From Guillardia theta CCMP2712 (Eukaryota > Protista > Cryptophyta): DNA of 64,000 nucleotides. The stretch spans positions 1 to 64,000 of the forward strand of contig NW_005434464.1 in the NCBI RefSeq assembly GCF_000315625.1, read 5' to 3'. Positions within the stretch are counted from its first letter, which is position 1. Every line of letters starts with the position of its first letter. The notes under the pieces are model-generated. The model did no database searches and was not told where the DNA came from. It saw only the letters and a program-made list of their open reading frames with translations. The position numbers and the translations under genes were made by a program. Positions 1 to 64,000 of this stretch are shown here, one piece after another.

Positions 1-455
1 GCTGAGGCGGTGTATGTCTCGACCTTCTCCTTCTTGGGTTCTTCAATCTGCTGCATAAACCACTCTCTGGATGCGTCACTCCATCCAGTCATCGCTTCTT
101 GCAGAAGCTCACGTCGTGCCTGCTGACATGTCGAGCGGATGGCTTCTGCGATAGCGTCGGGGGTGCATCCCTCCACAGCCTTGCAAGCCTGGGCTGTCCT
201 GCTGTTCGGATAACGCTTCGCGAAGCTCTTCACCCTCTCGACGAGATCAGCTTCGAGGACAGAGGCATCCACAAGTCCGCTCTGCGTGTATTGGCATGAT
301 CTCCGATACAGCAGGTTGCGAACATTTTCATCATACTGAAGAACCATACTTAGAAAGCTATTTGAAGTATACAAACCTCTCGCTTGCAGCTTCCTTGGCG
401 CCCTGGCAGCTTCCCCTACACCACGCGTGCAGCCATGGTGCCTGAAATAACCGGC
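1..455 (-). mobile_element. Partial, diverged copy of the telomere-associated element (5' part of its ORF; continues off the window)
   Basis: Minus-strand frame from ATG 347 reads MVLQYDENVRNLLYRRSCQYTQ...ADLVERVKSFAKRYPNSRTA, collinear with ORF 758..3013. It abuts telomeric repeats at about 455. Confidence 0.75.
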
Positions 456-520
456 CCTAAAGCCTAAAGCCTAATGCTGCCGAAAATAACGGCGGCCTAA
501 ACCCTAAACCCTAAACCCTG
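455..520 (+). repeat. Interstitial telomeric repeats (CCCTAAA plus GCCTAAA variants) between the element copies
   Basis: ccctaaagcctaaagcctaat...cctaaaccctaaaccctaaaccct read directly. Confidence 0.85.
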
Positions 521-757
521 GGACTCACGTTCCAGCCGAAGTTCCCCCCGGGCCTCGGTCCGGACCGGGCCCTAGGCCCCGGCCGGCCGCCGCCCGGCCT
601 CCTCCACCCGCCCCCCCTCCCCCCTCCCCCACCGGCTTACCTGCTCTTACCTTCGTTGCTTGCCCCATGACCACCTGCTTTATTTCTTCCTCCTTCCCCC
701 CTTGGGGCCCACAGCTCCGCTCCGCCTCTTGTCCACCTCTAAGACTTGACTCGAGCC

Positions 758-2908
758 TCAAGCGCGCGAGAGGCCTGCACCGGCCTCCTCCTCCACGCCC
801 TCGCCCTCCTCAGCCTCCATGTCGACTTCCTCCCTCATCATCAGCCGCAGTCGGTCTTGCTTGTCGACCTTGCCCGTGCAGCTCAACCCATGGTGCTCAG
901 CAAATTTACTGATCGCAAGAAACAAGAGGCTTACAGATCGACTCTCGATGTCATCGCTCTCAGCCTCCTGCTCGAGCGCATCAGTCGCCGCTGCCCTTGG
1001 AGAGAAGGCGCTGCCCCTCCTCGCTGCCTTGTTCCCTTGCACCCGTGTCCAGCGCTGCTCGCCGAGGTACGCTCTGAGCTTTTCCTTCAACATGTTTCGC
1101 TTCGTTCCCAGCGTCGGCGTGGCCGCCCAAGCTCCGAGCGTCATGAACTCCACGTTGCCCGGCGAGCAGAAGGTGTCATGCAGCTTCCCAACACTCTTGT
1201 CTAGCTCCAGAGAGATCGGCTTGCCAGCTAGCAGCTCCTCCTCTGATGTCTCCAAGAGCATCGTCGAGAGGTCGAGCAAGACCTGTTGATCGACTGGCCC
1301 TGACGGCGACGCTGCTTCCATGGTGATCCTGTCGATGTCGCTGAGCTCCAGCCATCCAGCGCCTTGCTGCTGCCCTTGGGACTCTTGGGCTTGCTCCTCG
1401 CTGCTCGGGCTCCTCTCCTCCTCATGCTGAGGGTTGAGCTTAAAACCCACCGCTTCCAGCTTGACTTCCAGGATCCCTTCCAAGTAGAAGGGCATGTCGT
1501 CCATCAAGCGTCGAGCCTCTGCCTTGGTCGCCAGGGAGAGAGCTATCAGGCTCCCATCCCAGCTGAGCGTGTCACGATCCTCCTCGACCTCGACGCTGAC
1601 CGGCGTCACGCCTATCCTTCTTGCTAATTCCAACATGGCTCGCTTGACTCTCGTGATCGATGTGTTACCTCCTCCGCACAGCGCTTCCATCTCCTTCCTC
1701 GAGAAGCGGCCTGTGCTCATGCTTGACCTCGACTTGATCTGCACTCTGAAGCTGCTGCTCCCCGCATGATCTCTCTCGCGAAGTGCCCTCCTTTGCTTAG
1801 CGATCTTTCCCCTAGGAACGAAGGTGTCGGCTGTGAGCTCGACTGCAAACGTCTCTCTGAGCTTGGCGTCGTCGCTGATGAGAGTCAGGTGCACCCCCTC
1901 CATCGCCTCGCTCTCTCTGAACGAGGCCAAGGTCTGCTCGCAACTTGCCGTCGAAGGCGAGCTCAGCACCCACTCCAGCTCTTTTTGCTGGAGAGTTCCG
2001 GTACTTGCCCCAACAGCGACATACGTCTTCGGGCTCGGCCCCTTGCGACCTCTCTGCCCAGGACCCTGCACGAGCATGCCAGCAAGCGGTTGTACCTCTG
2101 CGGCTGCAAGAGATTGCGAGACCAGCTGAAATCGATAAATCTGAGCGATCTCAGCCGTCGACATTCCTCCGAGAGCTAAGAGCTGCGATAGCTCGGCAAG
2201 GCTCCCTCCCTTGCCCCAAGGTCCTCGCTTGGCTCGAAGCTTGAACGACCGGTCGTGTGCAATGCTGACTTCCGTTGCTTTAAACGCTCTGCCGTCTATG
2301 GTGTATTCTTTCCTGCCTTCCCATAGCTCCATGGCTGCTTCATTCCGAAGGAAGGAGACGGTGACTGAGATGTCGTCTGCTCGTGCTATCTCAGGTCTGT
2401 AAGGTGCTTTCCACATGATGGCCTTGTCGCCTCCATCGACTGAGTCTACCATGAGCCCCAGCTCCATAAGCTTCGTTTTCAACTTTTCTTCTTGTCGAAC
2501 AAACATCGAGGAAATCCCTAGGAGAGTCATGGAGATGAAGGAGGTCCCCTCGGTGCCTTCGGTGCCGATGTATGTCTCGACATTCTGCTTCTTGGCCTCC
2601 TCCATCTGTTGAATAAACCATGCTCTCGACTCTGAGCTCCATTCACTCAGAGAGTCTTCAAACAGGTCGCGTCTCGCCTGCCGACATGTCGAGCGGATGG
2701 CTTCAGCGATAGCGTCGGGAGTGCATCCCCCCTCAGCTCTGCAAGCATAAGCTGTCCGACTATTCGGATAACGCTTGGTGAAGCTCTTCACTCTCTCGAC
2801 GAGGTCGGCCTCTTCGACGTGGCCTCCAGAGCGCTCACCGTCCTGCGTGTATTGGCATGATCTCCGATACAGCAGGTTGCGAACGCTCTCATCATACTGT
2901 AGTACCAT
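758..2908 (-). CDS. Intronless ORF1/Gag-like protein with RRM-like segments, from the telomere-associated element
   Basis: 751-aa open frame; first Met conserved between the two copies is at 2908. RRM-like patterns SMTLLGI...VTVSF.NEAAMELW...YTIDGRAFKA and FRVQIK...IALSLATKAEARRLM. No RT motifs. Confidence 0.6.
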   Translation of the reverse strand: MVLQYDESVRNLLYRRSCQYTQDGERSGGHVEEADLVERVKSFTKRYPNSRTAYACRAEGGCTPDAIAEAIRSTCRQARRDLFEDSLSEWSSESRAWFIQQMEEAKKQNVETYIGTEGTEGTSFISMTLLGISSMFVRQEEKLKTKLMELGLMVDSVDGGDKAIMWKAPYRPEIARADDISVTVSFLRNEAAMELWEGRKEYTIDGRAFKATEVSIAHDRSFKLRAKRGPWGKGGSLAELSQLLALGGMSTAEIAQIYRFQLVSQSLAAAEVQPLAGMLVQGPGQRGRKGPSPKTYVAVGASTGTLQQKELEWVLSSPSTASCEQTLASFRESEAMEGVHLTLISDDAKLRETFAVELTADTFVPRGKIAKQRRALRERDHAGSSSFRVQIKSRSSMSTGRFSRKEMEALCGGGNTSITRVKRAMLELARRIGVTPVSVEVEEDRDTLSWDGSLIALSLATKAEARRLMDDMPFYLEGILEVKLEAVGFKLNPQHEEERSPSSEEQAQESQGQQQGAGWLELSDIDRITMEAASPSGPVDQQVLLDLSTMLLETSEEELLAGKPISLELDKSVGKLHDTFCSPGNVEFMTLGAWAATPTLGTKRNMLKEKLRAYLGEQRWTRVQGNKAARRGSAFSPRAAATDALEQEAESDDIESRSVSLLFLAISKFAEHHGLSCTGKVDKQDRLRLMMREEVDMEAEEGEGVEEEAGAGLSRA

Positions 2909-3042
2909 GCTTAGGTAGCTACGGTTTGAACGATACAAACCTCTTGCTCGCAGCTTCCACCGGTCCCCTTGCGCTCTCCCTACGCGCCGCAGGGCAGCAT
3001 GTACCTCTGACAAGGCCCGGCTGCCTCTGACAAGGCCCGGCT

Positions 3043-3111
3043 CCTAAACCCTAAACCCTAAACCCTAAACCCTAAACCCTAAACCCTAAACCCTAAACCC
3101 TAAACCCTAAA
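3043..3111 (+). repeat. Telomeric repeat tract (CCCTAAA)n, about 10 units
   Basis: Perfect tandem heptamers. C-rich strand on + implies the chromosome end lies toward coordinate 1. Confidence 0.97.
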
Positions 3112-3359
3112 CTCAGTCAGGAGTGTTGTCTCTCCCCCCTCTTGGCATCCAGTCGCCACCTACTCCTCCATCCTAAACCCTGAACCCGACGACATCGGGA
3201 GTGGATCTCTAAAAACCTATAAAAAAAAACTCAGGCTTCACTAAAAAACCTCATTCAGTACTCACTACCCCTCAGCCCTGATCCTCTTGACACAGATCAC
3301 CCACCCACCCCTAGCCATTCCAACTACTTTTCAAGTGCCGCAGAATTGAACGGTGAGCC

Positions 3360-4459
3360 ATGCGCGGCTGCTGGCCATGCCGGTGGGGCAGGGAAGAGAG
3401 CGGAGAAGGATGGCGATGGCCTTGGGGTATGGGAGGGAGAAATCAAGAAGAAGAACCGATAGGTCTCGGAGCTGGTCGTATGGTCTATGGGAACCACCGG
3501 CGCACAGGGAAATTGAGGTCTCCTCCAAAGCTGATCGAAGCAGGAACCGATGGATCAGAGGAGGGAAGGACTCCGAGCTTCTTCGTAGAAGCCTCCGTTG
3601 TGACTGTATCGGGACTGCAACCTGTGCAAATATTTGAGGGGACCATGTTTCATCCACACGCCCTGGCCGGGAAATATGCGAACATGAATGGCAGTGAAAA
3701 CGGAGAAAGTTCCTTCGACAGGCAGAGCAACAGAAAGAACAGCAACTATCCATCAATATGTGAGGAAGATGGTTTCGATGGAGCTCTAGACCCATCGCAA
3801 TTGGAAGCCATTGCTTCCAACACTGGTCTACAACTTATCCGTGAGTTGCCACTTCAACTCCTGCCTTTACTTTTTTCAACAAACTTGTGTTGAGTTTACC
3901 TCGGCAATTATTACATGCTACCTTCTTCTTTTCTTGATCATTTTCCTCTCTCAAATTCTATCTTGATCTGATTGCTTGTACAGGATGTGCACAACTGCTA
4001 ATTGCCAACGGGAGAGAAGAAGCAGCCCTGAGCACGTACAAGAAAGCAATTCTTGCTGACCCAAGCAACGTGCTCGCCCTCATCCAATGCAGCGATCTCT
4101 TATTCGAGCATGAGTACACAGAAGAGAGCGAAATGCTTCGAAATTGCGCCAAGTCAATCATGAACAAGTATTCAGACAGCGAGGGAGAGGAGGAACTTGA
4201 AGCAATCATGCAGGAAGCGCTAACAGAACAACAGCGAGAAGTTGAGAGAACGCCGCTGCCCAACGTGGAGGCCGAGGAGGTCGAGGCTCTTGTGGAAACC
4301 ATATGGAACCGCTTTCAAGAGGTGATTCAAGCTTCGCCACTTATCATGGAAGATGGAGAGGATTCTCCTGCAGAAGAATCGTGGGACGACGAAGTTGATG
4401 ATGGCGGCGTGCAAAGGAGCATGTCACTTCCTGTGTTGACCCAAGCAGAGTTGGAGTGA
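3360..4459 (+). CDS. Hypothetical TPR-like, acidic protein (multi-exon)
   Basis: Last exon CAQLLIANGREEAALSTYKKAILADPSNVLALIQCSDLL is TPR-like. Start is uncertain. Confidence 0.45.
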
Positions 4460-4772
4460 AAGATCGAGATTTACTTCACCACAGCTGTCGATGTACGATA
4501 AGTTGATGTCGTCCGAGATTCATCTGACTCACATCTCCACATACTTCAAGGTTACGCAAATTGCTTGACTGGTCGCTCCTCATCAGAGTTGCTCAAGTAT
4601 TTTGATCATGGTTCTTCCTTTCGCTGCCTCACTTAATATCCTTTCCATCTTCCATCCTAATTTCATCAACATTTTTCAAGTCAATCTTATCTCGATGGTA
4701 TTTTGCGCACATGCATCACACGGTCGAATACTCCTTTATAAATCGATTTTCTGCTTTATTCTTTCAGTCTCG

Positions 4773-6469
4773 TTACTTGTGCTCTCGAGGACGAGTGGAA
4801 GATACAGTCTTGCCAGAGCCATGGGAAACGGAACCCTCAGCTGCGTCTATAGATTCTTCTTCCTCAAGCTTGACAAGACGAGCAAACTCTGTAACTAGCG
4901 GCTCCAGCACCTCGAACCTCGCGACGGCAAGCATGAATCCGTCACGTCTCATCTGCTTCCCCGAGCTCTTTCTGCTCTCCCATGCTTGCATCCCCCAGCG
5001 GTCCCTCGTTCTGTCGAAAAACTCCTTGAGGCCTTCCCCGACCTTGGGGATCTCTTCCTCCTCAAACTTGCTTAGCTCCGCTCGCAGCTCCATACCTCTC
5101 TTTCTTCTTGCCTCACGAGACATAGACGCAATCGCAGCCGCCGCCGCCTCTTCTTCTCTGCGCTTTGACTCTTGAAGAGCAAGCTCCTCCCTCTCCCTTT
5201 CCTCGGGCGTCTTGAGCCGTTCTGCCTTGACCTTCATGGTGACCTCAAGATATCTAGATGGGTCAAGGGAGCGGAGAAAAAGGAGTTCTTTCAAGTTCTT
5301 GTCCTCGCGTAAAAAGAGATCGACCACTTCCTTGTCCGTCATGGTTTGCACAGCTTCTTGCAAGCTCCTTTCCTTGCCCTTTCCTTCGTCACGTTCTTCC
5401 TTCACTTCTCCTCCTGTTTGTTCACGCTCGTCCTTGACTTCGTCTGCTTCATCCTGACCATGGCCTTCCCCCAGCTTCTCATCTGCGTCAGTCTCCATCT
5501 CTACCTCTTCGTCGTCTTCGCTCTCCTCTTCAGTCCCATCTTCACTGTCACTCCCCTCCATGTCTTCTGAGTCCCAGGCCCCGTCGTCCTCCTCGTCCTC
5601 CTCGTCCTCATCTTCAACCCAAAAGCTTGCAGCGGCAGAAAGTTGTTGTATCATTTTGAACTCCGTCAACTTGCTCATATCAAGCGTCCAGATGTCATCC
5701 AGAGTGACCTGCAAGAAAGTTCAGAACCAGCTGAAAAGTGATAGGCAGAAAAGATGAAGATGGCGGAGTTGAATCATAACAAGGCATCTAAGGAGAGATA
5801 CAACCAAAGAAAGCAAGAGACAGACAGAGATAAATGCTTCACCTCTCTCTTGTCGGCATCGACTTTTCCACCAAAAATGATAAGTTCGTTTCCTCGGACC
5901 GAAAGATGCGAGTTGATTCGCTTCATTGGTCTTGAGCTGTTTGTGTCCTCTTCCGTGACTTCCTGTACGACCTCCACCTTCTCATCCTGCACCTGAGTAA
6001 CACAAGAGCCAATCCACCGTCAGCAAGTCACATCAAGAGAAAAGGAAGTGAAGAGTTCAGAAAGGTAAGGGAGGGAGGGAAGCGGAAGTCAGGCTAGAGG
6101 AGGCGAACAAATCATGAGAAAAGGTACAACCTTCTCTTCCTTCTTATGCTTGAAAAGTGACGGCATGAGAGATGCTATGGTTCCTCCTTCAATGCCGTCA
6201 CGGCTCCCACTATGTTCTTCTTCCGCTTGTTTGTCAGCGATAATTTCCTCATTGCTGTTGCTTGCATGTTGGTTTTTGCTCCCTTGTTTCACCTGAGACT
6301 CATGCTCTTGTTGCCCAGATTCCACGGGTAGAAGCAACATGCAATCGGAAGAATGGACTAGCGTTTCTCTCTCGTGTTCATCTCCTTGCTTTTCTCCTTC
6401 TCCATTTCCTTTTCCCCATCCTCCTTCTCCTCCTCCTCCTCCACTACCTCCTCCTCCTCCTCCTCCTCC

Positions 6470-6506
<37 letters not shown>

Positions 6507-7946
6507 TCTCCTCTTCCTCTTTGTTCACATCTTGCTCGCGTTTGCGCGACAAAGACTTTTGCATCTTCTTGAATTTCTTCTTTCCAAGGAATTCCACGTC
6601 TTCCTCCTCCTCCTCAACATCGTCCTGTCCTTCATCTTCTTTGCCCTCGATATGCTCCGCAGCCTGAGAAGTGTCCTCCTTTGCCTTCTGCCTCCGGCCG
6701 CTAGCCTTCTTCTTGCTTCTGAGTGTGACAGGAAACCAACGGCGCTGGTCCATACGGAAGACGAAGATGTCGTTGAAGAAGGTTGAGGTGAGGTCGTGCT
6801 TGCTGTACTCGTCGTGCACTCCTCCAAAGACAACCAAGTTTCGTTTCTTATGCACACACGTTGAAAAGCCACAGCGAGGACTGGGAGGAATCCCTCCTCT
6901 CCTCACTTTGGTCCAAACGACTGCCCGAGGGTCAAGACTCCACATGTCAGTATGCACTATGCCGTGGGAGTCGTCGGATGAAGAGAAACTTCTACCATGC
7001 TTGGTGTATCCACCATACACAAAGATCATGTCCTCAAACTCCCCTATGCCACAGGCTGAGCGAGGAGAAGGCCAGCTTACGTTGTCTCCCTTCTTATCTT
7101 CCCCAAGCTTCTTCCACTTCATCTCCCCAAACTCAAACAGGTAAGCATCGTTGAAGTAGCGGACGTCATGCCCTGTGTCATAGAAACCTCCGAATACAAA
7201 CATGCTATTCTTCCATAGGATCTGTAGTCTTACAAGTAAGCAACTTCGTCTTCTTTGAAATTCCATACCGCACGATGCCCACTCCTCGGTGATGGGCCAT
7301 TCTTGCTAGTGATCTCTTCCCATTGACAGTTCGCCTGCAATTGTTTTCACTTTCCCACTTTTCACCAGCGACTGCAATGACAAAGGCTAACCGCATCCAG
7401 CCGCCACATGTCCTTGTGATGGTAGAACTGCATCTGACTCGGAGACGTGAACTCCCCTCCGAAGATATACAAGTGAGTGCGAGAGGCCACGGCCTGGTGC
7501 GATGAGCGCGGCTTTGGAGTGTTGGGACTTGTAACTTGTGACCACGTGAGAACCCCTTTGTTCTCTTTAAGCCGGAAACTGTCGCAAACAATTCAATCAC
7601 AAAAATGTTGAAAAAATAACTCACAGATGGTTGTATACAAAAACACGTTCTCCGTTGTAATATTCGCCTCCAAACAGAAAGAATTCATTTTCTTTTAGTG
7701 GATTGCAGGTAAAGCTTGCATGAACCCGTGGAGTTGGTTGTTCACATATTTCTTCTGTTACAACTTTCCTGTCTCGGTCTTTGGCTGCCAGCTGATTTAG
7801 AATCAACTCGATGTCTTCTTCCTCCGGGAGCCCACTTTTTGATCGCTCTTTTGCCTCTCGCTTTGCAGCTTTCTTTGCGGTTTTTAGTGCAGTCTTTTCT
7901 GCTCCTTTGCCCTGTTTCTTTTGTCTTTCTTCTTATCTTTGCCCAT
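4773..7946 (-). CDS. KLHDC4: Kelch domain-containing protein 4 (Kel3-like) with DUF4110-type C-terminus
   Basis: Basic N-terminus MGKDKKK; kelch repeats FLFGGEYYNG, FVFGGFYDTG, PSPRCGF; acidic tract; C-terminal PKVGEGLKEFFDRT...KQMRRDGF. Several short introns. Confidence 0.88.
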
Positions 7947-8022
7947 AGTTGCGGTCAAGTTTCGACGAACAACTTCCAGTCAGATGATCGCTTACTGTTG
8001 AGTGGAATTATGTTATCCCTGT

Positions 8023-8210
<188 letters not shown>

Positions 8211-8629
8211 CTTCCTGCTTCGCGGTCGGCTCCTCCTCGTGTTGGCTCCGTTCAGCTTTGGATTCGCTCCTCCATTTCCTCCATTTCAACCACACGTGCA
8301 AATGGTTGCAACCGTTGGCAGCAGTTGCAGAAGTCGGACCACAATGATGGGTGACTTCTGATTTGGGTTCATCCCCGCTCGTGCCCTAGCAATAGTGAGT
8401 GGCGAGAGGAGTGGCGATGAGTGGCGATGCGGGTAGGGTAAGGTGATGGGTGTGAGGAGAGGAGCACAAGGTCAGGAGGGATGAAGGAGAAGACAAGAAA
8501 TGGATCAAGATAATGACAGAAGCGAAATGACGGGATGATTCAGCTGAGGTAGACTGTCAAAGTTACACACCAAGCCAACGTTGTGGATTCAGAAGCAGCA
8601 GCAGTCAGTCACATACATCAGCGCACTTG

Positions 8630-10329
8630 ATGTCTTCTTCAGATTTTCTGCTGAAAGAAAGAACGAGGAAGGTTCGATATCGCACAGATGACCCGGTGTC
8701 GAAGCTGAAGATCAGAATTATCCTCGAGCAGAAGCAAGGCGACAACGAGGAGGAACCCTGGGTCAGGAAAGAGAGGGTCTTTGAATGGCAAGAAAAGGTT
8801 TTCGGAGCTCAAGATTTTGAGATGTATTGCCAGCTTGCCAAGACAAAAGGCGGCGATGAGAAGCAAGGGGTGGAGGAAGAGACAAGCGGCGAGTTGAGCC
8901 CCTTGCAACTCAAATATGTCCGCGCAGTCTCTCGTGTTGCAAGAGCAGAGACGATCTACTCGTACGTCGACGCGGACGATTTCAATGACATTGATCAGAG
9001 AGCCCCTCTTCTCAACTCGTTGCAAGGAGATACAGAAACGAACCTCGCAAAGATGAAAGATTTCTCCGAGCTATCTCGAGGGCGGCCTTCCCGGCATGGA
9101 GCAACGTCAGAAGAAAGTCGTCAATTCACGATGATGTACATTGTAGCGGATCTTACCAGTGATCAATCGCAGTCTGAAAGCGGAGAAAATGTGTTCAGGA
9201 AGCAGAAGTTCGTGCTATGCAAGATTAAGGCATACGATGACGGCTCTGTAGACATGACCCCCGGCTTCTCGCCCGAGCCCTCCATCAAGATCGACATCCT
9301 TCAGAACTACAAGTATACGCAAGCTGATCTCGGTATCCCCTATCGTATCCGGACAGAAGGAGGATTCAACTATGACTACTGGATCATCAATGACACGGAG
9401 ATGACAGATGAAGCCGCCAAAAATCGAGCAATAGCCAACCAGAAGAAGTACCAAGATCAACTGCTCAGCAAGGCGCAAGAGCTGCGAAAGAATTACATCG
9501 GAACTGAGTTTGACTTATTCAATACAGCCGACAAGGACGACGAGTGCAGGATGTTCATCAATATAGAGATTGTGAGTGCGATTGGTTTTGATCGAGATCA
9601 TCTGTACGTGCAGTACCTTGTCGACATTCCTGAGGGCTGGCAAGTGGTTGAATCTCAAGATCCGGACGACTCTCATCCGGTGTGGGGCAACACTCTTCTG
9701 TCTACAGTCCGGCACAAGAGGAGCGGATACGGCCTCGGATCGCTGCTCGGCCTTGCCGACGGTTTCGAGACTCTCAACCGAGTGGCGCATTTCGCACATC
9801 CCATCCACTTGGAGCTGCAGAAAACGAGAAACGCAAACGGGAAGAAGCCAGTGCTGCTCCTACAGGTCAACTCGTACGACCGTTGGGATAGACAGCGCGT
9901 GCAGGGCTATGGGCACCTGATCCTTGCAGGCGAGACGAGCTTCTGCGAGCACAAGATCAGCACGTGGACTCCAACTCCCAGCCAGGTGGGGAGAATGCGG
10001 TCCTTCTTTATAGGAGGGTCCCCAGAATTGAAAGACTTCCGCTTTGCTGGCCTTGAGGCAAACAAGGCTGGAAATATCCTGAGTCGATATGGATTCTCCA
10101 CAGAAAGCTCAGGTCTGACGTTCTTCAAGTCAACTACTGGTTTGTTATGGTCTTGACCGCAGGAGACGTCATCGTTCGAGTGAGCACTGTAGTGCAAAGC
10201 GCGTTTCTTCAGCGATCGAAAGGCGGTGGATCGTCAAGGACAGATGAACCAGGTACCTCCCTTGTTTCTACCGGCAACCTGCTCAAGACAATTCCTGCAG
10301 GAGTTTCCGGAGTAGATATTGTAAGATAA
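8630..10329 (+). CDS. MKS1: Meckel syndrome type 1 protein (B9/C2 ciliary transition-zone protein)
   Basis: YRTDDPVSKLKIRI, FEWQEKVF, IEIVSAIGFDRDHLYVQY, VNSYDRWDRQRVQGYG, MRSFFIGGSPEL, SRYGFSTESSG. Short intron near 10113-10162. Confidence 0.9.
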
Positions 10330-10505
10330 CCAAGTCAAAGCCTGTTTGCTAACTCTCCATGTAGGAAGTGAAAAGACGGAACAAGATGAAGTGACAAATC
10401 CAGCTTGCGCAATGAACGTATCTGTTACCAAATTGAACAAGAGACGATCATTGGTAGCTGAAAGCATCAGATATAATGTTTATTCAAGATAAAACGTCAA
10501 TCGAC

Positions 10506-12135
10506 CTAAAAAGCCGGGGGATAGGTATACATTGAAATATTGCCGTTCATGTTCGGAAAGTTGTTCTGTGGGAGGGGAACAGGCTGCGACTGAACTTGAG
10601 GTGGGATGGTAGACAGATCACTCTTGCGTTGGCCCTTCTTCTCGGCCTCCTCGTCAAACAAGAAACCAGCTCCATGCTCAGAAGCATCGAGACCGGCATG
10701 TTCGATGTCTTCTGACACCCTCATGCCAATGGTCTTATCGATGGCAAGGAATGTCATTCCAGCAGTGCCCATCACCCAGGCCGCCACCACCAAACTTCCA
10801 ACAATCTGCACTCCAAACTGCTCGCCTCTTGCACAAGCGTTGTTCACATTGGGATATCCTGCGTACTGAATGTTCCCGTCGCTGCAAAAGATTCCGGCAG
10901 ACCATACTCCCCACATTCCACAGAAGCCGTGTACAATGCAAGCATCACAAGGGTCGTCAATCTTGAGCTTGAGGAGAAGGTAATGTCCCAGGTAAAGGAT
11001 CAAGGAAGCAACCAAACCGATGATCAAAGCTGCCCAAGGGTTCACGACAGAGCAGTTGGCAGTGACGCCGACGAGGCCAGCGAGCAACCCGTTCAAACCC
11101 ATGGAGATGTCATAGTGCCCTTCGAAGATGAAGGTGATGAAAGTCGCTCCAATGGCTCCGGCGGCAGCGGCAATGGTAGTGTTAACAGCAACTTTACCAG
11201 CGACCTGCCCTAGACCTCCTGAGATCGCCAAAGTTGAACCGCAGTTAAAGCCGTACCAACCAAACCAGAGAATGAAGGCTCCAAGGGACTGCAATGTCTT
11301 GTTTCCAGCATAAAGCTCGTTCACTGTTCCATCAGCATTGAATCTCCCGATCCTGGGCCCAACAACAATTGCACCCATCAATCCGGAAAATCCTCCAACC
11401 ATGTGCACAACTCCAGAGCCAGCGAAATCAATCATGCCATTAGAGTTGGTGTTGCCAGTGAAGAGAGGCCTGGGATTATCACCATAAGCACCCCAGGCAG
11501 ACAACCATCCTGTGCCCCAGACCCAGTGAACGACGACGGGATAGATGAACGCAGTGATAATGATTGAGTAGACAAAGTAAGCGCCGATCTTTGTTCTCTC
11601 ACAAACTGAACCAGCAACGATGGTAGCTGCCGCACCAGTGAAGGCCCATTGGAAAAACCAAGACTCCCATCCATCTGGCGAACAGGACCAAGAACCATCA
11701 GAAGCCTTGGTGCAGCCTCCGGCTTTGTTGTAAACCTCGTCCAGAGCAAAGTTTGAGCCTCCGATGAATCCTCCTGAGTCCTTTCCATAGGCAAAGCCAT
11801 AACCGATCAGCCAGAAGCCGATGGCAGCGATGGAAGCGTCGATCATGTTTTTGAACAAGATGTTGATGGTGTTCTTTGGATGAACAATTCCAGCTTCAAG
11901 CATGGCAAACCCTGCCTGCATGAAAAACACGAGAGCGCCTGCATAACTCAAGTTCAGATGTTGTCTGTGCGACAAATGCATTTTTACCAGTCAAAACCAA
12001 CCATGCGCTGTCGGTATCTCTGCTAAGCTCTGCGACTTGCTTCAGAGCCATGTCGTTCATAGTCTGGAGCTCGATGACTGTCTTGTTCATGGCAACCAAA
12101 TAGTTGTAATTGTCCGTCGAAGTTATCGTCGACAT
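10506..12135 (-). CDS. AMT1: Ammonium transporter (AMT1 family)
   Basis: FFMQAGFAMLEAG, FFQWAF, DFAGSGVVHMVGG, LWFGWYGFN, IDDP..HG, GLDASEHG. One short intron near 11941-11986. Confidence 0.96.
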
Positions 12136-13717
12136 CCTGCCCAAGTGCTGCCCTCAAAAGTCAATACATGAAGACGATTGTAGAGCTTAGAGCAGAAAAT
12201 GTAAATATTGCGCTATGTGTCACTAGCCAGAAGTGAAAGGGGCGAAGAAGAAAGAAAGGCTTGTGAAACATATGGAAAGGTATCCATCATGCCATGACCA
12301 AATACAGCAGGGCGAGGGTTGATGAAGCAATGCACAAAGGTGAGGACGGAAAAGGAACATTCCGAAACATCTGGAAGAATGGGCGAGCATAAGGAAAGGA
12401 GCAGCAAGACACAAGAATGACCATAATATTGCGTGGTACGGAAGATAGTGGTGAGAGTGATCAATAGCGTGCGCGGGCGCAGGAAGCGATGGAGGAGGTT
12501 TATTTATACACCCTAGGGCCAAAGACGGCGAGAGAGAGGGGTGGGGTGGGGTGGGACTATGTACTGGTCTCCAGCGGAGCCGTTATTTCAGGTAAGAAGG
12601 ATGGGTCTCCTCTGGTATGTACAGCATGTCAGGGTAGGGTGGGTGCAGACTGGTAGTACCAGCGACTCGTGCAGCGATTTCCAGCACCCCCTGGTCACTC
12701 ACCTACCCTACTTTGCGACCGTATCCGGACCTACCCCCACATCATTTCCCATTGGGTGACTCTGACTGGACATGAGTTGCACCCCCTGGTAGTAGTACGG
12801 AGTAAAACCACATTCTAGTCGGCCGCGACGGCATTCCTTTTAGGGTACCCCTGGTACTCTCATGAGCATATATTGTAACGGATCCGACAAGGTGGGTAGG
12901 TGGTAAACGACGCGAGGACGTGGCCTTTTGGTGGGACACGACAATCGCCGCAAACTTGAGGCTCTTCATAGGAAAACAATAGACTATAACCGTCCTCGTA
13001 ACTGTACGGCTACGTTCCGATCCGCCTGAGAGCTTGGCAAGTTGGCCTGGTCTGTACTAGGGCGTCTGATTACATAGCTTAGTAGACCAGTGCGGTACAA
13101 ACGTGAAACGATCTTGTTTTGCTGGGCCTAGTCAAACTTTCAAGTACCGTGACAGCCTACTGGCCGATGATCTCAAAGCACCGTCACTACCGATAGGTGG
13201 GCGATCAAAAATGCAGATATGTTCTAAAGAACACTGAAACCTGTAAGTTCAAAAATGTACTACCAAGCCCCCCTTTAACTTAAAACGGCGCAGCAGTACC
13301 GAGGCAACGAGGACCATCATTGCAGGACTAGCCCGGGCCCGGAGCGGCCTCCCGCGCCGAATCCGGATTCCCCAAATTCACCGTCGGTAGTCGGCGGCGG
13401 GAACCGGAGGCTCCGTGGCGTAACGGTTTTGATAACCGGCAATCACCGTTATGAAAACGGTTATCTCATCTTTCGTCACCGTTGGAAAACGTTACAGGGA
13501 CAGCCACGACAGCAAATGCACGGCGGAAGAAAATCAGAGGCGCGAGGAGATAGGAAAGAGCGTTTCAAGTACAAGGAAAAAGTGCGGGGAGTAGGGAAGA
13601 GGAAACAAAAGCGAAGGAGAAAAAGGCTTTGATGATGCAAATAACGGACGAAGAGGCATAGGATGTGAAAAATGTGCGCACTTTCATCGTGAACAAGCAG
13701 AGGTATTGATGGACAAT

Positions 13718-14983
13718 TCAGATGTGACAGTTTTGTCTTTCAAAATTGAAAGAGCCAGAATTTTGTATCTTACGATCATTTTCTTCGTCTCTCTGTGCTC
13801 TCATGTCATCTGAACAGGAACCGAATTCTTTCAAATCGACGAGATGTCTTCCTTGCTGGGCGAGGTCAAAATCTTCACCCACTAAGAGACTTACCACGTT
13901 CTGACCTCCCAATGTTTTCGTTGGCTGGCAGGTCGCGTCTGCCGTAACCAAGTCTGTCATGGGAGACGGGAATAATGAGGCATCAAAAGCGTTTGTAGTT
14001 GATGGATGTCGTGACCGTCGACCTGCAGATTGGAAGGACAGAACCTCAGGAGAGTATGCTGAAGCGATCAAACCATCCCACTGCTCTTCTCTTCCATGTT
14101 GGATTCAAGGCGGCAGCTCTCTTTGTGTGAGTGCCCTCCTATCAAGGGAAGTTGACTGATTCTGTACGCAAGATACATCTTCGGATCGTTGTTCTCTCGC
14201 TCGTTTGTGGTTTCTTTTGTGATAGTAAGAATATTCGCGTCCTTGACTTGCCTGACATGCTTTCAGGTTGTATTATTGTTAGCTTTCGATTTCTGGACTG
14301 TCAAGAATGTTTCTGGAAGGTTGCTTGTGGGGCTCCGATGGTGGAATGAAGTGAAGGCACTTTGACTTCGAGGTCCCAGAGCTGATGAATAGGGGCAGGT
14401 GAGGGAGGACGGAACCAACGAGTGGAGGTTTGAGAGCCGTGAAGACACGTCGAGGATATCCGATGTTGATTCGAGAGTTTTCTGGGTCAGTCAGGAGGAG
14501 AGGAGGATGAGGTGGGGTGGTGGAGGTTGAGGTGGGAGCAAGGTGGAGGAGGTATTGATTGTGGTAGGGGAGGTAGTAGTGGGAGGAGGTCTCTCAGCCT
14601 TTTCTCCTCTCATTCCTCTTCAGGTCACCTTATGGTTGATGCCCATTCTCTGGGGATTCTTCACCATCTCCACTTTCTTCTCCTTCAACTATGGCTGGAT
14701 GCTCTGCTGCATCGTACCGTCTCCTCCTCCCTGGTTCGTCTTGACTGAAGGTTTTTAGGTCGCCGTGTGTTTGTCGGGGGCCAATCTTTACGGATACATC
14801 AAATGCAGCAGGTCGGGTTTTCGATTCTCCTCCGTCTCCCCTTATATTTTCTACCTTCTTGCTCTTGCTTTGCTCCTTCATCGCGTCACGAATACACAGA
14901 GCTGCAAAGGCGAAAGTTGGAAGTCTCGCCTCTTCCGTGGCTTCAGGAGTTTTGCAGCAGGTCAGAGGAGGCGTGATTGACAT
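13718..14983 (-). CDS. Hypothetical multi-exon protein
   Basis: Series of minus-strand ORF pieces with a pyrimidine-rich intron at about 14485-14630. No recognisable domain. Confidence 0.3.
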
Positions 14984-15308
14984 GGGAAGGGAGGGGGTGG
15001 GGTTGCGAGTTTGACGCGGGCAAAGGCTGACATTGAGGGCAGCAATTTGTCAGCAGATTCACCGGTGGATCAAGTTCGTCAGCAGGAGCCAACAACGTCT
15101 AGCGCTATCCCTCGGCTCCTTGTTTCTCATACATTCAAATCATTCAGACCTGATCTCAGCCAAAGTCCATGGCACAAACATTGTAACCACTCATTCGTAC
15201 ATAGTCGGATAGCTTCATCTCATGGCTCCTGCTCCTCCTCCTGCTCCTGCATGCCTCCTCAGCTCACGTCCCACGAGTCTCCTCATCCTGCTCGAGTTCA
15301 TCTGCTCG

Positions 15309-17408
15309 TCAATCCACCATTACCTGTGTGAGTTTCCGTAGAGTCTCTTGCGCCACATTCCTGACCTCTTCTTCCTCCCCCTCCGCCCCCCCCAATTCCT
15401 TCCAACCTATTGCTGTTCCTGCATTGACCGCCTCCACAGCCTTGATAGTCTCTTCATCGAACTTGCGTGCAACTTTTGCTGCCGTTCTGATAGCCTGCAG
15501 CTGAGCTAAGAGCTCGTCAAAGTCCAGCACCCGCTCACCTCCACCTTCACCGCCAGCACCTCGTCCTGCATGGCTGCGATGACGGAGGAAACAATCCTCG
15601 TGTTTCCTCGATCAGCTACAAAAGGGAGAAGACAGCAGGCAGCGTAGCGGAGGGTCCATATGTTAGACTGCAGGAGAAGGATGAGCCTATCTGTTCGCTC
15701 CCTCCTACTGCCTAACTCGACGCTCTCCTGCACAACCTTGCAGAGTTCAGCAACCTTTTCCTCTTCCAGCACGTCGACCAGCAGACCAGCAAGCAGCTCG
15801 TCTGTCTCTCTCAGTTGAAGGGCATGGGCGGTTTCTTCTACTTTCTCAGGAGGTCCCAGGAGGAGAGCAGGGCTGAGGTCAACGTGCTGCATCTGACTGC
15901 TTCGATCCTTGAAAAACTGGGAACGAGGAGGAGGCGAGGATGATTCCAGGTGCCTGACTAGCAGCCTGCGAATCAGAAGCAGAGAGAGCTGACGATATTG
16001 ACAGCAAATGCCCTTGAGCAGCAAGTAGGTCAAAGTCCTGACAACTTCATCCTCGTCCTCCAGCAACGAGCTGATCGAAATGGCCACATGTTGAGGGAGA
16101 GGACGGAGTAGAGCGCCGATCAAGGACAGTGCAGACACTCTCAACTTTCTCCTCCTCTCGCTCGCCACCAGAGGGACCAGATGCTCTATCAACTCGCTTG
16201 CCTGCACTTTCAGCTCAGCTTCCGAGGCCGCAACACATGCAGCAGGCGAGTCATCAACAGCGACAAGCTTCCTCTGCATCGTCTCGATCAGCCCCTTGAG
16301 CCCCTCAACCTGCCACCATCGCACGAACCACAAGGAGGAGCTCAGGGCAGGCAGCGAGAGTGCCACGAAAACTTCACCCAAGAGCTCGAAGCCGCTGCAC
16401 CTCAGCTGGTGATTCCCCGAGCTGTTCCTCCCTGTCATCTTCACTCGGAAGCGCCGAAAGATCTTCTCCTCCCTCCTTCCCACCCCTTCGCCTTCCCGCA
16501 CCTTCCCTACCGCCCATACTCTGACCGCAAAGCGCTCGTGCAGAGTCGTGTCCTCCTCGTGCCTTCTCAGCGTCTCCCACTCCTCGCCGTCCGCAGAGGC
16601 TTCCAGCACCCAGTTGCTCATCGCGTTGGAGGAGGTGTTGTACCCGTGCCGCAGCATGTAGTGCGTCGGCCGAAGCCAAATTCCAGCTGGGAGTTCAACT
16701 GAGAACCAACTGAGAGGAGCATCGTAGCTCGAGCTCAGCACTGCCGAGTCTGCAAGGATGTTGTCCTCCTCCGTCAGCCACCCACTCGTCTGCAGCGTCA
16801 CCATCCTTGACGCCGACGGATTCTTCCACTCGTGCTCCAATCCTCCCGTCCCGAGAAACTTCAACAGTCCACCAGCCTCTTGCTCCTGCGAGGTGAAGGG
16901 GAAACTATACTTGGGGAACAGCAGGAGGGGCAGGACGATAAGGCGCAAGGAGAAGGAAGACGAGCCGGCGGGAGAGCAGAGCTTCACGCACACCTCAAGC
17001 TGAACTGCCTCCAACGGTACCCCAGAGATTCTCCCCGTCTCCTGATCGAGCACGACTCCAGCTGGAAGTGGAGGCGAGACTTCCAGGATGAGCGGCTTCG
17101 TGCCCAACATAAGCTGAGGGCTGAGAGAGGGAAGTGAAGTCCCTTGCGTGCCCACCAGGCGAGTGCTGGGATACTCCAGCTGGGGGCGGTCTCCAATGAT
17201 TGCCAACGTCTTGACAACCTGGGATGAAGTCTCAACATGAGAGGCATAAAGCTCGACAGCAGCCTTGACTGATCGAGGAGTTTGAGTGCCCATGATGCGA
17301 ACAAGCTGCAGGCAATGCTGGAGATGCAGAGAAGTTCCTCGTTGCTCTTGCTCTTGTCCTTGTCCTGCAATACTTGCATCCGATCCGCTTGCTGCTTTCG
17401 CTTCTCCC

Positions 17409-17453
<45 letters not shown>

Positions 17454-19384
17454 GCATCATCCGGTAGCCGTACATGCTCTTCGGTCGCTTTGAGGATGAT
17501 GGCTTCGACGACATCCCAGCGCACCACAAGCTTTCCGAACAGTTCGAGCCCCGAGCAGGAGAGCGACCAAGTGCCGCTGCTGTCCGGCCCATCCATCCTG
17601 ATCTTGAAAAACCTGAAGCCTCCTGACGCTGCAATGGACGCTTCCAGGTCTTCGTTGGCCGCTTGAATGGCTCGCAGCCTCTTCAGCTCATCTGCCGTCA
17701 CCAGCCCGTCCAGTGGCTTTGGTTTCTCAGTTGTCAGCTTAAAGTTCGAAGTGATGAAGGAGGCTCGAGGCGCTCCAGCCCCTGGCTTGCTCGACTGCGG
17801 GAGGCGCTGGAAGCTGCGATCATCATTGTGAGCCTTGAGTAGCAGCCACTCTTGGCCATCGACAGACGCGAGGAAGGACCAGTGAAGGAGCGACTTGCCA
17901 GGCCCAGTGAGCCCATGCCGCAAGGAGTAACCTGACGGGAAGAAGCGAAGGCCCCGAGGAAGCTCTAAGCAGAGCCAGCCGTTCCTCTCGCTGCCGGAAT
18001 AGTTGAACGAGCCCTTGGTCTCCAGCACCTGATCGGGGCTCCCGCGAACCCACTTGCTGCTGGTGTGGAGCTGAAGGAACCTGCTGTGCTCGAGGTTCGA
18101 GTGGTGTTCCCTTCCTCCTGACGTGGAAAGAAAATGGAGGAGGCCTGGCTTCAGTTCATCATCTGAGATGCACCTCAGATCTGCTTGCTCGCTGTCAGAC
18201 ATGTCAAAGTGAAACTCTTGAACGTCGTGGGGCTGCTGAGGTTTTCCTGCAATTTCTGCTGCAGCTGCCAAGCGACTTGATAGAAGTACGTCTGTGGAGT
18301 CTTGTCGCATCGAGAAGTCAGTGGCGAGAGGCACGAAGTCGCTGGGACGGGAGGGCGGAAGACTGACTTCTTGTAACCGATCGACTTCGTCAAGTTGAGC
18401 ACGAGAAGCTGGGCGGCGAAGGCTGGGCTGGAACCTGAGCAGGACAGAGGCATTTCGATCTTTCAACATGACATGCCGTCCATCTTTGAAGGCGTTGTAC
18501 CACCCATACTTGTTCTTTTCCCGCAGCCACTCAAGTTCCTGCCTGATGCCTCCCAGCAGCAGAGGAGGAGTGTTACTCCGAGCCATCTCCTGCTCTAGAG
18601 CTGCCCGCACCTCCGCGTCCAGCTGCTTTCCGATCGAGTTGTGCGTCGGGATCCCCCAGCAGTCGAACGAGCTGTACAGGTGAGGCTGAGAAAGAAACAG
18701 GGAGGAGGGGAACCAGTGAAACACAAGTACTTCAAGGTCCTGCCCTCCCCAGTTCTTGTCGAAGATGATCTCAAACTCTTGTTGCACCCTGGCGACGTTG
18801 ATATGCCTCGTCCCGTCCAAACTCTCGTCTTCTAACATGCGATCTTGCAGGCAGCGAGTTCGAAAGACCTGACCGCACGTGCGAACCTCACAGAAGACAT
18901 TCAGAGTTCTCGATGGGTGCGTGTTCTGGTCCTCCACCAGGATCTTGGAGAAGTTTCGAACTTTCTCTATGTAAATCTTTAAGCTCCAGCTGCCTTGCGG
19001 CACAGACATCCTGATTGGCAGCAAGACAGTGACAGTTGTTTTTCCAGCTCAATCGAGCTGTTTCAATCATAACGAGTTGGGCAAGGTCCGCACCATTCTC
19101 TCGTCCACCATGACAGCGATTGCATCCTCGGGCCCTGCCGGCCTCATGGGGCAGCGTCGTTTGAGCTTCTTGCGACCAAACACATCAGAACTTCTCCATC
19201 TCTTAAGCTCATTGGCACCTTGTCTTGGTGAGGTAGAGATTCTGATACGATCGAGCACTCCTCCTTGGTGTCGTTGGCGACCCAGATAGCTCCGCCAACA
19301 CCTCAACAAACAAGTGAGTTCACTTGCTGCTGACTTTCACCTCACAAGAAAACTGCTCTCAGTATCTTGCCTCACTCTCGCCAT
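15309..19384 (-). CDS. Large protein with a C2-like N-terminus, two discoidin/galactose-binding-like (HECTD1/At2g30600-type) domains, an Ig-like repeat and HEAT repeats
   Basis: 1172-aa ORF with duplicated GLL.FL.T.GG...W..ELP....P..Y.LRHG...W...AS.DG.EW..L..H..D...F...M.G..SSG...L.CSG.EL.G; PPLPAGVVLDQETGRISGVP; LEDEDEVVR. Confidence 0.7.
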
Positions 19385-19733
19385 GTCTATCACATTTCTC
19401 TGGTCATCGCACTCAGCGCTCATCATCTCTACAACTGCTTACTCGCTTGTTGCCTCCTCCTCTCCTCCTCCTACCGGTAACGAGGATGGCCGTCGCCACA
19501 GCGATCTCCATTCCGAAAAGCCCCTTCCTTTACTTTTTTTTAAGGTTGAGTTAAATCAGAATGAGGCATCCGGACCGTACACCGTGAGAGTCCCCGGCCG
19601 CCCGGCTGGAGTCGGATCCGCTCCGACGGTCCCGGGCCCCGGGCCCGGCCGGGCCCGGCGGCCGGCGGCGTCGACGGTTCACCGTCACGGCGTGGCAGGC
19701 TGAGTCAATCACTGGCTTTTTTTAAAAAAACTT

Positions 19734-22700
19734 TTACTCAAAGTTAAGTTAAAGATCAGTACGAGGACAATCAGGAGAGTCGAGGAGGCTTGACCCTGAC
19801 ACTGTCGCACAGGCCAAACGGCGAGAAGAGAAAAGACAGCGAGAACCAAACCTAAACCTGCCGACTGCTGTCCCCCAAACTTAACTGATACCTTCACTTA
19901 ACGGCGCGCAGGACAAGTCCCCGCGCGGCCATGCCAGCGATGTCGCGGTGGCCGCCGCCGAAGGAATGAGACGCATACCGGGATGCACCCGCGATGATGG
20001 CAGCGTAGGACAGGGAGGCCTTGAGCTGACGGAAGACCCTGGACCGAATGCGTTTGCAAGTCGGATCACCTGAGACGTCTTGCGAGGCCGAGAGACCATC
20101 CAGCGCTGCCGTTTCCTTGTTCGCCGAGCGATCCGCCAGCCACCACAGAAAGCGCAACGCATCGTCCTGCAAGAGGCCATCAGTGCTGGCGATGATGGGA
20201 AGAAAGGCCTTTGGCGGGACGTGCTGAGCATATGCATTACGATGCCCTCGGATCTTCCGCTGTGCTGCCGCTTGCAGTTTGCTCCGAGCGAGGTCCGGTA
20301 TTCCATCATTGTCAAAAACATGTGACATGCTGAAGTCCAGGATTAACCCATGCCATCCGCCGCCAGTAGCCATCAGTTGTGGAAGTTCAAAGTCCCCTAC
20401 ATGATGATCTTCAGGGCCATGTTCAAGAAACGTTCTGCCTGGTGCCGGGTACGCCTTGCACGTGGACGCGGCATCTCACTCCGGAATCTTTGATGAGGGT
20501 ACTGAGGACGGCATTGCACTTCTCATGCGCATCAGTCCATAACTGGCTGCGGTGCCTGCAGGTTGCCATGTGTGTGGTCCCCCCAGGATGACGAAGAAGA
20601 TGATGGCATCGATCGCAGTGCGGCGGGAGGTCAACCGGCAATCCATGAAGAAACTTGTCAGCGGCAGCCACCAAGCTGATGGGCTGCTGCTCAAAGATCC
20701 CAAGGTTTGTACTTTCCATAGTCGAGTGCCAAATCGTGCGCTGAGGGGTAAACTGAGACAGAAGTTCATCAACCGGGTGGCCTGGTACTCGAAGGGGAGT
20801 AGAGAAGCTGGAGTGGTGTGCCAACAAAGATCTCTGGCGCTCTGAAAGGTGAGCCCGAATACTGCGGAACCGGGGAAACTCCGAGAGGAACTGAGCCGTG
20901 AGCTCCCGCTGGGCGGGCCGATGAAAAGCGCACTGCCCGACGTCCCAAATAATTCAGGCGAGGGGATCCAGCCATTGTCGCACGCCTGAGGAAGCTCCGC
21001 CAAGGAGGTGTACGCCGAGATGCCCTGCTCCATCAAGTGCCTGTGAGTGTCCAAGAAGGCAGCAAGCATGGGGACAACATCCCCAGCGTCCGCTTGCTGC
21101 GGTTGGCGGATTCGAAGCTCAGTGTCAGAATTGATCCGGTGGAAGAGTGGCGGTGTAGGGAAAGTCCAATGCTGGAAGATGGCAATTTCACCCGCCCATT
21201 TGAGAAACTTGGCAGTCGCCGACCAGAATGCGGTGTAGGCCACGCCCTCCTGCGGGGTGAACCCATCTCCTCCAGCACTATAAGGCAACTGACGTTTGAA
21301 GTAGGCGAACTGAAGGTCAGATGGAGGGGTGCCAGGGGCAGGTTGCAGGACAGATGAACCCTCCTGTGCCTGGTTCTGTGGCCACTGAAACACCTTCGCC
21401 AGGAGACGGAGATTCGCGACGTCAAAGCACTTGCACTGGGCAGCGGTCAAGGCCGGGGAGATTCCACGCAAGAAATATTGGAGGGTGGGAACGTGGGTCG
21501 TTTTCAAGAGCTGCTTGAGACCCAACGCAATGGGAAATTGTTCCAACTGGGTCAATTCAGCATTGAGGGCATTCACCTTGGCAGTGATAAACTCTTGCTG
21601 GAAGGACTGAGATCCTATCGGGATACCTCCCAGGATGATCCCCTGGCCGCGGAAGGCAAACTGCTGCAAGCCCGGGTACCTACTGCAAATATGCTCTTGG
21701 ATGGCTTGTTGCTGACTAGATTGAAGTTCACACCAGGACGAGGAGAATATCTGCGAATCCCTGGGTTGAATCTCCAATCCTAGCTCTTGTTTTAAAGTAT
21801 CAACCAGCGATGCAGTAGCCTGTGCGGCAACTGAGAGCTTTCCAATAACAGCCATGTTATCCGCATAGGCCGGGAAGACACAGTCGGGAAAGGTCTCTGC
21901 GACTTTGACCAGGGAAGGGAAGGTGGTGTGCGCAAAGAGAGCCATCGCCAAGGGGTCCCCCTGAGAAACTCCCGTGGTGGCCGAAAAAGCCCGAGTCTCT
22001 CGCTGATGTTTCAGAAATAACTTACCTGCCTGGCCATAATATTGATGAACATACGGAAGGACTCCTTGGGAAAAGTTCTCACAACGATGCTCGGGAGCAA
22101 GGAGGATGTCAAATAGCCGTTGGCGAGAGATCTCATTGAAGGCATTTCTTGCGTCGATCATGATGATTACCGTGGGATCAAAATTATCAGACTCACCTTC
22201 GCCCTGGTCTGTGAATGGGTTGGCAAAAGAATGGGGTCCTAACAGGCATTCGATGGTCTTGCAGAATTTGAGACAACCTTCCTCCAGACCCACGCAAAAT
22301 TGCAGGACCCGAGAGTGACTGAGGGTGAAGTGGCTCTCCAAAGATTTTCGGTAGAAACGACAGAAGATGCTAGACACAATCCTTCGCTCCAGGTCCCCTA
22401 TCACAATAGGTCGGATTCCGCTCTTTTCCACTGACTTGGCAGCAGGAATGAATCGCCCCCCTCTGGTGTATTCCTCGAGGAAAGCGCCCGAAGGGATTCC
22501 CAGCGCGATCGGCTTCAATATGAGGTTAATGTATCGCTGTTTGTGATCATCATGCAGTCTGAGAATGTGTCGCAGGTGCTGGAACGGTCGCCAACCAAAT
22601 TGATCAGGGGCCGAGGAAGCAGTGAATCGCCGCAGGAATTTCCCTACCTCTCGCTGATCTAAAATCTTGTCAAGCAATGAGGCCGGTTCATCGGCGATGG

Positions 22701-24160
22701 CATCGTCGAGCTGAGCACTTAGCATTTGCCTTGAGGAGCCGACTGCGTCTAGGAGCGTTGGAGGAATGGGTTCCAGTCTCGTCGGAAATTTCTCACGAGT
22801 TTGCTGCCATAGCTGCTCAAATGGATCTGGGGAGAGGCCATGGCCCACAAGCGCCTGTCGAGCTTTCTTCATATCCCGATTTTGGTAATGCTCAACAGCC
22901 GAGAGGATTTTCTTTTTCTCCAACTGCTCGCTCTCCATCACTGGCTGCTGCACGCCCGCTCTCGCACGGTCAGGTCCTTGTGGGCGACCTGCATTTTGAC
23001 GGTTAGGTTGTTGGCGCCTACCTTGCGGTGCCCGCGGTCTCGTGCCTCGTCCCGACCCAGTTAGTCCCGCCGTGGGCTGCTGCGTGACATCCTGCGGATC
23101 TCCACCGCTGCCAACCGCTGGGCCGTCTTGGTCAAAAGAAACACCCTCTTCTAGTTTCAGCAATGTCTCCCAACGCCCTTGGAGGAAATGGTGGATACGG
23201 TAGCTCACATCTCGGTTTTGTCGCGAGATTGCAAGAACTGGATTCACTCTCAGCAGGAGCAGTGGGAGACAATGCCACAAGCTCCGGATAATCTTAGCTT
23301 CCTCGCAATGCAAGTCAGGGTAACCTTGTAGCAGGTCTAACGTAAACTGTAGCGCACTCTTCCATTTATCAATCGTCTGGCGATTGGGGTGTTTGATGGT
23401 TGTAATGGAAGGATTACGAGCCAGGAGTGCCGGAAGCTTATGTGGTCCCTGTTGAGCAAAGAGAGGGAGGGCTCTGTGCCAATTCGACGTACCACAAGGC
23501 ATGTCTTGCGGACGCAGATTATGAAAGTAAGCCGCTGCGCTAGATTGCGTGCCAGGGTCTTCTGGGAAAAGATTTGCCGGTTGAGGAGGGGGCGGTGGGG
23601 GTGTAGGATTGACCGTAGGCTGATCGGTGGGTGTCCTCTGGGAGATGGATCGGCGAAATCTTGCCTGCTTCCGAGGTCTTTGGTTCCCCGAACCTCCTCC
23701 AGATCCGGGCAGCGGCGGAGGAGGCAAAGTCATCCTGCGGACTCTCAGTGAGACGCTGCAGAACGAGATTGCCCTTCCAGCATGTCAGGAGTCCGTAGGG
23801 GTTCCTGCTGTGAGCGGGGCTCAGAGTCAGAGGAGCTCTCTTGGGACACAAGGCCTGTATGAGGAAAGTGGGACGACGAGCCCGGCGTGCCAGTCAGTAG
23901 AGGATCAACAACAGAACTGTGATGACGGAGGATGGCAGGCCGCTTGTGCCGCGCCATGATGTCTCACAGTGATGATGGAAGTGAGAGCGGATCTTCACGC
24001 TTCCCTTGTCGCGGTTCCCTCGCTCTCGCCGTCACTGCCCACCGAAATGAAAGTGGCGAGTAGGCGCATTTCCCCTCAGTACACGCCATTTCAAAAAGCC
24101 ACTGGCATGACGGCCGTGACTGCGTCCCATTTGCATGCACTTAATTGTAATGAAACGTGA
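19734..24160 (-). mobile_element. Non-LTR retrotransposon, CRE-like clade (RT + Cys/His knuckle + restriction-like endonuclease), frameshifted
   Basis: RT motifs GIRPIVIG, IDARNAFNEISR, GVSQGDPL, YADN, LGGIPIG; CDRC...HMATC...AHE; GD...LILDFSMSH...K..H...FLPIIASTDGLL. The 5' boundary is set by the composition shift. Confidence 0.9.
19894..23733 (-). pseudogene. RT-RLE polyprotein split over three frames (20476..23733, 20423..20827, 19894..20373)
   Basis: Domain order RT, Zn knuckle, RLE continues across apparent frameshifts near 20830-20900 and 20430-20480. Confidence 0.8.
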
Positions 24161-24170
24161 GGAGACAACT

Positions 24171-24240
24171 TTTTGCGAATAAATCATAATTTTTATCTGT
24201 TTTGCGAATAAATCATTATTTTTATCTGTTTTTATAAATC
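24171..24240. repeat. Tandem repeat of about 29 bp (2.5 copies) at the left edge of the AT-rich insert
   Basis: ttttgcgaataaatcat(a/t)atttttatctg repeated. Confidence 0.8.
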
Positions 24241-24864
24241 AATTTATAATTTCAATGATTTTTATATTCAATCAAAAAATCTGTTCATTGCTCTTTATTT
24301 TCCTTACCAAATCCCTATCATATTTTATTCAATTGAAATAATAGCTGCGCATTGGTGCGGATTATCACACAAAATAACCAAAAACAAACGAGCGCACCCA
24401 CGGAGTGGGCCAGAGCCAAAACATAATATTAATTAAAATTATGAATCCTTCAAGGATCATATAAGTAATAAAAAAACCAATGTGGGGTGAAACCGCAAAA
24501 TATTAAACACGTTGTTTTTGCGAACCCCCCTAAGTAACAAAATAATCTATCCCCGCCGCCACCCTCCGCCCCCTCCGCCTCTACCCCCCGCCTATTTCAC
24601 ATAACGGCTTAATTTTTCTTTTCTTTTTTTTTTCCGCTCTATTACATGCTTAATTTATTTGGCGGGGGGGACGGGGGGGAAAACTCCATTTTTCCATAGC
24701 TATATATATATGCCCACATGCCGGATGGTCTAAATATATTTATCCTCAAAATCACGATTTTACCCCCCGCCCCCCCCGCCTTACGTCTATTTACCCTACG
24801 TTTACCATTCTTTCACACTCCACCACATCCAAAACATGGGGGGAGGGACCCACCCGCCTACCTC

Positions 24865-24996
24865 NNNNNNNNNNNNNNNNNNNNNNNNNNNNNNNNNNNN
24901 NNNNNNNNNNNNNNNNNNNNNNNNNNNNNNNNNNNNNNNNNNNNNNNNNNNNNNNNNNNNNNNNNNNNNNNNNNNNNNNNNNNNNNNNNNNNNNNN
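24865..24996. other. Assembly gap (N run)
   Basis: Run of n. Confidence 1.
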
Positions 24997-25005
24997 TTAT
25001 TATAA

Positions 25006-28000
25006 ATGTCTTGTGACAATAGATATCAAAATTTATATCAGTATGTCGGCACTACTAATAACACAACTCTCACGCCTATTTTTAATAAAATAAATTCAAA
25101 TATCAATGTCTTGTATAGCAATGTAGATATCCTTAATCATCAGACATCCGAACTATTTCAGAAGACTAATGATCTAGAAATTATCACCATTGAAACAAGT
25201 AATAACTTGATAGAAACTAATGATTTACTACTTATTACTAGTAATAATTTAATTGAAACAAGCAATATATTATTTAACACATCAAATTTTGTTCTAGATC
25301 TGCAATCTCTTATCAAATATAATGCTGATACCAATGAAACCATTATAACAAACAACAATAAAAATATATTATATGTCAAATATCAGACTAACCCTAATAA
25401 ATATATCATTAAATTCACACTTGAAAACGGCTCGTTTATTACAATTCAACAGATTAAACAACAATTAGATGATTTAAACAACAATGCTGCCGCGCAAGAA
25501 ACCGCAAATGCTGCCCAATCCTTAGAAGATTTGGACGATACGGCTGAAAATGGTTTTAATTTATTCAATGGGTTGGGCGAAATTGTTAAGGGGGGTCTTG
25601 CAATTGGAACGGGCTTCATTGGGGGATTGATAGCGTCAGGAACAAGCACATCAAAAGCCGACGGTTTATTTATTCTCTCGTGGATTAATGTTTTAAGATT
25701 ATCATTAGGTGTTGTTATTTCTGTTCTTGAAGATGAGGTTATAAATACTAAATTACAAGGTAGAGTCATTAAAATATATTCTAGGAATCTCACAGATGGT
25801 CACAAGCTTGATTTAGTCCCTAATCAGGCATTTATATATGACGACACTTATAAAACGCTTGTTATTGATGGACAAGAACAAACAGTTTTAGACGAAAGAA
25901 ATATTGTTTTTCAAGGTGAAGAAGTTATAACATTAGGCAATGAATTAACACAAGATGAATTAAATGAATTTGTATTTGGTAGCAATTATGCACTGCAAAC
26001 ATTAAAGCAATATAAAACAATATTCAAAGGTAAAACTCTTTTTATTGATGATATTGTTGTCCCTAATATCTATGACAAAAATGAGATAGATGATATAATT
26101 GATAATACATCGAACATATTATATAATCACATATACGATGAGTCAAATGTACTATTTGATCATATATTGACTGAGTCCAATATACTATTCAACAAAATAT
26201 ATGAAGAATCAAATGTATTATATAATCACATAAGAACAAAACATACAGCTAGCACACTCATAAACGATATCAGCCCTAACTTTATAGGCAATCTTTATTT
26301 CAATGACAATCAAGAATGGGAAATATCAAGAGATTTTTACACAAAACAGCAGGGATTAGATACATTTCTATCATATCAAAATCTGGCAAGCTCAAACTTC
26401 CTAAAAACGGATGTCTATGCAAATTATCTCAATAGCTCTAATTTCCTAAAAACTGATGCCTACACAAATTTTATCAATAGCTCAAATTATGTCAATCAAA
26501 CCCAAATGGCAAATCAATTTGCTCTAATTGGCGAATCATTCACAACAAAAAAGCTTACTGTTACGGGTCCTGATAGTCTATATATAGCCGATATCTTCCT
26601 TAAATTACAGGGAAATCAATTGATACCACCAAATCTTATTAAAAATCAATTGAATGATACATACACAGTCACTTATGATAATTGGGACTTTTGGAGTGGT
26701 GGTTCTCCCTATGAAACAGTGCCAACATATCCAGCACAAGATAGGGAATGGGTAAGGTATTCTTTCGCTAATAGAACAACTGCCATCCCAGACAATTTTT
26801 ATATCGAATGTTTTGACATTAGTTTTACGAATAAATTCTCTATCTATTTTTATTATCAATTTATACCTAGTACAAATTTTATGAACCGCAAATATTACAG
26901 CGGCAAATACAATCTTTTCAATTACTATTTAGGTGGTTTAACGACCGAGAATATACCTAATAATAGAGGGTTTATTTGTTATCTAGATTATCAAATAACA
27001 CAAGATGGCTCGCTAAATATTACCAACATATCTCTTGATTTAGTGTTTGAGATATTTTATAAGAATAATAACAACGTTTTGAGCTATGAGAAGAAGACCA
27101 TAAATATAAATGATTTTGCTTATGTTTATCAAAATATTGGAGGTCCTGTTTTTAGTGTTCAAAATAGTCGCATCGCTGAACTAAATTTTTATTGCTTTGT
27201 TCTACGTGAAGATGGAACCATATTTTATACAATACGCAATCAATTTGAATTGAAGATTGAGGGGACAACGCAAATAACAAATTTTAAAGAGTTATATAAT
27301 GTCAATGATAATAATCATTTTAGAATAATAGACCACGAGCAAGGGCCAACAGGTCAAGAGGCTATAAATTATTCTAATAAACTTGATTTAATAGCAATAA
27401 GCAAATCTATATCTTGGACACTTGAGACCATAAATCTATTTTGGACTGAGAACAAGTATTCTGATGCTATCAATCAGATATTTAACAACGATTTATCGGC
27501 AAAGATTAGCGGTAAATTAGAGGTTGATTTTATAGATATTAAAAGGGGTAATCTTAGCGTTATAGATTTGAGCACGCAAACGGTTGTAGCTCAAAACATG
27601 TCTGTGCAAAATGTTGATATATCAACAGTTGCCACAAGCCTTATCACAAGTGGTGGAGTTGGTAGGAGGAGTTTATCTCTAGGAGGAACAACGGCAGTCA
27701 CAAAGGTGACTGATATATATGATGACCAAAATAGAACCGGAATTGTTAAGATAGCATATGATAATACAACACAACAAAACATATCAACAATAGAAAATTT
27801 TCAATTAAACTTTACAAATACAAAAGACGGGAATGTTTCAATTACATTAGATAATTATAATGATGTTAACATTGCCTTGCCTGATGGTATAGCAGGGCCA
27901 CAAGGCGCAACAGGACCGCAAGGAGCAACAGGACCGCAACTTGACTGAGGAGCAACAGGACCACAAGGCGCAACAGGACCGCAAGGAGCAACAGGACCGC

Positions 28001-29817
28001 AAGGAGCAACAGGACCACAAGGAGCAACAGGACCACAAGGAGCAACAGGACCACAAGGAGCAACAGGACCACAAGGCGCAACAGGACCACAAGGCGCAAC
28101 AGGGCCCCAAGGCGCAATAGGACCCCAAGGCGCAACAGGAGCACAAGGACCAGCAGGCACAAACTGCCCTGAGATTGTCTTTTTAGATAGTCAAAATAAT
28201 GAGCTTTTAAGATTTGGCGATTCAATCGTTTCAACTCAAAGCGTTATATTGCCTAGCACAGGCGTAGAATCATATAACTTTGACCCTGCGCAATTCATAG
28301 TCAATCAAACAAATGATGTGTCAATATATGACCACATTCAAATAGAGACATATAATCAAACAAATACAGCTTTATATTTAACGTTATCAAATAGAACTGT
28401 ATCAATTAATTTCCAAGATAAGTTCTATGATAATGTTATAATAAATACCGATGCTTATAATTTTCAATATTCTAGCAGTGGTACTAGTTATTTAAACCCT
28501 AGTATCGAATATACTGGTCCAATTCCTGATATAGCTTGGTACAAATTTGATGATTCTTTGGCTGATACTTTATCCCTAAAACCTGATGTACAAATAGCTT
28601 ATGGCGGTCATTCATTTGCGTCTCATACAGTAAAAACAAATAAAAAAAGTCTCTCTCTCGATACTATTAATATTGATGGGTTGGCATATACAAAATGGAA
28701 TAATGGATATGCTAATTATGGCAATGACCCTATTAATTCTGTTGGTGTAGCGATTAACATTTCTAATTCTTGGAATAATTCAGAGGACAGATTTGCTGTT
28801 GAATATATAGGATATTTTTATACAAATGATTTGTCTGGTGTGTTCACATTTTATACGAACAGTGATGATGAAAGCTATCTTTGGGTCACTGTAGGAGATA
28901 CAGAAACATTAGTCGTTAATAATGGTGGAACTCATGGCACACAAGAGCGGTCAGGAACTATCTTTTTAGAAAGAGCATATCAATATCATCGAATAAGAAT
29001 AAGATTCAGTGAAAACACTGGAGGGAGTTCATTGACTGTGTCTTTCTCACATCCATTCAAGACAAAGACAACTGTAGGTTTAGGTTTTTATTACAATGTT
29101 TTAAATACAATTGTAAAATTGCCATCAATAGATTATAATGGTTTTTTTACGTGTTCTTTTTGGTTGTATATCAAAAGCTATGATGCTTATAACGGTAATA
29201 CTATCATCGATTTAAACAGTGGTATAAATATAAATAGTGGTGGGGCTTATGGTATCAGAATATATATAATTTCAGGACAAATAGCCGTAGAAGTTAATTA
29301 TTCGACATCTGCTGTATCATATTTTTACTATAATTTAAATAGGTGGGACCATTACACAATAACAATTGGAGGCGCTGGTATCATTTTATATCAAAATGGA
29401 ATTCCTTTTCAAACAAATATACCAACATCATATTTACAAAGTATGACTTGGTATAAATCTTTACTTGGAAACATCTATCCATCAAAGGGTAATTTTCAAA
29501 GTTTGCAATCGTACTATCAAGATTTAAGATTTTTTAATAGAGAATTGACTCAGAATGAAGTAAGAGATATAATTGGATATAATGGTGTTGGTTCATTGAG
29601 CGTTAAAGAGACAATTCTTCCATATACTAATGCCGAGATTGAAAATAAGATTGATAACAAGATAGATAATATTGTTATTCCAACAGGTTATTCAGATATA
29701 AACACAGCAGCCTACCTTGATTCTATAAACAATGCTTTGATAAGTGACATTCCGACATCATTTGATTATGATACTCAAATAACTGGAAAGCCTGATTTAT
29801 TTGTCGGAAGATACTGA
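25006..29817 (+). pseudogene. About 1600-aa virion fibre-like protein (TSN repeats, collagen GXY, PA14 nested in LamG/ConA), interrupted by one in-frame stop
   Basis: ORFs 25006..27948 and 28249..29817 are in the same frame and joined by open (GPQGAT)n codons. PA14: FAVEYIGYF...[11 protein letters not shown]...NNGGTHG...SENTGG. LamG: AWYKFD...FTCSFW...LYQNG...DLRFFNREL. Confidence 0.8.
27892..28158 (+). repeat. 18-bp collagen-coding minisatellite (GGACCRCAAGGMGCAACA)n
   Basis: Tandem 18-mers encoding GPQGAT. Confidence 0.95.
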
Positions 29818-29852
29818 CATTCAATACTATTGAATGTCAGTATCTTCCGACA
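29802..29852. repeat. Perfect 51-bp palindrome (25-bp arms, 1-nt centre)
   Basis: tgtcggaagatactgacattcaata-c-tattgaatgtcagtatcttccgaca. Confidence 0.97.
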
Positions 29853-30039
29853 CTGTGCAACTTCCATGTTGGCAGTGACACTCGGACGGCGCCGCGGGCG
29901 TGACTCATGATCGGACGCCGCCGGCGCCGGGCCTCGGAAGGGTGGCCTGAGCCACCAGATACCGTACGCCGATATCGCTCATCATCTCACCCCATCCTCG
30001 TCCTGGCACGTCTCCGTTGACTGACGCTTTTGTAACGGG

Positions 30040-31640
30040 GTAGTCAGTTGATACCTTTGCTCTGTCTCTTGCGCATCATTTTTTTGCGGACAGTCCTTTT
30101 GAGAGACTCCCGAAACAACTTTTTACAAGAGTTTTTCTTGCTTTGTTTGCGTGCGCATGTTTTGTTTGTTTTGCTGCACTGGGCCGTGCCAGACGCGGGA
30201 GGAAAGTGGGGTATGAGGGCATTCCGAGAGATTCGGATTTAAACAATCATTCGTAGCAGTGCCACGAAGAACTGAAAGCTCTTCTAGCAGATACCTTTCA
30301 CAATCCTGTCTCAAGCAGCACCTCTGCTTAGTTTGCCGCAGCCTTGTCTCGTCGCGTTTGACCTTCCTGGCAGTTTCAACAGATGTTCCGAGTTCTCAGT
30401 ACGGGCTTGAAGGATCACAGAGACCTGCCGAGCGTGACAGAGAATAAAACTCATCATTCGGAGTCATCTTTCCATGTAGTGACTTCAGCAGCCGTGCGGT
30501 ATTCTCAAGCCCAAATATCGAGCAGGTTCGCAAACACTGTAGCGACCAGACCTGAAGCAGTGGTCGTAGTGCGTACGTGGAGGTTTTCTTCTTCGAGTCA
30601 GCAGCTTTGCCAGTATATCCCCTTCTCCGCCGAGCCACCTGAGACAGCAAGAAGTTGACTGCTTCCGAATCCTCACTTGAAACCTCCAAGTCGTGAAGCT
30701 GCAGTGACACCCCGTCAGCTCATTGTATAGCCGTGCTACTCGTCCGTGGTCGCTTTCACATCGGGTCTTTCAGCTTTGATTGCATCCTTTCGACGCACTC
30801 GGCTGGCATGCTGACTAAGACGAAGAGCGTTCGCTAATCTGCCATCAGCGTAAGAGACGAGGAGGAATCGGACGATTTCATACTCAGCTTTCTGTATCGC
30901 TCTCTCCGCTTTATCCATAATCTGATTGCTGTAACTTGTATCAGCAATGTCTTATCAGATCCATTTCACTCCCACACTCACGGAGTCTCTTTTGCTGTGT
31001 GCTGCCGCATAGCTCGGATCCACATGTTTGCATCCCCACTGCTCTTTGCCTGCTATGCAGTCATTGGTCTACCTTCACATCCTTCGAGAATGACCTGCAT
31101 GATATAATGCCGTCCAGAAGCTGTTCGCACTTGGAAAGAACTACAACAAGTATCATGAGCAGTGCAGGACAACAGGGAGCATGTGGTTGTTACTTCGATT
31201 GTTCTGTGTTCCTCCATCTCGCACCATCCGACACCACCTGCGAGCAACGTCATCTGCAGCCTCGCGAGCGCCACCATACAGCTTCCTCCAGGTGGATCGA
31301 CTGGCCGGGCTTGGGGGAATCAGGGGACTCAAAGAGCCACAATCTGTCCTCCTTCAGGACGCACCATCTCCTCATGCCGGACCCGTCAGGCATCTCCCGC
31401 ACAAGCAAGTATCCTCGAGACTGTCCAAGACCGACCTGAAGACACCACGGCATGTCAGGAGAGATCAGGTCCTTCCTTTATGCTTCCATGCTGCTCAACT
31501 CGGACAAAAGCTCGTCAGTACCTGAGTCAGAGTGAGCGCCGGACCAGCATCATTGTGATGCCGCTTCAGAAGCTCTCTGGACTCTCCTCCCGATCCGAAG
31601 AGTTGCATGCTTGCCAGAACTACAGCGGGACCTTGAGACC
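30040..31640 (-). CDS. PH-domain and coiled-coil protein (multi-exon)
   Basis: RGYLLVREMPDGSGMRRWCVLKEDRLWLFES is PH-like, followed by helical exons. Limits are uncertain. Confidence 0.5.
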
Positions 31641-32056
31641 TGTGTGGACTAGGAGTGACCATGACGCAGGGACGCAAGTGTAAATGCAAAGGAATAGAAT
31701 CTCCAACCAAAGAGAAGAACAAGGAAGAGAACAGATGCGAAGCCATCAATGAATCCGCTTGTTACTGGTAGCCTCGTTTTCCTCCCTCCCCCTACCCCCC
31801 CTCCCTCGCCCTCGCCCTCGCCTTCCCTTCCTCTCAATGCATGATGTGCTTTGTTCGCTAGAAACAGATTTAAATGTATTTAGAATTAAAACTACTTGTA
31901 GCTATGAGGTACACCATATCCTCAGATTTGGTACTATAATATAACTATATACAACTGAGCTCTCTAATGCTAAAATGTCGGTTCAATTTTAAATCATAGT
32001 ATGAGTACCGGCTCTCCTCTAGTCCCCAAGTGGAGGATCTGCATGGCGCCCAATCA

Positions 32057-33570
32057 ATGCGCGTGCGTGAGGTCCTGACACTGTCGCTGTGCTGCTGGAC
32101 TTGTCTTGATCTAGCTTCCTCCTTCTCCCCTGTCATGTCTGTGCAGCCAGACTTTCCCTCTCCTTCCTCGTCTCAGAAGGTCGTCATATGCGGAGCCGGT
32201 GTCGTCGGCTCCTCCGTCGCCTACTTTCTTTCCAAACGAGGTGTCCCTGCCGCCATTGTCGACCGAGCTGGGCATGCATCGACTTGATGTCTTGGCGAAC
32301 TGACTTGCAAGCAGGGTTGCGCCGGCAGCAAGTGGCAAGGCCGGAGGCTTTCTTGCAAAGGATTGGAACGATGGGACTCCAATCGGTCCCCTTGCTTCTT
32401 TGAGCTTCAGCTTGCACGAAGAGCTTGCGCAGACGCTTGGGCTGGACAGCTACCGACGTCTCAGCTGCCATCAAGTGGCTGTGAGTGGACCATCTGGCTC
32501 AGAGCCCAAGAGAGTGGACGGCGTTGAATGGGTCGATATTGGAGTGCAGGGGCATGCAGTGATGGGGACGGAGAAGACCATCGCGCAAGTTCACCCGAAG
32601 CAGCTGACAGAGGCTTTGATGAAGTCGGCTCTGGATCATGGGTGCTCGTTTCACGTTGGAGTTGTACAAGAGATCAAGACGGAACTCCGCGGTGACTCGA
32701 AACATGTTGCAGGAGTCATTGTCGACTCTCAGTTTGTCCCTTGCGAGAAAGTTGTTATTGCGATGGGGCCCTGGAGCTCGCAGTGCACGCAGGGATTGAA
32801 GTTACCGCCTATGCTTGGCCAGAAATATCACAGCGTATTGATGCAGGTCCTTGAGCTCGACTCGTACAGCCGCCTGTTGACTGCTTCCCACCAGAATGAA
32901 CGAGAGCTTTCGCAAGCGATTTTTTTTCATGGTCTTGGTGACCCTGAAGTGTACCCGAGGCCCAAGGGGGAGGTGGGATGCTTTTGAATGGTCAGCTTGA
33001 TGGGTCTAAAGTCTTCCCTCAAGGTCTATGTCACTGGGTTCCCAGATACTCCAGTGGCTGTCGAGGACCTTCCTGGGCAGGAAGTGGTACGCCCGGACGT
33101 TGTAAACAGACTGACAGAGACGATGAAACTTGTGCACAAATAGAACTGATGATTACTCAGGAGTTACATGCTTTCAGGTCTCGACCGAACTCGGCCGGGC
33201 TGAAGTGACGAGGTATCAAGCTTGCTATCTCCCGGTTACTTGGCTTGTCCGATCATGGTTGCATCTGATCTTGGCCTTGCGATCAGATATCAGTTGACGG
33301 TTTGCCACTGATCGGAAAGCTTGAAGAGGTGGAGGGAGTTTACATAGCAACAGGGCACGGGTGGGTGGTGCAAGTTTGTTGGGTGACTATGGGGTTGACA
33401 TAGTGCACAGGTGCTGGGGGATCCTCAACGGCCCAGCTACAGGCCTTGTGATGAGCGAGCTGATCGTCGACGGCGTAGCCAAGTCCGTTGACATCAGCCC
33501 ATTCGACCCCAACCGCTTCAAAGTCTTCGATGACATGCATAGAGTTGGTTCGTCGGCTGATAGCTGTTAA
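32057..33570 (+). CDS. FAD-dependent oxidoreductase (DAO/TDA3-like) with a probable bipartite plastid presequence
   Basis: VVICGAGVVG, AASGKAGGFLA, AQVHPK, VIAMGPWS, ATGH.CWGILNGPATG; signal peptide ending ...LASS-F. Confidence 0.88.
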
Positions 33571-33821
33571 GACCCTGTACACGTTCTAGAGGGCAACAAA
33601 GAGGTACCGCTGCCTTGTATCATGACAGATAGAATCAAATTGTGTTGAGAGTGAGCACTGCGCATTACCGCTGTGTAGGATGTTCATTATCAATTTGTAT
33701 GTTCATTTTCAGGATGATAACGATCATTTTCAGGACTAGAACCTTACTTCGTTCAGAAAAGATATTTTGGAATACCCCCTATGCATATCTCCTTTGTCGC
33801 AATAAAAAGAGATCTCAATAA

Positions 33822-34532
33822 TCAAGCTAACACAGCTTTTCCTCCAGCATCCCCGATTTGTTTGATGAATTTTTCTCCATCAGCCTTGGTGACCTTGGCC
33901 AAAAGAACTGAAGGAACCTTCTCGACCATGTCTTTGCTTTCCTTAAGCCCCAGTCCTGTGATGGCACGGATCTCCTTAATCACCTTCAGCTTATCCGCAG
34001 CATTGAAAGATTCAAGTTTGAGCTCGAAATCAGTCTTTTCCTGCGCTGGAGCCGCTGCTGCTGCTGGGGCAGCTGCAGGTGCAGGTGCAGCTGCTGGAGC
34101 TGCACCCATTGGGTAGCCAGCGCCAGGCATACCCATGCCCATCATGCCATCTGGAACTCCAAGCTCCTTCTTCAAAATATCCATGAGATCCTTGCTTTCA
34201 AGCATGTTGAGAGAGAGGATTTGCTTTGCCAAGTCCACAATCTGAAGGATACATTTAGACGAACCAAACTAGCAACAGATAAATCACCTTCTGTGGAGGT
34301 TCCTTGTCGAGGGTAGCCATCAGATCGGGCATCTTCTTCTCAGAATCATCGAAAGAGGGCCTAGTACTGTGGATGGAGCGCCTGGTGGCAGAAGAAAAAG
34401 CAGCTCTGGTGCAAGAAAGCGTCGTCAACAAGGAGACCACAAAGATTCCCCAAAAAACACCAACCTTCTTTCTACATGCGACAAGCAGGCAGAAGCGCCG
34501 CGCAAGAGATGCCTTGCTCGTCCACCAAACAT
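33822..34532 (-). CDS. MRPL12: Mitochondrial ribosomal protein L7/L12
   Basis: ILSLNMLE, Ala/Pro hinge, EKTDFELKL, KLKVIKEIRAITGLGLKESKDMVEKVP; Arg-rich presequence MFGGRARHLLRGAS. Confidence 0.92.
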
Positions 34533-36077
34533 ACTATTAATTTCCTGCGCAGGATATGTTAGAAGAGCCTTCACTGATTAAAGACAGCAGGTATTGGAAG
34601 TGTATGCAACGACAACGTTATAAAGATCAGTTCACACTCTATTACGAGATGATAGACATATCTTGCTTGCAAGCATCAAACCGGGAGAGATTCTTTGGCT
34701 GAACGAAATAGTACTGTCTTAACTTTGTCGTCTACTATTTTCAGAAGACAAGAGAAAGTGAGCAAGCCAGAAGGGATCACAATCAACAGAGTGAACCTCA
34801 GAAACCATATCAAAATAATCAAGATCCTAGCAGGGGTACTTCAGGGAGCATCAGCATGCTCACAATGATACTGTTTCAGGACATGCGCACGAGAGTTGCG
34901 GATATTCAACTTGAGAAATCGAATAGTCAAGAAAGCAGTGGACAAGCACGGGAAACAGAGACAAGAAGAAAACTGAGCGTTATCTTCATGACGTCACTGG
35001 GGGCCATGCTCGCATAATCTAGGAGGAGAACGAGGAGAGTGGAAAAATCGTGCATGCCTGCAGCCGACGAGGACGCAGCGGCAGGCGCGTGAGGGCAACA
35101 GGTGAATGCCCTCGGCGGAAAACGTCATTGAATATATATTTTTCAATACTTGATGCAAATCTTTGGATAGTATTTGAAATTTAAAAACAAATAAATAGAA
35201 AACTGCCAAATATATTCAGAGCCATAGATCTTGCGAACTTTGTGGATTTCGGGGTACCTCTCCCCTCGAACACTCTTCTGAAACAGTATTGAATATAGAG
35301 AAGGTATTATGTTAATCTATATATCATGGTACAGTTTCATGGGTGTCTTATCACCCCCGTAGAACGTAAGCCGACAACCCACCCCACCTTTTTGAGCGCA
35401 TGCTCACGTCACCCACCGGTACTAACATCAGGATATCGTGCAGGTCAGGTGGGTGGGTGCTCAACCCCTATCTTGTATAACCCCGAATGGAAAAGGTATT
35501 TAGACCGGTACAGCATAGATCCAGATTCGTCCCATCTAATTTTCAAATTTGGTCATAATTTTTGAATGTCTCTCTATCAAATTTACGGCTTGAGATCTGT
35601 TTTGAAAAATCCCCGTCATAACCGTCACCGTTACGGGAGAAGGGGCGCAAGAGTCATTGTAACGGTTGAAATAAAAACATGTCTCAAACCTTCGAGCCTG
35701 CCTCGGGGCTTCCCCGAGTTCACTGAAGATCTGAGGCGAACCCGGAGGATCTTTCCACGACACCAATCGCCCCATGGCAGGAGGAGCCGCGCATTGCTTT
35801 GCAGATAGAGAGAATGAGAAGAGGGTGGAAGAAGGTAGGAGGGTGAAGCAATGATTTTATACAAAGATGAGGACAAGGACAAGAGCATGATGAGGGAGAA
35901 GGTCACAGTACTATCAGTACCATCAAGGATAGGACATTCGAGTCTCCGTGCTACAAATGATGTAGAAAGATATGATCCCCATGTTTTTTTCATCTACGAT
36001 GCCTGCGATCGGAAGATATTTTTCTGCAAATTTTTTTACCTTTCATGTTTTCTGACTGGTATTGTTGCAGAGATAAG

Positions 36078-38087
36078 ATGAAGGAGGAGGGGAGGGAGGA
36101 GGGAGGTACAAAGGAGCTGGTCGTCAATGTCAGCTCCTGTCAATATCAAATTATCAGAACGTGTGCAGAGAAGATGGGTTGGCGACATATAGAAGATTCA
36201 CTTTATACATCTGATGATCGCGCACATTATCAACTGTATTGGTCTGATCGATCTATAACGAGAACACGGATGAAAAAGCTTGCATGTGAACAAACAGCGA
36301 ACCATTTCCCCGGCATGGTTTGTCTGACATCCAAAAGCCAACTCGCAGCAAACCTTGCAAAGATGCAGAGAGTTTGCCCTGAGGAATATGATTTCGTTCC
36401 GAGGACCTGGGTGCTCCCTGACGAGTACGCAGCCTTCCGACAAGATTTCAAGAAGATGAGAAGCCAAGAGAACGACGAGATGATGTTCATCGTGAAACCA
36501 GAGAGAGGATGCCAGGGCAAGGACATCTTTCTGACCAAAACTGCGGACGAAGAAGCCATCGAAAGTGCTTTCTGGAACCTTGGAGACGCGCTCGTTGTGC
36601 AAGAGTACATTCAAGATCCTCTCCTCGCAGACGGCCACAAGTTCGACCTCCGACTGTACGTGCTGGTCACATGCTGTGATCCCCTTAGAATCTACCTCTA
36701 CAAGGATGGCCTTGTACGATTCTGTACTGAGCCGTATGAGATAGCGAACCAAGCGAACAAGGATTGGCACTACATGCATCTGACTAACTACTCTCTGAAC
36801 AAGAACAACACCCTCCGATTCCTAGAGAGCAAAGACCCGCAGGACGCGAAGCAGGGATCGAAGCGAAGGCTCTCTATCTTCTTCGAGCATCTTAGGGAAG
36901 GCGGTCACGACGTTGATGCCTTATGGCTCCGGCTAGAGGAGCTCACAGTGAAGGCGCTGATAGCCGTTCAGCCACTTCTCGCTCACTTCCATCAGATGTG
37001 CAGACCCTCCGACAAGTTTGGGGACAGAAGCTTCGAGCTACTTGGCATGGACGTTCTGGTGGACAGAAACTTGAAGCCATGGCTGCTCGAGTTTAACCAC
37101 TCTCCCTCCTTTCACTGTGAGCACGTGGTAGACCAGCTCGTCAAGGAGCCGCTGGTCTCCGACACGTTTCGCATTCTCAACGCAAAGCTGGAATATAGGA
37201 AGAGGATGAAAATGAGACGCGAGGATGTTTCGGATGAAGAGATGAGTGGAGATGACTACCAAATCCTTCATAAGATGCAGCGAGCGATGGGTGGACACGA
37301 GGAGTCGTCCGACTTGATTCGAGCGAGTGTGAAGGAGTTCGATATGGACCGCCCACGCTTCGAACCCCCTTTCACCGAGAGGTACATGTGGGTGGGCAGG
37401 AGCGAGGAAGAGACGAAGGACTGGCAGCAAGCGGAGGAGGAAAATGACCTGCGGAACAGCGGCAACTTTGTCAGATGCTTCCCTCCTGCCAGGGAAGGCA
37501 ATGAGACGCTGGAACTCAAATTTGAGCAGCTGTCCAAGGTAGCGCATCAGTGCCACCAAAAGCTGCTGGCAAGAGAACAAGAGAATCTTTCCGACATCGA
37601 CGAGAATGAGATGTTTCTGAGTGACTCTTCTGACTGCGATTCTGTTGCTGCCCTTCATCCCTTGCAAGAGGATGTAAAGGAGGACGACACCAGCGAAGGG
37701 AGGAACAGGAAGGAAGATGCTTCTGCAGACGCTCTACAGGGCTGGAAATTGTTCTTCATGAGGAACGTGTCCTTCTTCTTCACCATTGGGATTCCGTTCC
37801 CTCCTTTGATGATCCTTTTCTTTCTCGTGGTTAGAAATCTCAAGCTCGTGGACCAAGAAGCCGTCCTTTGGTGCGGAGTCAGCAAGGTGGTGCTCTGGTT
37901 TCAGATCCCGCTGGCAGCGCTCGTTCTATTCGCGTACTTGTACATGGAGTACCTAACGGCAGAGATCATGAGCGGAAAGAACAGCATTCCCTTCGATGAG
38001 TACATCGAGAAGCTGCGCAGAGAGGAGGGGGCGAAAGCCCAACAGCCTCCTCCAACCTCCCATTACTGCGGGGGCAAATTTTCATGA
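36078..38087 (+). CDS. Tubulin-tyrosine ligase-like protein (polyglutamylase-type) with hydrophobic C-terminal segments
   Basis: NHFPGM, FVPRTWVLP, FIVKPERGCQGKDI, KFDLRLYVLVT, GLVRFCT, MHLTNYSLNK, FELLGMDV, PWLLEFNHSPS. Confidence 0.93.
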   Translation: MKEEGREEGGTKELVVNVSSCQYQIIRTCAEKMGWRHIEDSLYTSDDRAHYQLYWSDRSITRTRMKKLACEQTANHFPGMVCLTSKSQLAANLAKMQRVCPEEYDFVPRTWVLPDEYAAFRQDFKKMRSQENDEMMFIVKPERGCQGKDIFLTKTADEEAIESAFWNLGDALVVQEYIQDPLLADGHKFDLRLYVLVTCCDPLRIYLYKDGLVRFCTEPYEIANQANKDWHYMHLTNYSLNKNNTLRFLESKDPQDAKQGSKRRLSIFFEHLREGGHDVDALWLRLEELTVKALIAVQPLLAHFHQMCRPSDKFGDRSFELLGMDVLVDRNLKPWLLEFNHSPSFHCEHVVDQLVKEPLVSDTFRILNAKLEYRKRMKMRREDVSDEEMSGDDYQILHKMQRAMGGHEESSDLIRASVKEFDMDRPRFEPPFTERYMWVGRSEEETKDWQQAEEENDLRNSGNFVRCFPPAREGNETLELKFEQLSKVAHQCHQKLLAREQENLSDIDENEMFLSDSSDCDSVAALHPLQEDVKEDDTSEGRNRKEDASADALQGWKLFFMRNVSFFFTIGIPFPPLMILFFLVVRNLKLVDQEAVLWCGVSKVVLWFQIPLAALVLFAYLYMEYLTAEIMSGKNSIPFDEYIEKLRREEGAKAQQPPPTSHYCGGKFS

Positions 38088-38123
38088 TGTAAAGATTGTA
38101 TAATCAGGAAGGACTTGAAATTG

Positions 38124-38201
38124 TACGGGTCTAGGAATGAGTATCGATGTACGAGTCTAGGAATGGGTATCTATATACGAGTCTAGGAATGGGTATCTAT
38201 G
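38124..38201. repeat. 26-bp tandem repeat x3 between convergent genes
   Basis: tacg(a/g)gtctaggaatg(g/a)gtatc(t/g)at(a/g) x3. Confidence 0.9.
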
Positions 38202-39093
38202 TGGTCTGTTTGTGCTTCATCTGGCGAACCTGCGGGCGCTTGTGAGTACGATGGAAGAGGATGAGGGGGAGCAAGGAGGGGGGAGAGAGAACCTTGGCTT
38301 CGATGTCCCTCACGAGCTCGAACTTGGAGAATGAAACGAGCGCATTGATTGCCGCTCTTCTCACCTTTTCATCTGTCTCGTTTCCTGCGATGTCAGCTAT
38401 GCAGATGGTGGTGCGAAGGTCATTCTCCTCAGCTATGGCTGCCAGTGCTTGAATACCCGCGATCCGCAGCTCGGGCGAGTGCTTGAAGCTCGGCTCAACA
38501 GGGCGCATGGATCGGTAGTGGAGGCCATGCACCTTCGGGTGAGGGTAGGAAGCGTCTCCTGGGTTCGTCGGATCCTTTCTGCAGTGTCCATTAAGTTGAG
38601 CGACGATTGCTTGGATGACAGTCCTGTCTCCCCTGCGAGCCACGTGGACGAGGAGGTCCAGAGCGGCAAGTCGGACGTGCAAGTCGCTGTCTTGCAGGTG
38701 GATAATCGCCTTCGACACCACCATTGGCTGCCCAATGGGCGCGCGTGCCTTGAGATCCTGCATGGCTCTCACCCGCCTAGCTGGTTCGGGATCTTCTGTG
38801 GTTGTAAGACCCTTGAGGAGGCTGCCTGAAATGTCTGGCCGGCCTTCACAGATTCCTTCAACTTCCCTTCTCATCCAGTCCTCTTGCCTTCTCGTCTCTT
38901 CATGTTTCCTCTCTCGCCCTTCCTGACTCTCTCCTCCTCTCCCCCCTCCCTCCTCTCCTCTCCCTCGACTTCTCCTGCTCTCTCCAGCTACCCCTGCTCT
39001 AATCGCTGTCTTGTGCATCATGTCCGTTGAACTCCGTTTTCCCTTCTTTCTTTCTTTTTTTCTTTTACGCATTCTTTTTTTCCGAAAGGGCAT
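38197..39093 (-). CDS. HEAT-repeat protein
   Basis: LQDSDLHVRLAALDLL, ETDEKVRRAAINAL. Exon structure is uncertain. Confidence 0.55.
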   Translation of the reverse strand: MPFRKKRMRKRKKERKKGKRSSTDMMHKTAIRAGVAGESRRSRGRGEEGGGRGGESQEGRERKHEETRRQEDWMRREVEGICEGRPDISGSLLKGLTTTEDPEPARRVRAMQDLKARAPIGQPMVVSKAIIHLQDSDLHVRLAALDLLVHVARRGDRTVIQAIVAQLNGHCRKDPTNPGDASYPHPKVHGLHYRSMRPVEPSFKHSPELRIAGIQALAAIAEENDLRTTICIADIAGNETDEKVRRAAINALVSFSKFELVRDIEAKVLSPPSLLPLILFHRTHKRPQVRQMKHKQTT

Positions 39094-39510
39094 CATGATC
39101 TCTCCGCCGCTCTTCGCGCTCTTCTCGGTAGGTCTGAGGGAGGGAGGAAGAGAGTATGCGAGGATGGCGCGAAAAATTCCTCCTCTCGCTCCTCTCGCTA
39201 CAGTCATGCTCCTCCCACAACGACGCTCCTTCTCCTCCTTCCAACCCCAACACCTCGTTACTTCTTCACTGACTTTACTTCCTCCTCCTCACTTCCTTTC
39301 TTCTCTTGTCTATTCATCTCTGGTGTGCCCTCTCTTCTATATTTTCCCACTGGTGTCTGCACGTTTCTTATCACCATATCTCACCATATCTCATCCTACC
39401 ATATGTTATGATCGTGTCTCACTCAATTACTCGCACGAGCACTTGTCAAGATCCTTTATCGTGTTTCATCACGATCAAGGGAGTGCTTCATCGTTCTTTT
39501 TGATTGTTTG

Positions 39511-39900
39511 CATGTCAATCCACTGCATTCAAAACCTCGTTGTGCTGACTGTCTCCCCAGTTCACTCAGCAGCGTGACGCCGTCTATCCCAATGTGCCGG
39601 GAGCTTACTACTGGACTGAGGTCTACTCTCTACCCCCTGCCCCTGCCCCTGCCCTTGCTCCCTTTCATCCTAGGGCTCATCGTTCTCATCTTCCTGACCT
39701 TGGAGCTGCAGGACAACTTCTACAACGGTCCCATGAGAGGATGGGGCAGAGATACACAGCACGAGGCAGGCATCCCTATCGATGCAAAGGCCGTCCAGCC
39801 AAACTCTGTGTACAACGACTACGGCGTGCCAATGATTGGAGCCTTTGCTCCTGTCAACACCTACGTCTACGAGCCGAACTGGCACCCTGACGCTATCTGA
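39511..39900 (+). CDS. Small hypothetical protein (last exon DNFYNGPMRGWG...WHPDAI)
   Basis: Coding-like codon bias after the acceptor at about 39710. Upstream exons are uncertain. Confidence 0.35.
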   Translation, partial: HVNPLHSKPRCADCLPSSLSSVTPSIPMCRELTTGLRSTLYPLPLPLPLLPFILGLIVLIFLTLELQDNFYNGPMRGWGRDTQHEAGIPIDAKAVQPNSVYNDYGVPMIGAFAPVNTYVYEPNWHPDAI

Positions 39901-41366
39901 GGATTCTTGCTCCAGCAAGCAGAGGAATGAAGTTGCTACGTGTGAACACTCTTAGACACAAGGCGGCCTCGACTCGATGGTCTTTAACGACAAGCACCCA
40001 AACATGCTCCGCTGCCATGGCACTTAAAGATGCCTGCTCTCAATCCGATGCTTCACCACAGCCCGACCTTCACTATGCTCCATTGCCTTCCAACCATCCT
40101 TCACATGACCTAGCTTCATTGGCCACGAAGTGCATGAGCGATAACGTGGCAGAGAGCTCCAAACACAACATTTCTATTTACATCTACACACACACATTCT
40201 CATTTCTGAGGACACCCATACAACGTGGACTGAGTGTACGAAGGTACTCCGAGCTGCAAGATGATGTTTTGAAGAGTCCTGAAAGAAAGTCAAACTTATG
40301 TCTCGTCCGTCGCACATCTTCCTCCTCTCAACCTCCTTCTCCTCTTCAGTCCTCTCCTGCCAAATACTTGCTCCCTCTGCCCTCTCCATCACTCACTGAT
40401 AGTTGGAGCCACCGTCGCAGGTGCTCAGGATGAAGGGGCTGATGATGAAGGCTTTCAAAGTAGTCTCATTCTTGGAGGAGGAGAAGATGGCAAAGTTCAG
40501 CTTGTCTGTGTATTTGACCATCCTGCTTCCCGCTGGTCGGTGTTCACCCTGCACAAGCACGCATGGTAGTGTTCCAGCAGCGCTCGGGCCTAAGAGAGCA
40601 GCTGCGCTACAGGAGTAGAAAGAGGAGGAGAAAGATCCCTCGAGCAGGTCAGGCGGAGAGATGCTGACGAGAGAAAACCTTCCGTCGTATCCTCCACTGC
40701 TGGACGCATTGAACACACGTGTTTTGAGGGCGTTGAGGGTAACTGACGCTGCAATGGCTGTCTATCCATCACTATCACAACCATCAAGTGAGATCGACTT
40801 ACGAATCGTCCACTGCAAGGCACAGCAAGGCTGACCTGCCATGGTGATCATGAGCTGATATGAGACAGGAATGTCGCCTCCTACCGCAGCTTCCACAATC
40901 TTCTCTGCACGACATGTCTTGGTAGAAAGTTCCACAACCAGCAGTGCCAACTGCCCCTGCTCCACTGACGAGCATCAACAACACTGCAGCTAGTTTATCC
41001 AATTTTTCAGTCGTCTTCATCTTCATCTTCATCTTCATCTTCATCTTCATCGTCATCTTCATCTTCTTTGCTCCCTCCCTCCCTTCGCACGTCCTTACAC
41101 ACAATTCCCGACAGCCATCGTCGTCAGGCCAACCCCACCCCCATGTATGTTCATTCAATTGAACACTACCCTCTCTTAGATCACTACCCCAGAGGCACAA
41201 GACTACCCCTGACATTCAAGTTTGAACCCCCGTTCATAGGGTAATTGATCTTAGGGGAACCCCGTGTAATCAGTACCCTACCCCGCATTTTCCATTTTCG
41301 TTGGCCACGTTCATTCCCACCCCCCTATCGGTCCTCACCTACCCCCATATCCAGCCTGACAACAGC

Positions 41367-42490
41367 ATGGCGTCCAAGGGAGGAGCGGCGGCGGCGGCGG
41401 CGGGTCCTCGGGTAGTGACTGGCATGATCCGGCTGACAGTCCCAGCGGGAAAGGCAACTCCTTCTCCTCCCATCGGTCCAGCTCTAGGTTCGTTCTCCTC
41501 CTCTATCTCCTCCTCCTCCCTCTTCCCCCATCCTCGTCTCCCCCATTTCTTTCCGCCCCTTGCTCTGTTTCCACATTCTCCTGCCTTCCAGGCTACTGTA
41601 CTGCATCTCCCCTTTGCTCAGCTCTCTCATATTCTTGATGCCTGCCGATTGCATCACCTTGCACATCAGCCATTCACATCCTTTCCATCCCCATCCCCAT
41701 CCTCGTGCCAGGCCCCCATCGCATTCCCCACCAGATCTTTCAACTGAACACTTTCTCTGCTGCTTCTCTCTCTCACCTTCCTCCTCTCTGACGCCATCTC
41801 CTTCTCCATTGTTATTCGGTTCATCTGCCCTCAAACTTAAAACGACATCCTCCTCTTCCTCAGGATCTACTGCTTCTGTCCTCCTACCTTTCTCTCTCCT
41901 TCTCCCTTCTTCCGTCTTCAACCTCCATTACCCTCCCTTGCTGTCTAGTGCGCTTGCTCAAACTCTCCTGCTGCTGCTCACTGCGCTCTCTCCTCAATTC
42001 TCTGCTTACAACCTAAACATCCTCGTCCCGTCCGGTCTCTCCTCCATGAAACGATGCTTCCATCCCGCCTATCAGCTGCCGTGCATGTTCAAGTGTCTGC
42101 TCCTCTTGTCTTGCAGTCCTTCGCGACGTCACGTTGAGGTTGGCAGGTCAGAAGGGTCTCAACCTGATGGAGTTCTGCAAGTCTTTCAACGAGAAGACCA
42201 AAGGCATCATCGACAATACTCCCGTCCCCGTTGAGATCACTGCCTACAGCGACCGCACCTTCGAATACTTCATCAAGACCCCGCAAACTAGCTACTTCCT
42301 CAAGAAGGCTGCTGGTATAGCCAAGGGCGCCGACCAGGCCGGCCGCTCCTTCGTGGGCGAGATCTCGGTCAAGAAGATCTATGAGATTGCCAAGATCAAG
42401 CAGCAAGACAAGCAGTTCATCTCCCTCGAGCACTGGTGCTCGCAGATCATGGCGAGTGCCAAGAGCATGGGTTTGAAGGTCGTGAGGTAA
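41367..42490 (+). CDS. MRPL11: Mitochondrial ribosomal protein L11 (exons 41367-41487 and 42147-42490)
   Basis: IRLTVPAGKATPSPPIGPALG|QKGLNLMEFCKSFN...YSDRTF...KTP..SYFLKKAAG...IYEIAKIK; GT-AG intron of 659 nt. Confidence 0.95.
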
Positions 42491-42630
42491 ATCACGGTAA
42501 ACAGATTTCATGAGCAAAGACCCTTCTCTCCTCCTCCTCCTCCTCCTCCTCCTTCATTCATGCCCGAAGCTCAAGCTCTGAGCTAGTTGCACGATCTGCA
42601 TTTTCAGCTGCAAACCACGTCAGAGGAACT

Positions 42631-43159
42631 TCAACCGAAGCAAGGCGGCACCTCCTGATTTCCCGTCTTTGCGGCAGCTCCAGCCAGATGCTTTCCGATC
42701 GTCTGCCGCTGCTCCGTCTGTGCGTTGGCTCCGAGCTCATAGATGAGGTCGACCATCACCTGCCCGCTCTCAGCTGCATCCTCCCACCCTCCTCCAACCT
42801 CCATTCTTGCTCCCCCTCCACCTCCCCTGGCCCATATTCTCTGCCTCCCACGCCCATCCTCTCCCCGCTCGGGAGACCATATCTCGTCCTCACCTCTGAG
42901 TCGGTGATCATCTGCGACGGGAGGGAGATGCTCTTGTCTTGAGTGGCTGCGAGGAAGAGCGCGTCCATCCCACCTGCCGGCGGGTCAGGAGGAGCGAGAG
43001 AACTTTCTGCCTGTACCAAGCAGTCGATCGATGAGGATCTTGCAGAGATTCGCCCACACAACGAGGCTCTGATTGGTCCCTGCGTTATCCTCCTTCACAT
43101 ACTCGTCGTGTCCTCGGCGTAATAGAGCTGGAAGCAATCATGAGTAGTGGCAGAGGCGA

Positions 43160-43193
<34 letters not shown>

Positions 43194-46006
43194 TCAAAGT
43201 CGAACGATGCTGAGGGATGGATGGAGGAAAACTGCAACCTGCTAGTGCCAGAGCTCCGAGCTTGGTACACATCATGAGATGCAGCCCTCCGTCAGTGTAG
43301 GAGTTCATCATCTCCTGCAGAGGCGTCAAAGAACAAGGCAGAGACTTTGTGATGACCTGCAGAACTTGCGAGAGTGTCAAAATATTCAGCGAGTAGACGA
43401 GCTTGACCATGAGCTGCACCACTAGCTCGATTCCTGAACAAGAGAAAATGTCAGTGACGAGAGAAAGACGCGAGTGATCATGACAATGACAATGACAACG
43501 ACAATGACAACGACAATGACAAAAATAGTGATAATGGCAATGACAACAAAGTCTTCTTGGAGAAATCTGATTTAAGACGCATGCACCTGTCGCTTGCTTG
43601 CTGATCGCCATTCCAAAGGCTGTTGGAAGAATGCATCGCAATAGATGATCGAGAATTTCCTTAATCTAGTGAGAGAAGGTGGTGAATAAACATTCTGCAA
43701 CGCATTACAGAGCTGACCTGCTGTGGTGTGAGGAGGTGAAGTCCTCTTAGAATAAGTTTGCATCCTTTCGGAATCAAAATCTGCGAGCAGGTCAAAGTGG
43801 AATAAGAAGGAAAAGTGAACAAAGAAGAACAAAGCACCAAACACCATAGTTGAGAAAAAAAAGGTGTTGAGGGAGTCAATATAGCAGCAGCAGATGTAGG
43901 GTGCAACGCTGAGACGATGAGGGAGAGAGAGGAGAAATCACCAGCTGCTGAAAGAAGTTGTCGGTGTCGAGCTTGCACTCATGCAGAGACAACTGATCTG
44001 CTCCGATCCTGTTCTCTTTGGGGATCTTTTGAGTCCCGTTAACTTGCAATAACTGAAAGTAGTTCGCGACGAGAGCTCCTCGTTGCTATTGAACTTGTCA
44101 TCTCACTACAACATTGACACGTTCCTCTCACATTCACGACTTCGGGGGCAGAAATGATTCCTCTGTCAATGTCTTGAATGGCCAGCAGCTGGGCAACGAG
44201 CAGACGTCACACGAAGAGGAAGAAGAAGCCTGCTGATTCTCACCTTGAGCATGGCGTCCTCGACGCTCCTCCTGACTGCTCGAGGAAGGGCTGAGATCTT
44301 TGACGGAACGTTCATCTTCTCTTCTTCCTCCTGATTCAAAGATTACCGAAAAGTGGCAAGTAAACGCACAGATGCTTACATTCACTTTGACCTCGGGGAG
44401 ATCTTGCTGGAGGACTCGTCCGATCACTTCGCTTCCTTCCTCTGGTGAATTCTCGTGTGCTGATGAATCGCTGCTCGACTCGATCTTAACGAGCTGTCAA
44501 GCTGTTGTCAGCAAGCGGACTTCTTCCCTGATTCGAAACCTGTCTCGGCCTCCTCAAGTCACGCGGAGGCGGACGACCAAGGGCTCCTGAGGAAAACAAG
44601 GTTTGAGAAACGAGGATCGGGGATCATCGAACCAAGACATGGAAGACTTCAAAGCGCACCTTCAAGTGCAACATTTAATCTTGACACACGGTTTCCGATC
44701 AAGGGTCCTGCAGCATGACTTAGACAAGGGTCTCTCTCAGAATACTGGCTCCTACCAGAGAAGTTTGCCCGTTCTCCCTGCTTTGCCAGGAGCATACTGC
44801 AATGCCGTCAGAATCAGACGATTTGGCAAAACATAATAATCACGAGGCATAAACATCTGTGGCAGCAGCATCTCTCAACATGGCCTGATTCTAAGTGAAA
44901 GATATCAGCCGGCTTGAAAGAACTCATGTTTGTCGACACCAACCTGCCTCAAGATGAAGTTAACTTCACTCATCTTCATCCTGGTCTGAGTTGTTGCCGT
45001 CAGTGAAATATTTCATAGCAAGAAGTCACTGTTCTACCCACGACCGACGGAAGAGGGCGTAAGCTCCTTCGTTCGCCATGGCTGCATCGTGATTCTGAGG
45101 GATGGGCATTCTTCCATACGGATCATCCTGTGCTCGCAAGTCGTGCATGGGCATTCCATGATGAGCTTGAGGCTGCCAATAGACGTCAGGGCGGGGCGCA
45201 ACTGAAATTCTTCTAAGACCTGCACGTTGCCAGGAAAGGGATGAGGAAACCCTTTCTGCATCTGACTGGAGGCCAACATCTGCGCCTCAATCTCCATGAG
45301 GGACTTCATAGCCGGAGGGACTCCCATGCCGCCCTGTATGTTGCCATGCGCAGCTCCTCCGTGCATGCCAGCTGGTACCGGACGGCCCATGTGGCCCATA
45401 GGGATATCGCGAGGAGCAAGCCCAGGATGAGGGACACCAGGCTGCTGGAAAAACTTTTGCTGGTCCATGGAAGGAGGAACTTGAAATCCAGGCATGGGAG
45501 GTGCGTGAAAGGGATGCGAATGCTCCGGTCTCCCCGGCTCATTGCGCACCCCGCTGCCGATAGCAGAGAAAGCATGGTGAGCAGCGAGATTATCAAGCGG
45601 CAGGTCCCTCGAAGCAGAGGAGAAGAATCTCTCCTTATCATGCAGATCAGACATGCTCTCCTGCAACATCTGCGGCGTCATCAGCCGCGGCTTGCCAGAC
45701 TCCCCTAGCAACGGCGGGGCCGTGGGAAGCGACGGGAAAGCAAAATTCTCATCGCGCTGCACAGGAGCAGAGCCGCCATTCGGCGGCTTGACTCCCCTTG
45801 CCGCTTCCTGCAAGATATCAACCTTGGTGAAGGTCATGGCTGAGAGATCCGAGATATCAGCAGGGGCGCCCTGGCAATGAAAGGTCAGCAAGGGTCATTC
45901 AAGGGCAGATCAATGAAAATACAGGATCGTCCCATCCATCATCGCCAAATGTCTCGTCGTTGTAGGCATCGGCATCGTCTGCATCGAGTACATCGTTGCG
46001 ATTCAT
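42631..46006 (-). CDS. PAT1: PAT1/PATL1-like mRNA decapping activator (multi-exon)
   Basis: N-terminal DADAYNDETFG, Pro/Gln/Met-rich region with KSLMEIEAQM, mid-domain TDVYASDYY and GALGR...RRPRQ, helical C-terminus. Confidence 0.7.
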
Positions 46007-46842
46007 CCAAGTTTGTGGAATGTCCATGGTTGTAACAGGAAGAATGAACAGTAGCCAAGAGGGGGGTGCACACTCTGGTAAACTGGAAGACAGCTGACCG
46101 CTACAATATGGCGCTAGTCAGATCAATAAAGCGTGAGTTCCAAGAAAACTTCAATCCACAACTCAGTAATGAGCGACAAGAGTATTCCACGGTATTTGCT
46201 CCCAACGGCTTGCAATCCAGATGACTGACGCACAGGACGGAAGCACACGGGCGAGGTAGAAGGAGGTTGGACTGCAGGCAACAGGTCCTTCCCTAGGAGG
46301 TCATGGCCTGTCTTGGTTCTTAAGCCTCCTCCTCTTATGTTTCCTCCTCCTCCTCCTCCTCCTGCTCGTCTCAGCTCTAGCTTCTCCCTCCCTCCGCTGC
46401 CGCCATCCCCGCGTGCCCAGCCCTGACACCGACCACCCCTACCCTGCTAGACAACCTGCAATCACCCCCACCTCCCAAAAGGTCTGAACAAAAATACCCA
46501 CCCCTGGTCAATTGACCTGAGGCGATCCCCATCTCCATTTTGGCTATATGTGTGCAACCTTGATGCATTTTTACTATCATCATACCCGATAAATATCTGT
46601 ACTATGATTTCCTCCTCTACCTCTGTTTCCCCTGCGATTCTACTACCCGACATTCACAGGCCTGCCCTACCAGACCCACCCACCCCTAACAAATCAAACA
46701 GCCTCCTCTCAAGCACCGGCTTCCTCGCTTGCCCTCCTCCCCACTATCGCCCAGGTCATCTGGGGGCTCCGGGCCGCCGAGCGACCCGGCAAATTCCAAA
46801 GTTTGACTGAAAATTTCGAAAATGGCAGGGAGAAGTTGAGGG

Positions 46843-48442
46843 ATGATGGCGGCTGGACGGCAGCAGCTGATGGTGCTAATGCTGTGGAGCTCGCTCATGG
46901 GAGTTCCTCTGTGCTGTGAAAACAAGGGAAATGCTGAAACGTTTCAAAGACAGTTGAAAACATGGCTGATCAACGTTGCGGCCACTGCCCAGCCCTCGAT
47001 GCTGAGGATCAAGGGAGGTTTAGACAGGGATTCTCTAACAAATAAAATACCTCAGATCAGAGAAGACGATTGTACCCAGAAGGGCTCTGCTTCAGGTAAT
47101 CGGGATGTGGACTTGGATGAACTGCTTCAAATGAAGCTATCATCCATTCGTAAGCAAGGCCACCATGTATCACGAGTTTTCAACCAGCATAGGGAGTCGG
47201 TAGAACGCCAAGTCCAACAGTATGGCACAGACACGGAATGCATCAAGGATCTTGACTCTTCGAATGCGACTTTGTCGAGAATTTTGCAGATCCCATGCTT
47301 CACGAGTGACGAGAAATTGTTGCAAAAGTTGGAAAGTTTCAAGAGCACCCTAGAATCACTGAACAGTCTGGCGAAAAATCGTGATGAAGGCGCTCATCAG
47401 GATGGAGAGAAAGGCAATCAAGGAATGTTAGACTTGTTGGCTGACTTGAAATCTGACAACCTTATGGAAGACGAAAACCCTGAAGATGTCCGGGCGGAGT
47501 TGAACAGAATCCTTGATGCTTTCGAGTTTGGAAAGGAATACAATGAGAAAGTGAACCAGATCAGGCCATCCTCCGACCAGGTCTTGTTTTGGCGGTCTGT
47601 CTTTGATTCCGATACTCCAAAAATCATATCTCTGCTGAGATCCAGAAAGATCGATGTCAATTTGCCCGACCCTTCCAACCTTCTGCACTCTTGTGCCTTT
47701 CATGTGGCAGTAACTTTCAACGACACTTTGACGGTGGAAATTCTCCTAAATCATGGAGCGAGCCCCCATGTTCTCGACAGAAATCTCGAAACTCCATTGC
47801 ATTATGCCTCCCGATATTGCTACCCGGAAATTGCAAAGATGCTCATGCAGAAGTACTCTATGAATCCATCGGTAGTCAACCAGTATGGGCAGAACAGTCT
47901 TCATCTTCTTTTGGATTGGACAGAGGCGGCAAAAGATGAGAAGGCGCTGGAGAGGAACATCAGTCAGCTCGAACTGACGTTGCACTACCTCAGCGCTGGC
48001 GTCGACCCCAACGCTGTAGATTACAGGGGGTGGACTCCGCTGCATTATGCTGGTCAGTCATTGGCGGTTTGCGATGTGGCCTATATTTAACAACAGTCGT
48101 TAGCCAGGTGGGACCGACGAGAAGTTATCATCCTCCTTCTACAAGCCGGCGCCTCCGTCAACACATTGACCGGCGACGGGCATACACCTCTCGACTGGGC
48201 GTACGAGGCATGGTCGAGACGGTCTGTCGGGGTGCTTGAAGAGGCCGGAGCGATCCGAAGCCTCCAAGGCTCCCGATCTGTTTGGGAAAAGCATGGTGTT
48301 CCTCATTTCGTGAAAGAATTCGGGACTCCAGAAGCGGTACACGCGTTTGCTGATTCTGCGAATGTTTACTGGATTCAATTAACCCCTTCTTTGTAGGTAA
48401 AGCAAAATCCCTTGGTAAAAATGTCAAATGAAGTGCGATTGG

Positions 48443-48512
<70 letters not shown>

Positions 48513-48627
48513 AAACGTTACGCCTGATCTCGACGACGACTTTCTGGAAGAGTTGAGCTTGAGCGAATTGAAAAGCAATTTGTCATCATTGGATGAAAGC
48601 CAGGAATGGAGCTCGGAGTCGCAGTAA
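46843..48627 (+). CDS. Ankyrin-repeat protein with an N-terminal signal peptide
   Basis: ETPLHYAS, GQNSLHLL, GWTPLHYA, GHTPLDWA; hydrophobic N-terminus; (EQ)n tract from a GAGCAG repeat. Confidence 0.85.
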
Positions 48628-48865
48628 CGAGACTCAGACATAGGCTCGGCGAGTCGGGCATGGCCTGAGATAAAGCGAACTTCGGACTCGCCGCCGAAGT
48701 AAGCGTCGTCAAGAGCCCCCGCCGCCGGCGGTCGCGGCGGCCCCGGCTCAGTGCCGGGCCGCGCTAGACTCCGGGGCCCCGGCACGGCGGCTGACAGTGA
48801 GTGGCAGCCCGGCGGTGTCCGGCGGTGCTCAGCCCGGCCTGGCGGGACTCTCACTGACTGAGCCT

Positions 48866-49416
48866 TTACTCAAAGTTAAGTTAACTTGAAATGTGACAGC
48901 CTGGTGAGCTATTGTCACTGGCACAGCACGGTGACTCAGAGTCTGACGGTCGCAAGTTGCTTCGGATGAATCTCTAATGTTGAACTTAAACTCCGTATGT
49001 TAACTTGATCATGGCCGGGCGGGCCCCACCGTCACTGTGACGGTGGTAGTCCGACGGCAGTGCGGCAGCAAGCCCCGGGGCCGGGCCGCGGCCCGAGACT
49101 CAGGCTTCAGTCTACCGGCGGAGTCACGGCGGCACGGTAACTCCGAGCCTGGCGGCCGCGGCCGCCGCTAAGTCGAGTCCGATCACCGGGCCGGCAGGGA
49201 GTCCGGCGGCCGCCCGGCCCGGGTCGGACTCCGCCTCAGCCTGTGCCCGCTTACTCAAAGTTAAGTTAAAAATCAGTACGAGGACAATCTTGTTTTATTA
49301 GAGGCATCAAAATCATCTTCTTTACTCAAAGTTAAGTTAAAAATAATCAGTACCATCTTATTATTCATCAGTGTGGGTTCGCCCTTCACTCAAAGTTAAG
49401 TTAAAACAAATCAGTA
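48866..49416 (-). repeat. Four short copies of the retrotransposon 3'-terminal sequence (core ACTCAAAGTTAAGTTAA)
   Basis: Copies at 48866, 49251, 49322 and 49388. 49251-49289 matches 19734-19772 at 38/39. Confidence 0.9.
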
Positions 49417-50010
49417 ATAACAATGTCATGGGGGTGGGGGTAGATACCCCTACCCCTCGGCCTCTGGGGGCCCTGCAGACCTACTCCGACAAGCTTCATG
49501 GGCGGACGTATGTCAGGGGTGGGTCATAAGTGAAATGATGGCGATAAACCAATACCAATAACATTCATTTGTATAGTGGGGTGGTAAATCATGGGGGTAG
49601 GGTGGTGGAGTCAGGAGGAATAAACTTTGCACTCGGGAATCAGATGGGGTACTGTTTTGAGTAAAGACGAAAGTAAGGGTAGGGGTACTACAAATCGGGG
49701 ATCATACCCGTATGTTGGATATTAATAATTATTCATTTGACGGGTGGGTGTTGTCCACAAGGGGTACTGACGTTTGTCATGACAATCATATGGTAGAGGG
49801 TGGGGGTGGGGTCATCGCAATCTTGGTAGGCGGAAGGAAAAATGTCGAAGGGAGATATGCTGGGGCTTGAAACAGGTGAGATTGCGACGAAGATGAGCAA
49901 GAGCAGGGCTGTCTTTTGAAGATGAATGCAATGTTGCTAGCTTGCATGCTTGTGCCTCTGCTGTTCATACACCATGATGTTTGTTCTGATCATATCTAGA
50001 GGCATCCACT

Positions 50011-51325
50011 ATGCCTATGCCTCCTCTATGCCTGCCGAGCTTCCGTTTCCTAGATAACGACAACTTTACCGCAGGGTATCTGGGAAGACTCACGGCGTCT
50101 GAGGAAGCTGCTTTACATAAGATGAGAGAATTGTTTCCAACCGAACGTAAGCAATGATTTCTGAAGTTGTTTTCGATCTTTTGAGTTTATTTGATTTGCA
50201 AAGGATCTACCCAGCACATTCCGTTGACAGATGCTGACTTGCTCCGATTTTTGCGCGCCCGTGAGTTCAATTGCGACAAGGCTGCTACTATGCTCAAGAA
50301 CACCATGTGAGCTCATGGAGTGGCGACTCATCTCTCGGGCTTGTTTTTACGTTGAGGTCTTCAGAGAGTGGAGGAACAAAATAAAACCATGGGAAGTCAC
50401 GCTCGAGGCAAGCCTGGTTTCATCCCAATAGCCGTGGATTAATTCGTTTTTGTAGAGTGTACGATATGTCTATGATATGAATGCTGCACACTTCCATGGC
50501 CGCGATTCTCAGGGCAGGTGATTGCAAAAGGTCTATTTTTTTCATCCTGATTGCGTTGTAAGGCCTGTTTTGTGGTTTCACTCGAAACACCATGACCCAG
50601 ATTTCTGTGAGATTGCAATCAAGAATTGTTACTACATGATCGAGAAAGCAATCTCTGGTGAAGCTTGTGGTTCATGCCTTGTTGATGACGATCGCCTCAG
50701 AATTGAAAGAGGGGCAAGAGGCTGTCTCTGTGGTCTTTGACCTGAACGGTTATAGCAAAGTAAGAGTGTTGTCACCATTGACTCAATTCTGACGTGTCCT
50801 GCTCGAATGATTTGGCGTGTCTGCTTGCGTTTGATTTTCAACTCTTGGTCTCAAAGAGAAACCGAGATGCTAAGTTTGCATGGAACGCGATATCAGCACT
50901 TCAGAACTATTATCCAGAGAGGATGGGGCTTTGCCTTGTTTTGAATCCTCCCTCTTTCTTTTGGTTGATGTGGCGTGTGATCAAACCATGGCTTGCTCCT
51001 CGCACAGTGAATGTAAAAGCTCCTCTGCTTTACCCTACCTCGTTGCTGAAGTTATCACAGAAAATCGTCTTTGTTGGAGACGATTACGCTGAGAAGATAA
51101 GACAGTACTTTTCAGATGACACGATCCCCAAGGTGAGCGATGCATGATTCACGTTCGCAATGACGACAATGCTCAGTGTCTTGGAGGAAAGTATGACTTG
51201 GAGCCAGAAGATTGGATCAAACAAATTTATGGCCCCGCGCCTCCAATGCCGAAAAAGAACGGAAAGGGATGGTTCTCGTGGTTTAAATCACATGTATTTT
51301 TCGAATCTCTAGAGTGCGGCTGATC
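50011..51325 (+). CDS. CRAL-TRIO / Sec14-like lipid-binding protein
   Basis: DADLLRFLRAREFN, FHGRDSQGRPV, VFDLNGYS, QNYYPERMG..LVLNPP..F...WRVIKPWLAPRT, IPKCLGG. Confidence 0.9.
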
Positions 51326-53521
51326 TGACTCTTAAAATGCAGGGGAACAAGGGGGGACAGGAGATGATCAGATCGGACTCGGTCTCGCTGGACGAGGCGC
51401 CCTCAGACGGTTCGTCTCCTTTCCGTCCCTGCATCTGTATGCTCACTTGGCCCCACAGCTGTGCAAGGATTCGAGGCGGACTAGGCAAACTCACACGGGG
51501 CACTCTGATTGCCAACTACTGCTGCTTCTGAGAGCCAAGCGGCATGACTGTCGGGCTTCTTGTGTAAATATGATGTTTGACGCTGACCCGACGCTCTCCG
51601 CTCAGCGAATACATCTGTCATGCTCTATAAGATATCGAATAGATGACAAACGATCCAACACACCGTTTCTCTAAGACGTAGTTAGTTTCCTTCCCTACGA
51701 TAAAATCTTGTCGCCACACCAGGAGGGAGGGCAGATGTTCATTGGGCACCTGTCAAGCATGACATGACAAGATGCTACGTCAAGCGGCAAGCCTGGCAGC
51801 ACCAGTTTGGAGGACAGCAGCATGGAGCCTCAAGGTACGGCGCTCCTGCGCGACCATTAACTCAAAGTCCGGGCCGTGACACATAAGGGGGAAAGGAGAA
51901 AGAGAAGTGAACGCGAGCGGACAAGGATTGAGCCAATGCCTGTCATGTCAACCCGGAGGTCCTGCGAACGGGTCACGCTGGCAGCATCGCCCTCATCATC
52001 CGCCTGTGCGAGCTCCTGAGGGGTAGATGCGGCGTCTGTCTGGCGGTAGAGGGCATCGAGGTCTTTCATCTCTTGTCGATCCAGCTCCCACTGGTTCACA
52101 CACTGCACAGACGAGTTTGAGTCCACCTGCTCAGCCGTCACATTGCAGAGGAGTAGCCGTAAATGCCCCCACCCTCCTTGGCCTGTGTGCTCGCTGCTCT
52201 GAGAGCTTTGCAAGTCGCCATCTGATCTCGCTCCTCTTGTGCTTCATCTCCTCAGCGCCATTGTCGTATGTCTCCATCTATCGCGACAGCGTCAAGCGTC
52301 ACCTTACTTGCAGCAGCATGGCCAGTCACCTGCCCGACGGGGCTTTCGCTGTAGGTGGGGTATGACCAGCCGACCTGAGCAGCAAGAAACAACTTGTCAG
52401 GACCATAGATGGAGACAGGTGTGAGCTGCGGTGATGAAATCGTACGTGGCAGGAGAAGAGCATCAGGAGCGAGGCAAGCACGAGAATCTGACGTGCGCTG
52501 GTGGTAGATGTAACCGCGACACTCCTGCATGCAGTGTATTCTTCATCTGCACTATAGCGGCAACATCATCTTCTTACGTCCCATCGAAGCTTGTGGGAAG
52601 CTTTATGAGCATCATGACACCTGATGCACTAAGAAAACGACCTGTGTATGAATGAACTTCCAGGCTGCTGATTTGTAGAGTTTGCACAATCACCGACTCC
52701 TCGGACGACTCAGTTCAAAGTCAGTGCTATCCTTCAAGAAAGACTGCTCCCAGCAGATTCCCGGTTCAACATTAGGCTGACCGTTGCAGCCTGATAAAGA
52801 TCGTCCACCCGGCTACTAGTTCAGCACCGTGACACTGATAGGACAATCATCAGACCGTGGGACCATGATCCATCATGACACACGTGACAGGCTGGCAGTC
52901 ACTGGTGACTTGGGACTAGTACAGCAGGTACAGCCACTGTAGCCTGATAGCGGGCCGAACTTCGGAAGCCGCCATGATGCAGCCAGTGGTGACTGCGGCA
53001 GTGCAGCAGGATGATGAAAATCGTTGCTTGATGAAAAAACAATTGACTCTTTTTTAAGGCGCATGTTTGCCGGGTGACAGGTTCAAGTTGACCGTAACCG
53101 TGGCAGTGCGACTCGAGTCTCAGTCCCGGTCCGTCGGACCACCGCGCTAGCCTCACACGGCGGCAGTGACTCAGGCCCAGCCCGGCCGCCCCCGGCCGCC
53201 CGGTGCCCGGCGATGATCATCGGGCGCAGCCGGCGGCTCGGAGCCCGTTACTAGCCTACGACTCCGACGATCAGTGATTCCGAGTCGGACTCCGAGTCAA
53301 AGTAACTGTAACCCTGCCGGGCCGCCGGGACCGTGTCCGATACCGGCGGTATCGGACACGGAGAAGGTTACAGGGATGCCACCCCTGACAAGGTTCAGTC
53401 TCTGCTCAGTTCAAGTTCAATCACGGTCTACTGTCAACGGCTCCGACTCACTGACTCAGCGCATGTCGCAGAAGATGCTGGAAATTCAGACTCGATGGGC
53501 ACTGAGTAGTCTGGAGAAGAC

Positions 53522-56389
53522 TTGAAGCAGGTTCAGACTTGCGCACACGGCAAGAGGCAGCAGGGCAATGACGTGGGGGCTCGAGACCAACTCTCCTCCT
53601 TCTCGCAGGCACAGGGGCCTCCAGGGGTCGTGAACCTCAAGGAAGTTATGAAGGCGATGAGCAACGACAGGAACGACGTGACGGCATGTCAGGATGCGTT
53701 ACATGAGCTCTGCAGACTAGCAAAGATGCCGATCAACGTGAAGGCGATCCGAAGCGAGGGAGGGACCCACGCAGTGCTGGAGGTGACGCTTGCGCATGAT
53801 GACTCGGAGATACTAGGAGGAGGGCTCGCGCTTCTCAACACCATCGGGTGGGACAAGCAGCAGCGAGCAACAGACAAGGTCAAGGCAGTGCTGGGTGCCA
53901 TGCAGAAGCACAGGAATGATGTGAAGATACAGAGAGCAGGCCTCGAGGCCTTGTGGCAGTTGCTGGGGCCGTCGGAGAGGAATGTACGTAAAGAGCAGAG
54001 ATTGCACTGGAGACTCGAGACATGGCTGGATCATGTATTGCACCATACAGGGTCGTGGAGATTGCGGAGAGCAGAAGCAGAGCTGCTTGAAAAGATCGTG
54101 AGAGATGACGAGATACGGAAGGAGATTGGTGCTACAGCAGGGGCAAAGACTGTAGTCGAGGCCATGATGGAACACAAGAACGATGCAATCGTGCAGCGAT
54201 GTGGGACAGAGGTTCTGGGAAGGATCTCACAAGAGGATCAAGGGTGGAAGCTCTACTGAGCTCTACTGAGCTGCCTCGCGACGAAGGCGAGAAACCGAGC
54301 AGAGGGAGGAGTAGAGGCGTTGTTTGGAGCCATGCGCGAGTATATAGGAGAGGTGAAGGTGCAGAAAGCCGCGTTGACGTTGTTTGAACGGCTTTCACTC
54401 GACGAATCCGGATTGTTTGGGCGTACGATAAGACTAGCAGGCGAAGTTGAAGCAACTCTTGAAGCCATGAAGGAACACGTGGATTCACTAGATGTACAGC
54501 AAAGTGGACTGAAGATACTCGAATGTTTCTCTAAGGATGAGGACGGGCTGAGAGAAATCTTGAGCGCGGGAGGCGCCAAGATCTTGACCTCGTCCTTGCA
54601 AGCGATGGAAAAGGACGATGAGTGGATGCGGGCAACAAGAGTGAAGCTGCTCGACACCTTGTCGCTGCATGAGGAGGGGCTAAGACAGATGCGGGCAAAC
54701 GAGCTGATAAAGGTGGTTGAAAGCCGTAACTGCCATTTGAAAGGTGATTCGTATGAGCAAATATTCTTGATTCTTTGCCGTCTTGCTTCATACAAGTCAC
54801 TCTCGACAGGAATTCCAGAGATGATCTTGAAAGCCATGCGGACCCACAAGAACTGCGCAATGGTGCAGCGATTAGGCCTTGGAATGCTCTATAAAAATTC
54901 AGCATCCCTTGAGATGAAGAAGAAAATCTTTGAAGCAGGAGGATTAGAGGTGGTGATGAAAGCCCTTCGAAGGTTCGCTACCTTGAATGTGCAATTCATT
55001 GGGATTCGTGTGCTCAGTGAAATACTTGAGTTGAAGGAGGCGCAGAACAAGTTCATGGCAGCTGGAGGGATCGAAGCTGTGCTGAAGTCAGTGAGAGAGA
55101 GATGGAACTTATATTATAGTCTTGTCTTACTCTTGAGGCTCGTGCAAGATCAGGAGGGGCGAAGAAAGTTCCACGAAGCAGGAGGGAGGGAGGTGGTTAT
55201 ATCAAGCATGAGTGACGACGAAGAGCGAAACGCCTTGGTCATCCTTAGCTGCGTGGCGACTCGGAAGAAAAATCGACCTCAGGGAGCGTGCAAGAAGGTG
55301 TGCGAGAGGTTCTTTATGTCGCCTCATAAAACCGACGGGTATACCGGGGCTCAGATTGTTCAAATCGTGCTAGGAGCCATGCGAGAGCATCGAAGAAACG
55401 GGCGAGTGCAGTTAGCAGGGCTCAGGTTCCTTGGACATGAGCTGCATATTAACAAGAGTTGGGTGGCGGTGATCAGGCAAGCAAAGCTGAGTGTGATGCG
55501 AGTAATGCGAGAGCACAAATGCAATCTTGATGTACAGAAGGAAAGTATGGGCATTCTAGTGAAGCTCTCAGAGGGTGCGAAGAAAGAGGAGGAGGAGGAG
55601 AAGGATGACCACGACGACGACAAGGAGGAGGAGAAGGAGGAGGAGGAGGAGGAGGAGGACTCCAAGAAGGAGGAGGAGGAGGAGGACAAGGAGGAGGAGG
55701 AGGAGGAGGAGGAGGAGGAGGAGGAGGAGGAGGAGGAGGAGGAGGAGGAGGAGGAGGAGGAGGAGGAGGAGGAGGAGGAGGAGGAGGAGGAGGGGCAGAC
55801 AAATAATAGGGCACAAGAAGAGATCGAGATGGCTTTGGCGCTATTGAAGACTGAGGACCTGGTGCTGCCGATCCGGGCCTTTGAGCTCTTGACAAACATT
55901 GCAACGGACGAGGAGGGGAGGAGGGAGATCAAGGCGGCTGGCGGAGTCGAGGCGGTGCTGTCAACTCTGACGGCAGGTCCGACCGTTAAGATTTTAGCGA
56001 GTTGTATCCTACTTCTCGCTGCCCTCGCGACAGACGAGAAGAATCGTCCAAGGAAAGGAAGACAAGCACAGCAGCTGATGAAAGCCGCAGCTGCAGTGAT
56101 GCTGGAGTATCGAGACGACCCCAATGTGCAGGAGGCAGCGCTAACCCTGATCTACCGAAAATATGGGGATGAAATGTTCGGCATAGGGATTGAGGCAGAC
56201 ACAATCCCTGCAGTCGTTGCGACTTTGAAGAGGTTCCCCGTAGCTACCGACATGCCCCACCATCCTCTTGAACTCTCCATCCCTCGCAAGCAGCTCGCGA
56301 GGACTCCCGTACTCGACGACCTGCTGGCACGTTTCAGATTCCCAAGGAATGGGAGAGAAGGAACGGGCCTGCCCCTTGTTCAGGACTAG
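53522..56389 (+). pseudogene. Armadillo-repeat protein with a poly-Glu tract and one in-frame TGA at 54257
   Basis: Recurrent AM..H.....VQ..G...L and AGG.EAV motifs. ORFs 53522..54259 and 54320..56389 share a frame. Confidence 0.65.
55586..55792 (+). repeat. (GAG)n microsatellite encoding poly-Glu
   Basis: Long GAG run. Confidence 0.95.
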
Positions 56390-56414
56390 GATGCAATCCT
56401 AACATGAGGAAGTG

Positions 56415-59400
56415 TTAGAAGGAGAGCAATGGCGATAGTTGTCGCACCGCAGACAAGACAGTCTCCAGTCTGTGAGCTATCTTGAGGACCGTTCGTCCCT
56501 TGGAGGCCTCCTGAAGCGCTGGAATCAAGTTAGAGGAAGCGGGTGGGTGGGAGGGAGCGGCACCTTGTTGAATCAGAAATTCACTCTCGTGGTCGAGAGA
56601 GCTTGTGGCCTTTGATGATGAGATGAGAAGGAGAAGAGGAGAAGAGGGAGAGGTTGATGGCAGAGGGAGAGGAGGGAAGCACAGGAGCAGGTGCAGGAGC
56701 AGGAGTAGGGAATATGCGGGAGGGATAGAGGAGGAGGAAGTGGTGGTCGAGAGGTGGAGACGGGAAGGGGAGGACCTCATCGAGGATAAGAATCTTCGGA
56801 TCTTTGATCAGTGCGCGAGCTAGCAACAGAGTCAGACTGCTTTCAAACGTTTCTCTCTATCCTAGATTCTTTTCCTCCATTAACTTCTTCGTAAACTTTC
56901 TATTTCCTCTACCATACATCCCTTCCTCTCCCCACTGCCTCCCAAACTCACCGATGGCAATTCGTTGCTTCTGCCCTCCACTGATTTGAATCCCACGATC
57001 CCCGACGAGAGTCTCGTAGCCATGAGGAAAACTATTTGAACCTTCTAAGACCTCGGACGAAACTTTTCCTGTCTCTCACCGACTGACAAAGTCGTCGACA
57101 TGCGCAGCTTTTGCGACAGCTACCACCTCCTCGTCCGTTGCCGCCATCTTCCCGTACCTGGCAGATTCTGATCTAAGAAGGAAGGCAAGCACATGTAGCA
57201 GAACTTGATGTTTTCAGCGATGGACCCACTTAGCAGAGCTGCATCCTGTATTGATTGTGAGCTTGCTCGGAAACCGCCACACCCACAGGGAACCTGCGGC
57301 ACAACTCCAACGATCGTTCGCAAGGCGACAGGAGACATTCTACTGATGTCCATCCCATCGATGAGAATTTTTCCGCTCTGTCTCGCTCTCTTACACAAAC
57401 TCGAGACTCTCGCAGCCATACCTGAGGGTCGTACAAGCGAGTCAGGAGGACACCTAAAGTACTCTTGCCGCTTCCCGAGCTACCGACGACTCCGACGACC
57501 TGCCAGTCAGTCACGACAACATGAGAGGGTGTAATGGTGAAGATGGCGAGTTGCCTGGCCGGCCCCGACAGAAAGTGAGATGTTGTTCAGTATCTTGACA
57601 TCGCGGCTGATCACGAAAACTTTCAGTCGTGCAAAGTTCGGGTTTAACGCACGCGTACCTGGGGTAGCTGAAGCTTACATTCTGAAACTCAACTTGCCCC
57701 CTTATGCTCGATATGTTTACATCTTCCCGATAGAACGTCACAGAAGTTACACATAACACTTGCAAGCAACCATCATGTTTCGCTGAAGCCGGGGCCTGAT
57801 TGTCAATGATCTTGCAACATCATCTTTCAAAGAAGAGTTCTTCTAGCAACAGCAACCAATCACCTCAAAGATCCTTTTGGCTGCCCCATCCGCCCTCATG
57901 AAATCTGCATAAACTGTCCCCAACCCTCCGAAATTGAATCCTGTCAAGACGAAGTTTATGAGAAACAACAGCAGATTTGAGAGCAAACCCGTGAAGATCG
58001 AGTATAGCAGGAACGACGTCAAAGCTCCTGCTGTCATGTGGCTGGACAGGACAAGGTGCCCGCCATATCTGTGTGTACACTTTCTCATAACAAGAGGGGA
58101 AAGCAAAGATTGCTCTTGTCACCCGAGAACTGCTGCCAAAGAAATGTTCGAGGCGATGTGAATCGACGATCCCATGAGCGAGTTTGCTATTCCTACACTA
58201 ATCGATTGATCCCTGCAAAAACATTGCTGGAGGTAAATGCAAATCAAAGTTCGAACGGTAAAAGCACCTTGACAAATCGACCAACTCCTTGTATTTGTCA
58301 GTTTCATAATCCTCTCTAACAAACTGAAAAAACAGGCATCACAATAATCGCATCGCGTGAGGGATACCTAAACCTGCCGTACAAGTCTGATATTCGAAAA
58401 AACTTCCTCTGCTTTTGCAATCGAAAGTGCCAGCGTGTCTTGAACCTGAGAGATGAACGTGTTCTAAGAGGAAAATTCTACATATTTCTGATCACCTCAG
58501 ATTGTTTCTTCTTCATGAAGCGGCCGATAGCAACAGCAAAGATTGCACCGCAAGGCAGAACCTGATCTGCAAGATGAGAACAGCAACAGCCTTGATTATG
58601 ATGCACCAGTAGTGAAACAAAGGCCAGTTGTGGGGAAGTGTAAATCATCATACCGACTGAACCAATGGCCATTCCTGAGGACATTGTTGGAACCACGATA
58701 CAAGTCAAGAATACTTTGAGCGCAGATAGATAAGGCGTGTTCTTTCACCTCCAGACCGCAAAAGGTTGGTGATGTTGCTGGTGATTGCTTTCTGGACAAT
58801 CTGGACATCTCCTGATAGTCTTCAGAGCAAAAACATCCATCAAATCTTCTTGGAATCGTGACAGTGTATTCAGACCTCCCAATAAGTTCTCCAGTACTTC
58901 TGGTATCAAAGAAGGAAGTATCGTGCCGCATCATTGCAGCAAATGTCTCCGTGCGCAATCTGACAAATTCCCGTCTTTGACATCTGACGAGGATCACGCA
59001 AGAAAAAGTGCAGCTCACCTGGCAGCAAACCTCTCCCCCGATATTGACATCAAACTGTCTCTGATCGACATGAATATTCCCTGGTTGCAGCACGTCATCT
59101 ACCAACAGCACTGCATTATGAGCCACCTGGATGAAGAAAAGTCCAAACAATGCTCCCGCAACCAAGAGCGGGCTGACCTGATCTCACTATGAGCAACTGG
59201 ATGACAACGACACAGCATACGGATGAGTTGGCGTTGGTGGAAATGTCAATCAGCTGCGTGGGACGCGAGCGAAAGTAGTGAAGTTAAGGAAGGATAAGTT
59301 GCCAACATTCAGTAGATCTCGTACCTGACCAACTGCAGAGGGAAAGAAGAGAGTGATGGGAGTAGTCAAGAGCAATGTTGAGAGCGCGAGCGAAATCGTT

Positions 59401-59897
59401 TTCATCTCAGGGCCTAGAAACTGTCAGAAAGATCAAAAGAGAAATATGCACAAACCTAAATACTGAGATAGTCGACGCATGAAGCCTGACGGTTTTCCAA
59501 ACCCTGTTGCTATCTTTGGACTGTTTGTTCTCACAGAAGTTATAGAGCTCAATGTAGATCTTAAAGCTTCTTTGATGATTGATAGAGTGTTTTGGTAGAT
59601 GTAAGTCAGCTCCTGCTGTTCTCCGTGACGTCGATCTGGACCGACCGATAATTGACGACGGCAATGGAATGTAGAGGCAGACTGATGCGGCAGAATGGGG
59701 GTTGAATACCTCACCCTGGTTCTAACACAGATACTGAAAGCGCCAATGGAATTGGCAATGAAGGCCTTTGGTGGGTTCCAGGTCGAGCAAGGGGTCTGTA
59801 ATGGCATAGCATACAATCGAAATATTGATGGGAAGCGACCTTTTCTAGTGAATGAACCCACTAGAGAGAAAGCACACGGTTTCATAGCGTTATGCAT
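56415..59897 (-). CDS. ABC transporter B-family half transporter, mitochondrial ABCB10/MDL1-like (many introns)
   Basis: [33 protein letters not shown], Walker [47 protein letters not shown]. Confidence 0.88.
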
Positions 59898-60642
59898 CTG
59901 CGATTCAGATTGAAATCCTCAACTTTTCCTCTTCTGTTCCTATCTCCAATGCAAGATGATATGACTGTCTTCGTAGTATCAAGACTGTTTACAGCACTCC
60001 TCCTCCTCCTCCTCCTCCTCCTCCTCCAACTGTTCTCCCTGGGCTCTGCATTGATCCCTCCTCCCCACTCATGGAGGCGCACTACCCACCCCTGAATTGT
60101 TGCATTTGAATATGATGGAACCAGGGGTACTGGTAGAGATTTCAAGACCTTCATCACCACCTACCCTATACTTACATATTCCACGAAGGGGTAGGGGTAG
60201 TCTAAACAATGGTAGTAATTTTACTTATTGCGGACTGATAACCCCTACCCATCATTTCAATTTGAAGTGGGAGGGTGGGGTGATCGAGTTGTTTTGGCGG
60301 GAGTAGAAGCCACAAACTTTTCGACGCATGGCTTGTGCAGCAGGGCGCGACAAATGGCATGCAAGAGAAGAGGACTGCAAAGTCACATGCAAGACTGAAC
60401 AATGCGGGATAGGATTTGTTTGATACAAGAAGCATATTTCTTCTTAATTGTTTTCAGGTAAAAGTATCTGCTCTTTCGAGATTTTTTAAGTGTAACAAAC
60501 AAAAACGTGCGGAGCAAGGAAGACATTCAATGCATGTGCTTGACGCAAGTTGGAATTGCTAGTAAACCAAAGATGTGATGATGATCTAGAATGCTTCTAG
60601 CTCAGGGTTCTTATACTTGTTTCTTTGGAGCCTGGACAGAAA

Positions 60643-61622
60643 ATGCAATGCAATTATCCCTCCTGCCGTTCGGATATGACTGGAACGGAATTCTTGATCA
60701 CCTCATGCGGTACGAAATTCCAAATGTTCCGATACAAGATCTTGTAATGATTGTGTGTGCGTGGGTTTAGGACATGCTTTTTGTTCAACATGCTCCGATG
60801 CGATATTACGCAATGCAAGATGCACTTTTTGTGAATGTTCCTTATCCAATGAAGACGTATCGACATGCGTTCCAAATATCCGAGGACAGAACTCTATGGC
60901 ACTTTGCGGGTGGGAAATGTGTTATATTCTCTTTCAAAGTTGAGAGATGATTTTAGCTATGATCCCTCAACCATTCTTGCATTGAGTGCAAGGTTTTGCT
61001 TTGTCAAACTTGATTTAAGAGGAATTGAAGTTTATTCAGAGCTCTACAATTTTGGGATGACCAATCTTCATTGCGCATCCAAGCAGAGCATGAAAAATTT
61101 GATGACCTTGGCAAAAAATATCAGAAGCTCAAAGCTACTATGACAGAAATGCATGCAAAACAGGTGACAGTAGATGTACAAGCAGTACGAGCTCTGCAAA
61201 CTAACAGTTGATTAAGGTCTCTGCCGTGAATATATTGCAAGCAAAGATCAAAGCTCTGGAAAAGGAACTGGAGGTAGAAAAGAATTCAAATATCGGACTG
61301 CATACGAAGTTGCAACATGAAGCGAGACAAAAGAGAAGGTTAGAAGACGAGTGCGCCCTTCTGGACCAAAGGAGATGGATGCGACACAATTTCGTTGGTA
61401 AACTCACATCATCCTCATCGTTCTGATCATCACTGTTATCCCTCGTATTCTTGCAATCTTAATCATTGTTGTCAAAGTGATCTTTTCAAATGATTTTTTA
61501 TTTCAGCCACAGCCCTCCGACCAAAGGCAATTGAAGCTGGCAAACCTACAATGATGACCAACAACACCAGTGACAACATGCAAGGGCAGGGAAACCCCGT
61601 TCGATCATTCAGGCCCAACTAG
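60643..61622 (+). CDS. HEI10: HEI10/CCNB1IP1-like meiotic RING E3 ligase
   Basis: Spliced MQCNYPSCR...ITSCGHAFC..C...CTFCECSL...MALCGYDPSTILALSARALQFWDDQ followed by a coiled coil. 3' end is uncertain. Confidence 0.75.
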
Positions 61623-61829
61623 TCACAGGAGCGAACTCAGCAGGAGGAGCAGGAGGAGCAGGAGGAGCAGGAGGATAGCATGCTGAGCGTGTTTAGATAA
61701 CAATCTTCAGTCTGTGTTCTATTCACCAGCCCGATCTGAATTCACCTCCACCCTACCCCCTCAATTGACCCACATGACCCCACCCTTGCATACGCTCACC
61801 TTCTCCCCTCCATTGGCGTCTCCGACGGG

Positions 61830-64000
61830 CATGCGCAGCTTCAGCAATGCCGAGTACGAGGAGGCGAAGCGGCGGGTGAGGCGACAAACACAAGGCCCTC
61901 CTCCTACCAGCCATGCAGGAGCTCTTGATAGAGCCGGTACCAGCTTCGAGCCTCGCTCCTCTCCTCCTTCCTTGCTGTTCTCTTTGGTACCACCATCGGT
62001 TACGAACACCTCATCTGCCATCCTTTCCTCGTCCTCCTCCTCATCATCTTCTCCGCCCTTGAATGCTTCTTCGCCTTATTACCTTTTCTTCTTCTTGACC
62101 TTCTCGAATCCTCACGTCGCGGCTGCCTGCCCTTACCTCGCCCTGTCCCAACTTCACTCCCTCGTCTGCTGTCGCAGTTTCTTCCTCCCGTGGTTCTGCT
62201 CTGCCTGAAAAGGTTTCAGGGACGCCCAAGGCAGAGCTGTATGATTTTGTGTTGGTGCTGCAAGCTCAAGTGAAGGTAGAGAGGAGACTTTGTTCTGACT
62301 TCATTCGTAACCATCAACCACAGGAGCTTCATGAAAACATCATGACAAGACTTTCGTCTCATACTCAGACTCAATCCTTGTTCAATGTATCTTTCTTCTG
62401 CACTGCTTCCCCTCACGATAACAAGCTGCTGACAGGCTGACTTCAAAGAGATTCAACTCCACATTGACAGGCTGATCATCAACCAGCAAACACAGCAGGA
62501 GAAGCATGTAGAGATCTCTTGCATGACGAGCTCAACTCATGAGTGTCTGATTTCAGGAGCGGGAGATTTCAAAGTTGGAAGCAGAAAAGCAGAGCATTCT
62601 CGATGGTTTTATCTGAAGAAAGTTCTGCCGCTAGTGTGATGAGCTCTCAGATCTGAAACGTGAACATGTTGAAAACTTGAAGACTATGCAACTTGGGCAC
62701 ATGAAGCAAGTCCAGGTGCTGAGGGTGTGCGATTTTTTGGTTTCTTTGAGAGAAAAGTGCAGGATATGCTGGAAAAGGAAGAGGAGGAAAGGAAGCAGTG
62801 GGAAGAAAAGCTGCGCGGTGAGAAGGAGTCGTCGCAAGAAAACTTGATCGAGTTAGAGAAGCGGTTGCGAGCGATTCATGAGAACGAGATGGACGATATG
62901 GAGCAGAGGCACGAGCAACGACTGGAAGATGTAGGTGCGTTGTAACATGGCGGTCTGATGACGAGAATGTATCAGTTGAAGGAAAAGCTGCTGAAGGAGC
63001 ATGAGGAGGACAAGCAGGTGATGGTTGGTTGCTCAGCCTCCTTGTGCTCATGCCGTCCGTACTAGAATGCTCTGAAAAGACTCGAAGTTGAACTTGAACA
63101 AGACTTTGAAGCTCGATTGGAAGCAAACAGAAGGTTTGGATGTAGAACTTGATCTCTCACTCTCCAATAGTTCAATCTTCATACAATTGCTGCGGCGGAT
63201 TGTTGCTCTTTGCCTTCAAAGATGCTCATTTTTGACTTGAGCTTCAGCAAACTCGAGGAGGAGCATCAGAAGAAGTTGATGCATCTGCGATCAGAACTCA
63301 GCCAGGCCATGAAGGAGCTCAACGACGCCAAGTATGCTTCGTGCATGACAAGTGCCGTAATGTGGCATGACCACTGGCTCAGGTCAAGGCTAACGCAGGA
63401 AGTCAACTCAAGAGCCCAACAGATGGCGGAGGATGAAGTTAGGATGGAGAAGCCGCGTTGGTTGCAACCTGATCCTCTCGCAGATCAACCGGCTCAATGA
63501 CGAGCACAACTCCTTCCTCGTCTCCCACAGACGGTTCAGCCGCCTTGAGGTCGGCTGCTTGCATGTCAACCCCCCCCCTACCCTTCCGTGCTGATGCAAC
63601 ACAACAGAGAAAGGAGATCAAAGAGCTCGTGAACAAAGTGGACGCCCACCAGCTCCAGCTCGACGTCGTGTGCGAGAGAGTGCGGGTATTCTACTCCATG
63701 TCTTCCTCCATTTCCGTCATCCTCACACTCTCAGGATATGGTGGGAAGGCACAGTCAGCAAGTTTCGACCATCAAGGTGATGGTGGAACAGTTGAGTGTA
63801 GCAGAGAGTGAGGGCGGGAAGCAGGACGAGTCTCGGCGACTGATGGAGGGGGTCAAGCAAGCTTATCTAGAAGAGCTGCGCATGTTCAACCAACGCATGC
63901 GGCAAGTGATGGAGGCCAAGGAGACCAAGGAGGTGAGTGGGAGGAGAAGGGAGGAGAGAAATAGGGGAGCGGAGGGGAGCGGAGGGGAGCGGAGGGGAGC
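61830..64000 (+). CDS. Coiled-coil protein, multi-exon, runs off the window
   Basis: E/K/Q-rich exons separated by short GT-AG introns. Confidence 0.5.

Follow-up and report, generated by a model that had tools for sequence, protein, structure and literature searches.

Four same-orientation repeats beside GC-rich islands in Guillardia theta as probable tail-only stubs of a LINE

The four short, same-orientation repeats (stubs A-D) described here are probably tail-only stubs of a young, dispersed Guillardia theta LINE, left by abortive target-primed reverse transcription (TPRT) at the edges of GC-rich islands. They lie in a stretch of 64,000 nucleotides, referred to below as the window, which also holds a full-length copy of the element. 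Because the element leaves such tail stubs all over the genome, the array is not a CRISPR-like record; it is an ordinary LINE by-product in extreme form. The present analysis adds a quantified polar association of the stubs with GC-rich palindromic islands, a genome-wide count of tandem stub pairs and a dissection of the array.

The repeats are the 5'-truncated tail of a retrotransposon

Five exact plus-strand matches to the 17-mer ACTCAAAGTTAAGTTAA were found in the window, at positions 19736, 48868, 49253, 49324 and 49388, compared with none in 100 shuffles. The start-to-start distances among the four array copies were 385, 71 and 64 bp, and in three of these copies the plus strand continues through a variable A-rich run into ATCAGTA. 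The only reverse transcriptase (RT) ORF of the window is encoded on the minus strand (Table 1), so the motif reads in element sense as TTAACTTAACTTTGAGT followed by AAAG; it is the last piece encoded by the element. Positions 49250-49289 matched the end of the element (19733-19771) at 38 of 39 positions, the sole mismatch being GATTTT versus GATCTT. A sequence-only reading that preceded this analysis had reported the four copies and the 38/39 match, and the exact positions confirmed both. The degenerate copy that it placed near 19529-19566 proved to be real though diverged: the minus-strand tail copy at 19532-19574 aligned with a score of 29, compared with a maximum of 22 in 500 shuffles. Tandem Repeats Finder called no tandem repeat in A-B-C, and the intervening sequences are therefore unrelated to each other.

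Table 1. Features of the stub array and of the source-type element in the window
Feature	Position	Strand	Description
Stub A	49384..49416	-	33-nt tail-only copy; starts TACTGAT; 3-nt insertion in T-run; ends GAGTGAAG
Spacer 1 (A/B)	49360..49383		unique AT-rich local DNA
Stub B	49320..49352	-	33-nt tail-only copy; 5' end as in A; different 3-nt T-run insertion
Spacer 2 (B/C)	49290..49313		unique in genome
Stub C	49250..49289	-	40-nt tail copy; 38/39 versus tail of the element at 19.7 kb; 3' end abuts GC-rich tract
GC-rich tract	49041..49250		at least 76% GC; made of short palindromic words
Stub D	48864..48884	-	21 nt; only the terminal hairpin-sized tail piece; 3' end 9 nt from next GC tract
Second GC-rich palindromic-word tract	48691..48850		3' side of stub D
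Possible micro-stub TTTGAGTAAAG	49656..49666	+	11 nt, opposite orientation; borderline, chance match possible
Diverged older tail stub	19532..19574	-	GC tract 19591-19700 between stub and tail of the full-length copy
Source-type LINE copy	19731..24099	-	4.37 kb; RT ORF 20476-23733

An ankyrin-repeat ORF ends on one side of the locus (48090), and a Sec14-like gene apparently starts on the other, near 49843; the array thus occupies promoter-side intergenic DNA, with stubs A-D ~430-980 bp upstream of that start. A one-stranded swarm of GGGGT/GGGTGG words (49426-49830) occupies the interval between the stub array and the start of the Sec14-like gene (ATG near 49843, introns). The local layout is GC island, AT linker, G-rich tract and gene start, and the AT linker here consists of LINE stubs. 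Just upstream of the first GC tract, the hexamer AGGAGC is perfectly repeated 11.7 times as a microsatellite (48443-48512).

A search of the genome (87 Mb in 669 contigs) returned 1,207 exact copies of the 17-mer, 650 forward and 557 reverse, compared with 0 and 1 for the reversed control. A sample of 101 copies was taken with 3 kb of context and read in element sense. Similarity to the element extended upstream of the motif by anything from 0 to >1,400 nt and had a fixed end just after GAGTAAAG, GAGTAAA(G), in every sampled copy, with unrelated sequences downstream. From the variable upstream similarity, the fixed stop and the unrelated downstream flanks, the motif is read as the element's own tail, the fixed 3' end of a non-LTR retrotransposon with variable 5' truncation. 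The extension beyond the 17-mer had a median of 20 nt, which corresponds to an insert of ~40 nt in all; it was ≤30 nt in 75 of the 101 copies, ≤1 nt in 13 and >1,400 nt in only 3. The sequence-only reading required other copies of the element to end in this motif, and all long copies, including the three other full-length ones, do so at the same base.

Target site duplications (TSDs) of at least 7 bp were present in 22 of 98 copies, compared with 1.2% in controls with mispaired 5' and 3' flanks. Examples are L012, a 22-23-nt insert with an 8-bp TSD, and L020, a 38-nt insert with a 10-bp duplication. Since duplications flank such short inserts, the stubs were inserted short and are not remnants of deleted long copies. 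The variable 5' ends, the fixed 3' end and the TSDs agree with the earlier proposal of extremely 5'-truncated TPRT insertions. No TSD was found for stubs A, C and D, nor for 41 of the 98 sampled stubs in a narrow search, so some stubs may enter by a different route. Between tail and duplication, 3-9 extra bases were present in 9 of the 22 TSD-defined insertions, and 14 (T7A7) in the full-length copy of the window.

Several further features of tail copies were recorded. Some 3'-junction fillers look self-templated (snap-back), namely T7A7 at 19717-19730 and that of L061, where the extra bases end in GTC and form the palindrome GTCCGGAC with CGGAC of the duplication. The older tail copies L004, L017, L039, L051, L074 and L082 carry small internal insertions that make short inverted repeats or palindromic words (CCGCGG, CTGAG..CTCAG, GACAG..CTGTC, GTAC-A-GTAC), the same vocabulary as that of the GC-rich islands. 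LINE copies could serve as before/after markers for a palindromic-word mutational process. At L074 (C5:175676) and L086 (C5:1001610), younger LINE copies with the TSDs GATCCTCG and GTCCTCGT, respectively, are inserted into older tail stubs at almost the same position, a hint that the element also accepts its own tail as a target.

The source-type element and its protein

The full-length copy in the window is bounded by a 7-bp TSD, GCCAGTG (19710-19716 and 24100-24106), and the 14-nt filler T7A7 between its tail and the TSD is a perfect palindrome. A whole-genome search with the element yielded three further full-length copies of ~4.37 kb with 98-99% identity and many truncated ones. Two indels private to the window copy, at 20918-20919 and 20424, disrupt the reading frame that joins the RT to the CCHC motif and the nuclease-like part. 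In L060 and L081, the last 448 codons, which are interrupted in the window copy, form one open frame. No description of G. theta non-LTR elements was found in the literature searched.

The RT domain was matched by Pfam RVT_1 (E = 4.5e-8, 33.5 bits against a cutoff of 29.6). The best PDB match was the Bombyx R2 protein 8gh6, with residues 523-664 aligned collinearly to 525-667 at a weak E value of 0.021. The catalytic box reads YADN instead of the canonical YxDD (YADD) in 13 of the 13 genomic copies that span the site (21849-21872 in the window, minus strand), and in one of these, C52, the Asp codon before the Asn is mutated. As YADN occurs in all 13 copies, including those only 82-88% identical, it is a trait of long standing in the family rather than damage to a single copy. 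In the 448-codon C terminus of L060, the pattern C-x2-C...H-x4-C followed by GDFEL...ILDFS...K was recognized by eye (CCHC, PD..D..K-like). This nuclease-like C terminus gave no sequence match in Pfam or PDB (phmmer, three pieces); a single-sequence AlphaFold model had a pLDDT of 37 and was unusable, and the ESM Atlas offered a weak zf-RVT lead only. Pfam detected no APE nuclease domain in the element ORF. The element is tentatively classified as a LINE of R2/CRE type (restriction-like-endonuclease group), with a putative nuclease whose motifs were assigned by eye.

For the last ~25 nt of the element RNA a small hairpin preceded by a U-run was predicted, with a z score of -1.7 that does not distinguish it statistically. 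The shortest stubs correspond to this predicted terminal hairpin. An AT-rich island (24001-30000) with 33-36% GC, compared with ~52% around it, was observed in the window; it holds two plus-strand ORFs, one of 980 amino acids without a Pfam match (25006-27948) and one of 522 amino acids with PA14 and Laminin_G_3 domains (28249-29817).

GC-rich islands, stub clusters and the proposed mechanism

GC tracts were defined as 50 bp with at least 76% GC starting ≤120 bp from the stub. Such a tract was present 3' of 42 of 101 copies (42%) and 5' of 24 of 98. In the outer flanks of these loci the corresponding background frequency was 2.5%, and over the whole window it was 2.6%; the flanks include genes, and the intergenic enrichment is smaller, perhaps ~6-fold rather than 17-fold. 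Most tracts start within 70 nt of the stub, the words CCGGG, GGCCC and CGGCC are enriched 6-17-fold in the flanks, and the association is common to short and long copies. The tract was located outside the duplication in 10 of the 22 TSD-defined insertions on the 3' side (start ≤70 nt) and in 4 on the 5' side. As the tract is outside the TSDs, it is pre-existing target DNA and not written by the insertion. An extended TSD search for insertions that include the tract, with the duplication past it, gave no case.

At the array, the common orientation of stubs A-D follows from this polarity of the element 3' end toward the GC tract. The tail of the full-length copy also faces a tract, with the old stub on its far side (Table 1). 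As single-stranded DNA, the tract at 49041-49250 folded better than 200 of 200 shuffles (z = -3.0), unlike the tract at 48691-48850, the fold of which was not better than all shuffles. Other arrays that lie against GC tracts are L026, L066, L088, L091, L092, L095 and L096. The stubs mark the GC-island edges of Guillardia promoters in a polar fashion and thereby offer a handle on the nature of the islands, for example as accessible or structured DNA.

The pile-up of insertions at a hotspot, which the sequence-only reading had suggested for this locus, turned out to be genome-wide and very strong. Within 300 bp of 90 anchor stubs, 28 further tail-like hits were found, or 0.58 per kb compared with 0.036 per kb at 300-1500 bp, a density 16 times that of the outer flanks. 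The reversed control gave no tail-like hits. In orientation, 19 of the 28 nearby hits were inverted and 9 were the same. Genome-wide there were 32 close same-orientation pairs, of which 22 are separated by 36-66 nt and 10 by 5-35 nt; the controls gave zero, and by our own estimate chance would yield ~0.5 in total. Arrays of at least three exact motifs occur at four loci, namely this window, C35:508506, C56:2594 and C269:41974. The units are identical at C269:41974-42182 (64 bp) and at C35:508506-508590 (34 bp), so later tandem duplication gave rise to the C269 array and to some of the C35 array.

Outward-facing inverted stub pairs, with the 5' ends joined in the middle, were seen at L014 (C2:165564), L012/L013 (C2:123632-123832), L047 and L057. 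The L012/L013 pair belongs to a larger inverted duplication of its locus, whereas L014 has the look of two tails that were primed at the two ends of a single break.

The mechanism that we propose starts from an element of 4.37 kb whose single RT ORF continues, past the RT domain, into apparent CCHC and nuclease-like motifs. The ribonucleoprotein of this element would nick DNA, and TPRT would begin at the fixed 3' end of the RNA (...TTAACTTAACTTTGAGTAAAG). In most events synthesis would stop within the first 20-50 nt, and the short cDNA would be sealed in, often with a TSD of 6-12 bp. Insertion would favor the edges of GC-rich palindrome-word islands in intergenic or promoter-side DNA, usually with the element 3' end toward the island. 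Repeated hits at one island edge in this polarity would then produce same-orientation clusters such as A-B-C-D. Candidate causes of the abortion are the YADN site, the rU:dA run just 5' of the terminal hairpin and an unstable template RNA (compare PMC11331408). The preference for GC islands may reflect protein-DNA or sequence recognition, open chromatin, or branched or cruciform DNA structure. The R2 nuclease cuts four-way junctions in a resolvase-like manner (PMC6895275).

In a more far-reaching version, which we regard as improbable, the LINE would be guided by DNA structure instead of sequence: a Holliday-resolvase-like nuclease would direct it to cruciform-prone, palindrome-word GC islands before genes, and abortive snap-back synthesis would give rise to both the stubs and the palindromic filler, such as T7A7 at 19717-19730 and the GTC next to CGGAC in L061. 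If this version were true, the LINE would be one writer of the "patchwork" GC islands in cryptophyte promoters.

History of the array and comparison with known systems

The local array was examined for traces of one or several events. Stub B is bracketed by a 6-bp duplication, AAGATG in element sense (49314-49319 and 49354-49359), of a length that arises by chance in ~4% of controls. Because stub B has this duplication of its own, spacers 1 and 2 are read as one older local stretch split by B. Whether the spacers are copies of a repeat, or of another locus, was tested by a genome search. Both are unique: neither the 32-mer at 49353-49384 (spacer 1) nor the 30-mer at 49290-49319 (spacer 2) has a second copy in the genome at ≤3 mismatches. 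Together with the lack of relation between the spacers, this uniqueness and the duplication around B argue that A-C are separate insertions into local DNA. The earlier suggestion that each insertion added unrelated sequence is consequently not supported here, in view of the AAGATG duplication and the single local stretch; a small part of it survives elsewhere, in the extra bases of the nine TSD-defined insertions and of the full-length copy described above. Nor is an ordered record of insertions supported, since no polarity of ages is readable and B is nested between A and C.

Both A and B start with TACTGAT, and each carries a 3-nt insertion in its T-run, a combination found in only 3 of the 1,207 copies. 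This rare insertion and the common 5' end argue that A and B are not fully independent events. Their likeness could be due to one stuttering event, to one variant RNA, or to slipping at the U-run linked to early abortion; T-run irregularities are common in other stubs (e.g. L025, L062, L088 and L090).

Of the other histories considered for the array, the least unlikely, though still clearly less probable than separate insertions, is that A and B, and perhaps C, stem from one stuttering insertion in which the RT jumped from template end to template end and laid down tails and fillers in one pass. The likeness of A and B speaks for it, and comparable structures exist elsewhere. L026 has two tails 18 nt apart within a single 10-bp duplication, TAACCAAGTT, and spacerless head-to-tail joints occur in L066, L091, L094, C33:412910, C65:459124 and C304:19175. 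With L026 and the direct joints of L066, L091 and L094, single-event composites probably do exist in this genome, although L026 is also readable as two nested events. R2-type RTs are known to jump end to end between templates and to add non-templated bases (Bibillo & Eickbush 2004 and Upton et al. 2021, as cited in PMC11581009; also PMC6895275). At the present locus, however, the duplication around B is consistent with its separate insertion into a spacer that already existed, no donor template for the 30-35-nt spacers was seen in the genome at ≤3 mismatches, and A-C as a whole is not enclosed by a duplication. Local tandem duplication of one stub with its flank, followed by divergence, is very improbable. 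It has precedents in the tandem arrays of C269 and C35, and A and B are alike in length and unit size (64 and 71 bp). The spacers of A, B and C are unrelated, however, whereas the stubs are ~90% alike; besides the negative Tandem Repeats Finder result, a repeat search of the window aligned only the stubs.

We give the lowest probability, close to nil, to the motif being functional in itself, as a target site, as a spliced-leader exon with a GT donor, or as a repeat-spacer memory or small-RNA locus. In minus-strand reading, all copies have ...CTTTGA|GT(A/G)A, which resembles an exon with a 5' splice site, and the spacing of 64-71 bp resembles a repeat-spacer array. The published G. theta spliced leader, CTCGGCGGCTGGTCAAG (Roy 2017, PMC5619915), has a different sequence and is absent from the window, and the spliced-leader version is thereby refuted. 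The target-site version, raised as an alternative in the sequence-only reading, is likewise refuted: the flanks 3' of GAGTAAAG are unrelated among copies and on the 5' side the match to the LINE continues over variable lengths, a pattern opposite to that expected of a target site. For the memory or small-RNA version, no Rfam family matched in the region, and the copies are irregularly spaced and present in both orientations genome-wide. A CRISPR-like memory array was also rejected for the ragged 5' ends, the irregular spacing, the TSD of stub B and the lack of any other copy of the spacers in this genome.

Read as probable tail-only stubs, the array is not a memory or repeat-spacer system to pursue. 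The family is a natural case of almost always abortive TPRT, with >1,200 stubs and a median near 40 nt. Together with the family-wide YADN, this could inform processivity work on R2-type enzymes, which are now used for gene insertion. Elsewhere in the genome, the abundant stubs can be mistaken for recombination sites, leader relics or targets, and annotators should mask them.

With CRISPR-like arrays and the relic spliced-leader arrays of dinoflagellate retrogenes, the array shares short identical motifs in one orientation and unique intervening sequence of tens of bases. It differs from both in its irregular distances (385, 71 and 64 bp), in ragged 5' ends of the repeats, in the occurrence of both orientations genome-wide and in the origin of the repeats from a retrotransposon tail; no associated machinery or leader is present.

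Elements of the R2 clade insert site-specifically into 28S rDNA, and those of the CRE/SLACS/CZAR clade into spliced-leader RNA genes. The G. theta LINE resembles R2 and CRE/SLACS-type LINEs in its single long ORF with a central RT, the Bombyx R2 protein 8gh6 being of the same size and aligned at the same position. Like R2/CRE-type LINEs, it has a defined 3' end without poly(A) and the hallmarks of TPRT, and apparent CCHC and PD..D..K-like motifs (by eye) follow its RT. The extra bases at its 3' junctions recall R2-type elements, and its head-to-tail joints are compatible with template jumping. In contrast to R2, it is not specific for 28S rDNA, as its copies are spread over many contigs with diverse flanks. 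In contrast to CRE/SLACS/CZAR, it is not specific for the spliced leader, which is absent from the window, and the 3' flanks of the 101 copies are unrelated. Whereas R2 and CRE elements are site-specific, the G. theta LINE inserts at numerous unrelated sites and prefers GC-rich palindromic islands, and its active site is YADN instead of YADD.

Ordinary LINE 5' truncation, as in mammalian L1 and in R2 transgene insertions, likewise gives dead-on-arrival copies with a common 3' end, varied 5' ends and TSDs. The truncation in G. theta is far more extreme than that reported for R2. Compared with ordinary LINEs, the median insert is only ~40 nt, three quarters are shorter than ~50 nt, and a minority of long copies gives the length distribution two populations.
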